This document shows positions 1 to 64,000 of a stretch of DNA of 64,000 nucleotides, in pieces. Both the position numbers and the translations under genes were made by a program. How positions within the stretch are numbered: the stretch's first letter is position 1; every line of letters starts with the position of its first letter. The DNA is from a virus. The stretch lies in the IMG/VR virus record IMGVR_UViG_3300035204_001773, positions 1-64,000 of that record; one strand, 5' to 3'. The notes below the pieces were generated by a model that saw only the letters and a program-made list of their open reading frames with translations, searched no databases and was not told the DNA's origin.

Positions 1-117
1 ACCGTCTCCAAAATCTATGTCCCACGTTCCTGCGTATTTGTACCCAAGACAGTCTTCTAAAAATTTGGTTGTTTTTTCTCTGTCTTTTACTCTATATGCT
101 ATATGGTCTAATCTCAT
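1..117 (-). CDS. VOC/glyoxalase-family protein, N-terminus (runs off window)
   Basis: Hand translation MRLDHIAYRVKDREKTTKFLEDCLGY...; the xLDHIAxxVxD...F...LG pattern is the VOC first beta-alpha motif. Not in the ORF track. Confidence 0.7.
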   Translation of the reverse strand, partial: MRLDHIAYRVKDREKTTKFLEDCLGYKYAGTWDIDFGDG

Positions 118-133
118 AATATATAATGCTCCT

Positions 134-523
134 TTATTTGTGTTTACTTAAAGATTTTATATAAGCCATTATTGCCTTTCTCTCATCATTTGTTGTCGGT
201 AATGGAGCCATTCCCGGTAGCGTTCCTTTAACAATTTTGGCAAAAGGTTTTTCTATTGACTCTAAGAAATACTCTTCATCTAAAACAACCTCTTTAATGG
301 GTCCGCCTATACCAATGTGGACCTCTCTTTTCTTTCCCCAAAAATCACCCATAAATTTGGGAGACTTTAATGCGTCACCCGCTGGGCATGGCACACTCTC
401 TTCTGTCTGATGGCACAAAGAGCAACTCTTGCTAATAAAAAGCTCTTTGCCTTTTTTAATGTTGTCGTCTGCTTGAGCAAGGCTAACAAACGCTAATAAT
501 AAAATTGGTAATGCTATATTCAT
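134..523 (-). CDS. Class I c-type cytochrome, secreted
   Basis: Signal peptide, GKELF..KSCSLCH (CxxCH), distal Met in GMAPLP, C-terminal AIMAYIKSL helix. Confidence 0.9.
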   Translation of the reverse strand: MNIALPILLLAFVSLAQADDNIKKGKELFISKSCSLCHQTEESVPCPAGDALKSPKFMGDFWGKKREVHIGIGGPIKEVVLDEEYFLESIEKPFAKIVKGTLPGMAPLPTTNDERKAIMAYIKSLSKHK

Positions 524-655
524 TTATCCCCCTTTCTTCTTTCTTTTTGTCTTTTTTCTTTCCCGCTTTTTTCTTTGTCTCTCTTTTCTTTTTTCTTCGG
601 GGGTTGACTTGGGGTCCTTTTTTTTCTCTTTTTTTCTTTTTTCTTTATTTGCCAT
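524..655 (-). CDS. 43-aa very basic small protein
   Basis: Hand translation MANKEKRKKEKKKDPKSTPEEKRKERQRKKRERKKTKRKKKGG; exactly fills the gap between neighbours. Confidence 0.7.
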   Translation of the reverse strand: MANKEKRKKEKKKDPKSTPEEKRKERQRKKRERKKTKRKKKGG

Positions 656-657
656 AA

Positions 658-840
658 TTATTCTCCTCCGTAACTTTTGTGTTCGTGCACTTCCCAGTTA
701 TCTAAAATCACCTTGGCTAACCAAAGTTGGAATGGAATAGCTGCAAATCCCAACGTGCATACGATTGCAATCATCCAGAGAGCAATCTTTCCATAATAAT
801 CACTAAGTCTAATATTTAATCTTGATTTATATCTTTTCAT
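658..840 (-). CDS. Small membrane protein
   Basis: One TM segment; ATGA-coupled to the upstream gene. Confidence 0.65.
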   Translation of the reverse strand: MKRYKSRLNIRLSDYYGKIALWMIAIVCTLGFAAIPFQLWLAKVILDNWEVHEHKSYGGE

Positions 841-1031
841 TTTTTATTCTCTGTTATCCAGTGGTAAAGTGTGCTGCTACCGTGTCCATACCCGTGGGGT
901 AACGGGCGATAATCTTTTGTTTGTATTTCTGGTGGCTTACCCCAGCTTCTCGGAAAAGCCTTTCCATTGGGGCTACGGTATACTTTGCAGCCCGCTAATG
1001 TTATTAGTAATAATAAAATAATTAATTTCAT
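837..1031 (-). CDS. Small lipoprotein
   Basis: Lipobox LAGC after a hydrophobic leader. Confidence 0.7.
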   Translation of the reverse strand: MKLIILLLLITLAGCKVYRSPNGKAFPRSWGKPPEIQTKDYRPLPHGYGHGSSTLYHWITENKK

Positions 1032-1222
1032 TTGTTATATTGCGTTAATGCGAACTCGAATTGTTCTATGTCCTGCTTTAGCATCTTTTTTTCTTTGCGA
1101 GATAGTTTTCCGTAGCTTTCTATTGTGTTGTATATCTGAGCGAGTAAACTAGCAATCTCCTCTCGGTACTGTTGCTCTGGCGTCAATCGCCAGCCGCCAA
1201 AAATATCACTTTCATTAACCAT
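1028..1222 (-). CDS. Hypothetical protein
   Basis: Overlap-coupled ORF in operon. Confidence 0.6.
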   Translation of the reverse strand: MVNESDIFGGWRLTPEQQYREEIASLLAQIYNTIESYGKLSRKEKKMLKQDIEQFEFALTQYNK

Positions 1223-1344
1223 TTCTATTATTTAATTTTTCTTTTACCCACAAATAAGGTATCTCAATCATAGCTTTTAATAAATAAGCCGTGCCCCAAA
1301 AAGCAAGCAAAAACAAATCTTTAATACGTTCCAATCTACTCATA

Positions 1345-2190
1345 TTATATGATAGGCTCAGCCATCTCGCAAAATCTACATAAAATGTCATCTGAATCAT
1401 TTTTCATTGCATTTTTTATTTTAATAAATTCTTTTCCTTGAAAAAGAGACTCGTGACTATCGGTGATTAGATTTCCCAATGTGTGTTTCAAGCCATAATC
1501 CATACAGCAGAGTTGCACGTCCCCATTGGGTAGAACTATATTGTGATTTAATTTAGGCATTGGATTGCATTGTATTTTTCCCCTTACTCTGTCTACTTTA
1601 TCGACGTTGTCTAAATTACTAGCTCTAGAAATCGGCATAAAATTAGGCAGCTTACCGACCAAGTCTTGGACGTCTTGGTGTGGTTCTCCCATGCCGTCCA
1701 TTGTCATAAAATATGCCGAAGCTATATTCTTAGAGATTAAATATTTTAATATGTTTTTATATTTCTCTGTAACTTTAATAGGCATCAAACCATTCTTATC
1801 TGGTAAATGGATCGTTAGCGGACAGAGCGGAGAAAAACTGATTGAAGATAATAAATCTACATCGTCAAGGCTAGCTCCAACTAGCGTAGTATAACAACAC
1901 ACGGAATAACCTGAGGTATACGCATATTTAATCATCCTAGCGCATTCTTTATTTAAGAACGGCTCTGCGTATCCAGAGAAATCAATTCGATAAGTCTTCG
2001 GTACTTTGTCTAATATTGTTACAAAGTCATCAAACGAAAGAAAATCATTTCTCCACGAAGGAACATGAGCATTCACGTAGCTTTTTGTTAAAAGTTCCTG
2101 AGGACAAATCTTACATCCAACAGCGCACCCCCTTTTCCCGATGTTGGTCGTGAACTCTACTGTGCCCTCAAATTGTTCATTTTGACTCAT
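1345..2190 (-). CDS. Radical SAM protein with SPASM/twitch domain
   Basis: CAVGCKIC (CxxxCxxC), SGYAEPF, C-terminal NGDVQLCCMD...LGN...CRFCE. Confidence 0.9.
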   Translation of the reverse strand: MSQNEQFEGTVEFTTNIGKRGCAVGCKICPQELLTKSYVNAHVPSWRNDFLSFDDFVTILDKVPKTYRIDFSGYAEPFLNKECARMIKYAYTSGYSVCCYTTLVGASLDDVDLLSSISFSPLCPLTIHLPDKNGLMPIKVTEKYKNILKYLISKNIASAYFMTMDGMGEPHQDVQDLVGKLPNFMPISRASNLDNVDKVDRVRGKIQCNPMPKLNHNIVLPNGDVQLCCMDYGLKHTLGNLITDSHESLFQGKEFIKIKNAMKNDSDDILCRFCEMAEPII

Positions 2191-2624
2191 GATCTTAGTG
2201 TCGCAATTTTAGAGCGCAGAAGCTCCCAAGTGGTGTTGATGTCGCTATCTGTATTTAATACAAGCCTTGGATCACCGCACTCGAAGTCTTCAACGTGGTA
2301 TTCTTTTCTAAGTTCTCTTTTCGTGGTTAAAAGAATATCTACAAAATGCCCCTCATTATCCTCCTCGAGCTCTCTCCTAAATTGATTATAAGGGTTAACC
2401 AGCGTCATGACAACTGCCTCGGTGCGAGTCTTGCTTAAATACGTAGCTACAGCATTAGCCGCTCGAATATTCTTTTTTCTCCCACCAAAGCCATAGTCTC
2501 TATTAGTAAAAAATGATCTAAATTCATCTCCATCTATGTGGAAGGGGGTCATTAATGTTGCCACAAGTAACCTGCCTAGTGAGGTCTTGCCTGATCCGGG
2601 TTGACCATATAATACATAGATCAT
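2187..2624 (-). CDS. Adenylylsulfate (APS) kinase-like P-loop protein, short
   Basis: GQPGSGKT P-loop, IDGDEFR, R..NIR motif typical of CysC. Confidence 0.75.
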   Translation of the reverse strand: MIYVLYGQPGSGKTSLGRLLVATLMTPFHIDGDEFRSFFTNRDYGFGGRKKNIRAANAVATYLSKTRTEAVVMTLVNPYNQFRRELEEDNEGHFVDILLTTKRELRKEYHVEDFECGDPRLVLNTDSDINTTWELLRSKIATLRS

Positions 2625-2625
2625 T

Positions 2626-3234
2626 TTATTCTTGTAAGGGGTTTACTAAATTGGCCTGTAATTCATTTATATCTAAAATCATTCCATTTTTATCTGTAGT
2701 GAAACGGAACGCCGTCTTTTGATCCCCCGTGGCCTCAAAGACTCTCTCTTTAACTATAACTTCCTTAAAGGGTTTTATTTTTATTAATTTGATTGTGGCT
2801 TTTGTAGGTCCGTCGTCTCTTTTTGCGTATACGTGAACCGTTACTATATTTTCCCCTTCTACCACGCCCCGAAATGAAACGATCTCCTCATTAAAGGGGA
2901 CGACGACACCTTGGTCCTCTTCTTCTAAACTATTATTCCTACGTTTACCTAAGGCATCGTGGTCCAAGCTTATTAAGCTCCCTTGTCCGCCCTCTCTTCT
3001 GTTGAAAGACACGATGTGTCCCGAGGCCGCTTGAACATAAAGATCTAAATCATCTTCACTTTCACCTTCCCAAGTTAATACTACTTCATAAATTACGTTC
3101 GGTGGGCGAGATTTAATTTTTTGCTCCTCCGTCTTGAGGAGAAAAAGAATCGCCACTAGCATTAACAAGCAACAAAACAGTACGTCAATGAATGGTCTAA
3201 ATGTGAAAAATTTTCTATTCCCTTTATTTATCAT
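2626..3234 (-). CDS. ExbD/TolR/MotB-like TM anchor plus YfaP/DUF2135-like extracytoplasmic domain
   Basis: N-terminal PFIDVL TM with the conserved Asp; LTW...DDLDLYV...LDHD...NEEIV. Confidence 0.7.
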   Translation of the reverse strand: MINKGNRKFFTFRPFIDVLFCCLLMLVAILFLLKTEEQKIKSRPPNVIYEVVLTWEGESEDDLDLYVQAASGHIVSFNRREGGQGSLISLDHDALGKRRNNSLEEEDQGVVVPFNEEIVSFRGVVEGENIVTVHVYAKRDDGPTKATIKLIKIKPFKEVIVKERVFEATGDQKTAFRFTTDKNGMILDINELQANLVNPLQE

Positions 3235-3703
3235 GATAATCTAATTTACATTTTAAAATCATCAACTGAATTTGTAAAGGCAAACTGAAAACGATACCAC
3301 AAATCGTAGTATAAAAAGCCGTGTTAAGGCCAACTTTTAATCCAGAGACAATTTCACTTAAGGGCATTGTGCTATCTAAGCTCCCCTTCGTAGCAATGAC
3401 AAGACCGATTATAGTACCCAACAAACCTAGAGAAAAGAAGTGCTCCGCAGCAAACCATCCCAACTCAGCCCTCCTAGAGAGGACGAGGATTGCTTCTTGC
3501 TTTTTTTTCTCATTAATTCTATCCGCCAAATAACATAATTTTCCTATATATGCCGAAACAGAAACATACAGCATCATAATTAATATGGAAATATGTGAAA
3601 GATCATTTTTGATCACGGTTGAAACCATGCCCTTCATTTCTACCAATACCATTGCAGTGATAATTACCGCATTAACTAAAAACCATTTTGTAAAAGTCGT
3701 CAT
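3224..3703 (-). CDS. MotA/TolQ/ExbB proton-channel family protein
   Basis: LGLLGTIIGL ... GLNTAFYTTICG signature. Confidence 0.85.
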   Translation of the reverse strand: MTTFTKWFLVNAVIITAMVLVEMKGMVSTVIKNDLSHISILIMMLYVSVSAYIGKLCYLADRINEKKKQEAILVLSRRAELGWFAAEHFFSLGLLGTIIGLVIATKGSLDSTMPLSEIVSGLKVGLNTAFYTTICGIVFSLPLQIQLMILKCKLDYHDK

Positions 3704-3718
3704 AATTTTTTATTCCCT

Positions 3719-3901
3719 CTAACACCCGCCATTTTCGCTTGTTGTATCATGTTTGTCCCAAAAATCATCGTCAAAACTCCTCAAGAGAAGCTCTACTTCT
3801 TCAATAGCTTCCATCTCTACATCTTCACGTTGGACTTTACAAGTTTCTCGCAGTTCTCTTGCCATACTTAATACAATGTCTAGCGCTTCTCCTGTCAGCA
3901 T
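3719..3901 (-). CDS. Hypothetical protein
   Basis: ORF in tight operon. Confidence 0.6.
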   Translation of the reverse strand: MLTGEALDIVLSMARELRETCKVQREDVEMEAIEEVELLLRSFDDDFWDKHDTTSENGGC

Positions 3902-3904
3902 AAT

Positions 3905-4120
3905 TCACCTTTCGAAATAATCCGTATACGTGGGAAACTTAGAGTATTTACTAACCTTGGGGTAGGTTTTCGGCCTTATACAGGCGTTCATTTCCGCTTC
4001 TCTTCGTTTACAGACTTTTCTGGCTTGCCAATACTGCTTTAAATAAACATCTCCATTAAAAAGAGTATAGTAGCATATTTTTAATTTATCCACTAAAGTG
4101 ATTTTATCTGTAGGTGACAT
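3905..4120 (-). CDS. Hypothetical protein
   Basis: ORF in tight operon. Confidence 0.6.
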   Translation of the reverse strand: MSPTDKITLVDKLKICYYTLFNGDVYLKQYWQARKVCKRREAEMNACIRPKTYPKVSKYSKFPTYTDYFER

Positions 4121-4162
4121 TCGGCTATTTATAAGACTCCGATATGTCGATCATATTCTAAT

Positions 4163-4366
4163 TTATTTCACTTTATCTAACGCTTCTAACCTATCATAAG
4201 CGTCAGCTAACATGGATAAAGCTTCTTCGGCATTTTTATAAAAATCACCCGTAGAATGATCGCCAATTCCAGCAGCTTTTTCACTTAAAAGCTCTAAAGT
4301 AAGTTCTGCCTTAGCAATATCTGATTTAGCAGAAGTTTCCAACATATTGTATAATTTATTATTCAT
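4163..4366 (-). CDS. Small phage hypothetical protein
   Basis: Helical hairpin with GIGDHS motif of a kind common in large phages. Confidence 0.7.
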   Translation of the reverse strand: MNNKLYNMLETSAKSDIAKAELTLELLSEKAAGIGDHSTGDFYKNAEEALSMLADAYDRLEALDKVK

Positions 4367-4368
4367 AA

Positions 4369-5523
4369 TTAAGTATTTTTTCCAAATATCTCATTCGATT
4401 GTTGAGTTGTCCTAACAAAGGTCGCGCACTTCGGCATGTCCTTCAAATTTTTAGCTCCAATATAGGTGCAAGTTGAACGAATACCGCCGAGAATATTTTC
4501 AATTGTGTTCTTTATTAAGCCCCTGTGTTTAATTCTTACTGTCTTACCCTCTGACGAACGATAATTGGCAACGCCGCCATGATACTTATTCATGGCCGTG
4601 TCAGAGCTCATTCCGTAAAATGTTTTATACTTCTCTCCGTCTACTTCTTCCTCTTGTCCTTCTGATTCAGTATGACCTGCCAACATCCCGCCCAGCATAA
4701 CAAAATCAGCACCAGCACAAAAGGCCTTGGCCACATCGCCAGCACATACGCACCCACCGTCAGCCATAATATGCCCACCAATCCCATGAGCAGCATCCGC
4801 GCATTCAATGACTGCGCTGAGTTGAGGGTAACCGACACCAGTTTGAATACGAGTAGTACAGACAGACCCGCCGCCAATACCCACTTTAACAATATCTGCT
4901 CCACTTAGTAATATCTCCTCCGTCATTTCGCCAGTGACGACATTACCCGCAATGATAATAAGCGCGGGGTGTTCGTCTCTGACTCGTTTAATAAAATCGC
5001 AAAACCTTGATGTGTATCCGTTTGCTGCATCTATACATACGAATTGTGTATGATAAAAATTCCAAGTAAGATCACGGAGGTAATCTACATCATCGTATTC
5101 TTTTTCATTATATTTGATACCAATAGATGGAGATAGATGTTCATAAATTCTATTATGTGCGCACCTTGAGTTTGGATCATGCTTCCAAACAGTACCCTTC
5201 CTTTGCTCTGGGCTTTTGTAGACTCCATAGCCGTTTAATTTATGTAGCCATTTTTTTAAATCGTGATGCTTGTTAATACAGGTCAACATATGATAGTTGG
5301 CGAGAGCCTTAGCAGTTTCAAAAGTCCCAACAGTGTCCATATTTGAAGCTACAATTGGAACGCCTGTCCATCCGTAGGCCTCGGGGTCGGAGCCTTCGCC
5401 ACCAGCGTTCTTGAATTTAAAAGTACGCATCAAGTCAACATCCCTGCGGGAGGTAAGCTCAGAACGCTTGGGACGCAGAAGAACATCCTTATAGTCCAGC
5501 TTTATATCGGATTCGATTCGCAC
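4369..5523 (-). CDS. guaC: GMP reductase
   Basis: KLDYKDVLLRPKRS, ASNMDTVGTFE, VKVGIGGGSVCTTR, FYGMSS, YRSSEGK; GTG start. Confidence 0.95.
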   Translation of the reverse strand: MRIESDIKLDYKDVLLRPKRSELTSRRDVDLMRTFKFKNAGGEGSDPEAYGWTGVPIVASNMDTVGTFETAKALANYHMLTCINKHHDLKKWLHKLNGYGVYKSPEQRKGTVWKHDPNSRCAHNRIYEHLSPSIGIKYNEKEYDDVDYLRDLTWNFYHTQFVCIDAANGYTSRFCDFIKRVRDEHPALIIIAGNVVTGEMTEEILLSGADIVKVGIGGGSVCTTRIQTGVGYPQLSAVIECADAAHGIGGHIMADGGCVCAGDVAKAFCAGADFVMLGGMLAGHTESEGQEEEVDGEKYKTFYGMSSDTAMNKYHGGVANYRSSEGKTVRIKHRGLIKNTIENILGGIRSTCTYIGAKNLKDMPKCATFVRTTQQSNEIFGKNT

Positions 5524-5530
5524 TAAAATG

Positions 5531-5560
5531 AGTATAGCAGTTTATTTGTGGTTTTGTCAA
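5531..5560 (-). promoter_or_regulatory. Sigma70-type promoter of guaC (leaderless)
   Basis: TTGACA-18-TATACT, 7 nt before GTG. Confidence 0.8.
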
Positions 5561-5561
5561 G

Positions 5562-6170
5562 TTAAACTTTTACCACGAGTAACCCTCTGCTCAGGGGAAA
5601 TTGAATTTGCCCTTCTAGATCATAATCATCACAAACTTTTTGAAATTCATTCCAGAAAATTTTAGTATGCGGGTCTGGCTCACCGCTGGCAGGACACACT
5701 CTAACTTTTGAAGAATCATGAAAAACTGCGAACGCACCCTTCTTAAGTATTTCTCTATCCAAACAAATGCGAAACTCTTCCATTCTTATATCTAAGTTGC
5801 TGTCAAAAAACGCCAAATCAAACACGACATCAGTTTCCCTTAGGAAATCCCTTGTGTCGCCTTTTATTAACTCAACCGTTTCTTCTAATTTATTTTCATC
5901 TAACTTTTGGTTAGTCTTGTCAAAGCAGGTCGAATCAAGTTCTATGGAATAAAGTTTTCCAAAACCGTTTCTAACACAGGCTTGCCCAATATGAATTGTA
6001 CCCATTCCAGAATACGAACCAGTTTCTAAAACATTTTCGGGCTTAGTAATCCCTACTAAAGCTTGCCAAAAAGCTAAATACTCCATTTCTGTAGAGCAAG
6101 CATCCCAACAATGAAATAAGTGGGCTTTTTCCTCTTCCACATGGGGGTGCGCTAAATGCTCTGGTATCAT
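5562..6170 (-). CDS. Class I SAM methyltransferase (Methyltransf_24-like)
   Basis: VLETGSYSGMGT, FDLAFFDS, AVFHD. Confidence 0.85.
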   Translation of the reverse strand: MIPEHLAHPHVEEEKAHLFHCWDACSTEMEYLAFWQALVGITKPENVLETGSYSGMGTIHIGQACVRNGFGKLYSIELDSTCFDKTNQKLDENKLEETVELIKGDTRDFLRETDVVFDLAFFDSNLDIRMEEFRICLDREILKKGAFAVFHDSSKVRVCPASGEPDPHTKIFWNEFQKVCDDYDLEGQIQFPLSRGLLVVKV

Positions 6171-6187
6171 ATCTAATAATTTAAATT

Positions 6188-6213
6188 AAAAAAGAGTATC
6201 CCGAAGGATACTC
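6188..6213 (-). terminator. Intrinsic terminator
   Basis: GAGTATCC-TTCG-GGATACTC followed by a T-run. Confidence 0.85.
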
Positions 6214-6227
6214 ATACAAGGGAACCG

Positions 6228-6416
6228 TCACTTACAAGAGACTTTTCCTTCTTGCGCTTTACCGCGAAGGTCACGGGTAAATTGACGTTTATTAGCTGGC
6301 AGCCACCGCTTCTTATGTTGGTTAATCGTAACCTTCTCAAGAGCATTGTCCACCATCACGTCACCGTTAGACGCCACGGTCATTTCTACTTTGTATTTTT
6401 TTTCTCGTTTGCTCAT
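6228..6416 (-). CDS. Small basic hypothetical protein
   Basis: Own TTGACA promoter (6449-6454) and downstream terminator. Confidence 0.75.
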   Translation of the reverse strand: MSKREKKYKVEMTVASNGDVMVDNALEKVTINQHKKRWLPANKRQFTRDLRGKAQEGKVSCK

Positions 6417-6520
6417 ACTTTTACAAGCTTATCATAAGTATAAATCTTTGTCAAGCAAAAAAAACCTAAAATTATTACGAGAGCCAAATATATTGATGCA
6501 AGGATAAAAATCCAAAGCAT
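6413..6520 (-). CDS. 35-aa membrane peptide
   Basis: Hand translation MLWIFILASIYLALVIILGFFCLTKIYTYDKLVKV; ATGA overlap with next gene. Confidence 0.45.
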   Translation of the reverse strand: MLWIFILASIYLALVIILGFFCLTKIYTYDKLVKV

Positions 6521-6522
6521 TG

Positions 6523-7104
6523 TTATTCCCCCTTTAACTTGTTCCATATTTTACCTACTATCGTGGGCTTCTTCAGGAAAGGAAATTGCTTTTCTATATC
6601 GTCCGCTTCTTTGCATGTTCTGTAATCCCAAGTTAATTCTTCTCCTAATTCGATGGCTCTTAAGGTTTTGAAGGGGCAATACAAGGTTAAAGACGTAACC
6701 CTAGCTGGGCCGACAATTCCAAAGTCATAATCTAAGCCTACGTTTGGCTCATCAGAATGATTCATATAAAACGGAACACCAATACCATTTAAGCCAAAAT
6801 GATGCACGGGATATTTACCACTGCATTTGATAAAAAGATTTTTTATTCTTTGAGAAATTTCCTTCGGTAACTCATCTAGGTCTTCGTCGCTTAATTCTAT
6901 AATATCGCTTGCTACCGCCTTGTTTGGTATGGGGAAAGGGTTAATGTCGGCAGGAATGTCTTTAACAGCTACCACTCCTATGCCCTCTACCTCTGAAACG
7001 CCAAATGTGCAATAGCTGTCATAAGCTAAATTGTTCAACAGCTTTAGTCTTTGCGGCGTTGGGATAGATCTGATATTTCTAATGTTCATTGTTTTCCTCG
7101 TCAA
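6523..7104 (-). CDS. SET-domain protein-lysine methyltransferase
   Basis: GIGVVAVKDI, YMNHSDEPN, TLRAIELGEELTWDY. Confidence 0.9.
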   Translation of the reverse strand: MTRKTMNIRNIRSIPTPQRLKLLNNLAYDSYCTFGVSEVEGIGVVAVKDIPADINPFPIPNKAVASDIIELSDEDLDELPKEISQRIKNLFIKCSGKYPVHHFGLNGIGVPFYMNHSDEPNVGLDYDFGIVGPARVTSLTLYCPFKTLRAIELGEELTWDYRTCKEADDIEKQFPFLKKPTIVGKIWNKLKGE

Positions 7105-7327
7105 CTATTCTAGATACTTCTTCGTATTCGTTTTCGCCTCTTCGTATTAAAATTCTTAACTTGGCCCGAGCCTTATCGAGAGAGGATAGCACCTCAAGAG
7201 AATAATTTCCTGATAAAATCTCTTTCTCTAGCTCATCAATTTCGGCCAGCAACTCATCGCTTTGTTTTTCCCACCACTCAATCGTCTGCGCGATCATCTT
7301 TACGTCACCTATTTTTTTCTCACTCAT
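7079..7327 (-). CDS. Hypothetical coiled-coil protein
   Basis: ORF with leaderless TTGACA/TATAAT promoter (7334-7363). Confidence 0.7.
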   Translation of the reverse strand: MSEKKIGDVKMIAQTIEWWEKQSDELLAEIDELEKEILSGNYSLEVLSSLDKARAKLRILIRRGENEYEEVSRIVDEENNEH

Positions 7328-7359
7328 TTATGCATTATATAATATTTTTTACTTATATG

Positions 7360-7689
7360 TCAACCTAAAAGGTCATCAAATCCCAAGTTGATGTTTGGGT
7401 TATATGGAACGTGCAAAACAAAATTCGTTCTAACGTCTCGACATTGAACCCGTATCTCTGGAATGCCGGAGTCTTTACAAATACGCATTAAGACCTTAGT
7501 GAAGCAATTATGGCATAGGATCAAAGGTTTCTTTTTCTTGTTCATGTAGAAATGAAAATAAGCTATCTTCTTATTATTGTAAAGAATCTTATAATCTTTT
7601 CTGTTGTAAGATATGTTGCAGGTTTCGCAAACCAGAATCTTATCTTGCGTTTTCTTTGTGTATGGTCTTAGAACTTCGGCAAACAGCAT
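7360..7689 (-). CDS. Hypothetical Zn-binding protein
   Basis: CETC ... CHNC pairs. Confidence 0.6.
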   Translation of the reverse strand: MLFAEVLRPYTKKTQDKILVCETCNISYNRKDYKILYNNKKIAYFHFYMNKKKKPLILCHNCFTKVLMRICKDSGIPEIRVQCRDVRTNFVLHVPYNPNINLGFDDLLG

Positions 7690-7696
7690 AAGCTAC

Positions 7697-8143
7697 CTAA
7701 TATTTCTTTTTATACTTCCCAGCCTTCTTTCCTTTTTTATTTTTCTTGCTTTTTGTGCCCCAGTCTATCTCACTAAAATTATCGTCATATTTCTTCTTGT
7801 TTATATTTCCTCGAGCGCAAGACGGATTCGTCTGGTTTATGTAAATTGAATCGTAACCTCTTTTGATTATTTTAGCGTCCTGCTTGTTTCTGGGGTTCAA
7901 ACGTCTATTCGGAGCGCACCAACTACCAAAATTAGATGGTGTACCAATGCCAGCAGCTTTCCTTTTCGAGTCGTCGTACGTTTTGGAAGCCTTCGCTCCC
8001 ACGTCCTCGGGTCTTGTGGGGTTAAAAGTCGCATTGCCGCCCTCAAACTGTCTGTCGTTCATGGTGGTGTGATTTTGAGCAACAGCATTTCGCTTGTTTT
8101 TGCCCGAAACCATCTTCTTTCGAGTATTTTTTCCTTTTTTCAT
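7697..8143 (-). CDS. Basic hypothetical protein
   Basis: Lys-rich ORF ending YDDNFSEIDWG-K-rich. Confidence 0.7.
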   Translation of the reverse strand: MKKGKNTRKKMVSGKNKRNAVAQNHTTMNDRQFEGGNATFNPTRPEDVGAKASKTYDDSKRKAAGIGTPSNFGSWCAPNRRLNPRNKQDAKIIKRGYDSIYINQTNPSCARGNINKKKYDDNFSEIDWGTKSKKNKKGKKAGKYKKKY

Positions 8144-8301
8144 TTTTCAACAATATAAAGTTCTTCTGGTTCGCATTTTTTAATATATTCATTAGCCATT
8201 TTTAGCCCCTCTTCGGTGTGAGGGAAGGCTCCGTATCTATAATTTTTATCTCTACTAAGGACTAGATAATATTTCTTTTTATTCTTTTTTTTCTTTTTCA
8301 T
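8140..8301 (-). CDS. 53-aa hypothetical protein
   Basis: Hand translation MKKKKKNKKKYYLVLSRDKNYRYGAFPHTEEGLKMANEY...; ATGA overlap downstream. Confidence 0.6.
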   Translation of the reverse strand: MKKKKKNKKKYYLVLSRDKNYRYGAFPHTEEGLKMANEYIKKCEPEELYIVEK

Positions 8302-8467
8302 CATTTAAAAGTTTTTTTAATATTTTAAGATGAAAAGTCATCCAGCTTTCGCCAACCGCCTCTTCCCCTTTCCCTTCTCGTAGGGCTTTAATCTTGGACT
8401 GCATATCTTCTTCTTCTGAATGTTCTATAATTTGCAATAATAAGTATTTCGCTTTCTTATCTACCAT
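8279..8467 (-). CDS. Hypothetical protein
   Basis: ORF preceded by ATGTAA motif. Confidence 0.65.
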   Translation of the reverse strand: MVDKKAKYLLLQIIEHSEEEDMQSKIKALREGKGEEAVGESWMTFHLKILKKLLNDEKEKKE

Positions 8468-8500
8468 ATCCTATTTTACATAAAAAACATGAAAAAACAC

Positions 8501-8533
8501 AAAAAAACCCCGCCGAAATAAATCTCGGCAGGG
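8501..8533 (-). terminator. Intrinsic terminator after hsp20
   Basis: CCCTGCCGAGAT-TT-ATTTCGGCGGG hairpin followed by a T-run. Confidence 0.8.
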
Positions 8534-8597
8534 CTCAGGTGTGAACGCCTATATTCGGCCCGCAAAAGAAGGTCAGCGAGCCTAGATAAGAGACGGA

Positions 8598-8960
8598 CTA
8601 GGTGATTTCTAATTCAATGCTTTTTGCTTTTTTTTCTTTATCTACCTTTACAGACAGCAAGCCGTTTTCCATTTTGCTTGATATAGTGGAAGGATCGCAC
8701 CCGTCAGGCAAAATGAAAGAATAAGAGGCTGAGCTTTCATCTTTCTTTGCCGTAATGGAAACAACTCCATCTGCTACTCTAGCATTAATATGTTCTTTTG
8801 AGAAACCGGCAAGCGGAACCCAATATTCATAATTGTCATCATTTTCTTTATAATTTACATCGCTTCGTCTCCAAAACGAATTATCCCCTCTTGAAAATAG
8901 GCTATCCCACTCATCGAAAAGGTTCCCAACATTGTTATTGTTTAGTCTTAAAGCTAACAT
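8598..8960 (-). CDS. Small heat-shock protein (Hsp20/alpha-crystallin); start reassigned to 8960
   Basis: PLAGFSKEHI, SFILP, SKMENGLLSV, C-terminal I-x-I-like motif; sigma54 box directly upstream. Confidence 0.9.
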   Translation of the reverse strand: MLALRLNNNNVGNLFDEWDSLFSRGDNSFWRRSDVNYKENDDNYEYWVPLAGFSKEHINARVADGVVSITAKKDESSASYSFILPDGCDPSTISSKMENGLLSVKVDKEKKAKSIELEIT

Positions 8961-8971
8961 GAGTTTATACA

Positions 8972-8987
8972 AGCATGAAGCGTGCCA
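8972..8987 (-). promoter_or_regulatory. Sigma54 (-24/-12) promoter
   Basis: TGGCACGCTTCATGCT vs consensus TGGCAC-N5-TTGCW. Confidence 0.75.
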
Positions 8988-9014
8988 ACTTTTTTTTAGG
9001 GAAAAACGGAAGAA

Positions 9015-9054
9015 TGTCTCTTGTGTGAGACAGTGCGTCTCACTTTTGAGACGC
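9015..9054. promoter_or_regulatory. Tandem palindromic operator/UAS candidates
   Basis: TGTCTC-N6-GAGACA (9015-9032) and GCGTCTCA-N4-TGAGACGC (9035-9054), centres 21 bp apart. Confidence 0.65.
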
Positions 9055-9219
9055 TCTTTTTTTTGCCAAGGGACTTTTTGGCTCACTCTTACGTTTCGAG
9101 CCAGACCGAAAGGTAAGCGAGGGAGCGGTGACGCTGCCACCCCAGTCAATAGAATTATAATTGTCTCTAAATTTTTTAGAGAAACAGTTTCTTGGTTTAT
9201 CCCCTTTTCCGGCACTCAT
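9040..9219 (-). CDS. 59-aa small phage protein
   Basis: Hand translation MSAGKGDKPRNCFSKKFRDNYNSIDWG...; shares DNxxxIDWG with 7697-8143. Confidence 0.65.
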   Translation of the reverse strand: MSAGKGDKPRNCFSKKFRDNYNSIDWGGSVTAPSLTFRSGSKRKSEPKSPLAKKRASQK

Positions 9220-9223
9220 AATT

Positions 9224-9421
9224 TTATACAGATGGGACGATTTCTATATTAACTTCTTCACCTGTAATAAAGCCCTCTTCAACCATGTAAGAGGCAATGG
9301 AAATAGCTTCCTCGTCAGTAATTTCAAAACCACCCCTCTCACATATCTTAAGCATGCCATCTTCAGATACTAAACACGGCAAGCCAAGCACTGTCAAATT
9401 TCTTTTTTTGGGAGACTGCAT
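9224..9421 (-). CDS. Hypothetical protein
   Basis: ORF preceded by GTGTAA motif. Confidence 0.65.
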   Translation of the reverse strand: MQSPKKRNLTVLGLPCLVSEDGMLKICERGGFEITDEEAISIASYMVEEGFITGEEVNIEIVPSV

Positions 9422-9465
9422 TACAGATATACTTACACTGATTTAGTTACGTGTAAACTTTATTA

Positions 9466-9783
9466 ATGAATCTTATTATTGTATCCAAATTAACGTGCAA
9501 CGAAGGCTTATACTTTCGTTATATAAGTATGATGGCTAAACAAGACTTAAATTACTCCGTGTTAATAGAAAGCAACGAAGATAAAATAGATTATTATTAC
9601 AAAAAACTTAAAACGCATGGGTGGTTCGATTTTGTAGATGACTTTGTAACACCAGAACATAATGAAGACGGGGTTAGAATAGATAATGAATTAAATTACC
9701 CAAGAACCATCAAAGTAGATAAGATAACTTGCGAGAACACGTTGAGTTTATTAGGTCAAATTAAATTTTTTGTAGATGTATAA
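9466..9783 (+). CDS. Hypothetical protein
   Basis: ORF preceded by GTGTAA motif. Confidence 0.7.
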   Translation: MNLIIVSKLTCNEGLYFRYISMMAKQDLNYSVLIESNEDKIDYYYKKLKTHGWFDFVDDFVTPEHNEDGVRIDNELNYPRTIKVDKITCENTLSLLGQIKFFVDV

Positions 9784-10741
9784 TGATATAACGATATACC
9801 GACACAAAAGCGAACAGGTAAAAAATAACCCAATTGCTACTGAGTGTCTCCAAACATTATCCCATTTCGAAATGGGGCTAGAAAAACACGGTGTTAAACC
9901 TAATTCAAAATCTTTGGATGATGACTTCGAAGAAAGCGGCTTGTCGGTATTTTGGGGAACAGCAAAGAAATGCACCCCAAGAGGAAGAAGGATAAAAGAA
10001 CTTCAAGATTTTCTAAAGAAAAAAAACAAAGATTGGATAACTATCGAAAGAGGGTATGTAAAAAGACAATCTGACAATGAATTGCAATCAAAGGATACCT
10101 ACTACTCCGTGGGGTTCAATGGCTTGAACGGTCACGCAAATTTTAAAAACAAAGACATGCCATCTGACAGGTGGGAAAAGCTAGATACAGAGTTGCAACC
10201 ATGGAAAAGCGGAGGAGGAAATATACTATTTTGTGGTCAGGTTCCTTGGGATGCAGCTTGTGAAGTGGTCCCAAATTATGAAGAATGGTTAGATAGAACC
10301 ATGGAGAAAGTAAAAGGCTTAACTGATAGAAAAATAATCTTCAGGCCCCACCCATATTTGATAACCTATAATCCAATATTATCATTTACCCCTGTGCTTG
10401 ATTTTGAGGATAAAAATTTTTGGAGAGAACATGGTATAGCAATCCCAGCGCAAGCAGATGTAATCTCTACAGATAGAAGAGCCTCCCTTCATGAAGAAAT
10501 GGAAGACGCATGGATAACAGTTTCCTTGAACTCTAATAGTGGAGTCGAATCTATAATTAATGGCATTCCTACCGTGGCCTGCGGCGAAGGATCTATGGCT
10601 AAAGAAATATGCACTGATCTAAAAAATATAGAATCACCCCACAAGCCCGATAGAAAACAGTGGGCATATAACCTAGCTTATAGTCAGTGGACCACAGAAG
10701 AAATGAAAGAGGGTCTTACTTGGGAACATCTAAAGAACTAG
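9776..10741 (+). CDS. Capsule-synthesis-like (GT-B) protein
   Basis: IERGY, GQVPWDA, FRPHP, NSNSGVESIINGIP, LAYSQWT. Confidence 0.75.
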   Translation: MYNDITIYRHKSEQVKNNPIATECLQTLSHFEMGLEKHGVKPNSKSLDDDFEESGLSVFWGTAKKCTPRGRRIKELQDFLKKKNKDWITIERGYVKRQSDNELQSKDTYYSVGFNGLNGHANFKNKDMPSDRWEKLDTELQPWKSGGGNILFCGQVPWDAACEVVPNYEEWLDRTMEKVKGLTDRKIIFRPHPYLITYNPILSFTPVLDFEDKNFWREHGIAIPAQADVISTDRRASLHEEMEDAWITVSLNSNSGVESIINGIPTVACGEGSMAKEICTDLKNIESPHKPDRKQWAYNLAYSQWTTEEMKEGLTWEHLKN

Positions 10742-11498
10742 AGCTTAGTTGGCTTCTAAGAAATGAACCCTTATCATGCTCAATATACATTCCCCAACGC
10801 GTGAATGGTATAACATGCTGTGACGTGCTATGGCCATTAGAATTAACATGATTCGCCGCAGAAACCCCCTCTGCAAAATCCTGAACTAAATGCGGCCACC
10901 TTTCTCTAGACTTAGCTAAGATAAAGCTATCGTCCCATCTGGGTAATCTTCTAAAATTTTGATTAGTATAAATTGACATAACAAAATTATAAAATTCTAT
11001 AGCAAACCCAGAAAGACCGTCAACCACAACCACTCCAGCCTCCACGGAATCTCTATCACCCTGAAATAAACCCACGGGTTTTTCTAAAATATCACCCACG
11101 AAACTCTCAGGAATCGGCTTTATAATTCGTGCGTCTGCATCCAAAAAAACGTTAACACCTTTATACCTCTTTCTTACGACGGCGTCATACTGCATAAGAA
11201 CTTTATGAAACCAACCAAACCACCGCTCATTCCACATGCCTAAGTCTTTTGCTAACCCGCCTTGAGAAACATCAATGACATCTTTATTGTTGTTGAAAAC
11301 TTCAGAAAATTCGGGAAGATTTCTAATTTTTACAAGTTGCAAATTTAAATTTCTAGATGATATATCATCAATATTTTCTTCAGAAACGTCTTCGTAAATC
11401 CAAACTTCGGCTTCTGGCACATTCTCCTCTACGCTGTCTAACAAGCTTTTGCCTGATAAATTATAAATCTTGTCATTGAATGTCGATAATATCCTCAT
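10716..11498 (-). CDS. GT-A-like / nucleotide-diphospho-sugar transferase-like protein
   Basis: FHKV...FLDAD (DxD), WDDSF, HDKG; start taken at MRILS. Confidence 0.6.
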   Translation of the reverse strand: MRILSTFNDKIYNLSGKSLLDSVEENVPEAEVWIYEDVSEENIDDISSRNLNLQLVKIRNLPEFSEVFNNNKDVIDVSQGGLAKDLGMWNERWFGWFHKVLMQYDAVVRKRYKGVNVFLDADARIIKPIPESFVGDILEKPVGLFQGDRDSVEAGVVVVDGLSGFAIEFYNFVMSIYTNQNFRRLPRWDDSFILAKSRERWPHLVQDFAEGVSAANHVNSNGHSTSQHVIPFTRWGMYIEHDKGSFLRSQLSSSSLDVPK

Positions 11499-11523
11499 TT
11501 CTATTTTTCCTTTCCATTTATTC

Positions 11524-12204
11524 CTATTCCCAGTTAATGTCTCGTTCGCCAAACTCAAACTTCTGCTTTATTCCTAACCCCTTGGGAAAGAAGTTTCGTA
11601 GCATTTCTATGTCTCCCCTATCCATTGTTAAGCCCTCTGGTAAAACAGCTCTTCTTTTTTTTACTATAACGGTTTGATTGTTGCCATAAGCCTTGTAACT
11701 TGCATCACCGCAATCAAAGCCTGCAAGAATCAAGTGGTAAAAAAGAGTTGCTGGAGTAAATTGATTTACATGACCGCCGACCAACTTGGTCCTCACCGGG
11801 GGTACTGATATTAACAAAATTCCATCATTCTTTAATAAGCTGAAAATTTTCTTCAAAAACTTATTTACATTTAGTGAGTGCTCTAATATGTGGCTACAAA
11901 ATAGGCAGTCGTATTTCTTTTCAAAATCTATTTCTAAAAAATCCCCCAAGAAGCTAATTTCATCCTTTCTCTGCTTGGCATAAAAACTAGTACCGAAATC
12001 GACCGTGTCAACAATTTTACCCGCTTCTCTTAAAACGCTTGCATGCTCTCCCGCTCCCGAACCGACATCTAAAACGGTTTTAAAAGAGTAATCTTTAAGT
12101 AGCTTAGCTACCCCCTTGCTTGATGTAGTCAAAGATCCTATCTTTCCCGTTAAGATAAGATCTCGCCTTGCGCGTAATAGAAAAGAGTCTTCCACTAGTG
12201 TCAT
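11524..12204 (-). CDS. Class I SAM methyltransferase
   Basis: VLDVGSGAG, SHILEH, LISVP. Confidence 0.9.
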   Translation of the reverse strand: MTLVEDSFLLRARRDLILTGKIGSLTTSSKGVAKLLKDYSFKTVLDVGSGAGEHASVLREAGKIVDTVDFGTSFYAKQRKDEISFLGDFLEIDFEKKYDCLFCSHILEHSLNVNKFLKKIFSLLKNDGILLISVPPVRTKLVGGHVNQFTPATLFYHLILAGFDCGDASYKAYGNNQTVIVKKRRAVLPEGLTMDRGDIEMLRNFFPKGLGIKQKFEFGERDINWE

Positions 12205-12222
12205 TTCTTTACATATTATACT

Positions 12223-13011
12223 TTAAACCCACCAGAGTTCATAATATTTCTCAACATTTTGATGCCAAGCATTTACGTCCATATGATTCTCGTTGGGAAC
12301 CCAATTTGGGAAAATATTTTCAAACACCATTCCGTGGCAGTCATCAAAACCTTTTATAAAATCATTACTCCCCGCAAAAATAGTATGAGGCTGGTCATCA
12401 AGCATGGTTGATGCTTCTCGAAGCTCTTGAGAAAAATCCTCGCAATATACAAATCCATATCTAGAGAACGCATCTATCCAATATTCTTTAGATTTACAAT
12501 TTACGTGATGGTGGCCGGTGTGTCCGGGAGGAGCGGCGGTACATATAGCATACCTAGAAGTTTGAAACGCATGCATGTAGTTCGGCATATATTTTTCCTC
12601 TACGTGCTCTAAAAATTCAACACTGAAAGACAGATCACTGTGAATCCCTTCTATAAGAGGACACGGACCCATGGTAAAATCATGACACACGCAATTTAGG
12701 GGCTCACCCACATCTCTCATGCCCGCCTCTTCCCAAATCGCGGGTAATATGGGATCACCATCTATACCTCTGGCCGCAAGCCCCTTTTGCGTTGCGTAGC
12801 TAATCATAGTACCAAGACCACATCCCACCTCCAAAAAGGTCTTTACGTTAAATTTCTTGATCGCCCAATCAAGCGCACCAAAGTCTGTGTGACAAACCAT
12901 CTGGTGCCCACCTAGATGAGGCGGTGTCTCTATAATCTTTGCTTTATCTTGCGTCATATATATATTTGGACATAGCTGAGATGCAAGAGCTTTAATTTCG
13001 TCCTTTGTCAT
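12223..13011 (-). CDS. Class I SAM methyltransferase
   Basis: LEVGCGLG, EFLEHV, GHHHVNC. Confidence 0.85.
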   Translation of the reverse strand: MTKDEIKALASQLCPNIYMTQDKAKIIETPPHLGGHQMVCHTDFGALDWAIKKFNVKTFLEVGCGLGTMISYATQKGLAARGIDGDPILPAIWEEAGMRDVGEPLNCVCHDFTMGPCPLIEGIHSDLSFSVEFLEHVEEKYMPNYMHAFQTSRYAICTAAPPGHTGHHHVNCKSKEYWIDAFSRYGFVYCEDFSQELREASTMLDDQPHTIFAGSNDFIKGFDDCHGMVFENIFPNWVPNENHMDVNAWHQNVEKYYELWWV

Positions 13012-13029
13012 TATGTAACTTTTCTAAAT

Positions 13030-13117
13030 TGGTAGCGAAGGCGGGACTCGAACCCGCAAGCCTTGTCCCAGCGGCAGATTTTAAGTCTGCTGTGTATACC
13101 AATTCCACCACTTCGCC
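13030..13117 (-). tRNA. tRNA-Leu(UAA)
   Basis: Cloverleaf, long variable arm, loop CT-TAA-AA, GGTTCGAGTCC, encoded CCA. Confidence 0.95.
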
Positions 13118-13122
13118 ATTTT

Positions 13123-13764
13123 TCATCGTCTAACTTTTCTTAAATATCCAATTGTGTTAAATGTGGTATTCCTTCCAAAAAAATCGCAATATTCCCGATC
13201 CAAAACAAATTTAGCACCACCGCGATCATAATCACATAAAAAATCCTCAACAGCACAAGCGGGGTTGTCTCTTAACTCTTCGCTCATCGGGTTTAGCACT
13301 CCTAAAATCCCGTCTTCTACGATATAATACGAATCTAGGCTAACTATTTTCGAAAATTTATCCAAAGCGGCAGAAACCCCACTATAAGTATGACAACCAT
13401 CATCTATTACCATTATTTTTTTAAAATCCCTAGCTAGAAGGACGTCATACTGCTCCCAGCCCTCAGTAAACCTAGTGATCCTAGGATCGTCTATTACCTT
13501 TTGGCTTACTACGCAATCTGGAGGATTTGGAATATCTATGGTATGAACAACGCCACCATGCGCCTCTTGTAAATCAGACAAGTATAAAGCTTGCCCCCCC
13601 ATATGAGTTCCTATTTCTATTACGAGATCAGGTTTAATTTCCCAGATAAGCATTTGATATAGCACGTAATCAAATGGGCAAGATAAACAGGGCACACCCT
13701 TATACTTAACTCTGCGATGTCCCTCGTAAATTGTGTTCAAGTTCAATTCAATGCTTTTATCCAT
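13123..13764 (-). CDS. CmcI / rhamnosyl O-methyltransferase-like protein
   Basis: PFDYVLYQMLIWEIKPDLVIEIGT..GG, DDGCH, YYIVED. Confidence 0.85.
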   Translation of the reverse strand: MDKSIELNLNTIYEGHRRVKYKGVPCLSCPFDYVLYQMLIWEIKPDLVIEIGTHMGGQALYLSDLQEAHGGVVHTIDIPNPPDCVVSQKVIDDPRITRFTEGWEQYDVLLARDFKKIMVIDDGCHTYSGVSAALDKFSKIVSLDSYYIVEDGILGVLNPMSEELRDNPACAVEDFLCDYDRGGAKFVLDREYCDFFGRNTTFNTIGYLRKVRR

Positions 13765-14320
13765 GCACTATCTCCTCCTTGTAAATCCATTTTATTTCAT
13801 TAAAATATTTTTTTGAAATACTTCGCTTCTTATCTCTATTTTTACCACCATTTAAAAACTTGTCTTTCGCATGGAATACTCCAAGAGCCAAGCCGCCCTC
13901 AAAGTTTAAAGATGACAAAACACAAAGTTTTCCCACGCATTCTGGCGGGATCATCCAAGAATTTTTTACGCTAAATTTGCAATCTATTTCTACCCCGTTT
14001 ATCTCAAAATCTAAAGCTCTACCATTTTTTAGGGAAAATATCCTTCTTATCTTATCTTCGAAAACAGAACCCATAATCGTTTTTTGAGTCTTGTCTAGCT
14101 CGCTTAAAGAGCTCTTTCCAAAAAGATCGAGAACCCGAGTAAGCGTAGTCCTCAACGCAAGCTCTATTTTATCCTCGTAGTTATCTACCTTTTTAAAAAA
14201 ATCAACTATGGTACGAGTAGAAGGATTCGAACCTCCGACCTGCGCGGTGTAAACGCGATGCTCTCCCGCTGAGCTATACTCGCTACGTTTTAAAAAAGCA
14301 CTCATAATTTTTAACGCCAT
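13757..14320 (-). CDS. NaeI-family endonuclease domain (start uncertain; frame is open through tRNA-Val)
   Basis: LDKTQKTIMG, EIDCKFS, WMIPPE, NRDKKR match NaeI N-terminal motifs as recalled. Confidence 0.8.
   Translation of the reverse strand: MALKIMSAFLKRSEYSSAGEHRVYTAQVGGSNPSTRTIVDFFKKVDNYEDKIELALRTTLTRVLDLFGKSSLSELDKTQKTIMGSVFEDKIRRIFSLKNGRALDFEINGVEIDCKFSVKNSWMIPPECVGKLCVLSSLNFEGGLALGVFHAKDKFLNGGKNRDKKRSISKKYFNEIKWIYKEEIVHG
14209..14283 (-). tRNA. tRNA-Val(UAC)
   Basis: Cloverleaf, loop TT-TAC-AC, GGTTCGAATCC, CCA. Confidence 0.95.
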
Positions 14321-14472
14321 CTATCTGGGTTCTGCTCCCTCTGCCTTCTCATATACTCCCTCTTCTGCCTGCGTCGTCTCTCTGGGTCTCTGGCGTCGTA
14401 CGCCCTGCGAGCTCTCCGTAAAGCTCGCTTGCCTTTTTCTGTCTTGGAATATGTTTTCTGGGATTTGGGCAT
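14311..14472 (-). CDS. 53-aa Arg-rich protein
   Basis: MPKSQKTYSKTEKGKRALRRA...; start reassigned using the repeated upstream element. Confidence 0.65.
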   Translation of the reverse strand: MPKSQKTYSKTEKGKRALRRARRAYDARDPERRRRQKREYMRRQREQNPDRWR

Positions 14473-14482
14473 ATCGTCCACC

Positions 14483-15634
14483 TTAGCTTTGATGTTCGTC
14501 GGGGGGGAATATTCGATTTTTTTTGATATCCCTCGATAAATCCTCACAAAGATCGTCGATTATTTTTTTTGAAACGCTAGGCATGCATATCATATGCGCC
14601 TCCCCCTCTTGAACCGCTAGCTTCCACTTTTTACATGTATCCTCGCTGGGTCTAGGAAAAACCACTGTGACTGCGTGATCATTTTTCCAAGCCCTGATAC
14701 CCGCGTCATTAAATTTACGAACAGCATATTCTGCATTTCTTATACAAAGCCTCACCTCTCTTTTAAAACCGTCGAAGCCATATTTTCTAATTGCATACCA
14801 TAATAATATTGGCGTGAATCCATTTCTAGAACCACTGATGGTACTATCCAATGACCCCACGTACTCCACCGCTCTCGAGACCCTACCGACGTTGCTCTTT
14901 AAGGCTAAGACCACGCCGCATGGAATTGGAGAGCCGATGAATTTGTGCCCACTAATTGATAGACTTTGTACTCCAGTGGTAAAATCAAAACGAGGAGAAT
15001 CGTCAATGAAGGGCAGCGTCATTCCTCCTAAAGCCGCGTCTACGTGAATATAATATTCTGGTATCGCTAGCTCTTTCAGAACCTTTTTTATTTCATTTAT
15101 ATTATCAAACCCCTCTTTCATGGTTGTGCCCATGTTGGCAAAAATAATAGGGGGAGCACTTCTCCAAGTAGCTATCATATCATGTAAGTCTTGATAATCC
15201 ATTTCGCCATTCTTCCTAGACTTTATCATTACGTGATCCATATTAAGCACTCGGATATTTTTACTGACACTATAATGAGTATCTTGAGAATAATAAACAA
15301 CGCCCTTGGGGTATAATTCTCTAGCTAAATAAAGACCATACATATTGCCTTCTGTCCCGCCATTTGTAACATAGCCCCAATAGTTATCTGATGGAGCATT
15401 ATGCAATTTAGCGAACCAATCTAAAACGTCTCTTTCTATACCTCTAGAATCTAAACCATAATAACTAGAACAAAAGGGATCACCCACGTTATTCAGGGGT
15501 ATAGCTAAAAAATCAAATAGCTCAGAATAATCAAACGCCGAATTTACAGGGTAACCGACGAAAGTCTCTTTCTCTTCAAGGAGAAACTCTTTGAACTGCT
15601 TTAATAAATCTTTATCTTTTTCGTTCAGCTGCAT
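14483..15634 (-). CDS. hdcA: PLP-dependent histidine decarboxylase-like (group II)
   Basis: GYP, LNNVGDP, WGYVTNGGTEGN, DTHYSV, HVDAAL, SGHKFIGSPIPCG, GSRNG. Confidence 0.88.
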   Translation of the reverse strand: MQLNEKDKDLLKQFKEFLLEEKETFVGYPVNSAFDYSELFDFLAIPLNNVGDPFCSSYYGLDSRGIERDVLDWFAKLHNAPSDNYWGYVTNGGTEGNMYGLYLARELYPKGVVYYSQDTHYSVSKNIRVLNMDHVMIKSRKNGEMDYQDLHDMIATWRSAPPIIFANMGTTMKEGFDNINEIKKVLKELAIPEYYIHVDAALGGMTLPFIDDSPRFDFTTGVQSLSISGHKFIGSPIPCGVVLALKSNVGRVSRAVEYVGSLDSTISGSRNGFTPILLWYAIRKYGFDGFKREVRLCIRNAEYAVRKFNDAGIRAWKNDHAVTVVFPRPSEDTCKKWKLAVQEGEAHMICMPSVSKKIIDDLCEDLSRDIKKNRIFPPDEHQS

Positions 15635-15692
15635 ATATCGTCCACTATAGTGAGTCGATCTCCCGGGGGGAATTATTCGTTTTTTTATGTAC

Positions 15693-15729
15693 AAAAAAAT
15701 AACCCCCTCAGAATTTCTCCAAGGGGGTC
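15693..15729 (-). terminator. Intrinsic terminator
   Basis: GACCCCCTTGGA...TCTGAGGGGGTT followed by a T-run. Confidence 0.75.
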
Positions 15730-15753
15730 TTGCTGTTTTGTCGTCTAACTAAG

Positions 15754-15951
15754 TTACTTTCTTTTTTTGACCGTTTCCGTTGGTTTGACCTCTGCTTTCA
15801 CAAAGGGAAGCGTTAAGCTTGCCCCTTTAGAACCAGCTGCGGCACCAAGTACTTCGGTCTCATTAGCTTTAGTGCCAATAGTAACACCAGTTTGACAACC
15901 CGACGCCACAATTAGCAACGCCCCAACAATTGATAGTAATACTGTCTTCAT
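15754..15951 (-). CDS. Small lipoprotein
   Basis: Lipobox-like ASGC after a hydrophobic leader. Confidence 0.7.
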   Translation of the reverse strand: MKTVLLSIVGALLIVASGCQTGVTIGTKANETEVLGAAAGSKGASLTLPFVKAEVKPTETVKKRK

Positions 15952-16001
15952 TTATTTAGTTTGAGGTGAGACGCGTCGATCATAACTCTATTCAAAAGAA
16001 A

Positions 16002-16402
16002 TGGTGGAAGCGGCGGGAGTCGAACCCGCGTCTTTAAAGCCATCGGCTTAAATATACTACAAGCTTAGTCAGTGTTAATTTTCGTGCTTCATCACTGACA
16101 ACTACACACGAGGTTGGAGGCACTTTATTTATCCTAGACTCCTCACCCTTCCTAGTTTTTTGCTCGCTGTCGACGCCCTATCTCCTTAACGAGCATCCAG
16201 AGTAGGACGGGGCAGAACTAAGCTGCCAGCGCGGCTTCTTGGAAACCGAAACGAGCGAGAATCTCGTCCGCTTCTGCTACCGAAGGAGCCATGTCAACAT
16301 TATCGTTGGCATATATGTTTTTGACAGTTTTTTTAAGAGGCCAACTATCATCCTCTGCTTGCAATTTAGCGTAAGGTTCTAAATCGAATCCAGTACGCTC
16401 CC
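16002..16402 (-). ncRNA. ssrA: tmRNA
   Basis: 5' GGGAGCGTACTGGATTCGA; 3' GCGGGTTCGACTCCCGCCGCTTCCACCA; G3.U acceptor pair; tag ORF 16310-16218 ending ALAA*. Confidence 0.95.
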
Positions 16403-16413
16403 ATAAAATAAAA

Positions 16414-16488
16414 TGGCAACCATACGTGCTTCGTCCATCGCACCGGTGACGAGCTCAAGCGGACATACTGCCGAATTACAGGTCGCCA
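16414..16488 (-). ncRNA. Candidate small structured RNA upstream of tmRNA
   Basis: Closing helix TGGCGACC/GGTTGCCA, inner GTCC/GGAC with AGTA/GAA loop; GC-rich island. Confidence 0.45.
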
Positions 16489-16512
16489 AAATTCTTTTCA
16501 CAATATATTACA

Positions 16513-16596
16513 TTATTTTTTAGTGATATACCATAAATAAATCATTAATCCTATAAACGGTAACCACAGTAATGATAACATTAAAATTTCCATCAT
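16513..16596 (-). CDS. 27-aa membrane peptide
   Basis: Hand translation MMEILMLSLLWLPFIGLMIYLWYITKK; ATGA-coupled. Confidence 0.45.
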   Translation of the reverse strand: MMEILMLSLLWLPFIGLMIYLWYITKK

Positions 16597-17117
16597 TTAT
16601 AAAATGTAACATTTAAGTTCCACGGCTCGCTTTCATTACGTTTAAAATTTTGATAACCACATCTTTCAGCTAGGCTCTCTAGTGAATGTATATCATACCC
16701 ACTTTTATGTACGTCCCAAAGAAATTTATCGGCCGTAAAGCTGCCTAGCCCATTGGCCTCTTGTTGCCAACCATAAATGCTAGCAATGGCGTGCCTAAAG
16801 CTGGGCGTGCCGTTGCCGTCTCTATTATTAAAATATTCTAAATATTCTTTCGCATGATAATGCAAATCTGGAACCTCCATCCTAACTTCTCCACCTTTTT
16901 TTAGAATTTTGCGCCAAACCCCTAGGGTCTTTTCGCCTTGAGCGAATGTAAGGTGCTCGAACATGTGCCTCGAATAAATTGCCTCTATGCTATTTGCTTC
17001 GACGTGGTGATGAATGTCCCAGCAGGCGCAGACATATGTCACCCCTAAAAGGTTTCTAATATCGGAACTAACATACCCCTCTTTCGCGTTGTCACCCGCT
17101 CCAAATTCTATTTTCAT
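16593..17117 (-). CDS. SAM methyltransferase (type 11-like)
   Basis: IEFGAG, IYSRHMFEHL, LKKGG...VPD. Confidence 0.85.
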   Translation of the reverse strand: MKIEFGAGDNAKEGYVSSDIRNLLGVTYVCACWDIHHHVEANSIEAIYSRHMFEHLTFAQGEKTLGVWRKILKKGGEVRMEVPDLHYHAKEYLEYFNNRDGNGTPSFRHAIASIYGWQQEANGLGSFTADKFLWDVHKSGYDIHSLESLAERCGYQNFKRNESEPWNLNVTFYK

Positions 17118-17124
17118 AATCTCA

Positions 17125-17201
17125 TGGTACTCCCGGTGCGACTCGAACGCACGACCCTCTGTTTAGAAGACAGATGCTCTATCCAACTGAGCTACAGGAG
17201 C
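17125..17201 (-). tRNA. tRNA-Arg(UCU)
   Basis: Cloverleaf, loop CT-TCT-AA, CCA; own TTGACA promoter 17212-17241. Confidence 0.95.
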
Positions 17202-17244
17202 ATACTTATATATGCTAACATACTTTTTAAGAAAGTGTCAAGCC

Positions 17245-17499
17245 TTAAGCCCGCTTGGTATAAGCGAAGGGTGCTCCGTAGGGGTTATTTTCTTTAAGAA
17301 CCGAGTATTTGCTAACCAATCGAAGAAGATCTTTATAGTAGGGGTGATCTTTATCCTCCCAGTGCTCTAGCATAAGCTTTAGGTGGTCCACTAAGTTTTG
17401 ATTAGCCTCCTTAGGAACATCGGCACTGTGCTTCGGCATATGATCCTCTTCATAAGCCTTAATTTGCTCGGTAAAATCAATAATCTTCACATCTTTCAT
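17245..17499 (-). CDS. Hypothetical protein
   Basis: ORF preceded by GTGTAA motif. Confidence 0.7.
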   Translation of the reverse strand: MKDVKIIDFTEQIKAYEEDHMPKHSADVPKEANQNLVDHLKLMLEHWEDKDHPYYKDLLRLVSKYSVLKENNPYGAPFAYTKRA

Positions 17500-17517
17500 G
17501 ACATTAAATATTACACG

Positions 17518-17554
17518 AAAAACACGCAGCAGAGGTAAAATACATGCTGCGTGT
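17518..17554 (-). terminator. Intrinsic terminator
   Basis: 10-bp inverted repeat ACACGCAGCA/TGCTGCGTGT followed by T-run on the minus strand. Confidence 0.7.
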
Positions 17555-17587
17555 CATCTCCACCCTTTGGCCCCCTTGATAAAACTA

Positions 17588-18517
17588 TTAATCTCTTCTT
17601 ATTAAGATCATTTTGGGGTATGTTACCCTCAACATAAACGGAAACATTTTCTTGGCTGCGGCCTCATCAGAGGTCTCTTCTTCTTCGGCTTTTGGACTGT
17701 GTTCTACTGGCATTTCGGTTACCTCTTTTTCGCTGGGCATCGGACGGCTTGGATCAAGCGCCCACATAATCTTATGCTCAATGCAATATTCCTGCATCCT
17801 GCGCACGGGAACAATAAGATTAAATCCTTCTCCAGCGCCTCTGACAAGCATTCCTACGTATCTCGCGTCAGATTTTAAATACACGCCTCCACCCGAGCTT
17901 CCCGGAAATGCCGTGCAAGTCGTCTGGTCAAAAACAAATTTATTTAAAGACTTAATTAATCTCCCGTGCTGAGAATAAATACCATCAGTCATGCTGTTTG
18001 CTCCCATTTGCCCAAGTAAGCTGCCAACGTGAAGTAAGTCTTGACCTAGCGGGGGGATTTTTTCATCAAGATAAAAGGTGACCGTGTCTTTGACAAAGTT
18101 TAATTTTCTAACTCTAAGTAGAGCAAGATCGTGGCCATCTTTGGCGTCACTATACTTTAGCACCTCAGCGTCCATCTGTAAGCGGCCTACCGTTCTTCCG
18201 TTCTGCCTAATCTCTTTTACAACCATTGGGTCTTTAAACTCTACGATTGTTTTAGTCGTGCCGTTTACTAATACTTTTCTCTCCGATCTAAGGTTATCGA
18301 TAACGTGACCAGCGGTCCATATAAAATTTACCAAATTTCCTTTTGAATCTTTTCTAGTGAAGACTACTCCAGACCCTTCTCCGTTAGAGAATTGCCCCTC
18401 GGACCTAATTGTAACGGAGACATTTTGGAGATGGTCTGCTGTGGCTTGTTTCTTCTCAGCACCTAACGAAGACGTTAAAAGAGTGAGACCTAAGGCTAAA
18501 GATGTTAATATTTTCAT
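17588..18517 (-). CDS. Secreted trypsin-like serine protease
   Basis: Signal peptide, GSG, TAGHV, HDLALL, PGSSGGG triad motifs. Confidence 0.9.
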   Translation of the reverse strand: MKILTSLALGLTLLTSSLGAEKKQATADHLQNVSVTIRSEGQFSNGEGSGVVFTRKDSKGNLVNFIWTAGHVIDNLRSERKVLVNGTTKTIVEFKDPMVVKEIRQNGRTVGRLQMDAEVLKYSDAKDGHDLALLRVRKLNFVKDTVTFYLDEKIPPLGQDLLHVGSLLGQMGANSMTDGIYSQHGRLIKSLNKFVFDQTTCTAFPGSSGGGVYLKSDARYVGMLVRGAGEGFNLIVPVRRMQEYCIEHKIMWALDPSRPMPSEKEVTEMPVEHSPKAEEEETSDEAAAKKMFPFMLRVTYPKMILIRRD

Positions 18518-18543
18518 AATGTAACTTATTTATTTTAAGAATT

Positions 18544-18849
18544 TTACGCATCTAGTTCTAATAAAAAAACGCCCTTATCTTTAATTGTCGCCTTACTGTA
18601 TTCCTCCCCTATTCCTAGGAAGATTTTAAGCTCATGCTGGTCTATTGGCGACAACATAAGCATTGAATTCTTATATGTAACTTCTGCATGTTGTTCTCTA
18701 TTTCTCTTAGTGCAAGCACAACCATTATTTATTCGTAAAAATATATCTTTGAATTGATTTAATGCTGCAGGGAAAATTTTACCACGAGACTCCTGCCGCT
18801 GGGCAAATGTCATAAAAGTATACATTTCCTCTATAATAACCTCATTCAT
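18544..18849 (-). CDS. Hypothetical protein
   Basis: ORF with GCAC motif. Confidence 0.65.
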   Translation of the reverse strand: MNEVIIEEMYTFMTFAQRQESRGKIFPAALNQFKDIFLRINNGCACTKRNREQHAEVTYKNSMLMLSPIDQHELKIFLGIGEEYSKATIKDKGVFLLELDA

Positions 18850-19198
18850 ACGCTTTTTTCTCCAAAAAAGAAGCTAAATAATAAATAATCAAACCCAGTA
18901 CGTACACCACGGGGATAAGGCACAGTTCCCTGTGATAAAAATAAAAAAATATACTGAGCCATACAGAGACGCATTTTGGGCAAGAGATTAGCCTTAAAAA
19001 GAATCCATCATGAAATAAAACGAGGTAATCTGGATACATTAAATCCGGATTAAGACCCTTCTCTTTTTTGTAGGAAATAAGGTCGAAGTACAGTTCTAAT
19101 TTTAAAAGAGAACAGTATTCAGTAAACGCTTCTGTTTTAAACCATAGCAAAAGCAAAGAAGCTAAAAGAAAAGAAAATGTTAAAGCGGTTTCCCACAC
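18842..19198 (-). CDS. Membrane protein with CPxC..VW motif
   Basis: TM segments, LISCPKCVSVW. Confidence 0.7.
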   Translation of the reverse strand: MWETALTFSFLLASLLLLWFKTEAFTEYCSLLKLELYFDLISYKKEKGLNPDLMYPDYLVLFHDGFFLRLISCPKCVSVWLSIFFYFYHRELCLIPVVYVLGLIIYYLASFLEKKAYE

Positions 19199-19204
19199 TC
19201 CTTA

Positions 19205-19966
19205 TTATTCCCCCGTTGATCCCAGTAAATTTTTAGCCCTCGGCTTAATCTCTTCGGCGCGCTCCCATGTTACGGTATTACATTTCTCGATGACTAGAGA
19301 AGCTAATCTCATGCCGGGCTTGATATATACCCCCTCGTCCTGTGTAACGTTTGCTATCACTATTTTGATAGTGTCTGAGTAGTTACTATCGATTACCTCA
19401 TTCATTATCATAACACCCTCTCTAAGAGCTATGCTACTACGAGGAACTATTCTTCCATAGTACCCCTCTGGGATTTCTACTTTGATCCCAGTGTCGATAA
19501 CTGCTCTCCTCATTCCTAAAACTTCCATGGAGGTACCAGCGGGGACAAATAAATCGTATCCCGCATCCCCTTTTAAAAACTTGGTAGGGGGCAACGCGTT
19601 ATTGGCTTTTTCGTATTTTATATTTACATCTGTATTCATATCAGTATAGGGTTTAAGATCTTCTTCCTCTATTCTACCGTCTTTGTCTAGATATCTCTTA
19701 ACGTGAGATAAATCAGTAATAGAAATATCTTGGTGAGAAGAAGGGGCTAAAAGCGACCGTGATTCTGCTTCCTTGTTTGAATTTATCAATCTTTGGTTGG
19801 CGGCACGAAGTGAAAAAAGCTCTTCCTCCGCAGTTTGTAATTGGCGACTCATCGTCTCCGCTGTCAGGCGGGCTTCTGCGAGCTCCCTACCTAACATTTG
19901 TTCCCTCGGCGGTATTTCCGAAGGCCCCTTTTCTTTCTTAAAAAAATCCTTAAGCCACTTCAGCAT
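19205..19966 (-). CDS. dut: Trimeric dUTPase-like protein with N-terminal coiled coil, degenerate motifs
   Basis: DAGYDL, GRIVPRSS, VIDSNY, LGSTG. Confidence 0.8.
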   Translation of the reverse strand: MLKWLKDFFKKEKGPSEIPPREQMLGRELAEARLTAETMSRQLQTAEEELFSLRAANQRLINSNKEAESRSLLAPSSHQDISITDLSHVKRYLDKDGRIEEEDLKPYTDMNTDVNIKYEKANNALPPTKFLKGDAGYDLFVPAGTSMEVLGMRRAVIDTGIKVEIPEGYYGRIVPRSSIALREGVMIMNEVIDSNYSDTIKIVIANVTQDEGVYIKPGMRLASLVIEKCNTVTWERAEEIKPRAKNLLGSTGE

Positions 19967-19979
19967 ACAATATTATAAA

Positions 19980-20393
19980 CTATAAGATTATTCTTTTCAA
20001 ATTAATATCATAAAATTTAAAAATATCTAAAGCCTTAGAATCTCTCTCGTATTCTTCTGCGTAAATAACTTCTTTTACCCCATAAGAAGCTATCATTGTG
20101 GCACAATACGAGCAGGGCAAAAGCGTTACTGCTAGTAAATCCACCTCCCCTTTCCTGCATAAAGACAAGCAGTTCGCTTCGGCATGGATCATATACTTTC
20201 TCCGCTCGTCTCTATCCAACCAAAAATCCAAATCCACCTCCTTACCTGAGGCAAGGCCATTATACCCCAATCCCAAAACCATATGGTCCCTATTTAAAGC
20301 GCAAGCCCCCACCTTTCGATAGGGGTCTTCGCTTCTTAGAGCCGCTGTCTTGGCTAGCTCTATAGCGTAGTCATGCCAAGCCAACCGCTTCAT
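19980..20393 (-). CDS. dCMP deaminase
   Basis: RSEDP..KVGAC, GYNG, HAEAN, PCSYC. Confidence 0.92.
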   Translation of the reverse strand: MKRLAWHDYAIELAKTAALRSEDPYRKVGACALNRDHMVLGLGYNGLASGKEVDLDFWLDRDERRKYMIHAEANCLSLCRKGEVDLLAVTLLPCSYCATMIASYGVKEVIYAEEYERDSKALDIFKFYDINLKRIIL

Positions 20394-20474
20394 TTTTAAT
20401 CCCTGCAGACGTGGCCAGCAGCACTAACCATCTTCCAAACAACCATGGAAAGTATAATTGTTAAAACTAACATC

Positions 20475-20738
20475 TTAAAAATCCATTTCGTCAGAGACTT
20501 CCTCCTGCTTTGCAGCAGCCATAAAAGAATAGAGCCAGCTTGGTCTTCCGATTTTATTAGAGGCCCTCTTCGTTTTAACAAGAACGCCATCTTTTACGTT
20601 TCGATTAATTTTATTATGAACCGAGACTCTAGATACGATATCGCTGTTCATTTTGAATACTTGTTCGGCTGTGAATTCGCCCTCGGGCCATTGAATTTCG
20701 GTCTCAGGGCGACCTCTTTTTGATTTTATTGTTTCCAT
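20475..20738 (-). CDS. Small winged-helix-like DNA-binding protein
   Basis: KRGRP, FTAE...SRVSVHNKI...GRPSWLY; own promoter 20748-20777. Confidence 0.6.
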   Translation of the reverse strand: METIKSKRGRPETEIQWPEGEFTAEQVFKMNSDIVSRVSVHNKINRNVKDGVLVKTKRASNKIGRPSWLYSFMAAAKQEEVSDEMDF

Positions 20739-20826
20739 ACTATTTATAGAATAACATAACTTTATTTAATTTGTCAACACTTTTTTTACTTTATTTTGAT
20801 AGCTAAAATCTCTATAATAACCATAT

Positions 20827-21237
20827 ATGACTATAGATGATGTTAGAAACGCTCTCTGGAGTTGGTTTGAATCTAATGACTCTTTTGAAATAGAGAGAGA
20901 TGGATCTAAATTATTACTATTAACCGATGGGGAGATGGACGAAAAACAAGCAGGAATTAAATGCGCATTAGCAGACTTCGCTGAAAGCGGGGTCGTAAAA
21001 AAATGTGAGCACAAAGAAAAAACGTACTATATACTTACCAAGAGTATAGACATGTACGAACAAAGTGTCTCGCTTAACTTCGTAACCGCGAGGCAACTTG
21101 CCTTAACAGTGAATAATTTCTGTGAAGTCATTGGCGATAAAACCGACTGGGTAGATAGAGAATCTGTTCAGGAGAAGGACGTGAGAAGCTTAATCGCTAT
21201 CATAAATATATTAGAAGAAAAATTAAAAGACGCTTGA
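20827..21237 (+). CDS. Hypothetical protein
   Basis: First plus-strand gene after the divergent AT-rich region. Confidence 0.75.
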   Translation: MTIDDVRNALWSWFESNDSFEIERDGSKLLLLTDGEMDEKQAGIKCALADFAESGVVKKCEHKEKTYYILTKSIDMYEQSVSLNFVTARQLALTVNNFCEVIGDKTDWVDRESVQEKDVRSLIAIINILEEKLKDA

Positions 21238-21267
21238 CATAAACATAAAAATGAGCATAGTATAGAG

Positions 21268-21690
21268 TCTTAGCTTTTTACTAAGCGGCGAATAGCTTTC
21301 GGGGGTAATCCCGAATCAAACACGTAAGAGACAACAGGCCCGTAAAAAGACTACAAACGAACAAGGCTAATAACCTTGCTGTTATTTCGGGAAAAAGCGG
21401 CAGTTGAGTTTGTACGGAATATTAATTCCGATGTTAGAGACTTCATCCTCTCAAGAGGAAAAGGCTGACAGTCAACAAAATAAGTCCCGCCGCATAAATG
21501 TAAAAGTTATACATAGCCAGAGTGGTTGTGAGCTAGGCTAAAAGCGGCCAATGCGAAGGACTGAAGCGGGCACTCATGGACAGAAGATTCTAGTAGAGAG
21601 TGGCATCTCTAAGTTGACATGCTATGTTCTTATCCAACTTCAGATGAAAAGTATATAATCATGGAAAGGCTGACAGTCAAATCTTAAACT
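21268..21690 (+). ncRNA. Large structured ncRNA candidate (~420 nt)
   Basis: Own promoter TTGACA 21234-21239 / TAGTAT 21258-21263; no ORF of 60 aa or more; more than 10 helices; 16-nt exact internal repeat. Confidence 0.75.
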
Positions 21691-21693
21691 TAA

Positions 21694-21769
21694 GCGAGTG
21701 TAGCTCAGTTGGTAGAGCGTGTCGTTGCCAACGATAAGGTCGTGGGTTCGATTCCCATCACTCGCTCCA
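21694..21769 (+). tRNA. tRNA-Gly(GCC)
   Basis: Cloverleaf, loop TT-GCC-AA, GGTTCGATTCC, CCA. Confidence 0.95.
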
Positions 21770-21827
21770 TTCTTAATTTAAAAAAGTTCTTGACAAACTA
21801 TATAAAAAAGAGTTATTATAAGGAATA

Positions 21828-22439
21828 ATGAATAGAACACCGATTGGATTGGCAGGAGTGGCTGGAGCGGGGAAGGATTTATTTTTCTCTCTTCTGAGCA
21901 GGAAATTACCCGTTAGGAGATTTGCTCTCGCGGACGAATTAAAGAGAGAGACAACGCATCTTTGCATGGAAGCGTATGGAGTTGACCCTATGAATTGTAG
22001 TAGGAAGGAAAAAGAGGAGATAAGATCATTTCTGGTTGACTATGGGACGCGAAAGAGGAGTGCTTCAAACGGCAGGCACTGGATTGATAAGCTTGATTAT
22101 AAAGTAAGGGGGTTCTTACTAAATGCTGTCACGAACGACATACCTGTTGTTACGGATATTCGATATCAGGAGTATGATAATGATGAGGTTTATTGGGTCA
22201 AGGAGGAGATGAAGGGAGTCTTGGTTCACATATCTCAGTTTGAAATTCAACGAGCAACTGGCGAGAAGCAGTATCGTCAGCCAGCCAACTCAGAAGAAGA
22301 AAGGATGGACCCAATTGTCAAGTCTCTAGCTAATTATGAGATTTCATGGCCTAGGGTTAAAGAAGATATTGGAAGATCAGCAATATTAAATCAACACGTT
22401 AATAACTTCGTAGAATGGTATAAGAATGAGTATAAATGA
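21828..22439 (+). CDS. Deoxynucleoside monophosphate kinase
   Basis: GLAGVAGAGKD, ALADELK, R..LVDYGT, VVTDIRY..E. Confidence 0.85.
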   Translation: MNRTPIGLAGVAGAGKDLFFSLLSRKLPVRRFALADELKRETTHLCMEAYGVDPMNCSRKEKEEIRSFLVDYGTRKRSASNGRHWIDKLDYKVRGFLLNAVTNDIPVVTDIRYQEYDNDEVYWVKEEMKGVLVHISQFEIQRATGEKQYRQPANSEEERMDPIVKSLANYEISWPRVKEDIGRSAILNQHVNNFVEWYKNEYK

Positions 22440-22761
22440 AATAGCTAACGAATATATAAACTTACTATGGAGGGCGTTCCAAAGTGACCTTGATATCCTT
22501 TCCAATTGGTGGATGTGGGCCGCTTTATTAATACCAGCGGTGTTATATATACTTTTTATGGTTGTTAAATGGACGATATTACTATTCCCCATTTGGATGC
22601 CGCTTAACTTACTACGAATACCTTTTCGAAGAAAACCGTCGTATGTATCGACAGGTAACTTTATTGAAGACATGATAAACATACGAGCGAAAGCCTCAGA
22701 GAGGATAAAAAAGGAGAATCCAAGAAAACCTGTCGCATATATTAGCGACAATGGAAAATGA
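22426..22761 (+). CDS. Membrane protein
   Basis: Hydrophobic central segment. Confidence 0.65.
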   Translation: MSINEIANEYINLLWRAFQSDLDILSNWWMWAALLIPAVLYILFMVVKWTILLFPIWMPLNLLRIPFRRKPSYVSTGNFIEDMINIRAKASERIKKENPRKPVAYISDNGK

Positions 22762-23350
22762 CAATGTATTAATTAACAGGATAAAGGGAGAGAATTGTAG
22801 CGAAAGTTTTTCAGAGCTTTCAAACAGGCATGAAAATTTATACTATAAAATATGCCAAAAATATTCTCCCGCTTTAAAGTCTGTGGGTGTTTTCTTAAAT
22901 GATGTTTTTGATGATAAAAATTTTATAATATATAAAGCTTTACAGTCATTCGATCACAATAAAAACACGAAATTCTCCACATGGCTAGGTAATCACGCTA
23001 GATATCATTGTCTAAACTTCATAAATTCTAATAATAAATATCTTCATTGCGAGGGCGATGATCTAACCTTCTTTATAGAAAGAAGAAACGTTCTAGAGTC
23101 TTCCACTAAACCTACAGACGAGGAACAAAGTTTAACTGATCAAATTTTTGATGTTTTATCACGACTTAAAGACGAGAGGATTTACTTGATATACAAAGAG
23201 CGGTACGCAAAAGACAAAGAGAAACAAACATGGACCAAGATAGCTAAAAAATTGAATATCAGCACGCAGACAGTCATCAATCTTCATACCAAAGGACGAA
23301 ATATCCTACAGAACAAAATGAAAACACAAAAATATTTAGATTTTGTTTGA
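22751..23350 (+). CDS. Phage sigma70-family sigma factor
   Basis: Region 2 (ALQSFD...KFSTWLGNHARY) and region 4 HTH (TWTKIAKKLNISTQTV). Confidence 0.85.
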   Translation: MENDNVLINRIKGENCSESFSELSNRHENLYYKICQKYSPALKSVGVFLNDVFDDKNFIIYKALQSFDHNKNTKFSTWLGNHARYHCLNFINSNNKYLHCEGDDLTFFIERRNVLESSTKPTDEEQSLTDQIFDVLSRLKDERIYLIYKERYAKDKEKQTWTKIAKKLNISTQTVINLHTKGRNILQNKMKTQKYLDFV

Positions 23351-23383
23351 CAAAGATTTATAAATAGAATATACTAAGAGAAT

Positions 23384-23662
23384 ATGGAAAACCAAACACA
23401 GCAAAAAACACAGAACGAAGAACTGGGCGCTCTATGGAAGCGTACATCACAACAAGGTCAGAAGTATCTGGCGGGTCACCTCAAAGTGGGGGAATTTGGA
23501 GAAGAGCAAACCGTAAAGGTTGTTGTTTTTCAAAACAGGAACAAGAGCAACGAGAAGCAACCGGATTTCCGGATGTACAAATCTCAAGCTCCTTCCACCG
23601 CAAGCGCGGTAAAGACCGAGGAAGTACAACAAAGCGAAGAGACTGAAGAAAGTCTACTGTAA
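23384..23662 (+). CDS. DUF736-like small protein (possible ssDNA binder)
   Basis: GALWKR...YLAG...VVF.N..K..KQPDFR, acidic tail. Confidence 0.7.
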   Translation: MENQTQQKTQNEELGALWKRTSQQGQKYLAGHLKVGEFGEEQTVKVVVFQNRNKSNEKQPDFRMYKSQAPSTASAVKTEEVQQSEETEESLL

Positions 23663-23665
23663 ATC

Positions 23666-24745
23666 ATGGCAGACTTTGCGGTCCATCTTCCTATTAACTC
23701 TGTTTCTTTTGGGCAGGTTTCAATAAACCTTCTTAAAGAAATTAAGAGTCGGGGTCTGCATCCCTCTATCTTTCCGATGGGGGATGTGGACCTCTCAGCT
23801 GAGGAGGATGATAAAGATTTTCAACAGTGGCTCAAGGAAAACGTTGAGAAATCCCTAAAGGAACACAGAAGATCAACGCCTACAATTAAGTTATGGCACT
23901 TAAATCATGAAGGGTTACAATCTTACAGTGATAAGACTATACTTATAACATTCTACGAGTTAGATTCCCCCACAAAGCAAGAGCTCAATATAGCCAGCAA
24001 CCATACGACGGTAGTAACCTCAAAGTACACGCAGAGCGTATTTCAAGAAGCGGGTGCAGAGGCGCATTATGTACCATTGGGCTTTGACAATCATAATTTT
24101 AAAGACACAAATAAATCTTACTTCAAAGATGGGAGGATGGTTTTCAATTTATGCGGTAAATTTGAGAAAAGAAAGCGTCACGAAAAAGTTCTAAAAGCTT
24201 GGGTAAAAGAATTCGGAAATGATACTAAGTACCATTTACAGTGCGCGTTATACAACAAGTTTATGGCCCCCGAGCACAACAATCAAGCATTAGGGCAAGC
24301 TCTAGAAGGCAAGAAATATTCGAACGTTTCCTTCTTAAACTGGATGGCTAAAAATTCTCTATATAATGACTTTCTTAATTCTTCGAATATTGTTATTGGT
24401 ATGTCGGGAGGAGAAGGGTGGAGCTTGCCAGAGTTTCATTCAATTGGTCTTGGTAAACACGGGGTAATTTTAAATGCACACGTACATAAAGATTGGGCGA
24501 ACAGTAAGAACTCTGTGCTAGTAGAGCCATCAGAAAAGATAAAAGCGTACGACGGCGGCTTCTTTAGAGAAGGTGATGAAATTAATCAGGGTAATATTTT
24601 TGACTTTAACGAAGATGATTTTATTTCTGGATGTCATGAGGCTATTAAAAGAGTCGAAGCTAATAAGGTAAATGAGGACGGGCTATTAATACAAGAGAAA
24701 TTTACTTACTCCAAAACGCTAGACCAACTCCTCGACCTGCTTTGA
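23666..24745 (+). CDS. GT4-like glycosyltransferase
   Basis: VPLG.D, GKFEKRK, SGGEGWSLPE. Confidence 0.85.
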   Translation: MADFAVHLPINSVSFGQVSINLLKEIKSRGLHPSIFPMGDVDLSAEEDDKDFQQWLKENVEKSLKEHRRSTPTIKLWHLNHEGLQSYSDKTILITFYELDSPTKQELNIASNHTTVVTSKYTQSVFQEAGAEAHYVPLGFDNHNFKDTNKSYFKDGRMVFNLCGKFEKRKRHEKVLKAWVKEFGNDTKYHLQCALYNKFMAPEHNNQALGQALEGKKYSNVSFLNWMAKNSLYNDFLNSSNIVIGMSGGEGWSLPEFHSIGLGKHGVILNAHVHKDWANSKNSVLVEPSEKIKAYDGGFFREGDEINQGNIFDFNEDDFISGCHEAIKRVEANKVNEDGLLIQEKFTYSKTLDQLLDLL

Positions 24746-24748
24746 AAC

Positions 24749-25117
24749 ATGCCAATCTACCTATTCAAACATCCGGAGAAAGACATCGTTATTGAAGATC
24801 TCCAAAAGATGAGCGATCCCCATGTTTACGTAGACGAAGACGGGGTTGAATGGGAAAGGGTGTGGACATCTCCAAATGCTGGGGTAGACTCTCAACTAGA
24901 CGGCTCCAAAGAAAGCTTTATGAAATACACGGCTAACAAAAAAGGGAACATTGGAGATTTATTCGATGCTTCTCAAAGATGTAGCGAGATGAGAAAAAAA
25001 GAACGAGGTAAAGACTCTCTAAAAGATAAATATTTTGAAAATTACAGTAACAGACGCGCAGGCAAGAAGCACCAGCAAGATCCGAAGGGAAAGCATAGTC
25101 GTAAATTTTTTAAATAA
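24749..25117 (+). CDS. FmdB-like hypothetical protein
   Basis: MPIY.F...WERVW..P pattern, without the Cys residues. Confidence 0.55.
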   Translation: MPIYLFKHPEKDIVIEDLQKMSDPHVYVDEDGVEWERVWTSPNAGVDSQLDGSKESFMKYTANKKGNIGDLFDASQRCSEMRKKERGKDSLKDKYFENYSNRRAGKKHQQDPKGKHSRKFFK

Positions 25118-25226
25118 AATACACTTTTATTCCCCCCGTTAACATTTTATTCACAATCGTGATTTTCGTCTTTACTTTTTCATTAAAATTGATGTAATAT
25201 GTGATACTGAAAGAGCACTCAAAAAG

Positions 25227-27668
25227 ATGGACAAGGTAATCAATGTAAAGAAAAGAAACGGACGCCTCCAAAAATTAGATATTAATAAAATTAATTTATG
25301 TGCACAACGTTCATGCGAGGGGTTAGATGATGTTTCTGCCAGCGAGGTAGTTATAGATGCAAATGTCCAACTGTATGAAAAAATTACGACAAGAGAAATC
25401 GATCAAGCCTTAATTTTATCGGCTCGATCTAAGGTGGAAAAAGAACCGAATTATTCATATGTCGCAGCAAAACTACTATTAGGTAATATTCATAAAGAAG
25501 TCTTTGGTTCAAGCGTGGATAAAGAAGCCTTTGAACATCAATACAGACTAGCCTTCATTAGAAATACGAAGCTCTTAGTTAAAGAGGGAATTCTAAGAGA
25601 GGGAATGCTAGAATTTGATTTAAAAAGACTATCAGAATGCTTGGTTTTAGAAAGAGATTTTAAATTTAAATACCTTGGTCTTCAAACGCTTTACGATAGA
25701 TACTTCTTACGAATAAACGGGCGAAGACTAGAGTCTCCTCAATCGTTCTGGATGAGAGTCGCAATGGGACTAGCTCTAAACGAAAAAGACAAGGAAAAAA
25801 AAGCGATAGAATTTTACGAAGCAATTAGCTCCTTTAAACTATGTCCATCGACACCTACTTTATTCAACAGCGGTAGTGTACGTAGCCAGCTTAGCTCTTG
25901 TTACCTTAATACTTTTGATGATTCCATCGACGGAATCTTCGAGGGGGCATGGCAGGAAGCTAGGAAATCAAAGTTCGCGGGAGGATTAGGTTTTGATGTT
26001 TCTAATTTTAGATCAGCTGGTTCATATATCAAAGGAACTAATGGTACCTCCAGCGGGCTTGTTCCTTGGCTTAAGGTGTTTAATGATCTCCTAGTAGCAG
26101 TTAACCAAGGAGGAAAACGTCCCGGAGCGGGTTGCGCTTATCTTGAACCTTGGCATTTAGATATTGATGAATTTCTAGATTTAAAGAAGAACACTGGAGA
26201 CGAACGGAGACGCTGTCATGATATGAATACCGCTAATTGGATTCCTGATTTGTTTTTTAGACGAGTCCAAGAAAACGGCGACTGGTATTTGTTTTCTCCC
26301 TCCGATGTAACACTGCATAACGTATGGGGAGAAGAGTTCGACAAACAATATGCGGCGGCATGCAAAAAAGCAGACAAAGGAGAAATTGAAAACTTTAAAA
26401 TAATTAAAGCCAAAGACCTTTGGAAAAAAATGCTAAGACTACTGTTTGAAACAGGTCACCCGTGGATAACGTTTAAAGATAACGCTAATTTTCGTTACTC
26501 CAACCAGCACAAAGGGGTAATTAATAGCTCTAATTTGTGCACTGAAATCTTTCTGCATACCAAACCTTCAAAGTACTCCCAAGGAGAAAAAACAGAAATT
26601 GGAGAGACGGCCGTATGCAACCTTAGCTCGATTAACTTAAAAGAACATTTAAAAGAAAATGGGGAATTAAATTTTAAATTATTGGCGAAAACTATATCTA
26701 CCCAGATGAGAATGTTAGATAATGTGATCGATTTAAATTTTTACCCCACCAAAGAAGCGGAAAAAGCTAACCTAGCTCATCGTCCTGTAGGCGCAGGAAC
26801 CATGGGGTGGGCCGATGTTTTTCACTCTTATAAAGTGGATTTTTCATCCGACGAAGCGGTAAAGTTTTCAGACGAACTATACGAATTCATTTCCTATCAT
26901 TGCATATTAAACTCTTCAAAACTCTCTAAGGAAAAAGAGTCATATTCATCGTACGAAGGCTCACTGTGGAGTCAGGATGTTTTACCAATAGATACGTATA
27001 AGAACCTTATAAATTACCTAGACGAAAAACCCATAATCCACAGGGGTAAAAAGTTTTGTCCAGAGGTTGATTGGAAAATTCTCCGCACCCACATAAAAGA
27101 GCATGGCATGCGCAACAGCAACACAATGGCGATAGCTCCCACCGCCACTATATCTTATATACAAGGATGTTCTCCGTCAGTAGAGCCCGATTTCTCGACC
27201 CTGTTTGTATACGAGAATAAATCTGGTAATTTATTTATAACTAATGAGTGGTTTGTAAGAGAATGCAAGGAGCAAAACATATGGGGTCAATCCTTTGTGG
27301 ATACCCTAAAATCCGTAGACGGCGACGTGTCCCGACTCAATGGAGAATTACCACAAGAATTAAAAGAAAGGTTTCGCACGGCATTTAATCAAGATCAATT
27401 TAAATTAATAGACAATGCAGCAGCCAAACAAAAATGGATAGACATGGGGCAGTCTTTGAATTTATTCAATAATTCAACGTCACTTAAATACCTAAATGAT
27501 ATATATATGCACGCGAGATCAAGGGGGCTCAAAAGCACGTACTACCTAAGAAATAAAAGCGCTAGTAATATCGAAAAGTCCACATCCCCCGCGAAGGAAA
27601 ATGAATCAGAGCACGACAGTGCACCGGCTTGTTCTATTTTAGATCCAACATGCGAGAGTTGCCAATGA
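25227..27668 (+). CDS. nrdA: Ribonucleotide reductase alpha subunit with ATP cone
   Basis: VKKRNG, STPTLFN, SSCY, NQGGKRPGA, SNLCTEI, APTATIS, KSTYY, C-terminal CESCQ. Confidence 0.97.
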   Translation: MDKVINVKKRNGRLQKLDINKINLCAQRSCEGLDDVSASEVVIDANVQLYEKITTREIDQALILSARSKVEKEPNYSYVAAKLLLGNIHKEVFGSSVDKEAFEHQYRLAFIRNTKLLVKEGILREGMLEFDLKRLSECLVLERDFKFKYLGLQTLYDRYFLRINGRRLESPQSFWMRVAMGLALNEKDKEKKAIEFYEAISSFKLCPSTPTLFNSGSVRSQLSSCYLNTFDDSIDGIFEGAWQEARKSKFAGGLGFDVSNFRSAGSYIKGTNGTSSGLVPWLKVFNDLLVAVNQGGKRPGAGCAYLEPWHLDIDEFLDLKKNTGDERRRCHDMNTANWIPDLFFRRVQENGDWYLFSPSDVTLHNVWGEEFDKQYAAACKKADKGEIENFKIIKAKDLWKKMLRLLFETGHPWITFKDNANFRYSNQHKGVINSSNLCTEIFLHTKPSKYSQGEKTEIGETAVCNLSSINLKEHLKENGELNFKLLAKTISTQMRMLDNVIDLNFYPTKEAEKANLAHRPVGAGTMGWADVFHSYKVDFSSDEAVKFSDELYEFISYHCILNSSKLSKEKESYSSYEGSLWSQDVLPIDTYKNLINYLDEKPIIHRGKKFCPEVDWKILRTHIKEHGMRNSNTMAIAPTATISYIQGCSPSVEPDFSTLFVYENKSGNLFITNEWFVRECKEQNIWGQSFVDTLKSVDGDVSRLNGELPQELKERFRTAFNQDQFKLIDNAAAKQKWIDMGQSLNLFNNSTSLKYLNDIYMHARSRGLKSTYYLRNKSASNIEKSTSPAKENESEHDSAPACSILDPTCESCQ

Positions 27669-27871
27669 AAGACAAAGAATTTGAAGAAGTGATTGAGAAC
27701 CTAGCCGGTAAGGCTAAACTAGCGCAGTATAATGATCTTGCTATAGTATTATATACGTATCTTGGGTCAAAAAAAATGGATATGGGTAGCGACTTTGCAA
27801 GATACTGTCAACTCTTTGCTAAAGAGGGAGTCAAAGAAATACAGCTTTTTGAAAATAGAAAAAATAATTAA
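27665..27871 (+). CDS. Hypothetical protein between nrdA and nrdB
   Basis: ATGA and TAATG coupled. Confidence 0.65.
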   Translation: MKDKEFEEVIENLAGKAKLAQYNDLAIVLYTYLGSKKMDMGSDFARYCQLFAKEGVKEIQLFENRKNN

Positions 27872-28881
27872 TGAGTAAAACGGGATTATTACTAGGAGAA
27901 GAAATAGCTGGGGTAAATCAAATTTTACCTCATAAACATAAATTTGCGTGGGATTTATTCATAAAAGGCACGGCTAATAATTGGTCTCCTGCAGAGGTTA
28001 ACATGAGTGACGACGTTGATCAATGGAAAAATGAAGTATTGACCGATGACGAAAAACTCCTTGTTAAAAGATGTCTTGGTTTTTTTGCTGGAACAGAGTC
28101 CCTAGTTGGAAATAATTTATTACTCACAGTTAACAAATGGGTGACAGATGCAGAGTGTCGTCAATATATATTAAGGCAAGCCTACGAAGAAAGCTTGCAC
28201 AACTGGACCGTAGTCACCTGCTGTGACTCTTTCTCCTTAAAAATTTCCGAAGTTTACGAGGCTTATTTAACCGTTCCATCAATCAAAGATAAAGACGATT
28301 TCTTAATGTCTATCACCACCAATACGAATAGACAAGACTTCTCGACCAAAACCGTAGAAGGAAAGAGGGAATTTCTAAGAAATTTAATTACGTACTATAT
28401 AGTTTGCGAAGGAACCTTCTTCTTTAGCGGGTTCGCTATGCTGCTAGCATTAGGAAGACAAAATAAATTACCGGGACTTTCAGATCAGATTAGGTACACA
28501 TTAAGAGACGAAAGCTTGCATATAGAGTTTGGTACTTATCTCATTAACACCATTAAAGAACAATACCCATCTGTGTGGACAAAAAAATTCGAGGCAGAAA
28601 CGGTTGACCACATTAAAAAAGCGGTAGAACTTGAAGTGCAGTACGCGCACGACGTTCTTCCTCGCGGAATCCTTGGGTTAAATGCTGACATGTTTGTCGA
28701 CTATATGCAATATATCGGTAACAGGCGCTTAGAAGGTATTGGTATAGACTTTCGTTTCGATAGTGATAATAACCCCTTTCCGTGGCTATCTGAGGTCGTA
28801 GACACGGGAGCAATGACCAACTTCTTCGAAAGAAAAGTGAAGGACTACCAAAGCTCTGGCGTTTTAGAAGAAGATTTTTAA
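27871..28881 (+). CDS. nrdB: Ribonucleotide reductase beta subunit, class Ic-type (no radical Tyr)
   Basis: FFAGTESLVGNN, EESLHNWTV, EGTFFFSGF, RDESLH, NFFERKVKDY. Confidence 0.93.
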   Translation: MSKTGLLLGEEIAGVNQILPHKHKFAWDLFIKGTANNWSPAEVNMSDDVDQWKNEVLTDDEKLLVKRCLGFFAGTESLVGNNLLLTVNKWVTDAECRQYILRQAYEESLHNWTVVTCCDSFSLKISEVYEAYLTVPSIKDKDDFLMSITTNTNRQDFSTKTVEGKREFLRNLITYYIVCEGTFFFSGFAMLLALGRQNKLPGLSDQIRYTLRDESLHIEFGTYLINTIKEQYPSVWTKKFEAETVDHIKKAVELEVQYAHDVLPRGILGLNADMFVDYMQYIGNRRLEGIGIDFRFDSDNNPFPWLSEVVDTGAMTNFFERKVKDYQSSGVLEEDF

Positions 28882-28886
28882 AGCTA

Positions 28887-29411
28887 ATGGCTCATTCACA
28901 ACAGATAGATTTTTGCCAGAAAGTACGGTTAAACTTTCCCTCTCATTTTAAAGATGTTAGAGTTCTAGACGCTGGTTCTCAAGATATAAATGGCAACAAT
29001 AGATACCTTTTTGAGAACTGTAACTACTTAGGGATAGATTTGGGCGAAGGCCCCAATGTCGATTTAGTTTGCGCAATGCACGAGCATGAACCCGAGGAAA
29101 AATACGATACGATAATCTCAACGGAAGCATTTGAGCACGATAAGAATTTCAAAGAAAGCGTGAGACATATTGTATATAGCCTACTAAAATCTGGAGGGTT
29201 ATTTCTTATGACTTGCGCTGCTCACGGTAGACCAGAACACGGCACTCACAATCACTCTTTTGTAGACTCACCATTCACGTTAGACTTCTATAAGAATAGA
29301 GGGCCGAAAGATTTCGCAGAAGCTCTAGATCTTGAAGAGGTCTTTTACAAATACGGCTTTGAATATAATGGGGATAGTCATGATTTATATTTCTGGGGAC
29401 TAAAGCACTAA
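28887..29411 (+). CDS. SAM methyltransferase
   Basis: VLDAGSQDING, GPNVD, ISTEAFEHD. Confidence 0.85.
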   Translation: MAHSQQIDFCQKVRLNFPSHFKDVRVLDAGSQDINGNNRYLFENCNYLGIDLGEGPNVDLVCAMHEHEPEEKYDTIISTEAFEHDKNFKESVRHIVYSLLKSGGLFLMTCAAHGRPEHGTHNHSFVDSPFTLDFYKNRGPKDFAEALDLEEVFYKYGFEYNGDSHDLYFWGLKH

Positions 29412-29902
29412 TCAACGTTCAGCACTCTACCCACAATTTCATCATAAAAATAGAGGCCATGCACAGAGTCTTCTCTATTGTCTCCGATTATATAATACAT
29501 ATCATAAGGTATTTCTTGCGGGTACATGTCAAAGGTCTCATGATCAAACCATCCATACCCACATAAATCGTCAACCAAACCCTCTCCGTCAATAAGAAGA
29601 AAGCCGTCTACAACGCTAATCGTTTCCCCCGGTAAACCAATTATCCTTTTAGTTAAGAAGTCCCTTTCGATAGAGTCGTAAGCGACTACTACATCATACC
29701 TTTGCGGTTGAAAATCTGAATCGTAAAAATCAATCCCAATAAGTAATAATTTATTACCCATAGTTGGAGACATACTTTCTCCACGGCTATATATTAATTT
29801 AAAATTATCATGAAAGTAATAACCAAACAACGCTATTACAATCAAGATTCTAAAGAGGGTCCACTTAAGGCTGCTTCCTATTAATATCTTTTTAAAATTC
29901 AT
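29408..29902 (-). CDS. Signal peptidase I (S26)
   Basis: TM, GESMSPT (Ser), KRIIGLPGE (Lys), GDNREDS. Confidence 0.9.
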   Translation of the reverse strand: MNFKKILIGSSLKWTLFRILIVIALFGYYFHDNFKLIYSRGESMSPTMGNKLLLIGIDFYDSDFQPQRYDVVVAYDSIERDFLTKRIIGLPGETISVVDGFLLIDGEGLVDDLCGYGWFDHETFDMYPQEIPYDMYYIIGDNREDSVHGLYFYDEIVGRVLNVD

Positions 29903-30695
29903 ATAATAACGGTTTCATTTTTTTGCAGAGCTCCGCGTAGCTCTTTTTCTTTTTTAAATGATCTATCCCATTAACGAGCTCTATTATATCACCGAAGTGC
30001 ACAAACTCTGAGTATAAATCGTCTAATTTTTTATCATAAGAAAAGGGAGATATTACCCCACACCCCGCGCTTAGAGCTTTATTAATCCTATGAGTAGCTA
30101 GGGGTGCCTCATTATAATAAGGTATGTTTAAAACCCACTTGGTCCTACGTAATATTTTAGAAATTTTTTCAGGCTCAACTAGGTTATAAGCTAGGTCAAA
30201 GTGGCAATTTAAATTAGGATACTCATCTCTTATTCTTTTTAAAATATTTAATCTATTTTCATTACTTGCTCCGGCGAAAAATACATCTATATCTCTACCC
30301 ATACTAACGCTTTTATTTTGTAAAAATTCAAAGGCGAATAACCCCTTCGCACAAACCTCATATCTTTCTTCCAACTTCTCCATATTCGAATAAGACCAAT
30401 CTAACACGGTATTTTCTTTCAGTAATGATACGTAACCACTCTCAGGACAGAACGCGCTGGATTCAATGTTCTCTGATTGGAATATTATATAATTTAAATT
30501 TAATTTCTCTTGATAATAACTGAGTAAGTCTGCCTGTTCATGAGAACCGAAAAAAAACACGACCTCCCCCTCCTCGAAGTCTTCTAGTAGGCATCGCGGC
30601 CATGTTGGGAAACCTAGATGCGCTTTCGTCCCTATTTTTTTTGCTAAAATTTCTGCATTTTCCCAAAAAATTTCCTTCACCGCGATGATCTGCAT
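29892..30695 (-). CDS. Glycosyltransferase-like protein
   Basis: DIDVFFAG...R, VLNIPYY...RINKAL. Confidence 0.65.
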   Translation of the reverse strand: MQIIAVKEIFWENAEILAKKIGTKAHLGFPTWPRCLLEDFEEGEVVFFFGSHEQADLLSYYQEKLNLNYIIFQSENIESSAFCPESGYVSLLKENTVLDWSYSNMEKLEERYEVCAKGLFAFEFLQNKSVSMGRDIDVFFAGASNENRLNILKRIRDEYPNLNCHFDLAYNLVEPEKISKILRRTKWVLNIPYYNEAPLATHRINKALSAGCGVISPFSYDKKLDDLYSEFVHFGDIIELVNGIDHLKKKKSYAELCKKMKPLLYEF

Positions 30696-30823
30696 GTGTT
30701 ATTATACCGAAAGATAAGTTTAATAATTAAACTAAAAAAAGAAAAAAAAAGATATCAAAAAATATACGAGTGTAATATAATATGGACGACTCCTAGCTCC
30801 AGTTTGAGTAGGGGTCTTTTATT

Positions 30824-30994
30824 ATGAAAGCATTACTATTAAAGCATCTAAAGAGTTACGATTCTTGGACCGCATTAACCCTTTTGGGATTTGGTTTACT
30901 TTTGCAATCAGCAATTGTTTGCCCCTTGGTCGCAGTAACTTGGTTAGCATGGGGTATCGGGGGTATTCGCCTTCTGAGATCTCACAATAGCTAA
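30824..30994 (+). CDS. 56-aa two-TM membrane peptide
   Basis: Hand translation MKALLLKHLKSYDSWTALTLLGFGLLLQSAIVCPLVAVTWLAWGIGGIRLLRSHNS. Confidence 0.65.
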   Translation: MKALLLKHLKSYDSWTALTLLGFGLLLQSAIVCPLVAVTWLAWGIGGIRLLRSHNS

Positions 30995-31013
30995 AAAATA
31001 GCTTATATTAACA

Positions 31014-31058
31014 AAAAAACAACCCTTTCTTCCCTAATTGGAGGAGGGGTTTTCTTTG
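31014..31058. terminator. Probable terminator
   Basis: AACCCTTTCTTCC...GGAGGAGGGGTT flanked by A- and T-runs. Confidence 0.65.
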
Positions 31059-31077
31059 TTTGCGTGTAAATAAAGAC

Positions 31078-31407
31078 GTGAACGCTAAAGGGTACAAGTA
31101 CGAATTTATAGGTAAATTAATTGATAAAATTATAAGCCTTAAAAAACTCGCCAAAGAGAATAATCAAATTCTTTTAGTGTCCGAAACCGTATCTGAAGAT
31201 TTATTTATCATTACAAACCAAGATAATGTGGGCATCATAGGGGTAAATAAATCTGGATCAATAGATACCTATAAAGTAAATGTTAAAAAATGGATATGGG
31301 CAGAGCAAGAAGGCTTTCACCCCTCAGAAATACTATCCAAACTGTTAGCTGATATTCTTGAACCCTGCCTTATGGAAGAATTCGAAAGGCATATAATTAT
31401 TTCTTAA
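31078..31407 (+). CDS. Hypothetical protein (GTG start reassigned)
   Basis: GTGTAA 8 nt upstream. Confidence 0.6.
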   Translation: MNAKGYKYEFIGKLIDKIISLKKLAKENNQILLVSETVSEDLFIITNQDNVGIIGVNKSGSIDTYKVNVKKWIWAEQEGFHPSEILSKLLADILEPCLMEEFERHIIIS

Positions 31408-31437
31408 AAAATGACGGACCTTGGTGTAAATAATAGC

Positions 31438-31722
31438 ATGGACTACCAAATTCTTGTTAACATAGCAGTAGGCGTGGTTACATTAATGGGCGGATGGGTT
31501 TTTAAGATGCTCTTAGGTCACATTAACGAAATCAAAGAAGAACATAATGACTTAATGGTCAAGCACCACGCGGATGTTGAAAAAATATCCTCCAAATATA
31601 CCGACCTTGCCCTGTCTCTCCCCGAAAAATACGTTAGTAAAGACGACTTTAAAATGTTTTCAGAACGAATGAATGACAGATTTGATCGTCTAGAAGAGAA
31701 GATAGACCGTTTAAAAAAATAA
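31438..31722 (+). CDS. TM plus coiled-coil protein (holin-adjacent type)
   Basis: N-terminal TM, LPEKYVSKDDF...RFDRLEEKID; start reassigned. Confidence 0.65.
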   Translation: MDYQILVNIAVGVVTLMGGWVFKMLLGHINEIKEEHNDLMVKHHADVEKISSKYTDLALSLPEKYVSKDDFKMFSERMNDRFDRLEEKIDRLKK

Positions 31723-31728
31723 CTCATT

Positions 31729-32511
31729 ATGAAACTTAACCTTCCCAATGTTACATTGGTTGGGGTTGAAGGGGTAGAAAGTAAATTAGACAAATATTTG
31801 TTTGCAGCGGAACAATGCTGCAAGAATATAGACTTTAAAGAAGTAAAGCTTTTATCCCACTTAGACCTCAATCACTCATCTCAGATAAAAATCAAAGAAC
31901 TAACAAACGTTTCTCAATATTCTTTATTCATGTTTGAAGAGCTTTATAAATATATAGATACAGACTTCATGATGATTTTTCAAAGCGATGGATTTATTTT
32001 GAATCATGAAGCGTGGGACGACACATTCTTAGAATACGATTACGTAGGGGCTCCTTGGTTCGATGGGGTAGTCGGCAATGGCGGGTTCTCTTTGCGTTCT
32101 ACGAAGCTCATGGACCTCGCTTCTAAAATAGATTTTCCATCAGCCCAAGAATTCCTCACGACACATGCCGGGGGGATTTTTGAGGAAGCTGGAACATTAT
32201 CACAAAACGGATCTTTCACCCCAAGGGAAGATGCTACGCCTCCAGAATTAGTAGCGGAAGATCATTTAATTTGTAGAACTTATGCGGAGTATTTAAAAGA
32301 AAGGGGTATGAAATTTGCGCCTGAAAAATTAGCAATGAAGTTTTCTCTAGAGCACAACTGGGGTCACCCATATATATGGGAAGGGCAATTTGGTTTTCAT
32401 AACGATAAGATAACAGACATCTCTAATTGGGAAGAATATAAAAGGTTTAAAGAAATCGGGGACAATACAACGAACGAGCACCAGAAGCCTTCTTCTTTTA
32501 TTCTGCCTTAA
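31729..32511 (+). CDS. DUF5672-like (GT-related) protein
   Basis: FQSDGF, W...FLEYDYVGAPW, VGNGGFSLRS, AED, FS.E, FGFH. Confidence 0.8.
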   Translation: MKLNLPNVTLVGVEGVESKLDKYLFAAEQCCKNIDFKEVKLLSHLDLNHSSQIKIKELTNVSQYSLFMFEELYKYIDTDFMMIFQSDGFILNHEAWDDTFLEYDYVGAPWFDGVVGNGGFSLRSTKLMDLASKIDFPSAQEFLTTHAGGIFEEAGTLSQNGSFTPREDATPPELVAEDHLICRTYAEYLKERGMKFAPEKLAMKFSLEHNWGHPYIWEGQFGFHNDKITDISNWEEYKRFKEIGDNTTNEHQKPSSFILP

Positions 32512-33037
32512 ACAGGTAGATTGGCCCTATATTAGTAGTCTTACCGTACCATTTTTTTATAGTTTCTACATCATAATAAGGAAAGCATATCCAATGGAAC
32601 TCTCCCTCTAATGCTTTGCCTCTCACCAAAATTATAGCTATATCCCCTTCTTTTAATTCATTAATATCTTTTAAAGATACCGGAACAAACCCATAGTCTT
32701 TTGCCATGCTTCTAATTTCAGATGGCCAAGTTATACATACAGCATTCCTGTTTAGTATAGATAACCCAGTTCTGCTGCTGTTACCTTTCTTTTGTATAGC
32801 TCGACTTATCTCTTCGGAAGAAATTCCTCTTACAAAAGCTATTCCATTTTCTCTATAAAATATTTCGAAAGCCCTCTTAAGAGACTTGGGGCCACAACCA
32901 TCAAAATGCTTAATATAAAAACCATCTACTGTTTTGGCTGGGGGATTCAGTATACCACAACTAGAAAACAGAGACAAAGGAAGCAACGCAAAGGAGATAG
33001 AGAAAACTTTAGAAATGTTTTTTACACACTTCATCAT
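32498..33037 (-). CDS. Lipoprotein, possibly papain/C39-like fold
   Basis: Lipobox FSSC; GCGP and HWI motifs. Confidence 0.55.
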   Translation of the reverse strand: MMKCVKNISKVFSISFALLPLSLFSSCGILNPPAKTVDGFYIKHFDGCGPKSLKRAFEIFYRENGIAFVRGISSEEISRAIQKKGNSSRTGLSILNRNAVCITWPSEIRSMAKDYGFVPVSLKDINELKEGDIAIILVRGKALEGEFHWICFPYYDVETIKKWYGKTTNIGPIYLFKAE

Positions 33038-33291
33038 AGCAACAAAAGCCTAGCGATTAAAAAAGCTAAAAGGACCCCTATCGCGCTGGATAAGCATATC
33101 GCTAAATAGAACCTAACACTATGCGGCGAAGATTTTTCTTTAAGGCGCTTATTGGGTATTTTCATATCCGCTTTTTTCTTTGGGTCTCTGTCTTTAATTA
33201 TCCAGACTACGTCATCTTCGTCTTGATACCACCATGTTGTACGAGTCCCTTTCCACCAGTATGCATTTTTATCTAGTTTAGTTAGCTTCAT
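33034..33291 (-). CDS. Small membrane protein
   Basis: C-terminal TM; start at MKLTK. Confidence 0.55.
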   Translation of the reverse strand: MKLTKLDKNAYWWKGTRTTWWYQDEDDVVWIIKDRDPKKKADMKIPNKRLKEKSSPHSVRFYLAICLSSAIGVLLAFLIARLLLL

Positions 33292-33724
33292 ATATAGCCC
33301 ATTTTCTTGGGTCCACTGGGGTGGGAGGGATCCATTTCTGGAGCTTCTCAAGCAAATCTTTTATAGCCTTGTCTTGTAGATAGATAATTTCCTTAGCTCT
33401 ATCTAACACCTTGCGCTGTTCAATAATCATCTGTCCCTGAGAACTTATGATTTCTTCTCGTTGCCTTAGAGCCTCTCCTTGTAAAGTTATTATTTCTGTT
33501 GCCACTTTTAAGTCTTGTTCTAAAAGAGCTTTTTCTTTGCTCCATTGTTTTAAATCTGCATTATGCTGGCTAGCTTGATAAGCTAAAACAGACAAGAAAA
33601 GTAGAAAAGAAATTAGGAATATATATATACATTTCTCATGTTTTATAACGATAAGGCCGAGATTATCACGAATTTTTCCACAACCTGTTTTTATTTTGCT
33701 CCACACATTATACTTCATGAACAC
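33278..33724 (-). CDS. TM plus coiled-coil protein (spanin-like topology)
   Basis: Single TM followed by a long heptad region. Confidence 0.55.
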   Translation of the reverse strand: MFMKYNVWSKIKTGCGKIRDNLGLIVIKHEKCIYIFLISFLLFLSVLAYQASQHNADLKQWSKEKALLEQDLKVATEIITLQGEALRQREEIISSQGQMIIEQRKVLDRAKEIIYLQDKAIKDLLEKLQKWIPPTPVDPRKWAIYEAN

Positions 33725-33969
33725 CTTTCTAAAGTAGCCATGCCGATGAAGAATACAAGTATCAAACCGAATGAGATACTTAAGTATACTATCTTAAATA
33801 TTCTTTCAAACTTCCTCGCCTCGACCAACTTCGATATTCCCGACTTTTTACTCATCGTTTTAAACGCTTCGTCTACCTGACCCCTTGTCGGGAGATGTAA
33901 GTCAGGCGGCGTTGGGTTAGGGCTCCCACTTGAGGGTTTCAGCTTCACCTTTGGTTTTTTGTGCCTCAT
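33715..33969 (-). CDS. Small membrane protein
   Basis: C-terminal TM. Confidence 0.55.
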   Translation of the reverse strand: MRHKKPKVKLKPSSGSPNPTPPDLHLPTRGQVDEAFKTMSKKSGISKLVEARKFERIFKIVYLSISFGLILVFFIGMATLERCS

Positions 33970-34139
33970 GATCTTCAACCTTCAATTTACAGAGGTGCAA
34001 TACGCATACAACAATAGAAATAATTACTAAAACGAATATATCATTATCTGAATTATGGCTTTTGTTCACTCCTTTATCACAACCCTTTCACTAATTATTA
34101 CACTTTTCTAAATATTTTTTCCGTTTTACTGTCTGATTA

Positions 34140-35114
34140 ATGATGACTAATGCGGATGAAATTGTTGATTTTTACAAAAATAACGAAGAATTACTAAATA
34201 CCCAAAAGGAAAAGGTGCCAGATGGAGTTGCCCTCTTCGTCCCTGATAATTGTGCTTTTATAAACTCGAACACGGGCCTAGGAGATATCCTATCTGTTTT
34301 TCACTTACCTAAATTTTTCAAAGAACACGGTTTCAACTCCTGTATACATAGCCCCAACACGGAATACTTCGATCTGCTTAGTAAGTATAATAAAGATGTA
34401 GAACTTCTTGATGAGGACTTAGCATGCATTAGGGTTGAAAATTTTCAATCTTTTTTCAACTTCGGCAGTGGTCATTTCTTTCAAAGGATACAAAAGGCTT
34501 GCGGATTTGAAATAGATATTAAACCTAAGCCAGATCTCTCGTTTGATACTGGACCTAGAGACGAGGGGCGCAAGCTTAAAGTAGCTATCAACTTCGAACC
34601 CGGAGCCTGCGTTGCTGAGCAAAAAGCGAAAATACATCCAAGGGCTAGGGAATTATATCCAGAACACAAAGACACAATTCAAAAATTCATTAACGATAAA
34701 ACGAACGAGTACGAATTTGTTGAGATAGGAAGAGTTTCATGTGAGTTCGAAAATGTTGAAAGTAAATGCGGCTTACCCATAGATAAATCTTTAGAAGAAA
34801 TGGCGTCTTGCGATTACTTCTTGGGAATGCATAGCGGCGTAATGCATCTCGCCGCAGCTTTAAATGTAAAATCTATAATTATATTAAATTTCCCCCCTGC
34901 TAACCAGATATACCTTCCCTGCTTAAGAGATTATAATTTACCGGATATTGATTGGTTGTACCCACAAAACGTTCATCTCCATGAAGATGACGAGGGAGAA
35001 CTCGTCAAACAATTATCTTACGACAACTTAGAAAGAGCTTTTCAGGGGGAGATATACCCACATTGGTCTGAAAAATATTTAGAATTAGTTAACGATAAAC
35101 AATTTGCCATATGA
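34140..35114 (+). CDS. GT9-like glycosyltransferase
   Basis: GLGD, FLGMHSGVMHLAAAL. Confidence 0.75.
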   Translation: MMTNADEIVDFYKNNEELLNTQKEKVPDGVALFVPDNCAFINSNTGLGDILSVFHLPKFFKEHGFNSCIHSPNTEYFDLLSKYNKDVELLDEDLACIRVENFQSFFNFGSGHFFQRIQKACGFEIDIKPKPDLSFDTGPRDEGRKLKVAINFEPGACVAEQKAKIHPRARELYPEHKDTIQKFINDKTNEYEFVEIGRVSCEFENVESKCGLPIDKSLEEMASCDYFLGMHSGVMHLAAALNVKSIIILNFPPANQIYLPCLRDYNLPDIDWLYPQNVHLHEDDEGELVKQLSYDNLERAFQGEIYPHWSEKYLELVNDKQFAI

Positions 35115-36211
35115 AAAAAGTTTTGATAACCGGTATCCTTGGTCAAGACGGCGCAAACATGGCCGAGTTTCTACTTAAAGAAACTAATGACATTAAAGTT
35201 TACGGAATGATGCGGAGAAGTTCGAATCCTAATTTCGTAAATGCTACAAAATTTAAAGATCACCCTAGGTTTAAATTCGTTTACGGAGATCTAACTGACG
35301 ACGTAAGTATTGATTTACTCGTCGATAATATTCTCCCAGATTATCTAATTAATTTTGGAGCAAATTCCTTCGTCGGATGTTCATGGGACATGCCAGAACA
35401 AGTTATGGAAGTTAATACCCTTGGGGTTCTTCGTTGCTTAGAGTCCCTAAGAAAGTTTGCTCCATTTTGTCGATTTTATAGCGCGGGCAGTAGCGAAGAA
35501 TGGGGGAATGTAGATTATTCACCGCAAGATATAGAGCATCCAATTAAACCAAGGAGCCCATATGGGGCATCGAAAGCGGCTGCTCGTCACCTAGTTAAGG
35601 TATACAGGGAGTCTCATGATTTGTTTGCTGTTCATGGAATATTATTTAATCATGAAGGGACTAAAAGGGGAGAGGAATTTGTTACTAGAAAAATCACCAA
35701 GGGAGTAGCCAGAGTAAAGAGGGAAATAACAACTCATATTGAATCTGGACACCAAAGCAAAATAAATCCGATAGAGTTAGGAAATTTAGATTCAAAAAGA
35801 GATTGGAGCGACAGTGAAGACTTTGTGAAGGGCGTATGGCTCATGGTTAACCAAGAGAAACCAAAGGATTACATATTAGCCAGCGGAGAAACTCATTCTA
35901 TAAGAGAGTTCGTGGAATTAGCTTTTAAATATGCAGGTATCCGTGGATTCTGGAAAGGGCAAGGGTTAGAAGAAACCTACGGTTATGAAGACAAAAGCAA
36001 ATGGGTGACTCTGGTTAAAATAAACCCAGAGTTTTTTCGTCCAGCCGAAGTAAGCTTGTTACTGGGTGATTCTACCCCTATCAGAGAAGAATTGGGTTGG
36101 GTCCCTGATATTTCGTTTGACAATTTAGTAAAAAAGATGGTACAATGTGATATTGAATATGAAAACGCTAAATGTATTAACTCGCACCTCGGGTCGTCCA
36201 AAATTTTTTAA
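35111..36211 (+). CDS. gmd: GDP-mannose 4,6-dehydratase
   Basis: ITGILGQDG, PRSPYGASK, GILFNHE, FVTRKIT, LGNLDSKRDW, FRPAEV. Confidence 0.95.
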   Translation: MKKVLITGILGQDGANMAEFLLKETNDIKVYGMMRRSSNPNFVNATKFKDHPRFKFVYGDLTDDVSIDLLVDNILPDYLINFGANSFVGCSWDMPEQVMEVNTLGVLRCLESLRKFAPFCRFYSAGSSEEWGNVDYSPQDIEHPIKPRSPYGASKAAARHLVKVYRESHDLFAVHGILFNHEGTKRGEEFVTRKITKGVARVKREITTHIESGHQSKINPIELGNLDSKRDWSDSEDFVKGVWLMVNQEKPKDYILASGETHSIREFVELAFKYAGIRGFWKGQGLEETYGYEDKSKWVTLVKINPEFFRPAEVSLLLGDSTPIREELGWVPDISFDNLVKKMVQCDIEYENAKCINSHLGSSKIF

Positions 36212-36845
36212 ATTATGCAGGCAAAGCGTTGAGTCTCAGGATTACCCCAATTTAAAACATATACTTTTAGTAGACGATAAGCATCAAAACAATTACGTCT
36301 ATGATTACGAAGGTATAGATAAAATAATATCGATAGACTCTAGCAGCTTCGAACATTACGATCAGTATTTGAACGAAGCGCTAAAACAGCTTCCCAAAGG
36401 AGAACTATTTTGCGTAATGGATGACGATGATTTTTATACAAGATACGACTCTCTTTCTCGTGCCGTAAAGGCCTTGGGGGATAAGGACTTGGTCCTTTTC
36501 AGGGTAAAGGCTGCCTGCGCCACGGTGCCTTCTACAAATAGAATGACAGGAGAAAATAAATATTTAGAAGCGGGTGATTTTTCAATGCTTGGTTTCGTAA
36601 TGAAAACTGATTTTGCTCGCAATAAAAATGGTGCTTTAATAGAGTTTCCTGCTAGGCACGGGGGAGATTATGGCTTTATAAATCGCTGCGCGCAATCGAA
36701 TTTCGAAGGGAAACTAACAGAACGTAACTATTGGAACAATCCCAAGATATCTTGGCTCACAGAAGTCCTTGCGTCCACTCACCCTACTCAATCAATTGGA
36801 AATGGGGAATGCGAAGACCTGCGTCTTTCTCTAGATGGGCGATGA
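36159..36845 (+). CDS. GT2-like glycosyltransferase
   Basis: LTRTSGRP, SQDY, MDDDD, GGD. Confidence 0.75.
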   Translation: MKTLNVLTRTSGRPKFFKLCRQSVESQDYPNLKHILLVDDKHQNNYVYDYEGIDKIISIDSSSFEHYDQYLNEALKQLPKGELFCVMDDDDFYTRYDSLSRAVKALGDKDLVLFRVKAACATVPSTNRMTGENKYLEAGDFSMLGFVMKTDFARNKNGALIEFPARHGGDYGFINRCAQSNFEGKLTERNYWNNPKISWLTEVLASTHPTQSIGNGECEDLRLSLDGR

Positions 36846-37267
36846 ACATTATGACTGAGCACTTTGATCATAGAAACCACGAGTTCTTTAAAAAGAACGG
36901 TTACAAGGCTAATATAAAATCAAAGCAGCAATATTTAGTGTGGTGTGTTATTGATAATCCGGAAAAGTGCTCTTGGCCCAAAGAAATAAAGATGGCCTCG
37001 AAACTTCTAAAAGACTATCCCGATTTAGCGTTTTGGAAAGCTGCGCCATCCTATTTTGAGTTTAAGCCTGCAAGCTTGGCTTATTGCCTGTCTATTATGG
37101 GGAATGCTATAGTGAAAAATTCTTACCCCATATTTCAAAGGCTAAAGAAAGTAAAACTTAAAGAAAAGAAGCGGGCAAGACTAACTGACGATACTATCGG
37201 TGAAGATATAAAAATAAATAAAAAACCAAAAAATGTTTTCGAATTTATAAGGAATAAAAATGGCTAG
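36842..37267 (+). CDS. Hypothetical protein
   Basis: ATGA-coupled, upstream of recA. Confidence 0.65.
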   Translation: MNIMTEHFDHRNHEFFKKNGYKANIKSKQQYLVWCVIDNPEKCSWPKEIKMASKLLKDYPDLAFWKAAPSYFEFKPASLAYCLSIMGNAIVKNSYPIFQRLKKVKLKEKKRARLTDDTIGEDIKINKKPKNVFEFIRNKNG

Positions 37268-38390
37268 AAAGAAAAAGGTAAAAGAAGAAGTAGGTACAAA
37301 TGAAAATTTAAAGTCTTTTCTAAAGCAAAGAAAGGAAGAGCACTATAATTTTTGCGAAGAAGTTTATTACAGAATATCCACGGGCAGTTTATTGCTTGAT
37401 ATTCATACTGGTGGAGGACTTATGCCGGGTCTCCATCGTTTTTGCGGTATGAACGAAGGGGGCAAAACATCAGAAGCATTCCAGATAATGAAACACTTTC
37501 TGACAGACGCCCCCAATTCAAGAGCGGTATATTTTCAAGCGGAAGGAAGACTTACGCCAGACATGAAGGAGCGCACAGGGGTTGACTTCGTATACGACGC
37601 GGAAGAGTGGAGCGATGGATCGTGCTTCGTTTATGAATCTAACATTTATGAGTCGGTGTTTGATCTCATGAAAATGCTCATTAAAGAGAACAAGGAAGGG
37701 AAGCGGTACCTGTTTCTAATCGATTCCATGGACGCTTTAATTTTGAAAGCTGATATGGAAAAAGATCTAAGCGAAGCTGCAAAGGTGTCAGGAGGAGCAA
37801 CAATTAGTTCGACTTTTATGAAAAAAGTAGCACTAGCTTTGACGAAGTTTGGTCATACGGCTATATTAATTTCTCAAGTAAGGGAAGCAATCACAATTGA
37901 TCCTTACGCAAAACGCCCAGTAAGACAAACTTCTGCTAGCGGCGGTAACGCGCTACTCCACTATGCTAATTTTATCTTTGAATTCGAAGCTAGGTTTCAA
38001 AAGGATTTGATCCTAGAAAAACCAGATCAACGACCAGATATAAGTTCGAATAAAATATTAGGCCACTACGCTAAGGTGACTATAAAGAAATCACCTAATG
38101 AAAAAACTAATTTATCAATCTCTTACCCCGTGAGATACGGTCGAAAAGGAGGCAAGAGTATATGGAGGGAATACGAAGTGCTAGACCTTTTACTTGAAAA
38201 TGGTATACTAGAAAAGAAAGGGGCATGGGTCAAAGTCAATGAGGACGTGCGTCAAGAAATGGAACAAGAAGGCATAGAGTGCCCTGAGACTTTTCAAGGC
38301 AGGCAAAAAGTTTTCGAATTTTTAGAGGAGAACACTAAGTTTACAGACCTGTGGTTTAATAGGTTTAAAGAGGTCTACAGCAACGCATGA
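37260..38390 (+). CDS. recA: RecA/UvsX-like recombinase
   Basis: STGSLLLD, GMNEGGKT, LIDS, ISQVRE, GGNAL, KKGAW. Confidence 0.9.
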   Translation: MARKKKVKEEVGTNENLKSFLKQRKEEHYNFCEEVYYRISTGSLLLDIHTGGGLMPGLHRFCGMNEGGKTSEAFQIMKHFLTDAPNSRAVYFQAEGRLTPDMKERTGVDFVYDAEEWSDGSCFVYESNIYESVFDLMKMLIKENKEGKRYLFLIDSMDALILKADMEKDLSEAAKVSGGATISSTFMKKVALALTKFGHTAILISQVREAITIDPYAKRPVRQTSASGGNALLHYANFIFEFEARFQKDLILEKPDQRPDISSNKILGHYAKVTIKKSPNEKTNLSISYPVRYGRKGGKSIWREYEVLDLLLENGILEKKGAWVKVNEDVRQEMEQEGIECPETFQGRQKVFEFLEENTKFTDLWFNRFKEVYSNA

Positions 38391-38809
38391 AATTAAGACT
38401 TAAAAATATTAATGGTAGAGAGGTAAACAAAATAGTAACCCCCTATTTAATAAAGTGGAAAGCTAAATCCAGATCGAAATTCCAATTTAGCGTAAAGCAA
38501 TTTCTAGAACCCCTCTGGCGTCATCAAATTTGCTTCGAAGAGTTTCCGGTTTACGGAACCCTACAAAGAGTAGACTTCTTAAACGCAACAAAGAAAATAG
38601 CCATAGAAGTTAACGGTAGACAGCATACAGAATACGTAGAACACTTTCACAAAAACAGGGCTAATTACCTAAGGTCTATAAAAAGAGATTGGGTGAAAAC
38701 CGAATGGTTAGAAAGTAATGATTTTCAATTAGTAGAAATCGAGATACAAGACCTCCCCCATTTATCACCTGAATGGATAGACGAAAAATTTGGAATAGAA
38801 ATAGATTGA
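38387..38809 (+). CDS. Vsr/DUF559-like endonuclease
   Basis: EEFP...RVDF...AIEVNGRQH...RD..K. Confidence 0.8.
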   Translation: MKLRLKNINGREVNKIVTPYLIKWKAKSRSKFQFSVKQFLEPLWRHQICFEEFPVYGTLQRVDFLNATKKIAIEVNGRQHTEYVEHFHKNRANYLRSIKRDWVKTEWLESNDFQLVEIEIQDLPHLSPEWIDEKFGIEID

Positions 38810-38843
38810 CATTCATTGTAATTTTATGCTATAATGATTTATC

Positions 38844-40358
38844 ATGTCAGTTTACGACCTACGCACAGAAAAACACGTCTTAGGCGGGATCATAAAATCC
38901 CCATCATGCTTTGCTGATCTAGAAAGATTCATTAGCGAAAAAGATTTCTACTCAGAAGTCCACTCCACGATCTTCTCAATCATGAAGACCATGTTACTGA
39001 ACGGAGAAGAAGTGGACAAAACCGTCTTAGCTTTAAGAATTAAAAATTTAGGTATCTCATTTAAAGATGAGATAAATATACACGATTATATCGACTCCAT
39101 AAGCTTCACTCAGATAACTCAAAAAGCTACAATCGAGGCCGCTCAAGAACTGGCTAAATTGCGTATTGTTAGAGAAATTGTAGAATCATGTAAAGAAACA
39201 GCTACTTGGGCTAAGAAAAACATGGACAAGCCTTTGGATGATATTGTTAGCGGTAGTGATGCGATTTTTAACGAGCAGATGAGGTCGTACGAATTTGATG
39301 ATGAACCAGAAAACCTATTCGACGACATCGAAAACCTCATAGAAGAAAGAGGGAACAACCCTCAAGAAGACTACGGCTTCATTACCCCATACTCGGAATG
39401 GAACCGCTTGTATGGCGGGTTTAGAGTGGGAAATATTTACGCTATAGCTTCGAGACCGGGGCAAGGTAAAACTACATGGTTAAATTATACCGCTTATAGA
39501 GCGGCAGAATTAAATGATACGAAGGTCTTAATCTTAGACACGGAAATGTCCCCACAAGAAATGAAGTTCAGAATGGTAGCGGCCATGAGCAAAGTTTCAG
39601 TATGGCATTTAGAGACAGGAAACTGGAGGAAAAATCCAGACATGATAGAAAAAGTAAGGTCGGCTCTCAAGGTTCTGAAAGAAAAAGAATACTCTTTCAT
39701 GCACGTCGGAAACAAAAGCACTGATCAAGTTTGCTCTCTAATAAGAAGATGGCATTTAAATAAAGTGGGTAGAGCAAACAAGTGCATAATTGTCTATGAT
39801 TACCTCAAATTAACAGGAGATAAGGTGGGAAACAATTGGGCAGAACACCAAGTGCTAGGCGAAAAAGTTGACAAATTAAAAAAGATTTCCGAAGAATGTA
39901 ACGCGGCTCTACTCACAGCCATTCAAATGAATAGGTCTGGAGAAAACTTCAATAGGAATAGCGGCTCAGTGGTCTACGATAGCTCAGCAATAGCTCAGTC
40001 AGACAGGCTGCAATGGTTCGCTTCCTTTGTGGGGCTCTTTTGCAGGAAGACGCTGGATGAAATAGCCATGGATAATGTGTACGATGATAACGGCGTATTA
40101 CTACACGACTTTGGCACGCATAAGTTAGTACCCTTGAAGACTAGGTTCCAAGGTAAGGATGCGGCGGGTCATCATGATATAATTCGTCGTCCTGACCCGA
40201 ACGGTAATGGGCCCGGAACTTGGTCTAACAACTACTTAAGTTTTAATGTCGATAACTTTGAAGTGGAAGAAACTGGGTCTTTAGCCAACATCGTTGATAG
40301 ACAAAATAACGTTTTTGATTTAGATGATAGAAGAGAAAACGATGGAGAGCGGCTGTAG
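38844..40358 (+). CDS. dnaB: Replicative DNA helicase
   Basis: ASRPGQGKT, DTEM, YDYLKL, QMNR, KTR. Confidence 0.93.
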   Translation: MSVYDLRTEKHVLGGIIKSPSCFADLERFISEKDFYSEVHSTIFSIMKTMLLNGEEVDKTVLALRIKNLGISFKDEINIHDYIDSISFTQITQKATIEAAQELAKLRIVREIVESCKETATWAKKNMDKPLDDIVSGSDAIFNEQMRSYEFDDEPENLFDDIENLIEERGNNPQEDYGFITPYSEWNRLYGGFRVGNIYAIASRPGQGKTTWLNYTAYRAAELNDTKVLILDTEMSPQEMKFRMVAAMSKVSVWHLETGNWRKNPDMIEKVRSALKVLKEKEYSFMHVGNKSTDQVCSLIRRWHLNKVGRANKCIIVYDYLKLTGDKVGNNWAEHQVLGEKVDKLKKISEECNAALLTAIQMNRSGENFNRNSGSVVYDSSAIAQSDRLQWFASFVGLFCRKTLDEIAMDNVYDDNGVLLHDFGTHKLVPLKTRFQGKDAAGHHDIIRRPDPNGNGPGTWSNNYLSFNVDNFEVEETGSLANIVDRQNNVFDLDDRRENDGERL

Positions 40359-40362
40359 CAAG

Positions 40363-41316
40363 ATGAAAGACTTTGCAGAAATATTAACCGACTTAGGGTA
40401 CACCTTAAGGGACTATGGTAAAGAGTATAGAACTAGACCTCTTTATAGAGAATCAGACAACGATACAATTCTAACAATAGAAAAATCTACCGGTAAATGG
40501 TATGACTTCAAAGAGCTCAGGGGTGGCGCGTTCGAAGAATTAGTAAGAAGAACTTTAAAATTACCATCCACAGATGAGGCTAGTGAGTGGCTAAAAAAGA
40601 AAGATTTTACCAGCGAAGGTAGCGATGCAGAAGAAAAGCCCTTAATAAAAGACAAGAAAATATTTTCTAAAGAGGTTCTTAGTAGAATTTTTTCAGAACA
40701 CGAATACTGGAATAAGCGCGGTATATCGACAACCACACTGAAGATATTTGAGGGCGGAGTAGTTAGAAGCGGCCGAATGAAAGATAGATATGTTTTCCCT
40801 ATCCTTGACGGTCGAAATAATTTAGTAGGCTTTAGTGGGAGAGATTTACTAAATCTAGAAAACTCAAAAAGACCCAAGTGGAAACACATAGGAGACAAAA
40901 GTAATTGGAAATATCCTCTTCAAGCGAATTATAAAACTTTAAAATCAATAAGGGAAATAATTCTGGTAGAAAGCATTGGAGATATGTTAGCTTTATGGGA
41001 GAACGAAATACAAAATATAATAGTCACCTTTGGGTTGGACGTTAGCACATCAGTAGTTAACCTATTGCTAAAGCTTGACCCGAATAAAATTTACATAAGT
41101 TTTAATAATGATTCGTCAAACAACAACGCAGGGAATGTTGCTGCGGAAAAAGCTAAGCGAAAATTATTAAAGTATTTTGATCGTTATCAAATACAAATAG
41201 CTCTCCCCGACAAAAAAGACTTCGGTGAAATGGACAAGGAGGAAATTGACCGATGGGGAGAAAATAATATAGAAGATTTTGAAAACAAAAAAAGAAAAAT
41301 ATCTATCAGCCTCTAG
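40363..41316 (+). CDS. DNA primase (Toprim)
   Basis: RGI, RYVFPI, GFSGR, LVESIGD, KDFGEM. Confidence 0.85.
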   Translation: MKDFAEILTDLGYTLRDYGKEYRTRPLYRESDNDTILTIEKSTGKWYDFKELRGGAFEELVRRTLKLPSTDEASEWLKKKDFTSEGSDAEEKPLIKDKKIFSKEVLSRIFSEHEYWNKRGISTTTLKIFEGGVVRSGRMKDRYVFPILDGRNNLVGFSGRDLLNLENSKRPKWKHIGDKSNWKYPLQANYKTLKSIREIILVESIGDMLALWENEIQNIIVTFGLDVSTSVVNLLLKLDPNKIYISFNNDSSNNNAGNVAAEKAKRKLLKYFDRYQIQIALPDKKDFGEMDKEEIDRWGENNIEDFENKKRKISISL

Positions 41317-42274
41317 AATCAAAACTTTAGAAACGTGCAGCTGGGTTTACTGGTGCAAGTATCATTTGCATCTACCAGACGCGCCTAATGACGGAGCACT
41401 AAGGGGAACCGTGTGTCACGCTGTCTTCGAATTGCTTCTAAACAAAAAGCACAAGAAACATTATGACTCAATAATGAAAGAGTCCTCTATTGAAGCGAGT
41501 CCCCCGATCCGAAGACTCGTCACCGCCTTTCTTAAGAAGCATAAAATTTTTGAAGACAGACCGGATGACAACTATCAACTTATAGACGAGATGATCTTAG
41601 TAGGACTTCATAATGATTTTTTCGGAAAAGGCGGTAAACTAGAGGACCCAGAAACAGCTTTTAAGTTTGAGAATAAAAGACCGGTTTACAATATAATGGG
41701 CTTTATAGACAAGACTATAAAATACACGAAAGAAAAGAGGGTTAAAATTGTAGATTATAAGTCTTCTAAATATAAATTTAGGGGAGATGATCTTGAATCA
41801 AACATTCAAGCACTAATGTATTCGCTAGCTGCGAAAAAAATATGGAAAGGCTACAAGCCTGTTGTTGAATTCCTTTTCCTCAGGCACCCCAAAAGCCCAT
41901 TACAAACATTAGAATTCTCAGATGAAGAAATTAAAGGTTTCGAAAGGTATTTGGTACACATGCATAAAGTTATCAATAATTTCTCAGAGAAAGACTCTCG
42001 CTGCAACTGGGCCATAGATGATCCGAAGTCCAAGTGGATGTGCGGAATAGGAAAATGGGTGTGCCCACACAAGAAACCCTTTGATTACTATGTCTTACTT
42101 GATAAGGATAAAAAAGTTTTAATATCTTCTTTCACAGAGGTTTTTGTAAATAGGGATGGGCTCGTAGTAGAACCTGCTCCAGATCAAGTTATAGAGAAAA
42201 GAAAATACGACGGGTGTCCGCGCTTTAAAGATTACAATCAAGCCTCTAAAGATGACCCCTTCGATTTAGGTTGA
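41279..42274 (+). CDS. PD-(D/E)xK exonuclease (RecB/AddB/Cas4-like)
   Basis: LSAS...C, RGT..H, GFID, VDYKS, QALMY, C-terminal Cys cluster. Confidence 0.88.
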   Translation: MKTKKEKYLSASRIKTLETCSWVYWCKYHLHLPDAPNDGALRGTVCHAVFELLLNKKHKKHYDSIMKESSIEASPPIRRLVTAFLKKHKIFEDRPDDNYQLIDEMILVGLHNDFFGKGGKLEDPETAFKFENKRPVYNIMGFIDKTIKYTKEKRVKIVDYKSSKYKFRGDDLESNIQALMYSLAAKKIWKGYKPVVEFLFLRHPKSPLQTLEFSDEEIKGFERYLVHMHKVINNFSEKDSRCNWAIDDPKSKWMCGIGKWVCPHKKPFDYYVLLDKDKKVLISSFTEVFVNRDGLVVEPAPDQVIEKRKYDGCPRFKDYNQASKDDPFDLG

Positions 42275-42307
42275 CAAATAATATAAAACCATGTTAATAT
42301 AGGGTAT

Positions 42308-43063
42308 ATGGTGCAGCCTTTCTTTAAATCTCATTACAGTATAGGAAGAAGCATTTTAACCTTGGACAGTGACCCCGTTGAGGATGGCCCAGACTCTATT
42401 ATCGATATAGCTAAAGACAATTCTTTTTCAGAAATCGTACTAATAGAAGATAACATGGGAGGCTTCCTTCAGGCTTTTCAAAATTTAAAAGAAATTAATG
42501 TAAAGCTGATCTACGGACTCAGGTTAACCATATGCCCCAACATGGAAACGAAAGATGATGAGTCACGCCTGAATAGTTCTAAAATTATTGTACTCGCCAA
42601 TAATTATAATGGATACAAATCCCTCATCAAAATTTATACTAAGGCCGCGAAAGACGGGTTCTATTATGAACCAAGAATAGATTGCGAAAATTTAAAATCT
42701 TTGTGGAACAACAAAGAGCTAACTTTAGTTATTCCTTTTTATGATTCTTTTATTTTTAAAAATTTAATGACCTATGCGTCTTGCACTCCAGACCTTTCCT
42801 TTACAAGCCCGATCTTCGCGCTAGAAGATAACAATATACCATTCGACGACCTAGTAAGAGCACAAGTAAAAGACTACGTAAAAGACAAGCACGAATTGAT
42901 GGAAGTTAAAAGTATTTTTTACAAAAACAGGGAGGACTTTAAAGCTTACCTAACATTTCGATGCATTAACAACAGAAGTTCTCTAGACAAGCCTAATCTA
43001 GAACATATGACGAGTAGGGAATTTAGCCTAGAAAGCTGGAAAGAAAAAAATGGTACCGTTTAA
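42308..43063 (+). CDS. Stand-alone PHP domain of DNA polymerase III alpha
   Basis: KSHYS...S, LIYG, LANNYNGYKSLIKI, GFYYEPRID. Confidence 0.85.
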   Translation: MVQPFFKSHYSIGRSILTLDSDPVEDGPDSIIDIAKDNSFSEIVLIEDNMGGFLQAFQNLKEINVKLIYGLRLTICPNMETKDDESRLNSSKIIVLANNYNGYKSLIKIYTKAAKDGFYYEPRIDCENLKSLWNNKELTLVIPFYDSFIFKNLMTYASCTPDLSFTSPIFALEDNNIPFDDLVRAQVKDYVKDKHELMEVKSIFYKNREDFKAYLTFRCINNRSSLDKPNLEHMTSREFSLESWKEKNGTV

Positions 43064-43412
43064 TCCTAAAAAAGTAAAAAAAGATTGGGGCCACGAATTA
43101 TGGCTAGCCAATAATGAAGAAGAGGATTACTGCGCCAAAATTCTTTTCATAGAGAAAGATAAAAGTACATCAATGCATTATCACATTGAGAAACATGAGA
43201 CAATGTACGTGCTAGAAGGAACGTTAATGGTAGATGGTCTAGGGGACAGGCATAACTTTGGACATAAGTTCTCCATGACAGCTAAGAAAGGTCAGTCAAT
43301 GGAAATAGAAAGAGGAAGACCGCACAAGTTGATAGCGCATCATGAAGACCTCACCCTCATAGAGGCTAGCACTTTCCACAAAGACGAAGACAGTTACAGA
43401 CTTTACAAATAA
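43050..43412 (+). CDS. Cupin (sugar isomerase-like)
   Basis: KDWGHE, SMHYH..KHETMYV, H, EAST...DSYR. Confidence 0.85.
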   Translation: MVPFNPKKVKKDWGHELWLANNEEEDYCAKILFIEKDKSTSMHYHIEKHETMYVLEGTLMVDGLGDRHNFGHKFSMTAKKGQSMEIERGRPHKLIAHHEDLTLIEASTFHKDEDSYRLYK

Positions 43413-44050
43413 TGGACGAGCACTTACTTAGATTCGACAAGGATAAGACTTACGTTTTTATCGACTGCGAGACAGAGAACTTATGCCTAAATTCTAGCCA
43501 CAATTTGCCTTGGCAAATAGCAATGATTAAATCAATGGGTGACGAAATTATAGATAGCAAAGATTATCACGTACACTGGGATAGAGAAATAAACATCGGA
43601 AAAGAAGCCGCCAGAATAACCAGATTTGATCCAGTAAAATACAAAAAACTATCCCTACACGCCAAAGAAATATTTCCAACAATTAAAGACTGGCTGGAGA
43701 CATCTGACTACATCGTGGGACATAATATCTTGGGATTTGACATCTATTTAATTAAAGATTTGTACGAATACATGGAGGACGATTGGCGACCGCTAATGAA
43801 CAAGATTATCGACACTAATTGCATCGCTAGAGGCATCAAAATGAGCCTCAGATTCGATCAGGACGAGAGTTTCTTGGCTTGGCAGTACAAGATGGTACAT
43901 ACTAGGAAAAAGGGCGTTAGAACGAGTATGGGGGCCTTAGGGAAGGAGCTCAAGATAGACCACGACTATGATAAGCTGCATGATGCTTTGGTAGATTTAG
44001 AACTTAATTTAAAAATCTGGAATAAAATGAAATGGCAAATCGAAATTTAA
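43412..44050 (+). CDS. DEDDh 3'-5' exonuclease (DnaQ-like)
   Basis: IDCET, GHNILGFD, HDALVD. Confidence 0.9.
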   Translation: MDEHLLRFDKDKTYVFIDCETENLCLNSSHNLPWQIAMIKSMGDEIIDSKDYHVHWDREINIGKEAARITRFDPVKYKKLSLHAKEIFPTIKDWLETSDYIVGHNILGFDIYLIKDLYEYMEDDWRPLMNKIIDTNCIARGIKMSLRFDQDESFLAWQYKMVHTRKKGVRTSMGALGKELKIDHDYDKLHDALVDLELNLKIWNKMKWQIEI

Positions 44051-44054
44051 TATT

Positions 44055-44324
44055 ATGGCAAGTAAAGATTTTATATACGATCTCTTAGGCAAGCTGGAAG
44101 AAGAAAAAATGGAGTATTTAGTTGTATTCCCCACTTCCACAAAGAAAGACGTAGTTATAGACATACACTACAGCTTGGAGACTGAAGACTCTGTATTAGC
44201 GACATCTAAGACGCTAGAAAGATTGATTCAAAAATTAAACGAAGATCATCCAGAAGCATTCTCTGATGACGACGAGTGGAAGCTAAACGAAGAACTAGAT
44301 TCTTGGGAGGAAGAGGGGGAATGA
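44055..44324 (+). CDS. Acidic hypothetical protein
   Basis: ORF coupled to dnaE. Confidence 0.65.
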   Translation: MASKDFIYDLLGKLEEEKMEYLVVFPTSTKKDVVIDIHYSLETEDSVLATSKTLERLIQKLNEDHPEAFSDDDEWKLNEELDSWEEEGE

Positions 44325-46876
44325 AAAGTTTTATAAAAAGATTTAAAGACCTTGAAGTGCCAGTACACGGAGTAAGACTACCTTCGTTCGATATAGCGAA
44401 CAAACACAAGCGCGACAACGGCTTAAGCGAGTCCGTCGATAACTATGACTTTCTTAGAGGCATGTGTCTACAGGGCTTTAATAACTTGGGGCTAAAGAAG
44501 AACTCCAAGAAATATAAAATGTACGTAGATAGAGTAAAAAAAGAATTAGAAATTTTACAAGAGCTCGAATTTGTTGATTATATTTTATTAGTTTGGACGG
44601 TTGTTAACTTTTGTAAGGAAAAAAATATTCCGACAGGGCTAGGTCGCGGATCGGCGGCTGGTAGCTTAGTATTATTTTTAATTGGAGTTACCGGAATTGA
44701 CCCTATAAGATACGAACTTTACTTCGAGAGATTTATTTCCAAAATTCGAGCCAAGAAACAAGTGATAGATGGTGTTACTTACTTAGACGGCTCTCTAATG
44801 TGTGATGTAGATTTGGATATTTGCTATTACAATAGGGGTGAAGTTATAAAATTTTTAGAAGAAAAATTTGAAGGTAGAACTAGTAAAATTTTAACTCTAA
44901 ACACCCTAAGTACAAAACTTCTCGTCAAAGAGTGTGGCAAAATTATAGCCATGGAATCTGAGGAGAACATGAATAGAGTATCCGCAATGATACCTAAAAC
45001 ATTTGGTCAAGTAAAAGAGTTAAAAGAGTCGTATGAGGAAGTTAAAGAATTTCAAGAGTGGTGCGACAAACATAAAGAGACATATCAAATAGCCCTAAAA
45101 CTAAGGGGCTTAATTAAGAACAAAGGAGTACACCCATCTGCCATTTCTTTATCTTATGACCCCATGATTGAATCTTGCCCGACAGAGCTATCTTCTGATA
45201 AAAATTCTGTTTCTGCATTTGATATGAATTGGGTTTCCCTGTTTAATGTCAAGCTTGATATCCTTGGTTTAAGAAGCGTTTCTGTTGTGCATGATGCGTG
45301 TGAATCAGTTGGTATTGATATTAAAGATATTAATTTAAACGATGAAATCATTTATCAAAATTTATACGATTTAAAAACTCCCCACGGATTATTCCAAATA
45401 GAAGCTGACACTAACTTTAGTGTTTGCAAGAAGGTTAAACCAAAGAACCTAGAAGAATTAAGTGGGGTACTAGCTCTAGCTAGACCGGGGGCCTTAGCTT
45501 TTGCGGATCAATACGCCAACTTCACAAACACTGGAACAATTGAAACCATTCACCCGTTCTTCGATGACATCTTATCTTCTACTGGAGGAGTGGCCCTGTA
45601 TCAAGAACAATTAATGCAAATGGCGCACAAAGTTGGCTTCACATTAGATGAGGCGGAAATTCTTCGCCGCATCGTGGGGAAAAAGAAAATCACAGAAGTT
45701 CGCAAATGGAAGAAGAAAATTAGAGACAAAATCAAAGAGAATAATTTAGATAAAAAGATAGGGGATGTACTGTGGAGTGTGCTAGAAGATTCGGCCAATT
45801 ATTCTTTTAACAAGTCTCACTCTATAGCGTATGCCGCTCTAGCAGCTATCACCACATACTTAAAATTTAAATATCCCCAACAATTCTTCTTAAGTCTTTT
45901 AAAAATGACAAGACATGAGCCAGACCCTATCGCAGAAATCTCTAAGATTCATCAAGAGTTAGACTTGTTTGGTATAAAATTATTGCCTCCCCATATAACG
46001 AAATCAGCATTAGACTTTTCAACAGAGGGGGAAGACATTAGGTTTGGTTTGCTATCCATTAAAGGTATTAGCGATAAGAGCATAGAAAAATTAAATAATT
46101 TTAGAAATAAATACTCAAATAAATTTGAAATTTTTCAAGCAGCCAACGAAGCTAATCTCAATATAGGTACTTTATCCGCCTTAATTCAAGCTGGCGCATT
46201 AGAAGGCTTCAAACAGAGTAGGAGCAAGGTTGTCTTGGAGGCTCAACTTTGGAATATCCTTACTCAAAGAGAAAAGAAATACTGCATGTTATTAGCTGAA
46301 GAAAATGACTACGATTTAATAAAGGTCATGAAAAAGTTAGCTACCTTCAAAGATGACAAAAGTAAGGTGGTAATCAAAGAGTCTAGGATGGCGACAATAA
46401 AGAAGAAATATACTCCTTATGTTAAAATTTACGAACAGAATAGTAGCTCAGAAAGTTTCGCTAATTGGTTTTACGAAAAGAGTCTATTGGGGTACACATA
46501 TAATAAGACATTAAAAAATATTTTTGAAGATAAAAGACCCAATCTTCTCTACATAAGAGATATTCTAAACATAGAAGGAGATAGCAACGTAGCGTTTATA
46601 GGGCAAGTGGAGGATGCGTGGTCAGGAGTTTCCCGCACAGCCAAAAAAACCCCGTATCATAAAATGATAATCTCCGATGAAACAGGGACCACGAAAAGTA
46701 TGATATTCTCATTCAAGAAAGATGAATGCGAGAAAGCAAATGGCTGTCTACCCAAAAAGAAAAGCATCGTAATCGTTACAGGAAAGAAAATGGAAGACGA
46801 CATGGTATTTGCTAATAAAGTTGGAGTGCAAGAAAACAAAATTTATACCAAACTCTCAGAAATTAAAAATCTATGA
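44321..46876 (+). CDS. dnaE: DNA polymerase III alpha, catalytic part lacking PHP
   Basis: GRGSAAGSL, FERF, DVDLD, KLDILGL, RPG, YQEQ, YSFNKSH, IRFGL. Confidence 0.95.
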   Translation: MKSFIKRFKDLEVPVHGVRLPSFDIANKHKRDNGLSESVDNYDFLRGMCLQGFNNLGLKKNSKKYKMYVDRVKKELEILQELEFVDYILLVWTVVNFCKEKNIPTGLGRGSAAGSLVLFLIGVTGIDPIRYELYFERFISKIRAKKQVIDGVTYLDGSLMCDVDLDICYYNRGEVIKFLEEKFEGRTSKILTLNTLSTKLLVKECGKIIAMESEENMNRVSAMIPKTFGQVKELKESYEEVKEFQEWCDKHKETYQIALKLRGLIKNKGVHPSAISLSYDPMIESCPTELSSDKNSVSAFDMNWVSLFNVKLDILGLRSVSVVHDACESVGIDIKDINLNDEIIYQNLYDLKTPHGLFQIEADTNFSVCKKVKPKNLEELSGVLALARPGALAFADQYANFTNTGTIETIHPFFDDILSSTGGVALYQEQLMQMAHKVGFTLDEAEILRRIVGKKKITEVRKWKKKIRDKIKENNLDKKIGDVLWSVLEDSANYSFNKSHSIAYAALAAITTYLKFKYPQQFFLSLLKMTRHEPDPIAEISKIHQELDLFGIKLLPPHITKSALDFSTEGEDIRFGLLSIKGISDKSIEKLNNFRNKYSNKFEIFQAANEANLNIGTLSALIQAGALEGFKQSRSKVVLEAQLWNILTQREKKYCMLLAEENDYDLIKVMKKLATFKDDKSKVVIKESRMATIKKKYTPYVKIYEQNSSSESFANWFYEKSLLGYTYNKTLKNIFEDKRPNLLYIRDILNIEGDSNVAFIGQVEDAWSGVSRTAKKTPYHKMIISDETGTTKSMIFSFKKDECEKANGCLPKKKSIVIVTGKKMEDDMVFANKVGVQENKIYTKLSEIKNL

Positions 46877-47805
46877 AAGCTATAGTTACAGGCGGCTCCG
46901 GATTTATCGGGGGGCACATAGTAGACGAATTAATTAGTAAAAATTACGAAGTGATCGTTATAGATAATGAGTCTTCTCCGTTTCACGATAAATTTTACCA
47001 TAATGATGCTGCGCGATATTACAAGCTAAATATCCTCGACGAAAAAATTGAAGAATTATTTCGTGGCGTAGATCACGTCTTTCATTTAGCTGCAGAATCC
47101 CGCATCCAACCCACTATAGAAAACCCATGTCTTGCGGCGGCGACGAACTACTTAGGAACTTGTAAAATATTAAAATTAAGTTATGAAAACGGAATCGAAA
47201 GAGTATTATATTCATCAACGAGCTCCGCCTATGGGCTCCAGCCTGCTCCCCATACAGAGGATTTAAAAGTGGATTGTTTAAATCCATATTCTTATACCAA
47301 AGTTGCTGGGGAGCAGCTTTGTAAAATGTACCATAAGATGTTTGGCCTAAATACCGTTATCTTTAGGTACTTTAATGTTTATGGCCCTAGAGAACCCGTT
47401 AAAGGTCAGTACGCCCCCGTTGTAGGCAGATTCCTTAAGCAATATAGGTCACATAACAAAATGACAGTAGTAAAACCCGGCACCCAAAGTAGAGATTACA
47501 TACATGTCAGCGATATAGTAAAAGCAAATATATTAGCAGCAGAATGTACGAATAAAGGAGCCTTTGGGCAAGTCTTTAATATAGGCACCGGAAAAACTTG
47601 GAGCGTCCTAGGGTTGGCTGGGATGATAGCGGATCAATCTTTGTTGGACTACGAGTCCATAGAAGAGCATATAGAATGGCTACCCGAAAGACAGGGAGAA
47701 GCCGAAGAGACTCTTGCTCATACTTATAAAGCGGAAACATATTTAAATTTTAGAGCGGAAAAAAAATTAGAAGATTACATAAAAGAAGAGTTGACAAAAC
47801 TATAA
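46873..47805 (+). CDS. NAD-dependent sugar epimerase/dehydratase
   Basis: GGSGFIG, YSYTK (YxxxK), RYFNVYGP, RDYIHV. Confidence 0.92.
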   Translation: MKAIVTGGSGFIGGHIVDELISKNYEVIVIDNESSPFHDKFYHNDAARYYKLNILDEKIEELFRGVDHVFHLAAESRIQPTIENPCLAAATNYLGTCKILKLSYENGIERVLYSSTSSAYGLQPAPHTEDLKVDCLNPYSYTKVAGEQLCKMYHKMFGLNTVIFRYFNVYGPREPVKGQYAPVVGRFLKQYRSHNKMTVVKPGTQSRDYIHVSDIVKANILAAECTNKGAFGQVFNIGTGKTWSVLGLAGMIADQSLLDYESIEEHIEWLPERQGEAEETLAHTYKAETYLNFRAEKKLEDYIKEELTKL

Positions 47806-47829
47806 AAACTATATTATAATAATTATATC

Positions 47830-48408
47830 ATGTTACAATTTTACAAACCAAACGCTAAATGCTCAGGATCGTCTTGCACATTCTCCTTTAAGCATGAAGA
47901 TAAAGCTATGTTCGCCTCCTTAATGAAGCAGCACTCTTGGGACGCTGCGAAGCGCAGGGGGTCTTTCGCGGGTAATAAAAATAATCCTAAAGCCCAAGTA
48001 TCTATTAAATTCAGCCTCACTGAGGCAGCTGGCATCTTAGATAGCATCGACACCAATAGGAGTTTATCAGCTTATCACTCTAACGCAAAGCAGGTAACCA
48101 AAATCAACTTTACTCCTTACGTCCCGAAAGGAAAAGATCAACAACTAGGATTTACCTTATCAGTAAACAAGGAAGCTAAGGAAGACTCAACAGACAAGTC
48201 TGTATTTTTGATTGGATTTAATTTTCACGAAGCACGCCTCTTAAAAGAATATATTATTCATCACCTTGGGCAATGTTTTCAATTAGATTTTGATAATTAT
48301 TCTAATCATAACACTCGCCAAACTGATCAGATAAAAATTAAAGAACACAATTTAGAAAGCAATAGTTTTGCGCCTCTGAACGAGGAGGAGGAAGACGATA
48401 TTTGGTAA
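47830..48408 (+). CDS. Probable ssDNA-binding protein (Whirly/PC4-like)
   Basis: Duplicated beta-beta-beta-alpha pattern (FSLTEA / FNFHEA); acidic aromatic tail EEEEDDIW. Confidence 0.55.
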   Translation: MLQFYKPNAKCSGSSCTFSFKHEDKAMFASLMKQHSWDAAKRRGSFAGNKNNPKAQVSIKFSLTEAAGILDSIDTNRSLSAYHSNAKQVTKINFTPYVPKGKDQQLGFTLSVNKEAKEDSTDKSVFLIGFNFHEARLLKEYIIHHLGQCFQLDFDNYSNHNTRQTDQIKIKEHNLESNSFAPLNEEEEDDIW

Positions 48409-50334
48409 ATGAGAAAGAAGAGAGTTTTATTTCAAACTGACGCAGCATTAGCGAAAACGGGCTTTGGCAGAACCGCCAAGGCTTTGATTACGTACCTGCA
48501 TAGCACGGGCAAATATGATATAACTCATTACTGCTTAGGTATTAATTATAGTCATCCTTCGAGGTATCGCACCCCTTGGAAAACTATAGGGTGCTTGCCC
48601 GATAACCCCGCCATTCAGAAGCAGATAGAACAAGACCCGGGGTACGCTAGGCAGGTTAATTATGGAGCCTATCACTTGGACAAGGTAATGAATGATGTAA
48701 AACCTGACGTATATTTTGCCATTCAAGATATATGGGGCGTTGATTATGCGGTAGACAAATCTTGGTTTAAAGAAACGACGTCCGTGATTTGGACCACGTT
48801 AGATTCTTTACCTATTTTACCCACAGCAATTAACAAAGCCCCCAAGATAGACAACTATTGGATATGGAGCGATTTTGCTACAAAAGCTCTTCACAAGTTG
48901 GGGCACAAACATGTAAAGACAGTGCACGGACCGGTCGAAAGTAAATATTTTAAGAAACTTCCTGACGAAGATAAGGCGCAGCTTCGCATGAGGTGGGAAG
49001 CCTACCTCCCAATGGATGCTTTCGTTGTCGGTTTCGTTTTTAGAAATCAACTTAGGAAATCTGTTCCAAATCTTTTAGAGGGATATTCTCTTTTTAAAAA
49101 GAAGTTGAAAAAAGACAAGCCGACCAGACTACTTCTGCACACATCTTGGAGCGAGGGCTGGGATATAGCCTCTTTAGCTAAAGAATATGATATCCCTCAA
49201 GAGGAAATCCTAACTACATATGTTTGTGAAAATTGCAGACAATACGCAATAGTCCCCTTTCATGGAGAAGGCAAACAGTGCCCTTGGTGTCACTCAGAGA
49301 AGTCTCTTCGGACAACGAATACGGCAGGTGGAGTTTCAGAGCCCCAACTGAACGAGGTGTACAACTTAATGGACGTGTACTGTCACCCATTTACCTCTGG
49401 GGGACAAGAGATTCCCATCCAAGAAGCTAAGCTCGCAGAGCTAATAACTCTAGTAACAAACTACAGCTGCGGAGAGGAAATGTGCGACCCCAAAGCGGCT
49501 TCGCTACCATTAGAATGGTCAGAATACAGAGAACACAATACTCAATTTATCAAAGCATCAACGTGTCCGAAATCAATAGCGAAACAATTGTACAAAGTTT
49601 TCAAAATGAGCCCGGAGAAAAGAGACAAGATGGGGAGTCAAGCTCGCCAGTTTGCGTTAGATGGGTATTCCGCAGAAAAGATAGGCGCTTTCATTGGTAA
49701 TTTTATAGATGAAGCTCCCTATTGTGATTTTGATTTCAGCAAAAAGGAGGAGAAAGAACCATTTGCTACTATTCCAGATGAACCTGATAACGCTAAATGG
49801 GTTTTGTCTTTGTATAATAACATACTTAAGATGAGGCACGTAGACCAAAATGACGAAGGGTTTAAGTATTGGATGTCAGAACTGTCGAAAGGCAAGCCGA
49901 GAGACGGAATACTCCAGTACTTTAGAAAAACTGCGCATCTTGAATCTGCCAAAGGTGTGGAAGATATCTTTAATGATTTTCTATCTGAAGAAGATGAAGG
50001 AAAAAGAATCTTATATGTTATGCCTGAGGCAATTGGCGACATATTTATGTCTACAAGCCTGTTTCGATCCATTAAAGATACTTATCCCGAGCATAATCTA
50101 TACGTAGCCACGAAAGAAGAACACTTGGAGATACTAGATGGAAACGAATATGTTCACAACACGCTACCTTACATGAAAGAAATGGATAATATATTTTTCT
50201 TAGAAGGAAACGGCAAGCACAAAGGTTGGTTCGATATAGCGTTCTTACCATTTGTAAACACTCAAAGACATATAACATATACCCACAACGGTAATGACGT
50301 TGTAACATATGATAATTTAAAATATGAAAACTAA
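48409..50334 (+). CDS. Multidomain GT4 glycosyltransferase with Zn-ribbon insert and GT9-like C-terminus
   Basis: TGFG, RNQLRK, CENC...CPWC, GGQEIPIQEA, EGFKYW, AIGDIF. Confidence 0.8.
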   Translation: MRKKRVLFQTDAALAKTGFGRTAKALITYLHSTGKYDITHYCLGINYSHPSRYRTPWKTIGCLPDNPAIQKQIEQDPGYARQVNYGAYHLDKVMNDVKPDVYFAIQDIWGVDYAVDKSWFKETTSVIWTTLDSLPILPTAINKAPKIDNYWIWSDFATKALHKLGHKHVKTVHGPVESKYFKKLPDEDKAQLRMRWEAYLPMDAFVVGFVFRNQLRKSVPNLLEGYSLFKKKLKKDKPTRLLLHTSWSEGWDIASLAKEYDIPQEEILTTYVCENCRQYAIVPFHGEGKQCPWCHSEKSLRTTNTAGGVSEPQLNEVYNLMDVYCHPFTSGGQEIPIQEAKLAELITLVTNYSCGEEMCDPKAASLPLEWSEYREHNTQFIKASTCPKSIAKQLYKVFKMSPEKRDKMGSQARQFALDGYSAEKIGAFIGNFIDEAPYCDFDFSKKEEKEPFATIPDEPDNAKWVLSLYNNILKMRHVDQNDEGFKYWMSELSKGKPRDGILQYFRKTAHLESAKGVEDIFNDFLSEEDEGKRILYVMPEAIGDIFMSTSLFRSIKDTYPEHNLYVATKEEHLEILDGNEYVHNTLPYMKEMDNIFFLEGNGKHKGWFDIAFLPFVNTQRHITYTHNGNDVVTYDNLKYEN

Positions 50335-51352
50335 AGTATTAATTACAGGCGGCGCGGGATTCATTGGTTCTCACCTAATCGAACACACGCTCCTCACGAC
50401 AGACTGGGACATAGTAGTTCTTGATGGACTTACTTATGCGGGTGACGTAGCAAGAATGACCGACTCAATTTATTACGAACCAGATAGAGTCAACGTCCAT
50501 TGGCATGACTTAAGATCACCAATAGGCAAAGCTTTAAGAGACCGAATTGGTCACATAGATTATATCATCAACATGGCTTCTAATTCTCACGTGGAAAATT
50601 CCTTAGTTGATCCAGTGCCATTCATTCATAGTAATGTAATGCTCGTTTCTCATATGCTTGAATACGCAAGAGATATTAAAGTTAAAAAATTCATACAAGT
50701 TTCAACCGATGAAGTTTATGGCTGTGCACCAGAGGGGTACTCTCATAAAGAATGGGATGTAATTGCCCCGTCTAACCCTTACGCTGGCTCAAAAGCCGCA
50801 CAGGAAGCGATTGCGTACTCTTACTGGCGTTCCTATGGAGTACCCGTAGCAATCACAAACACCATGAACAACTTCGGGGAGCGGCAAGATTGTGAGAAAT
50901 TTGTACCAATGGTTGTAAAAAAATTACTAGCCGGAGAAACGGTTCAAGTTCACGCGGAACCTATCCGTGACAATCTCGGAGCAATTGAAAGCTGGAAATC
51001 GGGAAGTAGAGTGTGGCTCCACGCCCGAAATCATGCAGACGCATTAATATGGATGCTTAAAAATGTAAACTTCAACGATCACCCATATAACGAAAGACTT
51101 ACTAGATTTAACGTGGCTGGAGAAAAGGAAATCGGAAATGATGAAATAGTTAGGATGGTAGCTGAGATATTAGATGTCAAACCTAGATTTGAATATTTAG
51201 ATTTTCATTCCTCTAGACCCGGTCACGACTTAAGGTACAGCCTTGACGGAACGAAACTCAAAGAGGCGGGGTGGAGTGCCCCAATCTCAATAGCAGAAAG
51301 TTTTGAGAAAGCCGTTCTATGGACAGTAGAAAATCAACATTGGCTAGAATAA
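50324..51352 (+). CDS. rfbB: dTDP-glucose 4,6-dehydratase
   Basis: GGAGFIG, LTYAG, SHV, STDEVYG, PYAGSK, RPGHDLRY. Confidence 0.9.
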   Translation: MKTKVLITGGAGFIGSHLIEHTLLTTDWDIVVLDGLTYAGDVARMTDSIYYEPDRVNVHWHDLRSPIGKALRDRIGHIDYIINMASNSHVENSLVDPVPFIHSNVMLVSHMLEYARDIKVKKFIQVSTDEVYGCAPEGYSHKEWDVIAPSNPYAGSKAAQEAIAYSYWRSYGVPVAITNTMNNFGERQDCEKFVPMVVKKLLAGETVQVHAEPIRDNLGAIESWKSGSRVWLHARNHADALIWMLKNVNFNDHPYNERLTRFNVAGEKEIGNDEIVRMVAEILDVKPRFEYLDFHSSRPGHDLRYSLDGTKLKEAGWSAPISIAESFEKAVLWTVENQHWLE

Positions 51353-51353
51353 T

Positions 51354-52535
51354 ATGAACTTAGTAGAAACATACGCAACACACACTGGGCTAAGGATAGA
51401 TAAGCCTTTTATCTTGGAAAAGTATTATCCATTAGATATAGAAAAATATGTGACTCTTCACGTACAAACCAAATCTTATAAATCTTATGACCATTGGCAG
51501 GCGGTAGTCGATCTCATCCTCCCTCTTCTAGAGGAACAAAATATCCACATTGTACAGATAGGTGGGGTTAATGAAAAGAAAATCAAAGGCTGCACGTATC
51601 ATTTACTAGGGTCCACAACCATTAATCAATCTGCATATTTAATTAATAACGCGATGATGCACATTGGGTGCGATAGCTACCCAGCGCATATGGCTGGAGC
51701 ATTTAACAAAAAATCTGTCATTGCCTACCCCAACTGTAACATAGAAAATGTAAGACCCTACTGGGGAAGCGATATGGATTTAGTGCTGCCGCCCAATAAG
51801 GACGGAGTCAAACCCCTTTACGCCTTTGAAGAGTTTCCGAAAACAATAAACACTATACCACCAGAAAGGATAGCTAGATCAATTTGTGATAAATTAAATC
51901 TTGTTTTCGATTTCCCTTATGAGACATTAAAGATCGGGGAGAATTTCCACCTAAAGACCATTGAAGTGGTAACCGACAGGCTTGTTGACCCAGCAGATTT
52001 CGATCTGGATAATTTAATTGTGAGAAACGATATCTGGCCATATGAACAAGGGTTAGCTAATCAATTAAGTGTTTGTAAATGCTCTATTGTAACAGCAACG
52101 CCCATAAGTCCGTCCATAATTCAACGATACGCGGATAGGATTTTAACAATCGTTTACTATATAGACGAGGATGATGATCCGAAGTTTGCCGAATTCCTAG
52201 AGAAGAGCGGCCTAAATTATTCGCTAAGCTCTAGACTTCCCGAAGAAGAATTAAATAAGAAAAAATTAGATTACATTAATTTAGAAAAGGCTGCAATAAT
52301 ACCTTCCCCCATTGTAGATAAAAATGATATAGAAGAAATAAAAGATGTAGATATTGATAAATTATATTATATGTCTGGAAATACCATTCTTTCTAGGTCA
52401 AAAGCTTACGCTAGCAAAGCGGACGTTATTCTTGATGATGAAGTAGAAAATTTCGGTGACGTTAAAAAAGTTAAAGATCATCCAGCGTTTTGGGAGTACG
52501 TAGATAATTATTTACTACTCAAAATGCTTGACTAG
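51354..52535 (+). CDS. GT9-like protein
   Basis: K.YDHW, VQIGG, HIGCDS...H. Confidence 0.7.
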   Translation: MNLVETYATHTGLRIDKPFILEKYYPLDIEKYVTLHVQTKSYKSYDHWQAVVDLILPLLEEQNIHIVQIGGVNEKKIKGCTYHLLGSTTINQSAYLINNAMMHIGCDSYPAHMAGAFNKKSVIAYPNCNIENVRPYWGSDMDLVLPPNKDGVKPLYAFEEFPKTINTIPPERIARSICDKLNLVFDFPYETLKIGENFHLKTIEVVTDRLVDPADFDLDNLIVRNDIWPYEQGLANQLSVCKCSIVTATPISPSIIQRYADRILTIVYYIDEDDDPKFAEFLEKSGLNYSLSSRLPEEELNKKKLDYINLEKAAIIPSPIVDKNDIEEIKDVDIDKLYYMSGNTILSRSKAYASKADVILDDEVENFGDVKKVKDHPAFWEYVDNYLLLKMLD

Positions 52536-52561
52536 TTTTTAAATCTGTGTTATCATTAGGT

Positions 52562-53299
52562 ATGAGCTTGAAAAGAATCTCCAGAGATGAAGATGGGTTA
52601 ATCACTGACCTCGATAATTATATATATACCGACGAAGGTCTTATTGATTGGCGCAAAATGATTGACGCAAAGCACCTCGTCCCGAACAAGCAGAGAACAA
52701 AAGAAAAAGATGTTACCAAGCTAAAAGATTACGAATTAATAATCCTTCTGGGGGGCATAAAAGAATTAGCTCAAATTCGGGGTTACACAGATGTAAAATA
52801 CGAGGTTGTTTCTCCTTCTCCAGATTATGTCGTGGCTACATGCAGCATTACTTGGATTCCCAATTACGAAACAGAAGGGAGAGAGGTAACTTTCTCCGCC
52901 ATAGGAGACGCCACACCGCAAAACACACAAAGCTTCGCTAGATTTTTCTTAGGACCCATTGCGGAGAATAGATCTTTTGTGCGATGCGTTAGAAATTTTC
53001 TCAAAATCAACATTGTCGCTCAAGACGAAATGGGGGACGTGAAACTTGTTACGGATACCCCTTCGGATCAACAAGAAGAATCCTCAGATAACTTAACAGA
53101 CCCCAGATTCGTTTTAGAGAAACTTATGAAAACCAAAGGGATTACCTTTGAGGTTTTAAAAAAGAGATTACAAAAAGAAGTAGAGGACGGAAAGTGGGAA
53201 TATAAAAAAATAGACTCCTTAGACGAGATAACGGATATACCAAAAATCAAAACCTTCGAACTAATAGAACGACTTCAAAAATACAAGGGCAAAAAATAA
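52562..53299 (+). CDS. Rad52/Sak-like ssDNA annealing protein (tentative)
   Basis: ILLGG...LA...GDA....AENRSFVRCVR.FL.I; start reassigned to ATG 52562. Confidence 0.55.
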   Translation: MSLKRISRDEDGLITDLDNYIYTDEGLIDWRKMIDAKHLVPNKQRTKEKDVTKLKDYELIILLGGIKELAQIRGYTDVKYEVVSPSPDYVVATCSITWIPNYETEGREVTFSAIGDATPQNTQSFARFFLGPIAENRSFVRCVRNFLKINIVAQDEMGDVKLVTDTPSDQQEESSDNLTDPRFVLEKLMKTKGITFEVLKKRLQKEVEDGKWEYKKIDSLDEITDIPKIKTFELIERLQKYKGKK

Positions 53300-53305
53300 A
53301 CCGAA

Positions 53306-56300
53306 TCACTTTCTTTGGACGTGAGAAGTCGCGTGTTCAATATACTGTTGACCAGCGCTAGCTATTCTACAAATTTGAGGTATCACAAAATAAGTAACCA
53401 CTGGATAAGAACCGGTATTTCTTCCCGCCCCTAGCGTTGTATCTTGTATAATTTCTGTTGGGTCCATGCCAGAAGGTTCTTGAAAATACAACCATATATA
53501 ATCGCTAGTACAAGGAGACGGGCCAACACCTCCTTGGGAATCTATTGATACTTTGGTAGACGTAAAGGGAACTCTCAAATATATCTTCTGTGGATCATTT
53601 GTTCTACTGCCCATGTCTTTGCCAACTATAGTAAAAGCAGATTGCCCGTTTCTTCCCCAAGTCGCTCCTATACAGTTTTGGAGGAACGAACCCTCAAAAG
53701 CGGGGTGATCTAACCCCCCCTTTACGCTGTATCCTTTGTGCCACGCGGAAATATCCGCCTTTGCATGTTGTTCCAGCATGCTGGTATCAATAACTTCTCC
53801 TAAGGAGATTCCCCAAGCTTGGTAAGTCGGTTTTGGATTCTTCTCGTCAATTTGATTTAGTTTGTCGAAAGGTCCAGCCGCCCCCCACCGTAAAATTTTT
53901 TGATTTTCCTTGCCCACGTGATTTGACACGCTCGAAAAAGATGTGTTTGTTCTAGTACTGGAGCACATTAATAAACCAGCTACGCCTATAACAGATGAAG
54001 CTGGGTGAACCTTATCTTTGCCAACGAGGCCTAGCGGTAAATCCGCCGACAACCGCCCACCTCTTCCTTGTGGGGTTGGTTTCATACTGCGTTCAGTCAG
54101 ATGTTTCATGGTCCACATTCCCTGTCTAGACTTAATATATGACCCATTATTAAATTCTGCATTACCATCTACTATTCTGTTTTCATTTGCCACTGAATTT
54201 CCGTAATCTTTATATTTTCTTACCAAGCAGGATTGCTTTGGAACAGTTGTGCTAGTTGTAGTGGGATACATTCTTAGTTCTATTATGTCACCGGGAGAAA
54301 ATTGATAATGCTCAGGGTCTACAAGCACGGTCCTCTGGTTAGCCATCGTGAAGTTCTCAACTTTGCCTACAATAGTTATTTGGTCGATTCTTTCTGTTAT
54401 AATTAGCCTCCCGTTATTGCGCATCTTATTTATTTTATTGAGGTTACCATAATATATATCCATTGCGCTAACATCGTTCTTCGCGAAAGTGGGGATGACT
54501 CCTGCGTCCCAATATTCATACCCATGCCCCTTAATATCATAACCATCGCCGGGGGCTTCTATCCCCTCGGTTGGGTAAACTTCACTCTTACAATTTCCTC
54601 CGGGCTGCCTTTCGTAAGCGCCTGCCGAAAGCATAATATTTTCTGGAATACCCCCATAATGAGAACCAGCTGTCGCTTTACTTTGGTCATGCCTGTCTAC
54701 ATCTCTTTGTTTGAAATATCCCCTCAATTCTTCTAGTTGCTTTTCGTTATTCTTATCATAAGGGGTAAAAGACGAAACCCTATTAGGAAAAGCTGTGAAA
54801 GCCGTAGTGCTAGAATGTAAATTTTTACCACCCAACCAAAAACTCGGGTCAGATTTCAACCCTAAAGTCCACCCACCGTATCCCAAGGGGTTATCATTGG
54901 ACATACAATATCTGGCATCTCTCCCCCATGCTGTAGCGCTACAGGACAAACATTTCATATCCTCAGAGTAAATCCTAGAAGAGACGGTTGTTAACTGACC
55001 CTTACCTATTGCAGTTGCCCACCACCACGGCCAAAATAATGTACCCCCGCAACCAAGACCCTCTGATCTAAATAAATCGAAATTAGAATGATCCTTCCAC
55101 CCCGGCCTTTGCCTGTATCCACCAGCAACTATTGAGGTAGATTCGTAAGCTATACACCTGAATGGCGGCGGCGACATTAAAGGGGTCATTCCGCCCACGA
55201 ATCTTTTTTTAGCCTCTGTATCATTCGGATTGTCGGGATCGGGTCTCTGATGAGGTAGAACCCAATTATTCCCATTGTCGGTAAATGTGTATCTGTTCTT
55301 TGGGGTAGAGCCATCCGCGCATTTCCATTTATCATTACCATCGGCATCCCAACCATCATGAGTTGGATGCTTGTCGTCATCACATATGTTAACAGCCTTT
55401 TTATGAACAGCGGGAGTGCTTGGCATATTATGTTGCCAGTATCCGTCGTAATCAGCCTGTCTACATTCTTGATTCCCTTCTCCCGGCTCGCAAGGCCAAC
55501 TCGGATGCGTTTGATTACAAACCATCATAGTCTTCCATTTATCTCCATCCCTATCAACCACGGTAATTTCTTTTCCGCAATTCAATATGTCCGAAGACAC
55601 ATTCATTGCGATAGACTCATGGAGTTTATTATGACAGCCAAATCTCATACGGGACCAATCCAAAATCATAGAAGCACTTACTGCTGACCCACGATTTTTA
55701 GAGGAGACTACCATGTTATGAGTAATGTTTGTTATGGTATCTGCTTGTGTTATGTCCTCGGCACCATCCCCTCTATAATTGCTGCCTCCGATACTAATCC
55801 ACGTGCTTTCTCTCCGATGAATTCTAATTACCGAAGAGCCCCCTGAGGCTTTTCCAAGTTCATGCAAAATCATCCCTCCTACGACGCTTAGAGTCCCAAC
55901 AGCTATGGGGCCCAAGGTTAATCCTAGGGCGGGGGTCATAGATGACATTTGTAACATGTACTGTATCATCGTTAATGTACTGTTATAATTTGCTGCGTTG
56001 GCGAGCATACTCACCCTAAATCTCATCTCCTTTACAAACGCACACATGTGATGAACGCCTGCTGGCGTAAAACCCATGGGATAATAACTACCCGCTCTCA
56101 TATATTGACCATCCCGGTAGGTCGGTCCGTAATTAAGGCACGAAGCTCCTATTAAAGAGCTATCCCCCTTTTGGGTTAAAGCTGCGTGTGGATTAATCAT
56201 TGATTCTAGATTACCCTGAACCGGATCGTTATCTGGATTCGATAATCCAAATTGAAAAGCCTCTACACAAACAGGGGAAACGTCTCCGGCCACCATTATA

Positions 56301-57037
56301 GGAATAGCTAGGTCCTCCTCTACCCTTTCGTGACCCCCGAAAGTAGGGTTAAGCTTGCCCGTTCTTCTCCCCGCCATTGTGAGCGTCCCCTTCCTCGTTA
56401 GTACGGAGAAAAAGCCAGTTTTAGCACCATATGGCACACGTATGTAAGTTGTATTTATCTCACCGTCATCCATTTTTACAATTACATTATTCAACAGAAA
56501 TGAATTCCCACATCTATAAGAACCGAATTTTATACAAGTTAACATATGACCAGAACTTGAACCAGTACCTATCCACATACCATATCCAGCGTGAGACTTT
56601 TTAGTTTTTAATTCTAGCCAATCGCCACGACGCACGGTCATAATTTTACTAGGAGTAAAGACGCCATTACGCATTACGTCAGTCTCGTATTTATAATTGT
56701 AATTAAGATTATCCCCTACCGAATCCTTATCATCACCAAAAAACGTATTAGGATTTTTTTCTTCTGGCCTAGCCCATATATCCCACTCATAACCGTTGCA
56801 AGAATCTAATGTTCCCGTCCCGCTCACAGAACCACCAGATGAGCTACCGCTCCATATCTCATGCGACGTAGAATCCTCGTCTATACCTTCTACGTTATAA
56901 TTAGCAAACCATGCACCCCCCGCGCCTCTCCTGACTTGGTTTAATGGCGTATTATTAGAGAAGAACCTGTCTGCTCCCGAAAGCTTATCGGAAGCATTTT
57001 TTAGACTTACAAGTTCTATTTGGTTTCTAATCCCCAT
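53306..57037 (-). CDS. Large probable virion protein (1243 aa, Cys/Gly/Trp-rich)
   Basis: Size, composition, cluster of large ORFs; no family recognised. Confidence 0.55.
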   Translation of the reverse strand: MGIRNQIELVSLKNASDKLSGADRFFSNNTPLNQVRRGAGGAWFANYNVEGIDEDSTSHEIWSGSSSGGSVSGTGTLDSCNGYEWDIWARPEEKNPNTFFGDDKDSVGDNLNYNYKYETDVMRNGVFTPSKIMTVRRGDWLELKTKKSHAGYGMWIGTGSSSGHMLTCIKFGSYRCGNSFLLNNVIVKMDDGEINTTYIRVPYGAKTGFFSVLTRKGTLTMAGRRTGKLNPTFGGHERVEEDLAIPIMVAGDVSPVCVEAFQFGLSNPDNDPVQGNLESMINPHAALTQKGDSSLIGASCLNYGPTYRDGQYMRAGSYYPMGFTPAGVHHMCAFVKEMRFRVSMLANAANYNSTLTMIQYMLQMSSMTPALGLTLGPIAVGTLSVVGGMILHELGKASGGSSVIRIHRRESTWISIGGSNYRGDGAEDITQADTITNITHNMVVSSKNRGSAVSASMILDWSRMRFGCHNKLHESIAMNVSSDILNCGKEITVVDRDGDKWKTMMVCNQTHPSWPCEPGEGNQECRQADYDGYWQHNMPSTPAVHKKAVNICDDDKHPTHDGWDADGNDKWKCADGSTPKNRYTFTDNGNNWVLPHQRPDPDNPNDTEAKKRFVGGMTPLMSPPPFRCIAYESTSIVAGGYRQRPGWKDHSNFDLFRSEGLGCGGTLFWPWWWATAIGKGQLTTVSSRIYSEDMKCLSCSATAWGRDARYCMSNDNPLGYGGWTLGLKSDPSFWLGGKNLHSSTTAFTAFPNRVSSFTPYDKNNEKQLEELRGYFKQRDVDRHDQSKATAGSHYGGIPENIMLSAGAYERQPGGNCKSEVYPTEGIEAPGDGYDIKGHGYEYWDAGVIPTFAKNDVSAMDIYYGNLNKINKMRNNGRLIITERIDQITIVGKVENFTMANQRTVLVDPEHYQFSPGDIIELRMYPTTTSTTVPKQSCLVRKYKDYGNSVANENRIVDGNAEFNNGSYIKSRQGMWTMKHLTERSMKPTPQGRGGRLSADLPLGLVGKDKVHPASSVIGVAGLLMCSSTRTNTSFSSVSNHVGKENQKILRWGAAGPFDKLNQIDEKNPKPTYQAWGISLGEVIDTSMLEQHAKADISAWHKGYSVKGGLDHPAFEGSFLQNCIGATWGRNGQSAFTIVGKDMGSRTNDPQKIYLRVPFTSTKVSIDSQGGVGPSPCTSDYIWLYFQEPSGMDPTEIIQDTTLGAGRNTGSYPVVTYFVIPQICRIASAGQQYIEHATSHVQRK

Positions 57038-57058
57038 CTTCTTGGTTGTCGGTTGTGT

Positions 57059-58372
57059 TTAAGATAATGGTATTTCTTTTCCGCCTGTTGTTACATAATA
57101 AAACTTTTTAGTATTAGTACCAGACCCGTCATCTTTGTAATTTATTTTAATCATTGGGCTATCTAACATTCCCTCTGCGGTTGCCCAAAAATTAGCCGAA
57201 CTAAATTCGCTGAAAGCAACATCCAAGTAAGCGTGCGTGTCTGAGTGTTTTGGCCTAACCTCTGTGCCAGTAAAGTTTCTTGGCCCCCCGTAAAGTTGAT
57301 AAGCGATTCTGGCCTTGGAAGAACCAATGGGCCCAGCGGCCTGCTTAGTGACTTGAGCATTTTCCCCGGGTAAAGGAACCCTGACTTTAACATTTGCAGT
57401 GCTAAGCCAAGGTTTATTAACTCCGTGAGACACCTCCTGCCCTTCGTAATCAGCATGATTAACTACAGCCGCAGGCAAGGTTCCCTCTACACCATTAGAG
57501 GGTTTAACACTGATACCCCATTGCTTGCCATCAGCCCCTACATCTACAAAAACTTGTGGGTGTGGGCACGCCTCCATGTATGGAGGAAAAGATGGAACTA
57601 ATTGAACCGATCTGACGCCCGCAGCATTAGCCTCTTGAAGCATAAGATGATCAGTGCACGCTTGCCTATAATACCAACTGATAGTTTTGCCTCCGATTTC
57701 CCTGCTTAAGGGTACGTTGGGATATGGATATTGCGCGTCGGGGGCAACCGAAGTGCAATACCCCAAAAGAGTGTAACTCGCCCATTGCTTAACTTGTATA
57801 GGGTCTCCAACAAAGTAAGTTAACTCAGAAGCCATAGCCTTCTTAAACACATCCATGGCGTTATTGGCTACTTGACCCCTTGGGTCGTATAAAAAACCCT
57901 TTGGAGATAACCATTCAACCTCTTTTTCTATTTCGTAATCTAAATATTCTATCTCTGGTCCTCTTATATCGGGTAAAACATACCCCTTTGCGTCAGGAAC
58001 CCCCACATCTGTTCCTATATGATCTCTTCTAACGGTTTTGATTGATCTTGGGAACCCACCAATGCTAACCCCACCATACTCATACCACCTTGAAAACTTG
58101 GAGCCCTTTTGTATGCCTGCATGTATAGGTCTAAGGTTAGTATCGAAATATACAGCCAACCATACAAAATCTAATTCATTTAATTCGAATGGAATACCTA
58201 ATCCACACACTGGAAATCTAGCCGTAAGATCAAGCCCCGCCATAACGCAAGAAGACGGGGTTATATACAATTGATTTTGCTTAGTGCCCTCTACTACCTT
58301 TATACCTCGCCAAGGCATGTCTTGTTTCGGAGACTCGCTCCCTGTGTCTAATGATGCTTTAATAAATCCCAT
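57059..58372 (-). CDS. Probable virion protein, paralog of 58381-59631
   Basis: Shared motifs F..ASLD.G, GLG.PF..NE, P.HA.I, QAC..HL. Confidence 0.6.
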   Translation of the reverse strand: MGFIKASLDTGSESPKQDMPWRGIKVVEGTKQNQLYITPSSCVMAGLDLTARFPVCGLGIPFELNELDFVWLAVYFDTNLRPIHAGIQKGSKFSRWYEYGGVSIGGFPRSIKTVRRDHIGTDVGVPDAKGYVLPDIRGPEIEYLDYEIEKEVEWLSPKGFLYDPRGQVANNAMDVFKKAMASELTYFVGDPIQVKQWASYTLLGYCTSVAPDAQYPYPNVPLSREIGGKTISWYYRQACTDHLMLQEANAAGVRSVQLVPSFPPYMEACPHPQVFVDVGADGKQWGISVKPSNGVEGTLPAAVVNHADYEGQEVSHGVNKPWLSTANVKVRVPLPGENAQVTKQAAGPIGSSKARIAYQLYGGPRNFTGTEVRPKHSDTHAYLDVAFSEFSSANFWATAEGMLDSPMIKINYKDDGSGTNTKKFYYVTTGGKEIPLS

Positions 58373-58380
58373 TTTTTTCC

Positions 58381-59631
58381 TTATAAATCTATTGCGTCAG
58401 CTGGTCTTTTGTTGTATACTGATTGCATATACAGCGGCGGGTAAGGCCACGCAGCAGTATTATACAAATCTGTTCTATCGTACCATGGGTATACTTGACC
58501 CCAGTCTAAAACATCCAAGGTCCCCCTTCCATCTGATTTTGTCCGCACCACGTTGTCAAAACCTTGGTATGGCAAAAGCATTTTCAATTTTAAATCCCCC
58601 TCCAGAACAGTAACCATTTGTAAATGAGTCTTGCACGCCTGCATTAATTGATATGCCGGTCTTTTTTGAGAGTCATCAGCTGGAATTTTTATCCCTGTAA
58701 CATGACCCTCTACAGGTCTACTATCTCCAGTCGCATAAGCAATAGGGTAGTAACAAGCTACTTGATCATACCGAACTCTCTTAAGTTTAACGGTCTCTTT
58801 TAACCAAGATTGAGTAAGGTATTTATGAAGCTCTGAAAACTCTTTCGATTGATGAATTACTCCCGCTCCTCCATGAGCAACGGGATACCTGCTTCCCCCT
58901 ACTTCGTAATATCCCCTATCTGGATAACCACCAGCAGCAGAGATATACCCCTTTCTTTGTCTTCTTGTATTGTATGGAGGGTTTTGTCTTAAAGTTCTAC
59001 TAGCATAAGTCCCGACGTCTTTCTGAGTACAAATGCTTTTTCTCAATTCCCTGTCTATGCCTCTGTATCTATTACCAACCTTATGACTTTTGGTAAATAC
59101 ATTCCAGCTATTAGCGGGATCAGCGAAACCGTTATCTCCCCCTCCGCCAAAACTACCCGGCTCCCATACTTGCCCGTCGACTTGTCTCCAATTTACGCCT
59201 CGATGCGCAGGATTCCAGCTTTGTTTATGATGCATAACTCCTCTAGAATTCTGCTCGTTAGTATTTTCTATTCCATAATACGGGAGAGACTCCATTGGGT
59301 CTGATACAGAAAACATCTTTGGCCATCCTAGCCACCTTTCTCCATGAGCCAACCACGGTAAATGATTTCCTGTGTGACAAATTTCAGCGTGCATGGGTCT
59401 GCCCGACATATCCAAGAAGACCTGTAAATAAATGTGACTTTTTTCATTGATTTTAAAAGGCAAACCCAGCCCATGAATATCTAAAATCTCTCCGCTTATC
59501 TTGGGGTCATAAAACGCCTCGCCTTTTAAAACCCGAAACCACTCGTCTTGAACTTGTTCTACACGAAAAGGGTGATAAACGGCTGACACATCTGACGTTC
59601 CCGGGTCTAAGCTGGCTCTTCTAAAAGGCAT
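58381..59631 (-). CDS. Probable virion protein, paralog of 57059-58372
   Basis: Same shared motifs. Confidence 0.6.
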   Translation of the reverse strand: MPFRRASLDPGTSDVSAVYHPFRVEQVQDEWFRVLKGEAFYDPKISGEILDIHGLGLPFKINEKSHIYLQVFLDMSGRPMHAEICHTGNHLPWLAHGERWLGWPKMFSVSDPMESLPYYGIENTNEQNSRGVMHHKQSWNPAHRGVNWRQVDGQVWEPGSFGGGGDNGFADPANSWNVFTKSHKVGNRYRGIDRELRKSICTQKDVGTYASRTLRQNPPYNTRRQRKGYISAAGGYPDRGYYEVGGSRYPVAHGGAGVIHQSKEFSELHKYLTQSWLKETVKLKRVRYDQVACYYPIAYATGDSRPVEGHVTGIKIPADDSQKRPAYQLMQACKTHLQMVTVLEGDLKLKMLLPYQGFDNVVRTKSDGRGTLDVLDWGQVYPWYDRTDLYNTAAWPYPPLYMQSVYNKRPADAIDL

Positions 59632-59632
59632 A

Positions 59633-60298
59633 TTAATCTGTAAGTTTAACTACAAAGTCAGTTTTTATATCTCCGACGGAAGTTTTAAAAGTTAATTCGT
59701 CAGAATAATCTCCCGTAGTAATATTTTCTCTACCCGAGACAATTATGTTCGCGTTGTTCTCTATTTTAATGGGCAGATTTGTGGTTGAAAAATTATCCCC
59801 GCCCGAAAAGACCCCACTAAAAACGACGAAGGGCAAATTTGCATTATTATTAGCTACATTTATATTAAGCGTACCTGTTTTGGAAAAGGAATCGCCCTTC
59901 AATATTGTGTAGCTTGGCTTGTCCGAAGCAACATAGAAACTAGTAGTAGCTGTACATCCGCTAGTATTTATATAAAAATTGTCAATAACATTCTTTTCTT
60001 TTACTCCCACGTAGCATATAGGTACGCCGTCAATAAAATATTGATAATTTGAATCGTAAATATCTCCAGAAAGAGAAAAAGATTGACTAGGTAAATAAGA
60101 ATATATATATCTATTTTCTGGATCTATAATTTTCCCCTTATCAAATGAAAATTCTAACGATCTTCCCGTGCCCTCCCATTCACCAGAAAACCCCAGAGCC
60201 CCAGTACCCTCTATATTGTCAAAAGTAAGGCCTGACGCATAAAAAGATAACCGCTTTGCGCTACCAATTTTTCTATTGTTATTTCCAGAGAATTCCAT
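59633..60298 (-). CDS. Probable virion protein (beta-rich)
   Basis: Repeated FSG/SG motifs, structural cluster. Confidence 0.55.
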   Translation of the reverse strand: MEFSGNNNRKIGSAKRLSFYASGLTFDNIEGTGALGFSGEWEGTGRSLEFSFDKGKIIDPENRYIYSYLPSQSFSLSGDIYDSNYQYFIDGVPICYVGVKEKNVIDNFYINTSGCTATTSFYVASDKPSYTILKGDSFSKTGTLNINVANNNANLPFVVFSGVFSGGDNFSTTNLPIKIENNANIIVSGRENITTGDYSDELTFKTSVGDIKTDFVVKLTD

Positions 60299-60299
60299 A

Positions 60300-63200
60300 T
60301 TATCTTATAACGTTCATATTCATTGATGGCCCCACCTTTCTCGACCATACATCCGGCTTAGGAAGCTCAGATGGCCTAGTAGAAAAAGACCAATCTATAT
60401 AAGCTCCATCTTGATCTAAAACTATATTAAAACCATCTAGTCCTGCAGCGGGATTTAAATATGCACTTAGGGCCGGATCTGCGCCGATTTGCCTAAAAGA
60501 TAATGTCTCTCTGGGTAATTGTATCGTAATACTATCAACTGCGTTTCGCATGGAATTATAATAATCATCTATCCCCACTTGAGAAAACCCAAAAGCAGAA
60601 CTAGAAGCGGAGCCATTTGGAATTGGCACTTGCACGATAGTATCGCCCTCTGGATTAGATAGAGATTCTAAATCACTTGTTATATCCATGGAGTTTACAT
60701 CGATAGCTTGAGAATATCCAGCGTTCATAATTCGTCCTCTTACTTGCTTTTGTCCCCTTTCTGTTTTTGTGTAGCTTGCTTGGGTATGCTTTACTCCTTC
60801 GTACCAGTTTTGGCTTGGATAAATAATATCTACAGTCACTTGCGGCCCCATAAATCCAGACCCAGTTGGATCATAAAAAGATTGGGTTGTATTAGCTCCG
60901 ACGGGAGCAGTTGAAAATGGATTAGAATTATTAGGATTTGCGTAAGTGGGCCCACTAAGGCTACGTGTCACCGCCGAATAGCCCGGTGCATAAGATTTTA
61001 TTCTAAACCCTGCGGATAAATGTAATTGGTATCTAGATTCCACTGAAGGAGGCTGATAAACACCATTTACCCATCGAGCAGCATCAGACAACGGCCAATC
61101 AATGGTTCCGTATTGAGATTTTAACTCTTCTTGTCTTTCATTTCTAAGAAATGGCTTCATTAAGTCTGCTTGTGCGTTCGACCAAGCAGTAGTGCCCGCA
61201 ATACTCCAATTTCTTGCGCCCCAATCTGCCCAAGGATAAATATGAGGGTTACCCATATACCATCCTCTCGCATTACCCGCTGCTTCGCTTGTGGCCATAT
61301 GCACCCCCGGTCTAGGAGCCAATCCTTGACCAAGGGTTACTTCTTCGTCTTGAGTAACTATTGGAACAACTCCATACGGATTACTCGGGGAAACATCTGC
61401 GCCTGAAACCGCCCAACCATATAAAGTGGGACACTTACATCCGTCTTTCTTAATGTCTTTCTCGTAATAAGTTTCCGAACAGGGGGCGAGTTTAGCTCTA
61501 TCATCTTTATCTTTATATTCATTAGGATTAACCCACCCCCCATATGTTGATATGGCGGGAGGCACATTTGACGCTGTGGAAATGGTGTCATACAAATGAG
61601 GGGGTTTCGACCAATTTGAAATAATAAAATTATTACCCAAAAAATTTGCAGGAGGAGCAAGCATCAGCACTACCTGAGCATCTCTTCCAGCAGAACTTAC
61701 TTTCCCTTCTATCCGCGCTGCTTGAACCTGACTAGCTAGAGTGTCTTTTATTCTATCAAAAAAGCGTAATTTACTTTTACCATTTAAAGGTATATATGTA
61801 GGCACCAGCTTTTCTAAAAAGTCTACCCCGCTATGCACAAAAGCGCTTTCAAATTCGCTAGCATCAGTTCCCCATGGAGCATTCCTTTGAAAAACTGTAA
61901 ACATTCTATCTGCCTGATTAGTCACATTGAAATAATTATTAGAGAAACTACCGTAAGCTTTACTCAAAATAGATCTTCCCTTAGGGTGACTCCTTATCAA
62001 GCTGTTAAAAGGTAAATCTCCGAAATCATTTCCCTTTATTTTTATTCCTTGTGGTTCATGCTGTGTTTCTAGCTCCCACTTTTCAGTCACCCCACAAAAA
62101 TTCATGTAATCATTTTGTTCCTCGTGAATGTAATATTTTCCATACATATCCGCCACCCGAGCTTCCCACGACTCCCATTTAGATTCTTCTTGTCGACTAT
62201 ATACGGCTACATAGCCCTTACACGCAGCAAGAGATACCGCGTCCGTGGCGTATCTATCAAAAATTTGCTCCCATTGTTGACAGCTAAAGTCTTCATTTAA
62301 CATTTCCTGCATCTCTGGCCCACTAATTTCCTCCAAAATCCTTATGCCCAAATGATTTGTGTCTTTATTAGCAACGGCGTTTGTAAAATAAAAATTATAT
62401 ATAGTTCTCGCGTTTTTATTAAATTTAGCTAAGGCGCAAGATATATCGAACTGTGTTCTGTTTCTTCCGCCGTTAATGCTTGCGGGAAAAATTTCGTACG
62501 GATCCATCACTTGGTAAACTTGCCTATATTGAATCCTTCTTTGAAAGGATTTAGGTCTGGCTGGTTTTTTATAATAAACTTGAAAATTCGTAGTCTTTGT
62601 GGCGGACATATCTAAAGACTCGTTTACATTATCAAAACCTAACCCATCAACAGGATTAAAGACGATTGCTTTAACAGAGTTCATTGCCACCGTCGCAGAA
62701 CTAGTAGCTGAAGTTAAGTATATACATTTTAAGGCAGCGATATCAGAACTAGATTTTAAGAAATCCCAAAAATGCATAAAACCAAAATCAGCAGCCCAAG
62801 CATCAAGAACCTCCCTTAGCGTGCCCGTGTAATCTTTTCTATAGGCTGGATTGATATCCACAAACCCAGCCCAATCTATACCCGCTTCTTTAATCGCCAA
62901 AAGAAGTTCTGAAAAATTATAGTCTACATTAGCTAAATCCCCGTTTGACTCTGTAAATTGTTCTTGTCCTAAGATTATCTTTCCGCCATATCGATGATCT
63001 ACATCTACAATTCTTCCGTAATCAACTACCCGTAATGCGCCATACACCGCTGTCCTGAAAGATGGAAATCTTCCAGCGCCCGCTAACCCATTCAGAGAAT
63101 TTACAACTTGGTCGTAACAAGGTTCACAATTTAAAGCTATATCGAAATTAACCAACCTCGAACGAATAGGTATCCCTCTTGATGGGAGAGGATCTGTCGG

Positions 63201-63722
63201 TCCAGCTGGTGCTGCCGCTGTCCACCCTCCAACAGAAAAGTTCGACGAATTTTGCCTTAGCGAAGAATACACAGAAGATAGAAGAGCGTAATTTGTTGGT
63301 GTTGTATCAAATATCTCTGCATCATTATTGCTGGCGTGTTGATTAATCAATCCGACATAAATTTTATCTAATAATATAGAGGCGTCAACGAAGGTTAATG
63401 TAAGGGTTTTCTGAGATACTGCGGTATTTTTTTCTATTTTCTGCAAGAATAACTGCGGCAATATAGTGCCAGCGATAGAAACTTCATAGTATCTATCAGA
63501 TACATTCACAGCCAAGCTGTTTATAGCGGCCGGAAAAGTGGTTTTTGGAATAGTTCCATCCTCCACGCAGCGGACCACTACCTTGGTAATTTCCCCCGGA
63601 GTATGATTAAGGCTAACCCCATATATTTTCATACCAGCGAAGGTATTTTTTGGGTAACTTACCGATCCTCCACTAAATACTATATCATCAAATGAATAAA
63701 AATTGTCTCCGTCGTGTGGCAT
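60300..63722 (-). CDS. Large probable tail/baseplate-hub protein (1140 aa)
   Basis: L.FVD.S.LLDK, GTLREVL..W..DFG...WD pattern; size. Confidence 0.5.
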   Translation of the reverse strand: MPHDGDNFYSFDDIVFSGGSVSYPKNTFAGMKIYGVSLNHTPGEITKVVVRCVEDGTIPKTTFPAAINSLAVNVSDRYYEVSIAGTILPQLFLQKIEKNTAVSQKTLTLTFVDASILLDKIYVGLINQHASNNDAEIFDTTPTNYALLSSVYSSLRQNSSNFSVGGWTAAAPAGPTDPLPSRGIPIRSRLVNFDIALNCEPCYDQVVNSLNGLAGAGRFPSFRTAVYGALRVVDYGRIVDVDHRYGGKIILGQEQFTESNGDLANVDYNFSELLLAIKEAGIDWAGFVDINPAYRKDYTGTLREVLDAWAADFGFMHFWDFLKSSSDIAALKCIYLTSATSSATVAMNSVKAIVFNPVDGLGFDNVNESLDMSATKTTNFQVYYKKPARPKSFQRRIQYRQVYQVMDPYEIFPASINGGRNRTQFDISCALAKFNKNARTIYNFYFTNAVANKDTNHLGIRILEEISGPEMQEMLNEDFSCQQWEQIFDRYATDAVSLAACKGYVAVYSRQEESKWESWEARVADMYGKYYIHEEQNDYMNFCGVTEKWELETQHEPQGIKIKGNDFGDLPFNSLIRSHPKGRSILSKAYGSFSNNYFNVTNQADRMFTVFQRNAPWGTDASEFESAFVHSGVDFLEKLVPTYIPLNGKSKLRFFDRIKDTLASQVQAARIEGKVSSAGRDAQVVLMLAPPANFLGNNFIISNWSKPPHLYDTISTASNVPPAISTYGGWVNPNEYKDKDDRAKLAPCSETYYEKDIKKDGCKCPTLYGWAVSGADVSPSNPYGVVPIVTQDEEVTLGQGLAPRPGVHMATSEAAGNARGWYMGNPHIYPWADWGARNWSIAGTTAWSNAQADLMKPFLRNERQEELKSQYGTIDWPLSDAARWVNGVYQPPSVESRYQLHLSAGFRIKSYAPGYSAVTRSLSGPTYANPNNSNPFSTAPVGANTTQSFYDPTGSGFMGPQVTVDIIYPSQNWYEGVKHTQASYTKTERGQKQVRGRIMNAGYSQAIDVNSMDITSDLESLSNPEGDTIVQVPIPNGSASSSAFGFSQVGIDDYYNSMRNAVDSITIQLPRETLSFRQIGADPALSAYLNPAAGLDGFNIVLDQDGAYIDWSFSTRPSELPKPDVWSRKVGPSMNMNVIR

Positions 63723-63744
63723 TATTCCTTTTTCCTAGAGCTCT

Positions 63745-64000
63745 TTAAATCGTTATATTAAAGTAGTTCTCATCATTATTATACATTATATGGCTTTTCT
63801 TCTCTAATCTTAAGTCACTGTTTAATAAGCTTTGCTGGCTTGTTTTTATATAATCTGTATTTTCTATTTGACGCCAACCATTCAGCCATACTTTTTCATT
63901 TCTTAAATTAAAATTCAATCTATCATAAGCATCCACAGAACCGCTATATAAGGTTTCGAATTTACTACTCCTCGACACAAACGAATAAATTCCAGATATA
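63745..64000 (-). CDS. C-terminus of a probable virion protein (begins beyond window)
   Basis: Open frame to the window edge; VWLNGWRQ..DY. Confidence 0.55.
   Translation of the reverse strand, partial: ISGIYSFVSRSSKFETLYSGSVDAYDRLNFNLRNEKVWLNGWRQIENTDYIKTSQQSLLNSDLRLEKKSHIMYNNDENYFNITI

Follow-up and report, generated by a model that had tools for sequence, protein, structure and literature searches.

The window analysed here, a stretch of 64,000 nucleotides of virus-derived DNA, encodes a compact pair of membrane proteins, A and B, which belongs to the viral clade of a widespread and unnamed three-gene cassette, A-B-C. Gene A (positions 3224-3703, minus strand) encodes a MotA/TolQ/ExbB-type channel subunit of 159 residues, assigned by a Pfam PF01618 match above the cut-off. 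Gene B (positions 2626-3234, minus strand) encodes a protein of 202 residues that comprises, as judged from its open reading frame (ORF) and its homologues, a basic N-terminus, one transmembrane (TM) helix, a short linker and a β-sandwich. Together, A and B probably make up the core of a small inner-membrane complex of the MotA/ExbB/TolQ class, which would be ion-driven, likely by protons, and of the 5:2 type; both the stoichiometry and the ion flow are assigned by analogy. Both ORFs lie on the minus strand at the coordinates of the original prediction, which had described a compact MotA/TolQ/ExbB subunit overlapping its partner; the family match and an overlap of 11 nt bear this out.

The window corresponds to the first 64 kb of a 109,211-base IMG/VR virus record with a CheckV completeness of 64%. 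Its source is a large tailed phage from marine samples, since Tara, JGI and ENA metagenomes contain close homologues of B, the longest of these contigs reaching ~190 kb. The window also encodes a family-B DNA polymerase, a ribonucleotide reductase, a DnaB-like helicase and a UvsX-like recombinase, in addition to four tRNAs and one tmRNA. The A-B pair is embedded in a long, auxiliary-looking run of tightly packed minus-strand genes, with neighbours that include a GMP reductase, a methyltransferase, a small P-loop kinase, a radical-SAM/SPASM protein and a c-type cytochrome.

Gene A matches the Pfam family MotA_ExbB (PF01618) with 25.5 bits against a cut-off of 22.9 (E 1.2e-5, residues 91-151), and a Pfam search of the whole record gives the same match. 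The homologues of A from Rhizobium phages and bacteria also exceed the PF01618 cut-off, with scores of up to 38.2 bits. A is a member of the MotA/TolQ/ExbB family. Hydropathy analysis of A revealed four hydrophobic segments at approximately residues 7-27, 36-56, 87-105 and 132-150, which leave a cytoplasmic loop of only ~28 residues, and the chain ends 9 residues past the last helix. To our knowledge, A is the smallest MotA-type subunit; the solved relatives we know of are all much larger, with a cytoplasmic domain that A lacks. The ATG of A is preceded by a Shine-Dalgarno-like GAGGGA.

Two motifs in A correspond to those of TolQ and ExbB, as indicated by conservation and hhalign comparison. 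The motif LGLLGT (residues 92-97; positions 3413-3430, minus strand) represents the TM2 motif with the ring threonine Thr97, and AFYTTICG (residues 129-136; positions 3296-3319, minus strand) represents the TM3 motif with Thr132 and Thr133. In a set of 104 viral and bacterial A sequences, Gly93 and Gly96 are kept in 99% and Thr97 in 91%, Thr132, Thr133 and Gly136 in 91%, 98% and 99%, respectively, and Asp34 in the first outer loop in 96%. Comparison of A with E. coli TolQ by hhalign gave a probability of 87%, with residues 73-157 of A aligned to residues 121-202 of TolQ, compared to 62% for ExbB and a poor 17% for MotA. In the alignment with TolQ, LGLLGT is paired with IGLFGT, and AFYTT with ALIAT of the segment ALIATAIG. 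Thr145 and Thr178 of TolQ, and Thr148 and Thr181 of ExbB, are the conserved threonines on the pore-lining helices. The TM2 and TM3 threonines of TolQ and ExbB line the proton path.

B has one hydrophobic segment (residues 15-33), preceded by four Lys/Arg residues, which points to a helix with its N-terminus inside. The putative transpore helix RPFIDVLFCCLLMLVAILFLL (residues 13-35; positions 3130-3198, minus strand) is assigned on the conservation of Asp17, whose GAC codon at positions 3184-3186 lies in an RPFIDVLFCC context. Asp17 is invariant in 24 diverse viral homologues of B, and among 121 distinct B sequences of viral and bacterial origin, 104 hold an aspartate in its column. The exceptions concern one alphaproteobacterial clade of 14 sequences, where an aspartate is found four residues earlier (FDPF[ST]V). 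Twelve of these 14 have no adjacent A and C, indicating that B-like proteins can exist outside an A-B pair. The helix had been read as an ExbD-type PFIDV helix with the essential aspartate, a claim of which the invariant aspartate stands and the match to the ExbD family does not. Against Pfam ExbD/TolR (PF02472), B scores only 14.7 bits, compared to a threshold of 25.4 (E 0.032), over the helix region alone (residues 14-46), and only four of the 24 viral homologues reach E <= 1 with this model. Alignments of the B helix by hhalign against ExbD, TolR and MotB are not significant, Asp17 being placed on Asp25 of ExbD or Asp23 of TolR at a probability of 5%. As publicly annotated in this record (P0001, 178 residues), B begins at Met25 and thus loses the aspartate. 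The N-terminus of full-length B is conserved in the homologues, which supports the ATG at position 3234.

This ATG lies inside the end of gene A, so that the two genes share 11 nt (positions 3224-3234, minus strand), an arrangement that suggests translational coupling. Linkage was surveyed over 52 phage loci, comprising 49 IMG/VR loci and three Rhizobium-phage loci. With a profile of A, each of the 52 loci proved to have an A homologue immediately 5' of B, with a spacing of -26 to +3 nt in most of them and an insertion of ~0.5 kb between the two genes in two (L014 and L041). The co-occurrence extends to bacteria, where A lies beside B in 66 of the 80 best loci, in line with the linkage in phages and bacteria that the original prediction had proposed to examine. 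The family is also large. Searches of a 90%-clustered protein collection from metagenomes retrieved 821 homologues of B at E <= 1e-3, and a profile of 24 diverse members matched 2802 representative clusters (50% identity) at E <= 1e-3, of which 720 at E <= 1e-30. Against ten close relatives, dN ranges from 0.11 to 0.21 for B and from 0.25 to 0.32 for A, and dS is saturated in 19 of the 20 comparisons, which leaves dN/dS without an exact value. Saturated dS against a dN of 0.11-0.32 indicates that A and B are real genes under strong purifying selection, and a pseudogene or chance ORF was rejected on this conservation and selection. Together with the invariant Asp17, the adjacency in 52 of 52 loci and the saturated dS with low dN demonstrate that the pair is more than a chance association. 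A search of PHROGs returned no family for A or B.

The likeness to the Tol and Ton motors raises the alternative that phage A or B joins the host TolQR or ExbBD complex as a poison or substitute subunit, and thereby alters the uptake of competing phages or colicins, or sustains the envelope after host shut-off. TolQ gives the best alignment of A, the PFIDVLF helix of B is very like PFIDVM of ExbD and PLLDVL of TolR, and phage A, at ~160 residues, is a pared-down version of the cellular A of ~235 residues. However, the phage always brings A and B together as a coupled pair, which favors a self-contained complex, and the cellular A-B-C relatives constitute a separate family that coexists with the ordinary Tol and Ton genes. 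We therefore give the mixing of phage and host subunits little weight.

The AlphaFold model of B (pLDDT 81) consists of a helix (residues 13-41), a short linker and an all-β domain (residues 49-190). By model, fold match and hhalign, residues 46-200 of B (positions 2635-3099, minus strand) are predicted to form a TerD-type, YfaP-like β-sandwich in the periplasm. Structural comparison against the PDB using VIA-align gave 2qz7_B as the first match, with a Z-score of 9.9 and an RMSD of 3.9 over 133 aligned residues, followed by 2kxt with a Z-score of 9.1 over 139 aligned residues, the next match scoring 6.1. Foldseek returned the TerD-family structures 2qng, 2qz7 and 3ibz, with E-values of 7e-5 to 1.6e-4 and a probability of 1.00, and two of the matches listed from BFVD carry names of TerD-like or tellurium-resistance-like phage proteins. 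The Pfam TerD model (PF02342) has no match in the record at E <= 1, in B or in the 24 homologues, and a PDB-sequence profile search with the B family did not return TerD. As the Pfam TerD model does not match B, the modelled likeness to TerD is one of fold, not of family membership.

Aligned by hhalign to E. coli YfaP as a single target, the B profile gave a probability of 90.7% over 85 columns, with residues 46-152 of B paired with residues 140-228 of YfaP, and hmmsearch of the B profile against YfaP alone gave 20.7 bits in two collinear segments. Common to both proteins are the motifs W-x6-D-x-D-L (W..D.DLD), P-x-G, a glutamate and G-x-Y (G.Y.V). The nearest named ESM Atlas cluster to B is YfaP/DUF2135, with a score of 0.88. 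The YfaP/DUF2135-like domain that had been recognized in B is thus upheld as an indirect likeness to YfaP, suggestive of homology to its C-terminal domain, and fails as a match to Pfam DUF2135 (PF09906), which does not hit B at E <= 0.1 and is not among the 25 families listed for the 24 homologues at E <= 1. The DUF2135 model of 48 positions spans only residues 199-244 of YfaP, which accounts for its failure to detect B.

Within B, conservation is highest in the sandwich. Nine residues of the sandwich, Trp55, Asp62, Asp64, Leu65, Leu90, Asp93, Gly96, Glu117 and Gly127, are invariant in 121 distinct viral and bacterial B sequences, and the acidic cluster of Asp62, Asp64, Asp93 and Glu117 on the modelled TerD-type sandwich suggests a putative Ca2+ site. 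The model also has a linker of only ~7-12 residues between the helix and the sandwich, so that the sandwich must lie right against the complex on its periplasmic side. Membership in the pre-peptidase or subtilisin C-terminal domains was rejected, as the PDB-sequence profile search yielded short motifs only, at E 0.04-0.06. Pfam PPC weakly matches five of the 24 B homologues, and we treated these PPC and subtilisin C-domain matches as a shared β-sandwich motif, not as membership. NCBIfam contains nothing for B or C.

A conserved sandwich also allows a reading in which A is a mere membrane anchor or chaperone for B, no ions flow, and the sandwich, of a Ca2+-binding type, is the sole functional part, for example in binding an envelope component. 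The twelve alphaproteobacterial B proteins that have neither A and C beside them nor the aspartate in its usual column show that the sandwich can work elsewhere. Nevertheless, wherever A is present, the aspartate and the A-ring threonines are almost invariant, which is hard to explain in the absence of an ion pathway, and we find a passive anchor quite unlikely.

The outer domain of B resembles none of the ExbD, OmpA and vWA types. No OmpA-family match was found for B at E <= 0.1 or among the families listed for the 24 homologues at E <= 1, and ExbD/TolR chains are absent from the fold matches shown for residues 46-200 of B. The statement of the original prediction that the partner domain is neither ExbD- nor OmpA-like agrees with the modelled TerD-fold sandwich, as does its statement that no TonB or TolA partner is present in the window with the search of the 109-kb record, in which no TonB_C or TolA match was found at E <= 1. 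These results bear on the reading that the pair is an ordinary auxiliary exbB/exbD Ton energiser that boosts TonB-dependent nutrient or iron uptake by the host. Viral exbB and exbD genes are annotated as TonB energisers, and listed among uptake-related auxiliary genes of viromes, in the passages on ExbB of two studies (PMC11361711 and PMC13065750), and, like those genes, A is phage-borne and matches the MotA/ExbB family. However, B has a TerD-like fold in place of the ExbD periplasmic domain, with the Pfam ExbD score below threshold, and the record, at 64% completeness, has neither a TonB_C nor a TolA match. Moreover, TonB and TonB-dependent receptors are not among the conserved neighbours at the phage or bacterial loci. 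A Ton energiser is therefore very improbable, and viral MotA/ExbB matches should not be read as auxiliary genes for iron or sugar uptake.

Clustering of the neighbours at the 52 phage loci revealed only one further family common to the whole set, gene C, whose product of ~150-235 residues has two helices at its N-terminus and carries the conserved motif G-[WY]-P. In the distant phages C directly follows B; in the marine clade nearest to the window, 0.4-5.5 kb separate the two genes, with C again downstream on the strand of B. The trio A-B-C is thus normally the unit, with C present in most homologues. In the AlphaFold model (pLDDT 81), C has a helical hairpin, a small α/β domain and a disordered tail rich in Lys, Gly and Glu; structural searches with this model gave no significant match, only helical-hairpin matches (Z ~7) and weak OB-like AB5 B-subunit matches (E > 0.3), which leaves C without an assigned fold. 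The inter-helix loop of bacterial C is strongly basic, from which we infer that the C-terminal domain of C would be located in the periplasm beside the B sandwich.

C itself was not found in the 109-kb record by tblastn or by two profiles run over six frames (best E 0.07), the record being 64% complete. Its expected site (positions 524-1222, minus strand) was located by synteny BLAST against a relative, G001, in which two ORFs of 64 residues directly precede C. The counterparts of these two ORFs in the window occupy positions 1028-1222 and 837-1031 on the minus strand, and are followed by a single-helix ORF of 60 residues (positions 658-840), a Lys-rich ORF of 43 residues (positions 524-655) and a cytochrome c. 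As the syntenic site is filled by other small ORFs, the absence of C is not simply due to the end of the contig. Comparison of the two ends of the record gave no overlap match. C may reside in the unsampled third of the genome or may have been lost, and its absence from the syntenic site is what sets this window apart.

The cassette is also found in cellular genomes. A scan with one genome per species identified 182 species with a relative of B, and 33 of 300 evenly sampled species of Gammaproteobacteria, the class of one carrier, have B at E <= 1e-8. At the best 80 bacterial loci, phage-only profiles place both A and C beside B in 63, with C beside B in 65. These loci are flanked by housekeeping genes, including those for YciB, BolA, ribosomal protein S1 and asparaginase II. 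In the NCBI names at the bacterial loci, A is a “MotA/TolQ/ExbB proton channel family protein”, and B and C are hypothetical proteins. The A-B-C cassette is a chromosomal operon in many Proteobacteria and is not phage-specific. What had been predicted as a phage-encoded pair is thus indeed phage-borne and linked, but it is normally a trio with C and also occurs as a cellular operon.

A quick FastTree phylogeny of 132 B sequences splits B into a viral-type and a proteobacterial clade with an SH-like support of 96. The viral-type clade comprises 52 phage rows, the window and ten contigs from metagenome-assembled genomes (MAGs), which are probably binned phage DNA, as the taxonomic origin of these ten contigs is incoherent. 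The cellular clade comprises 69 proteobacterial rows that group by taxonomy. On the basis of these sequences, the phage copies thus have the appearance of a long-standing viral lineage, and a recent capture from a host was rejected on the separate viral clade (FastTree, SH-like 96 only).

The cellular operon, together with the short linker of B, also bears on a further possibility, namely that A and B form a gated ion leak by which the phage lowers or tunes the proton-motive force (PMF) of its host for lysis timing, transport shutdown or the blocking of a second phage DNA, with the sandwich as a plug or as a Ca2+ or ligand sensor. The linker of ~7-12 residues would place the domain on the mouth of the channel, where the plug of MotB and ExbD sits, A offers hardly any cytoplasmic domain against which force could be exerted, the record has no C gene, and the TerD fold binds Ca2+ according to the title of 2kxt. 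In free-living bacteria, however, the cassette is a conserved operon among housekeeping genes, where a waste of PMF would be costly, and C is kept in most of the phage relatives. A dedicated leak is thus an unlikely account of the pair.

Against these alternatives, we propose that A and B form a small motor. In the solved relatives ExbBD, TolQR and MotAB, five channel subunits surround two partner helices, and by analogy several copies of A would ring a pair of B proteins at their N-terminal helices. The path of the protons would lead over Asp17 of B and Thr97, Thr132 and Thr133 of A, each passage driving a conformational or rotary step. The periplasmic face would directly bear the TerD-like sandwiches, with C, in most relatives, as a putative peripheral third subunit. 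The pair would be made from the auxiliary-gene region of the phage and placed in the host membrane, and the output would most likely be work on the cell envelope during infection. PMF modulation, superinfection exclusion and interference with host motors, the roles put forward in the original prediction, are more speculative outputs. Counted against the motor reading were the non-significant similarity of the helix to ExbD, the small size of A, the absence of C here, the lack of a Pfam TerD or DUF2135 match in B and the twelve B proteins without A.

A broader reading, which we hold to be possible but put forward only tentatively, is that A-B(-C) is an undescribed class of 5:2 ion motors whose axle carries a membrane-proximal, Ca2+-binding TerD-type sandwich where other motors have a domain directed at peptidoglycan or TonB, and that phages have long kept a miniature of it for an envelope step of infection, such as the exclusion of a rival phage or an energised envelope after host shut-off, with A and B sufficient without C. 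Each newly understood member of this motor class has revealed a new use of the same engine. The cassette is abundant (2802 representative clusters), compact, and found in many marine and rhizobial phages, and B and C have neither a Pfam nor an NCBIfam family of their own, their bacterial homologues being named “hypothetical protein”. The phage miniature is a convenient object for structural work, and, as a knockout is possible in a culturable Rhizobium phage, the phage pair offers a natural handle on function. No published description of the A-B-C cassette was found in the literature on phage or viral ExbB, the MotA/ExbB family, TerD and DUF2135/YfaP, and the ExbB passages of PMC11361711 and PMC13065750 contain no non-ExbD partner domain, trio or cellular relatives.

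The pair shares several features with ExbBD and TolQR. In all of them the channel gene comes first and is followed by a tightly coupled single-helix partner, the helix of B has its N-terminus inside and carries the PFIDV aspartate near the cytoplasmic end, and a third membrane protein, C, follows in most relatives, as TonB or TolA does. However, A has 159 residues and lacks the large cytoplasmic domain, and the outer domain of B adopts the TerD fold instead of the ExbD/TolR fold. C also differs from TonB and TolA in its two helices and in lacking a Pro-rich or long helical spacer as well as a TonB_C or TolA domain. Unlike the Ton and Tol systems, the cassette has no context of a TonB-dependent receptor or of Pal.

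Compared to TerD, a Ca2+-binding protein of tellurite resistance whose relatives are soluble and cytoplasmic, the domain of B is anchored outside the membrane. YfaP, for which we know of no function, shares the motifs of its C-terminal domain with the outer domain of B. ZorA-ZorB of the Zorya system is likewise a MotAB-like pair that acts outside motility and uptake, and the best NCBIfam match of A is the N-terminal membrane part of type 4 ZorA (E 1.2e-7). An assignment of A as ZorA was rejected, as the score is 31 bits against a cut-off of 500, the long cytoplasmic tail is missing, and ZorC- or ZorD-like genes are absent. Unlike in Zorya, B has no peptidoglycan-binding domain, and the pair is located on a phage instead of in a defence island.

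A published precedent is provided by the TPH-vWA proteins, predicted partners of TolQ-like pentamers that are encoded beside a TolQ-like gene and join a transpore helix with its aspartate to a domain other than that of ExbD (PMC12204202). In that study TerD is absent, and phages are mentioned only in connection with Zorya as a phage defence. B is built in a similar way, its transpore helix with the aspartate leading straight into a periplasmic domain of non-ExbD type. However, the TPH-vWA partners carry a von Willebrand A domain and occur as heterologous pairs, whereas the cassette described here possesses a TerD/YfaP-like sandwich encoded by a single B gene.

The stored gene call for B (2626-3234), the protein that joins a transmembrane helix carrying Asp17 to a TerD-fold sandwich, is P0001 (178 aa), which begins at Met25 (about position 3162), as does the ESM Atlas entry. 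A start at Met25 drops the cytoplasmic N-terminus of B together with the part of the helix that bears Asp17. Comparison of B with its homologues supports the upstream ATG at 3234 as the true start.

Directly downstream of B, 1 nt past its stop codon, lies a gene for a 145-aa P-loop kinase of the APS-kinase/zeta-toxin-like type (2187-2624), which overlaps the gene for a 281-aa radical-SAM/SPASM protein (1345-2190); in the marine clade, the phage loci nearest the window, 14 loci likewise have the kinase near the pair of B and its MotA/TolQ/ExbB-type partner A. Gene C, which encodes a two-helix protein and is the third gene of the cassette in most relatives, is absent from its syntenic site in the window (524-1222), as judged against the relative G001. 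Both of the 64-aa ORFs that adjoin C upstream in G001 are also found in the window, and after them, where G001 has C, stand a 60-aa ORF with a single helix (658-840) and then a 43-aa ORF composed almost entirely of Lys, Arg and Glu (524-655). A further ORF of 129 aa (134-523) is by its sequence a predicted phage-borne c-type cytochrome: its N-terminus resembles a signal peptide, and it contains the haem-binding motif CSLCH. The window also contains a phage tmRNA called by ARAGORN (16002-16402), with the 30-residue tag ANDNVDMAPSVAEADEILARFGFQEAALAA.

Among the relatives, one alphaproteobacterial clade of B has the membrane Asp four residues earlier, in the motif FDPF[ST]V compared to PFIDV. 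Neither A nor C was found within 6 kb of B in 12 of its 14 members (loci L062, L079, L081, L083, L084, L088, L098, L099, L102, L114, L132 and L133); the other two, L092 and L130, retain both genes, and their Asp is shifted too.

A viral-type cassette with a short A is present on ten contigs (L057-L061, L063, L064, L072, L076 and L100) from MAGs of unrelated phyla, with bins assigned to Parcubacteria, Binatia, Chloroflexota and Gammaproteobacteria. In the tree of B, all ten branch within the viral clade, and the contigs are therefore probably phage or prophage DNA in these bins.

A and B are contiguous in every phage locus except L014 and L041, where an insertion of ~0.5 kb separates them (about 3490-4000 and 3465-3980, respectively). 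In Rhizobium phage RHph_I1_18 (L001), a von Willebrand factor A protein, not a conserved neighbour of the cassette, is annotated 2.2 kb downstream of it (6865-8298). This gene is of interest because transpore-helix/von Willebrand A proteins have been published as predicted motor partners of TolQ-like pentamers (PMC12204202).

Follow-up and report, generated by a model that had tools for sequence, protein, structure and literature searches.

The window analysed here, a 64,000-nt stretch of viral DNA, belongs to an IMG/VR virus record of 109 kb and 64% completeness. Between the end of a gene for a 136-aa winged-helix protein (20827..21237, plus strand) and a gene for tRNA-Gly(GCC) (21694..21769, plus strand) lies an interval, 21238–21693, in which no ORFs of more than 45 aa were found. 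The original prediction took this interval for the largest ORF-free gap; when ORFs of at least 60 aa are counted, it ranks second in the window, after the gap with the tmRNA gene. The interval has its own sigma-70-type promoter on the plus strand (21234..21263), as had been predicted, with a -35 element TTGACA at 21234–39 and a -10 element TAGTAT at 21258–63, which together match the consensus at 10 of 12 positions. From the position of this promoter, the transcript is predicted to start near 21270. Its 3′ end would be produced by RNase P cleavage at the 5′ end of the tRNA-Gly, which lies directly downstream, again as predicted. This delimits a structured RNA of ~424 nt (21270..21693, plus strand), identified through its homologues and their covariation.

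The order of genes at the locus is winged-helix gene, RNA, (dNMP kinase), (111-aa gene), sigma factor and glycosyltransferase, with the sigma gene directly following the RNA in four clades. The upstream winged-helix gene is syntenic, and the structural model of its product (pLDDT 90.7) has its best fold matches, all of them weak, to MecI, BlaI and MarR (E 0.007–0.03). Pfam and PHROGs searches with this 136-aa protein and with the product of the 111-aa gene returned nothing significant. A second promoter, TTGACA-18-TATTAT (21790..21819, plus strand, 11 of 12 consensus positions), precedes the dNMP kinase gene (21828–22439), and in the window the RNA is a unit of its own between the promoters at 21234 and 21790. 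A promoter between the RNA and the kinase gene is also kept in L002 and L003.

In nearly all loci the next ORF shares the strand of the RNA, whether it encodes the kinase or the sigma factor, and begins 30–85 nt past the second of two repeated sequences of the RNA, the R boxes described below. The L064 clade departs from this, with 342 nt up to the next ORF, and the RNA of the L024 clade is immediately followed by the kinase AUG. Terminator-like sites were seen in the spacer of only five of 38 loci, and a canonical one only in L047, where ~8 nt separate the terminator U-tract from the sigma start codon; most loci have neither a promoter nor a terminator between the RNA and the operon. Within the operon, terminator-like sites are not enriched (11 versus 7.4 ± 2.9). 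Since the next ORF is close and on the same strand and the spacer mostly lacks a terminator, the RNA would in most relatives physically constitute the 5′ leader of the kinase/sigma operon.

Distribution of the RNA family

A search of viral contigs with the downstream protein yielded 18 loci. The tRNA-Gly is missing from all of these 18 related loci and follows the RNA in the window lineage only. In three of the 18, a stretch ~70% identical to the gap lies directly upstream of the same gene, without a tRNA. The RNA homologues are ~70% identical where the adjoining proteins are only 27–64% identical. Further loci from viral and metagenome contigs were recruited with the invariant motifs of the RNA used as patterns, and a profile search confirmed the element in 66 + 19 loci (~85) with 52 + 12 distinct sequences (~64), ~40 of them full length. 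The homologues occupy the equivalent genomic position in these viral and metagenome loci, and the -35 element is kept in relatives; other clades have promoters in the same relative place that match 10 to 12 of the 12 consensus positions. The clades are strongly divergent from one another. The RNA measures 360–430 nt across the family, with the L024 clade having the shorter form of 360 nt, and consists of a fixed core of ~310 nt followed by a 3′ tail that varies among relatives.

Rfam searches at gathering and E-value thresholds (E <= 10 for the window, E <= 1 for eight homologous loci) returned only tRNAs and the tmRNA from the window and the eight relatives; the gap itself matched no family, even at E <= 10. 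Among GenBank phages, blastn with three family members had a tRNA as its sole match and tblastn with the sigma factor and the upstream protein had no match, the latter indicating that there is no cultured relative. A two-block motif scanned against 185,579 bacterial and archaeal genomes gave 10 pattern matches, none of which fits the family profile; these matches are thus attributable to chance, and the scan offered no clue to the host. The family is so far known from uncultured phages only. Homologue collection and covariation analysis, both suggested with the original prediction, thus yielded ~85 loci and a covarying fold. What had been put forward as a fallback, a large phage non-coding RNA unrelated to introns, is supported by this conserved, covarying, promoter-driven family without an Rfam match.

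Secondary structure and pseudoknots

Folding of the window sequence by itself gave z = -1.95 against shuffles for the plus strand and -1.92 for the minus strand. Because thermodynamics alone is weak and sequence alone proves little, the case for an RNA rests on comparative data. Helices were derived by hand from alignments and then tested on a 39-sequence full-length alignment, A2. In the resulting model of 86 pairs, 86.0% of the cells are paired, versus 75.6% after shuffling of partners and 35–47% in slid controls, in which the partners were shifted by 1–3 columns. Both sides vary in 54 of the 86 pairs, and the covariation score of 0.324 (0.165 for shuffled partners) was reached in none of 500 shuffles. 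The many G-U pairs in the covarying helices fix the plus strand as the RNA strand. From comparison of sequences, the existence of the RNA, its strand, the family and the fold can be regarded as shown.

The RNA consists of two domains tied together by a pseudoknot helix that resembles P7 of group I introns, and a second pseudoknot, PK1, lies within the 5′ domain. The 5′ domain is closed by P2 stacked on a P3-like long-range helix. The 5′ strand of P2 (21274..21281, plus strand), located in the leader, pairs with 21500–21506, leaving U21279 bulged; by hand, P2 can be followed as GUUCUUUGU/GCAAAGAAU in L020, GUUCUUUAC/GUAAAGAUC in L064 and CUUUU-AC/GUAAAAG in the window, and by columns both sides vary in five of its nine pairs. 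A pairing of the leader with the strand after Hm, the helix that closes the 3′ domain, was dropped in favour of the better supported P2. The P3-like helix pairs GCGGCG (21285..21290, plus strand) with CGCCGC (21488–21493). It is 92.3% paired, varies on both sides in five of six pairs and exists in at least six sequence versions, among them GCGGUG/CACCGC, CCGAUU/AAUCGG and GCGGCA/UGCCGC.

Next comes a conserved UAGCUU box, designated X (21293..21299, plus strand), which has two candidate partners, 21433–36 and 21461–67. With these, 89% and 86% of the cells are paired, with almost no compensatory change. The second pairing corresponds to TAGCT/AAGGCTG, the P3-like helix as initially proposed, which is compatible with 86% of the cells and gains next to no compensatory change. 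Hairpin Ha (UUCGGG/CCCGAA, 21298..21315, plus strand) is supported by covariation, one of its column pairs being AU in 18 sequences, GC in 17 and GU in four. It is followed by a nearly invariant joining strand, CGUAAGAGAC..CAGGCCCGUAAAAAGAC (21320..21351, plus strand), which holds the 5′ strand of PK1, CCCG, at 21339–42. The 3′ strand of PK1, CGGG (21388–91, plus strand), is located within the invariant loop UUAUUUCGGGAAAAAGCGG of a three-way junction (21352..21414, plus strand) made up of Hb (21352–58/21408–14), Hc (21362–66/21374–78) and Hd (21379–81/21401–03). PK1 is 100% paired, with C-G replaced by U-A in three sequences; all pairs of Hb and Hc vary on both sides, and Hd is found as CUG/CAG, GAG/CUU and ACG/CGU.

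Downstream of the junction, the variable hairpin He (CGGAAU/AUUCCG, 21415..21430, plus strand) varies on both sides in four of five pairs. A conserved strand of the GCUAGAAACUU type (AUGUUAGAGACUU in the window) and the 91.7% paired hairpin Hf (CCUCU/AGAGG) then occupy 21431..21458 (plus strand). The 5′ strand of the P7-like helix, AGUCC (21483..21487, plus strand), is located immediately 5′ of the P3-like helix's closing strand; its partner is GGACU at 21558–21562. The helix is 92.8% paired, both sides vary in three of its five pairs, and compensatory versions include AAUCC/GGAUU and AGUUC/GAACU. The 3′ domain (21517..21579, plus strand) is closed by Hm, CCAGAGUG at 21517–24 with CACUCAUGG at 21571–79, in which eight of nine pairs vary on both sides. 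Besides the P7-like 3′ strand GGACU, this domain contains the plus-strand hairpin Hr/Hq (GC 21532–33/GC 21553–54 and GGCU 21536–39/GGCC 21546–49); one column pair of Hq is GC in 19 sequences, AU in 14 and GU in five. A 3′ tail of ~110 nt comes next; its portion at 21594..21664 (plus strand), ahead of the second R box, contains hairpin Hn (21594–99/21606–11), a conserved GCUAU (21621–25) and an A-rich stretch. Several of the joining strands of the RNA are invariant, which speaks for a conserved binding pocket or active site. As a side observation, which is not relied on, contigs from four DNA sequencing runs contain one joint, 21401 to 21546, at a 9-nt repeat and with a short side of 25 nt.

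The helices first proposed from the window alone fared unevenly. TTCGGG/CCCGAA, TACAAAC/GTTTGTA, CAAGG/CCTTG, CGGAAT/ATTCCG and TCCTCT/AGAGGA are all conserved, with compensatory changes in relatives. TAGAGA/TCTCTA coincides, by eye, with a hairpin where most clades have one; it was tested as part of a set that gave no signal. GCCGC/GCGGC (the P9-like helix), ATGTA/TACAT, TAGCC/GGCTA and AGTTG/CAACT did not covary in the joint test of six helices, namely these four, TAGAGA and the originally proposed P7. As a set, the six were 62.6% paired versus 61.5% when shuffled, and their covariation score was 0.103 versus 0.100. Several of those that failed overlap helices that do covary.

Comparison with group I introns and other known RNAs

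The nearest known structure is the group I intron core, which the RNA resembles in topology only. The helices 21285–90/21488–93 and 21483–87/21558–62 cross each other in the strand order of P3 and P7, the P7-like 5′ strand adjoins the P3-like 3′ strand, and both helices covary. There is also an AAU after the first strand, the P7-like helix is preceded by an A-rich strand, and a hairpin separates the 3′ strands of the P3-like and P7-like helices. In contrast to group I introns, the RNA has neither exons nor splice sites and no recognisable P4–P6 stack, and its helix Hm crosses the P7-like helix. The Rfam intron models (Intron_gpI and its subtypes) found no match in the window at E <= 10 or in eight loci at E <= 1. 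The P7 that had been proposed, GAGACTT/AAGTCC, does not survive comparison: of 39 sequences, 32 have no pair at its columns 191/245 and 13 have none at 193/243, and the L024 clade lacks the 5′ strand altogether. Its 3′ strand AAGUCC pairs instead with GGACU at 21558–62, for which compensatory versions are known. In the P7-like helix that is supported, the would-be guanosine-site pair is G21484–C21561 (columns 243/348), the only pair of that helix with a G on the 5′ strand. It is GC in 33 sequences, GU in three and AU in two, L003 and L096, and by hand its equivalent is A-U in the L043 clade as well (AAUCC/GGAUU).

The RNA is predicted to begin ~10 nt after its own promoter, between an upstream ORF that stops at 21237 and downstream genes with starts of their own. 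With the RNA starting just after a promoter and its flanks being complete, separate genes, there is nothing to splice; the absence of an interrupted gene had been noted correctly. Because the guanosine-site pair is not conserved, exons are lacking, no intron model matches and the initially proposed P7 and P9 fail, we conclude from the sequence comparison that the RNA is not a group I intron. A degenerate or repurposed core, which would make the RNA a stand-alone ribozyme of group I intron descent, would explain the crossing helices in P3/P7 order with abutting second and third strands, the AAU joiner, the A-rich strand and the hairpin before the P7-like 3′ strand, and phage group I introns are frequent in nucleotide-metabolism genes. 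Nevertheless, the unmatched intron models (E <= 10), the A-U at the guanosine site in L003, L096 and the L043 clade, the missing P4–P6-like stack, the promoter ~10 nt upstream with complete flanking genes and no splicing context, and the failure of the first-proposed P7, P9 and related helices to covary make such an origin very improbable. RNase P RNA was considered and rejected. The Rfam RNase P models did not match, and the look-alikes of its conserved regions, GUAAGAG, AAGUCC and AGAUGAAAAG, are in the wrong order; AAGUCC is engaged with GGACU, and the canonical order of CR-I to CR-V around P4 is not found.

It is rare for a new class of bacterial or phage RNA to exceed 300 nt and to have a complex tertiary fold, and earlier ones proved to be ribozymes, the cores of RNPs or, in recent work, RNA cages. 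GOLLD and ROOL, to which no function is assigned, are often phage-borne and located beside tRNA genes. Like them, the RNA described here is large, ornate and non-coding, and it has a tRNA neighbour in the window lineage only. It is shorter than GOLLD and ROOL, the structures of which have been described (bioRxiv 10.1101/2024.12.08.627333). The Rfam models of the two families had no match in the window or in eight relatives. The stable RNAs species 1 and 2 of phage T4 are likewise phage-encoded and are made together with tRNAs. They are much smaller than the RNA of this family, in which the link to a tRNA is confined to the window lineage, and we know of no homology between the two. The put element of phage HK022 comprises ~70 nt with two stem-loops. 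HK022 putRNA is described as acting alone on the polymerase that transcribes it (PMC9378689). HK022 putL/putR and the Bacillus EAR element share with our RNA the arrangement of a promoter-proximal folded RNA heading an early operon, here of a phage; the RNA of this family differs in being 360–430 nt long with two pseudoknots and has no likeness to them in sequence or structure, and antitermination by it is hypothetical. None of the known families fits, and the nearest, the group I intron, fails in two of its defining features. We rate the RNA as a new class among the large structured RNAs of phages, which its function may later place among existing regulatory leaders.

The R boxes and possible functions

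An unusual feature of the RNA is a pair of identical sequences, the R boxes. In the window, copy 1 (AAAGGCUGACAGUCAA, 21460..21475, plus strand) is repeated without change as copy 2 (21665..21680, plus strand); in the 109-kb record, AAAGGCTGACAGTCAA is found at 21460 and 21665 only. The pair is present in every clade except L024, with boxes 12–18 nt long and 185–215 nt apart. The sequence is clade-specific, yet both copies are identical within each RNA, so that the two co-vary across clades: the box reads AAAGGATAAGCAGTCA in the main clade, AAGCTGGCAGTTC in the L043 clade, AAAGCTGGTAGTCT in the L072 clade, AAAGGAAATGGTGG in the L064 clade, GGAAGGAAGAAGTTAAA in the L047 clade and AAAGTTGGCAGTCG in the L160 clade. 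Within the main clade, L135, L081 and L140 have a C-to-U change in both copies. The clade that lacks copy 1 (L024) also lacks copy 2, which indicates that the two belong together and are dispensable for the core.

A comparable situation is known from the boxB elements of lambda nutL and nutR, which occur as two like copies per phage and differ between related phages; the lambda copies are alike because both bind the same phage protein. The R boxes are similarly paired and identical within a phage and different between relatives. Unlike boxB, they are both part of one transcript, 185–215 nt apart, and are not hairpins.

Four regions were considered as partners of the R box: the upstream arm, the tail, the 45 nt downstream and the X/leader region. 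The mean z values of the duplexes against shuffles ranged from +0.07 to -0.76. Models in which the box would form the 3′ strand of a module stem, one half of a terminator or part of a trp-like relay of alternative helices were rejected, the duplex energies being no better than those of shuffles. As no partner strand of the R box exceeds the shuffled controls, we have no working switch model. No site in the whole 109-kb record could serve as an antisense target of the R box at fewer than 3 mismatches in 16 positions. A reverse transcriptase (PF00078), sought in the same record (64% complete) in connection with the idea that the boxes serve template switching, was not found either. The best remaining idea is that the R boxes are two equal sites for one lineage-specific partner.

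As to function, we tentatively favour a cis-acting leader of the kinase/sigma operon, to which we give a probability of roughly 0.4. When folded, it would either act on the polymerase by which it was transcribed or sense a ligand or protein, and would thereby set the amount of transcription or translation that reaches the kinase/sigma operon; the twin R boxes would serve as the two equal binding sites of a lineage-specific partner. In the window lineage, a tRNA gene and the second promoter would have been inserted, so that an RNA–tRNA precursor would be made from which the RNA would presumably be released by RNase P. This reading is based on the lack of a promoter or terminator before the next gene in most relatives, on the combination of a constant core and variable tails that is typical of regulatory leaders, and on the putRNA precedent. 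What we say about the ends, stability, partners and activity of the RNA we infer.

Several observations go against a cis-acting leader. The size of the RNA is one of them, as its ~310-nt core with two pseudoknots is, to our knowledge, far above that of any cis-acting antiterminator or riboswitch aptamer; the missing switch partner of the R boxes and the lack of enrichment of terminator-like sites in the operon are others, as is the L064 clade with its next ORF 342 nt away. Furthermore, the RNA is fully conserved despite a promoter that bypasses it in the window, L002 and L003, and despite the tRNA in the window, which fits a job independent of the operon in cis. Nearly as likely as the leader, therefore, is a stable trans-acting RNA, a ribozyme or the RNA of an RNP, which would be cut from an early precursor, in the window by RNase P at the tRNA, and would act on a conserved host or phage target while its R boxes bind a lineage-specific protein or RNA. 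Its size, the two pseudoknots and the invariant A-rich joiners are typical of ribozymes and RNP RNAs. Such an RNA would remain intact, as is seen, where a promoter (and in the window a tRNA) uncouples the operon, could form a self-contained unit between the promoters at 21234 and 21790, could lie 342 nt from the next ORF as in the L064 clade, and would not need a significant internal partner for its R boxes. However, most loci lack a terminator or other defined 3′ end, and the 109-kb genome contains no antisense target of the R box. The winged-helix protein, a candidate partner, does not help either, since the presence of its gene does not track the R boxes: the box-less L024 clade has the gene, and in the box-bearing L064 clade it was not found near the RNA.

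The same mismatch in the L024 and L064 clades counts against the R boxes being DNA operators, overlaid on the RNA gene, for a lineage-specific protein such as the winged-helix protein encoded upstream. An operator would account for copies that are identical, and not just complementary to something, in all box-bearing clades while their sequence is clade-specific, for the paired C-to-U change in L135, L081 and L140, for RNA partners of the box that do not exceed chance, and for the MecI/BlaI/MarR-like fold of the neighbouring gene product. The boxes, however, are palindromic in the window only, the promoter is 200 and 400 bp upstream of them, and operators would account for the boxes alone and leave the RNA unexplained; we consider this reading quite unlikely. 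Somewhat less unlikely, although still doubtful, is a new catalytic or self-assembling RNA, in which a P3/P7-type pseudoknot core would function without splicing and two interchangeable arms, each ending in an R box, would compete for, or bridge, one docking site on the core. If so, the RNA would be a two-state switch or would form head-to-tail oligomers.

The RNA heads an early gene block that includes the phage's own sigma factor, and phages may use it as a novel means of timing or protecting early transcription. It has a group I-like knot outside an intron context and, as an unusual signature, twin boxes that change together across lineages, and the many natural variants in the family make it well suited to structural and transcription studies. 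Finally, the two R boxes are preceded by sequences that are weakly alike. Comparison of the tail (21594–21664) with 21415–21459 gave z ~2 in six clades, with the identical positions always aligned, and given this weak but consistently aligned likeness the tail looks like an old, weak duplicate of the arm that extends from He to the first R box.

Sequence variation and short repeats within the RNA

Over window positions 21189–21693, we found a variant contig in run X3 (record 9) that is approximately 94% identical to the window, with 14 substitutions in the 68 nt that precede the start of the RNA as opposed to about 10 in the 430-nt RNA itself. Three of the substitutions (C21274A, G21506A and T21507C) are located in the two strands of P2, the leader helix with a bulged U21279. 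Together these changes would shift the register of P2 and remove the bulge. With a depth of 2, the contig provides weak evidence.

Apart from the twin R boxes, the RNA contains a second direct repeat, AAAAGCGGC (21393–21401 and 21540–21548). One DNA contig from run X2 shows an apparent join across this repeat that skips 144 nt and extends just 25 nt past the joint; this joint may come from another phage or may be an assembly artefact. The self-complementary tetranucleotide AGCU occurs at 21293–97, in the conserved X box, at 21532–35, in the region of Hr (part of the 3′-domain hairpin), and at 21621–24, in the tail loop, and all three sites are conserved and either unpaired or ambiguous. In most other clades, AGCU is also found in the strand that follows the variable hairpin He, at the position of window 21433–36. 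The recurrent AGCU could mediate loop-loop or intermolecular contacts.

Genes and promoters flanking the RNA

The constant upstream neighbour of the RNA is a gene at 20827–21237 (+), which has homologues in approximately 50 loci; the products are 136–200 aa long, some of them ending in a lysine-rich tail. The window protein had no match in Pfam or PHROG. Its structure is predicted with confidence (pLDDT 90.7) and places two long helices after a winged-helix domain, with MecI, BlaI and MarR as weak fold matches (E 0.007–0.03).

Downstream, the tRNA-Gly gene (21694–21769) and the consensus promoter behind it (21790–21819) are insertions when compared with most relatives. This promoter is shared with L002 and L003, both of which lack tRNA-Gly. 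A near-consensus sigma-70 promoter, TTGACA-17-TATACT (23347–23375, +), lies directly 3′ of the gene for the sigma factor. Several short host-polymerase units divide the early region between them.

In the bridging locus L160 (8681–9193, −), the longest kinase ORF begins upstream of the second R box, R2, so that R2 would fall in kinase codons 6–10; an alternative TTG start is located within R2.

Phage tmRNA and nearby tRNA genes

The window also encodes a phage tmRNA (16002–16402, −; Rfam, 146 bits) with the tag peptide ANDNVDMAPSVAEADEILARFGFQEAALAA, and genes for tRNA-Leu, tRNA-Val and tRNA-Arg are found near it, within 13030–17201.
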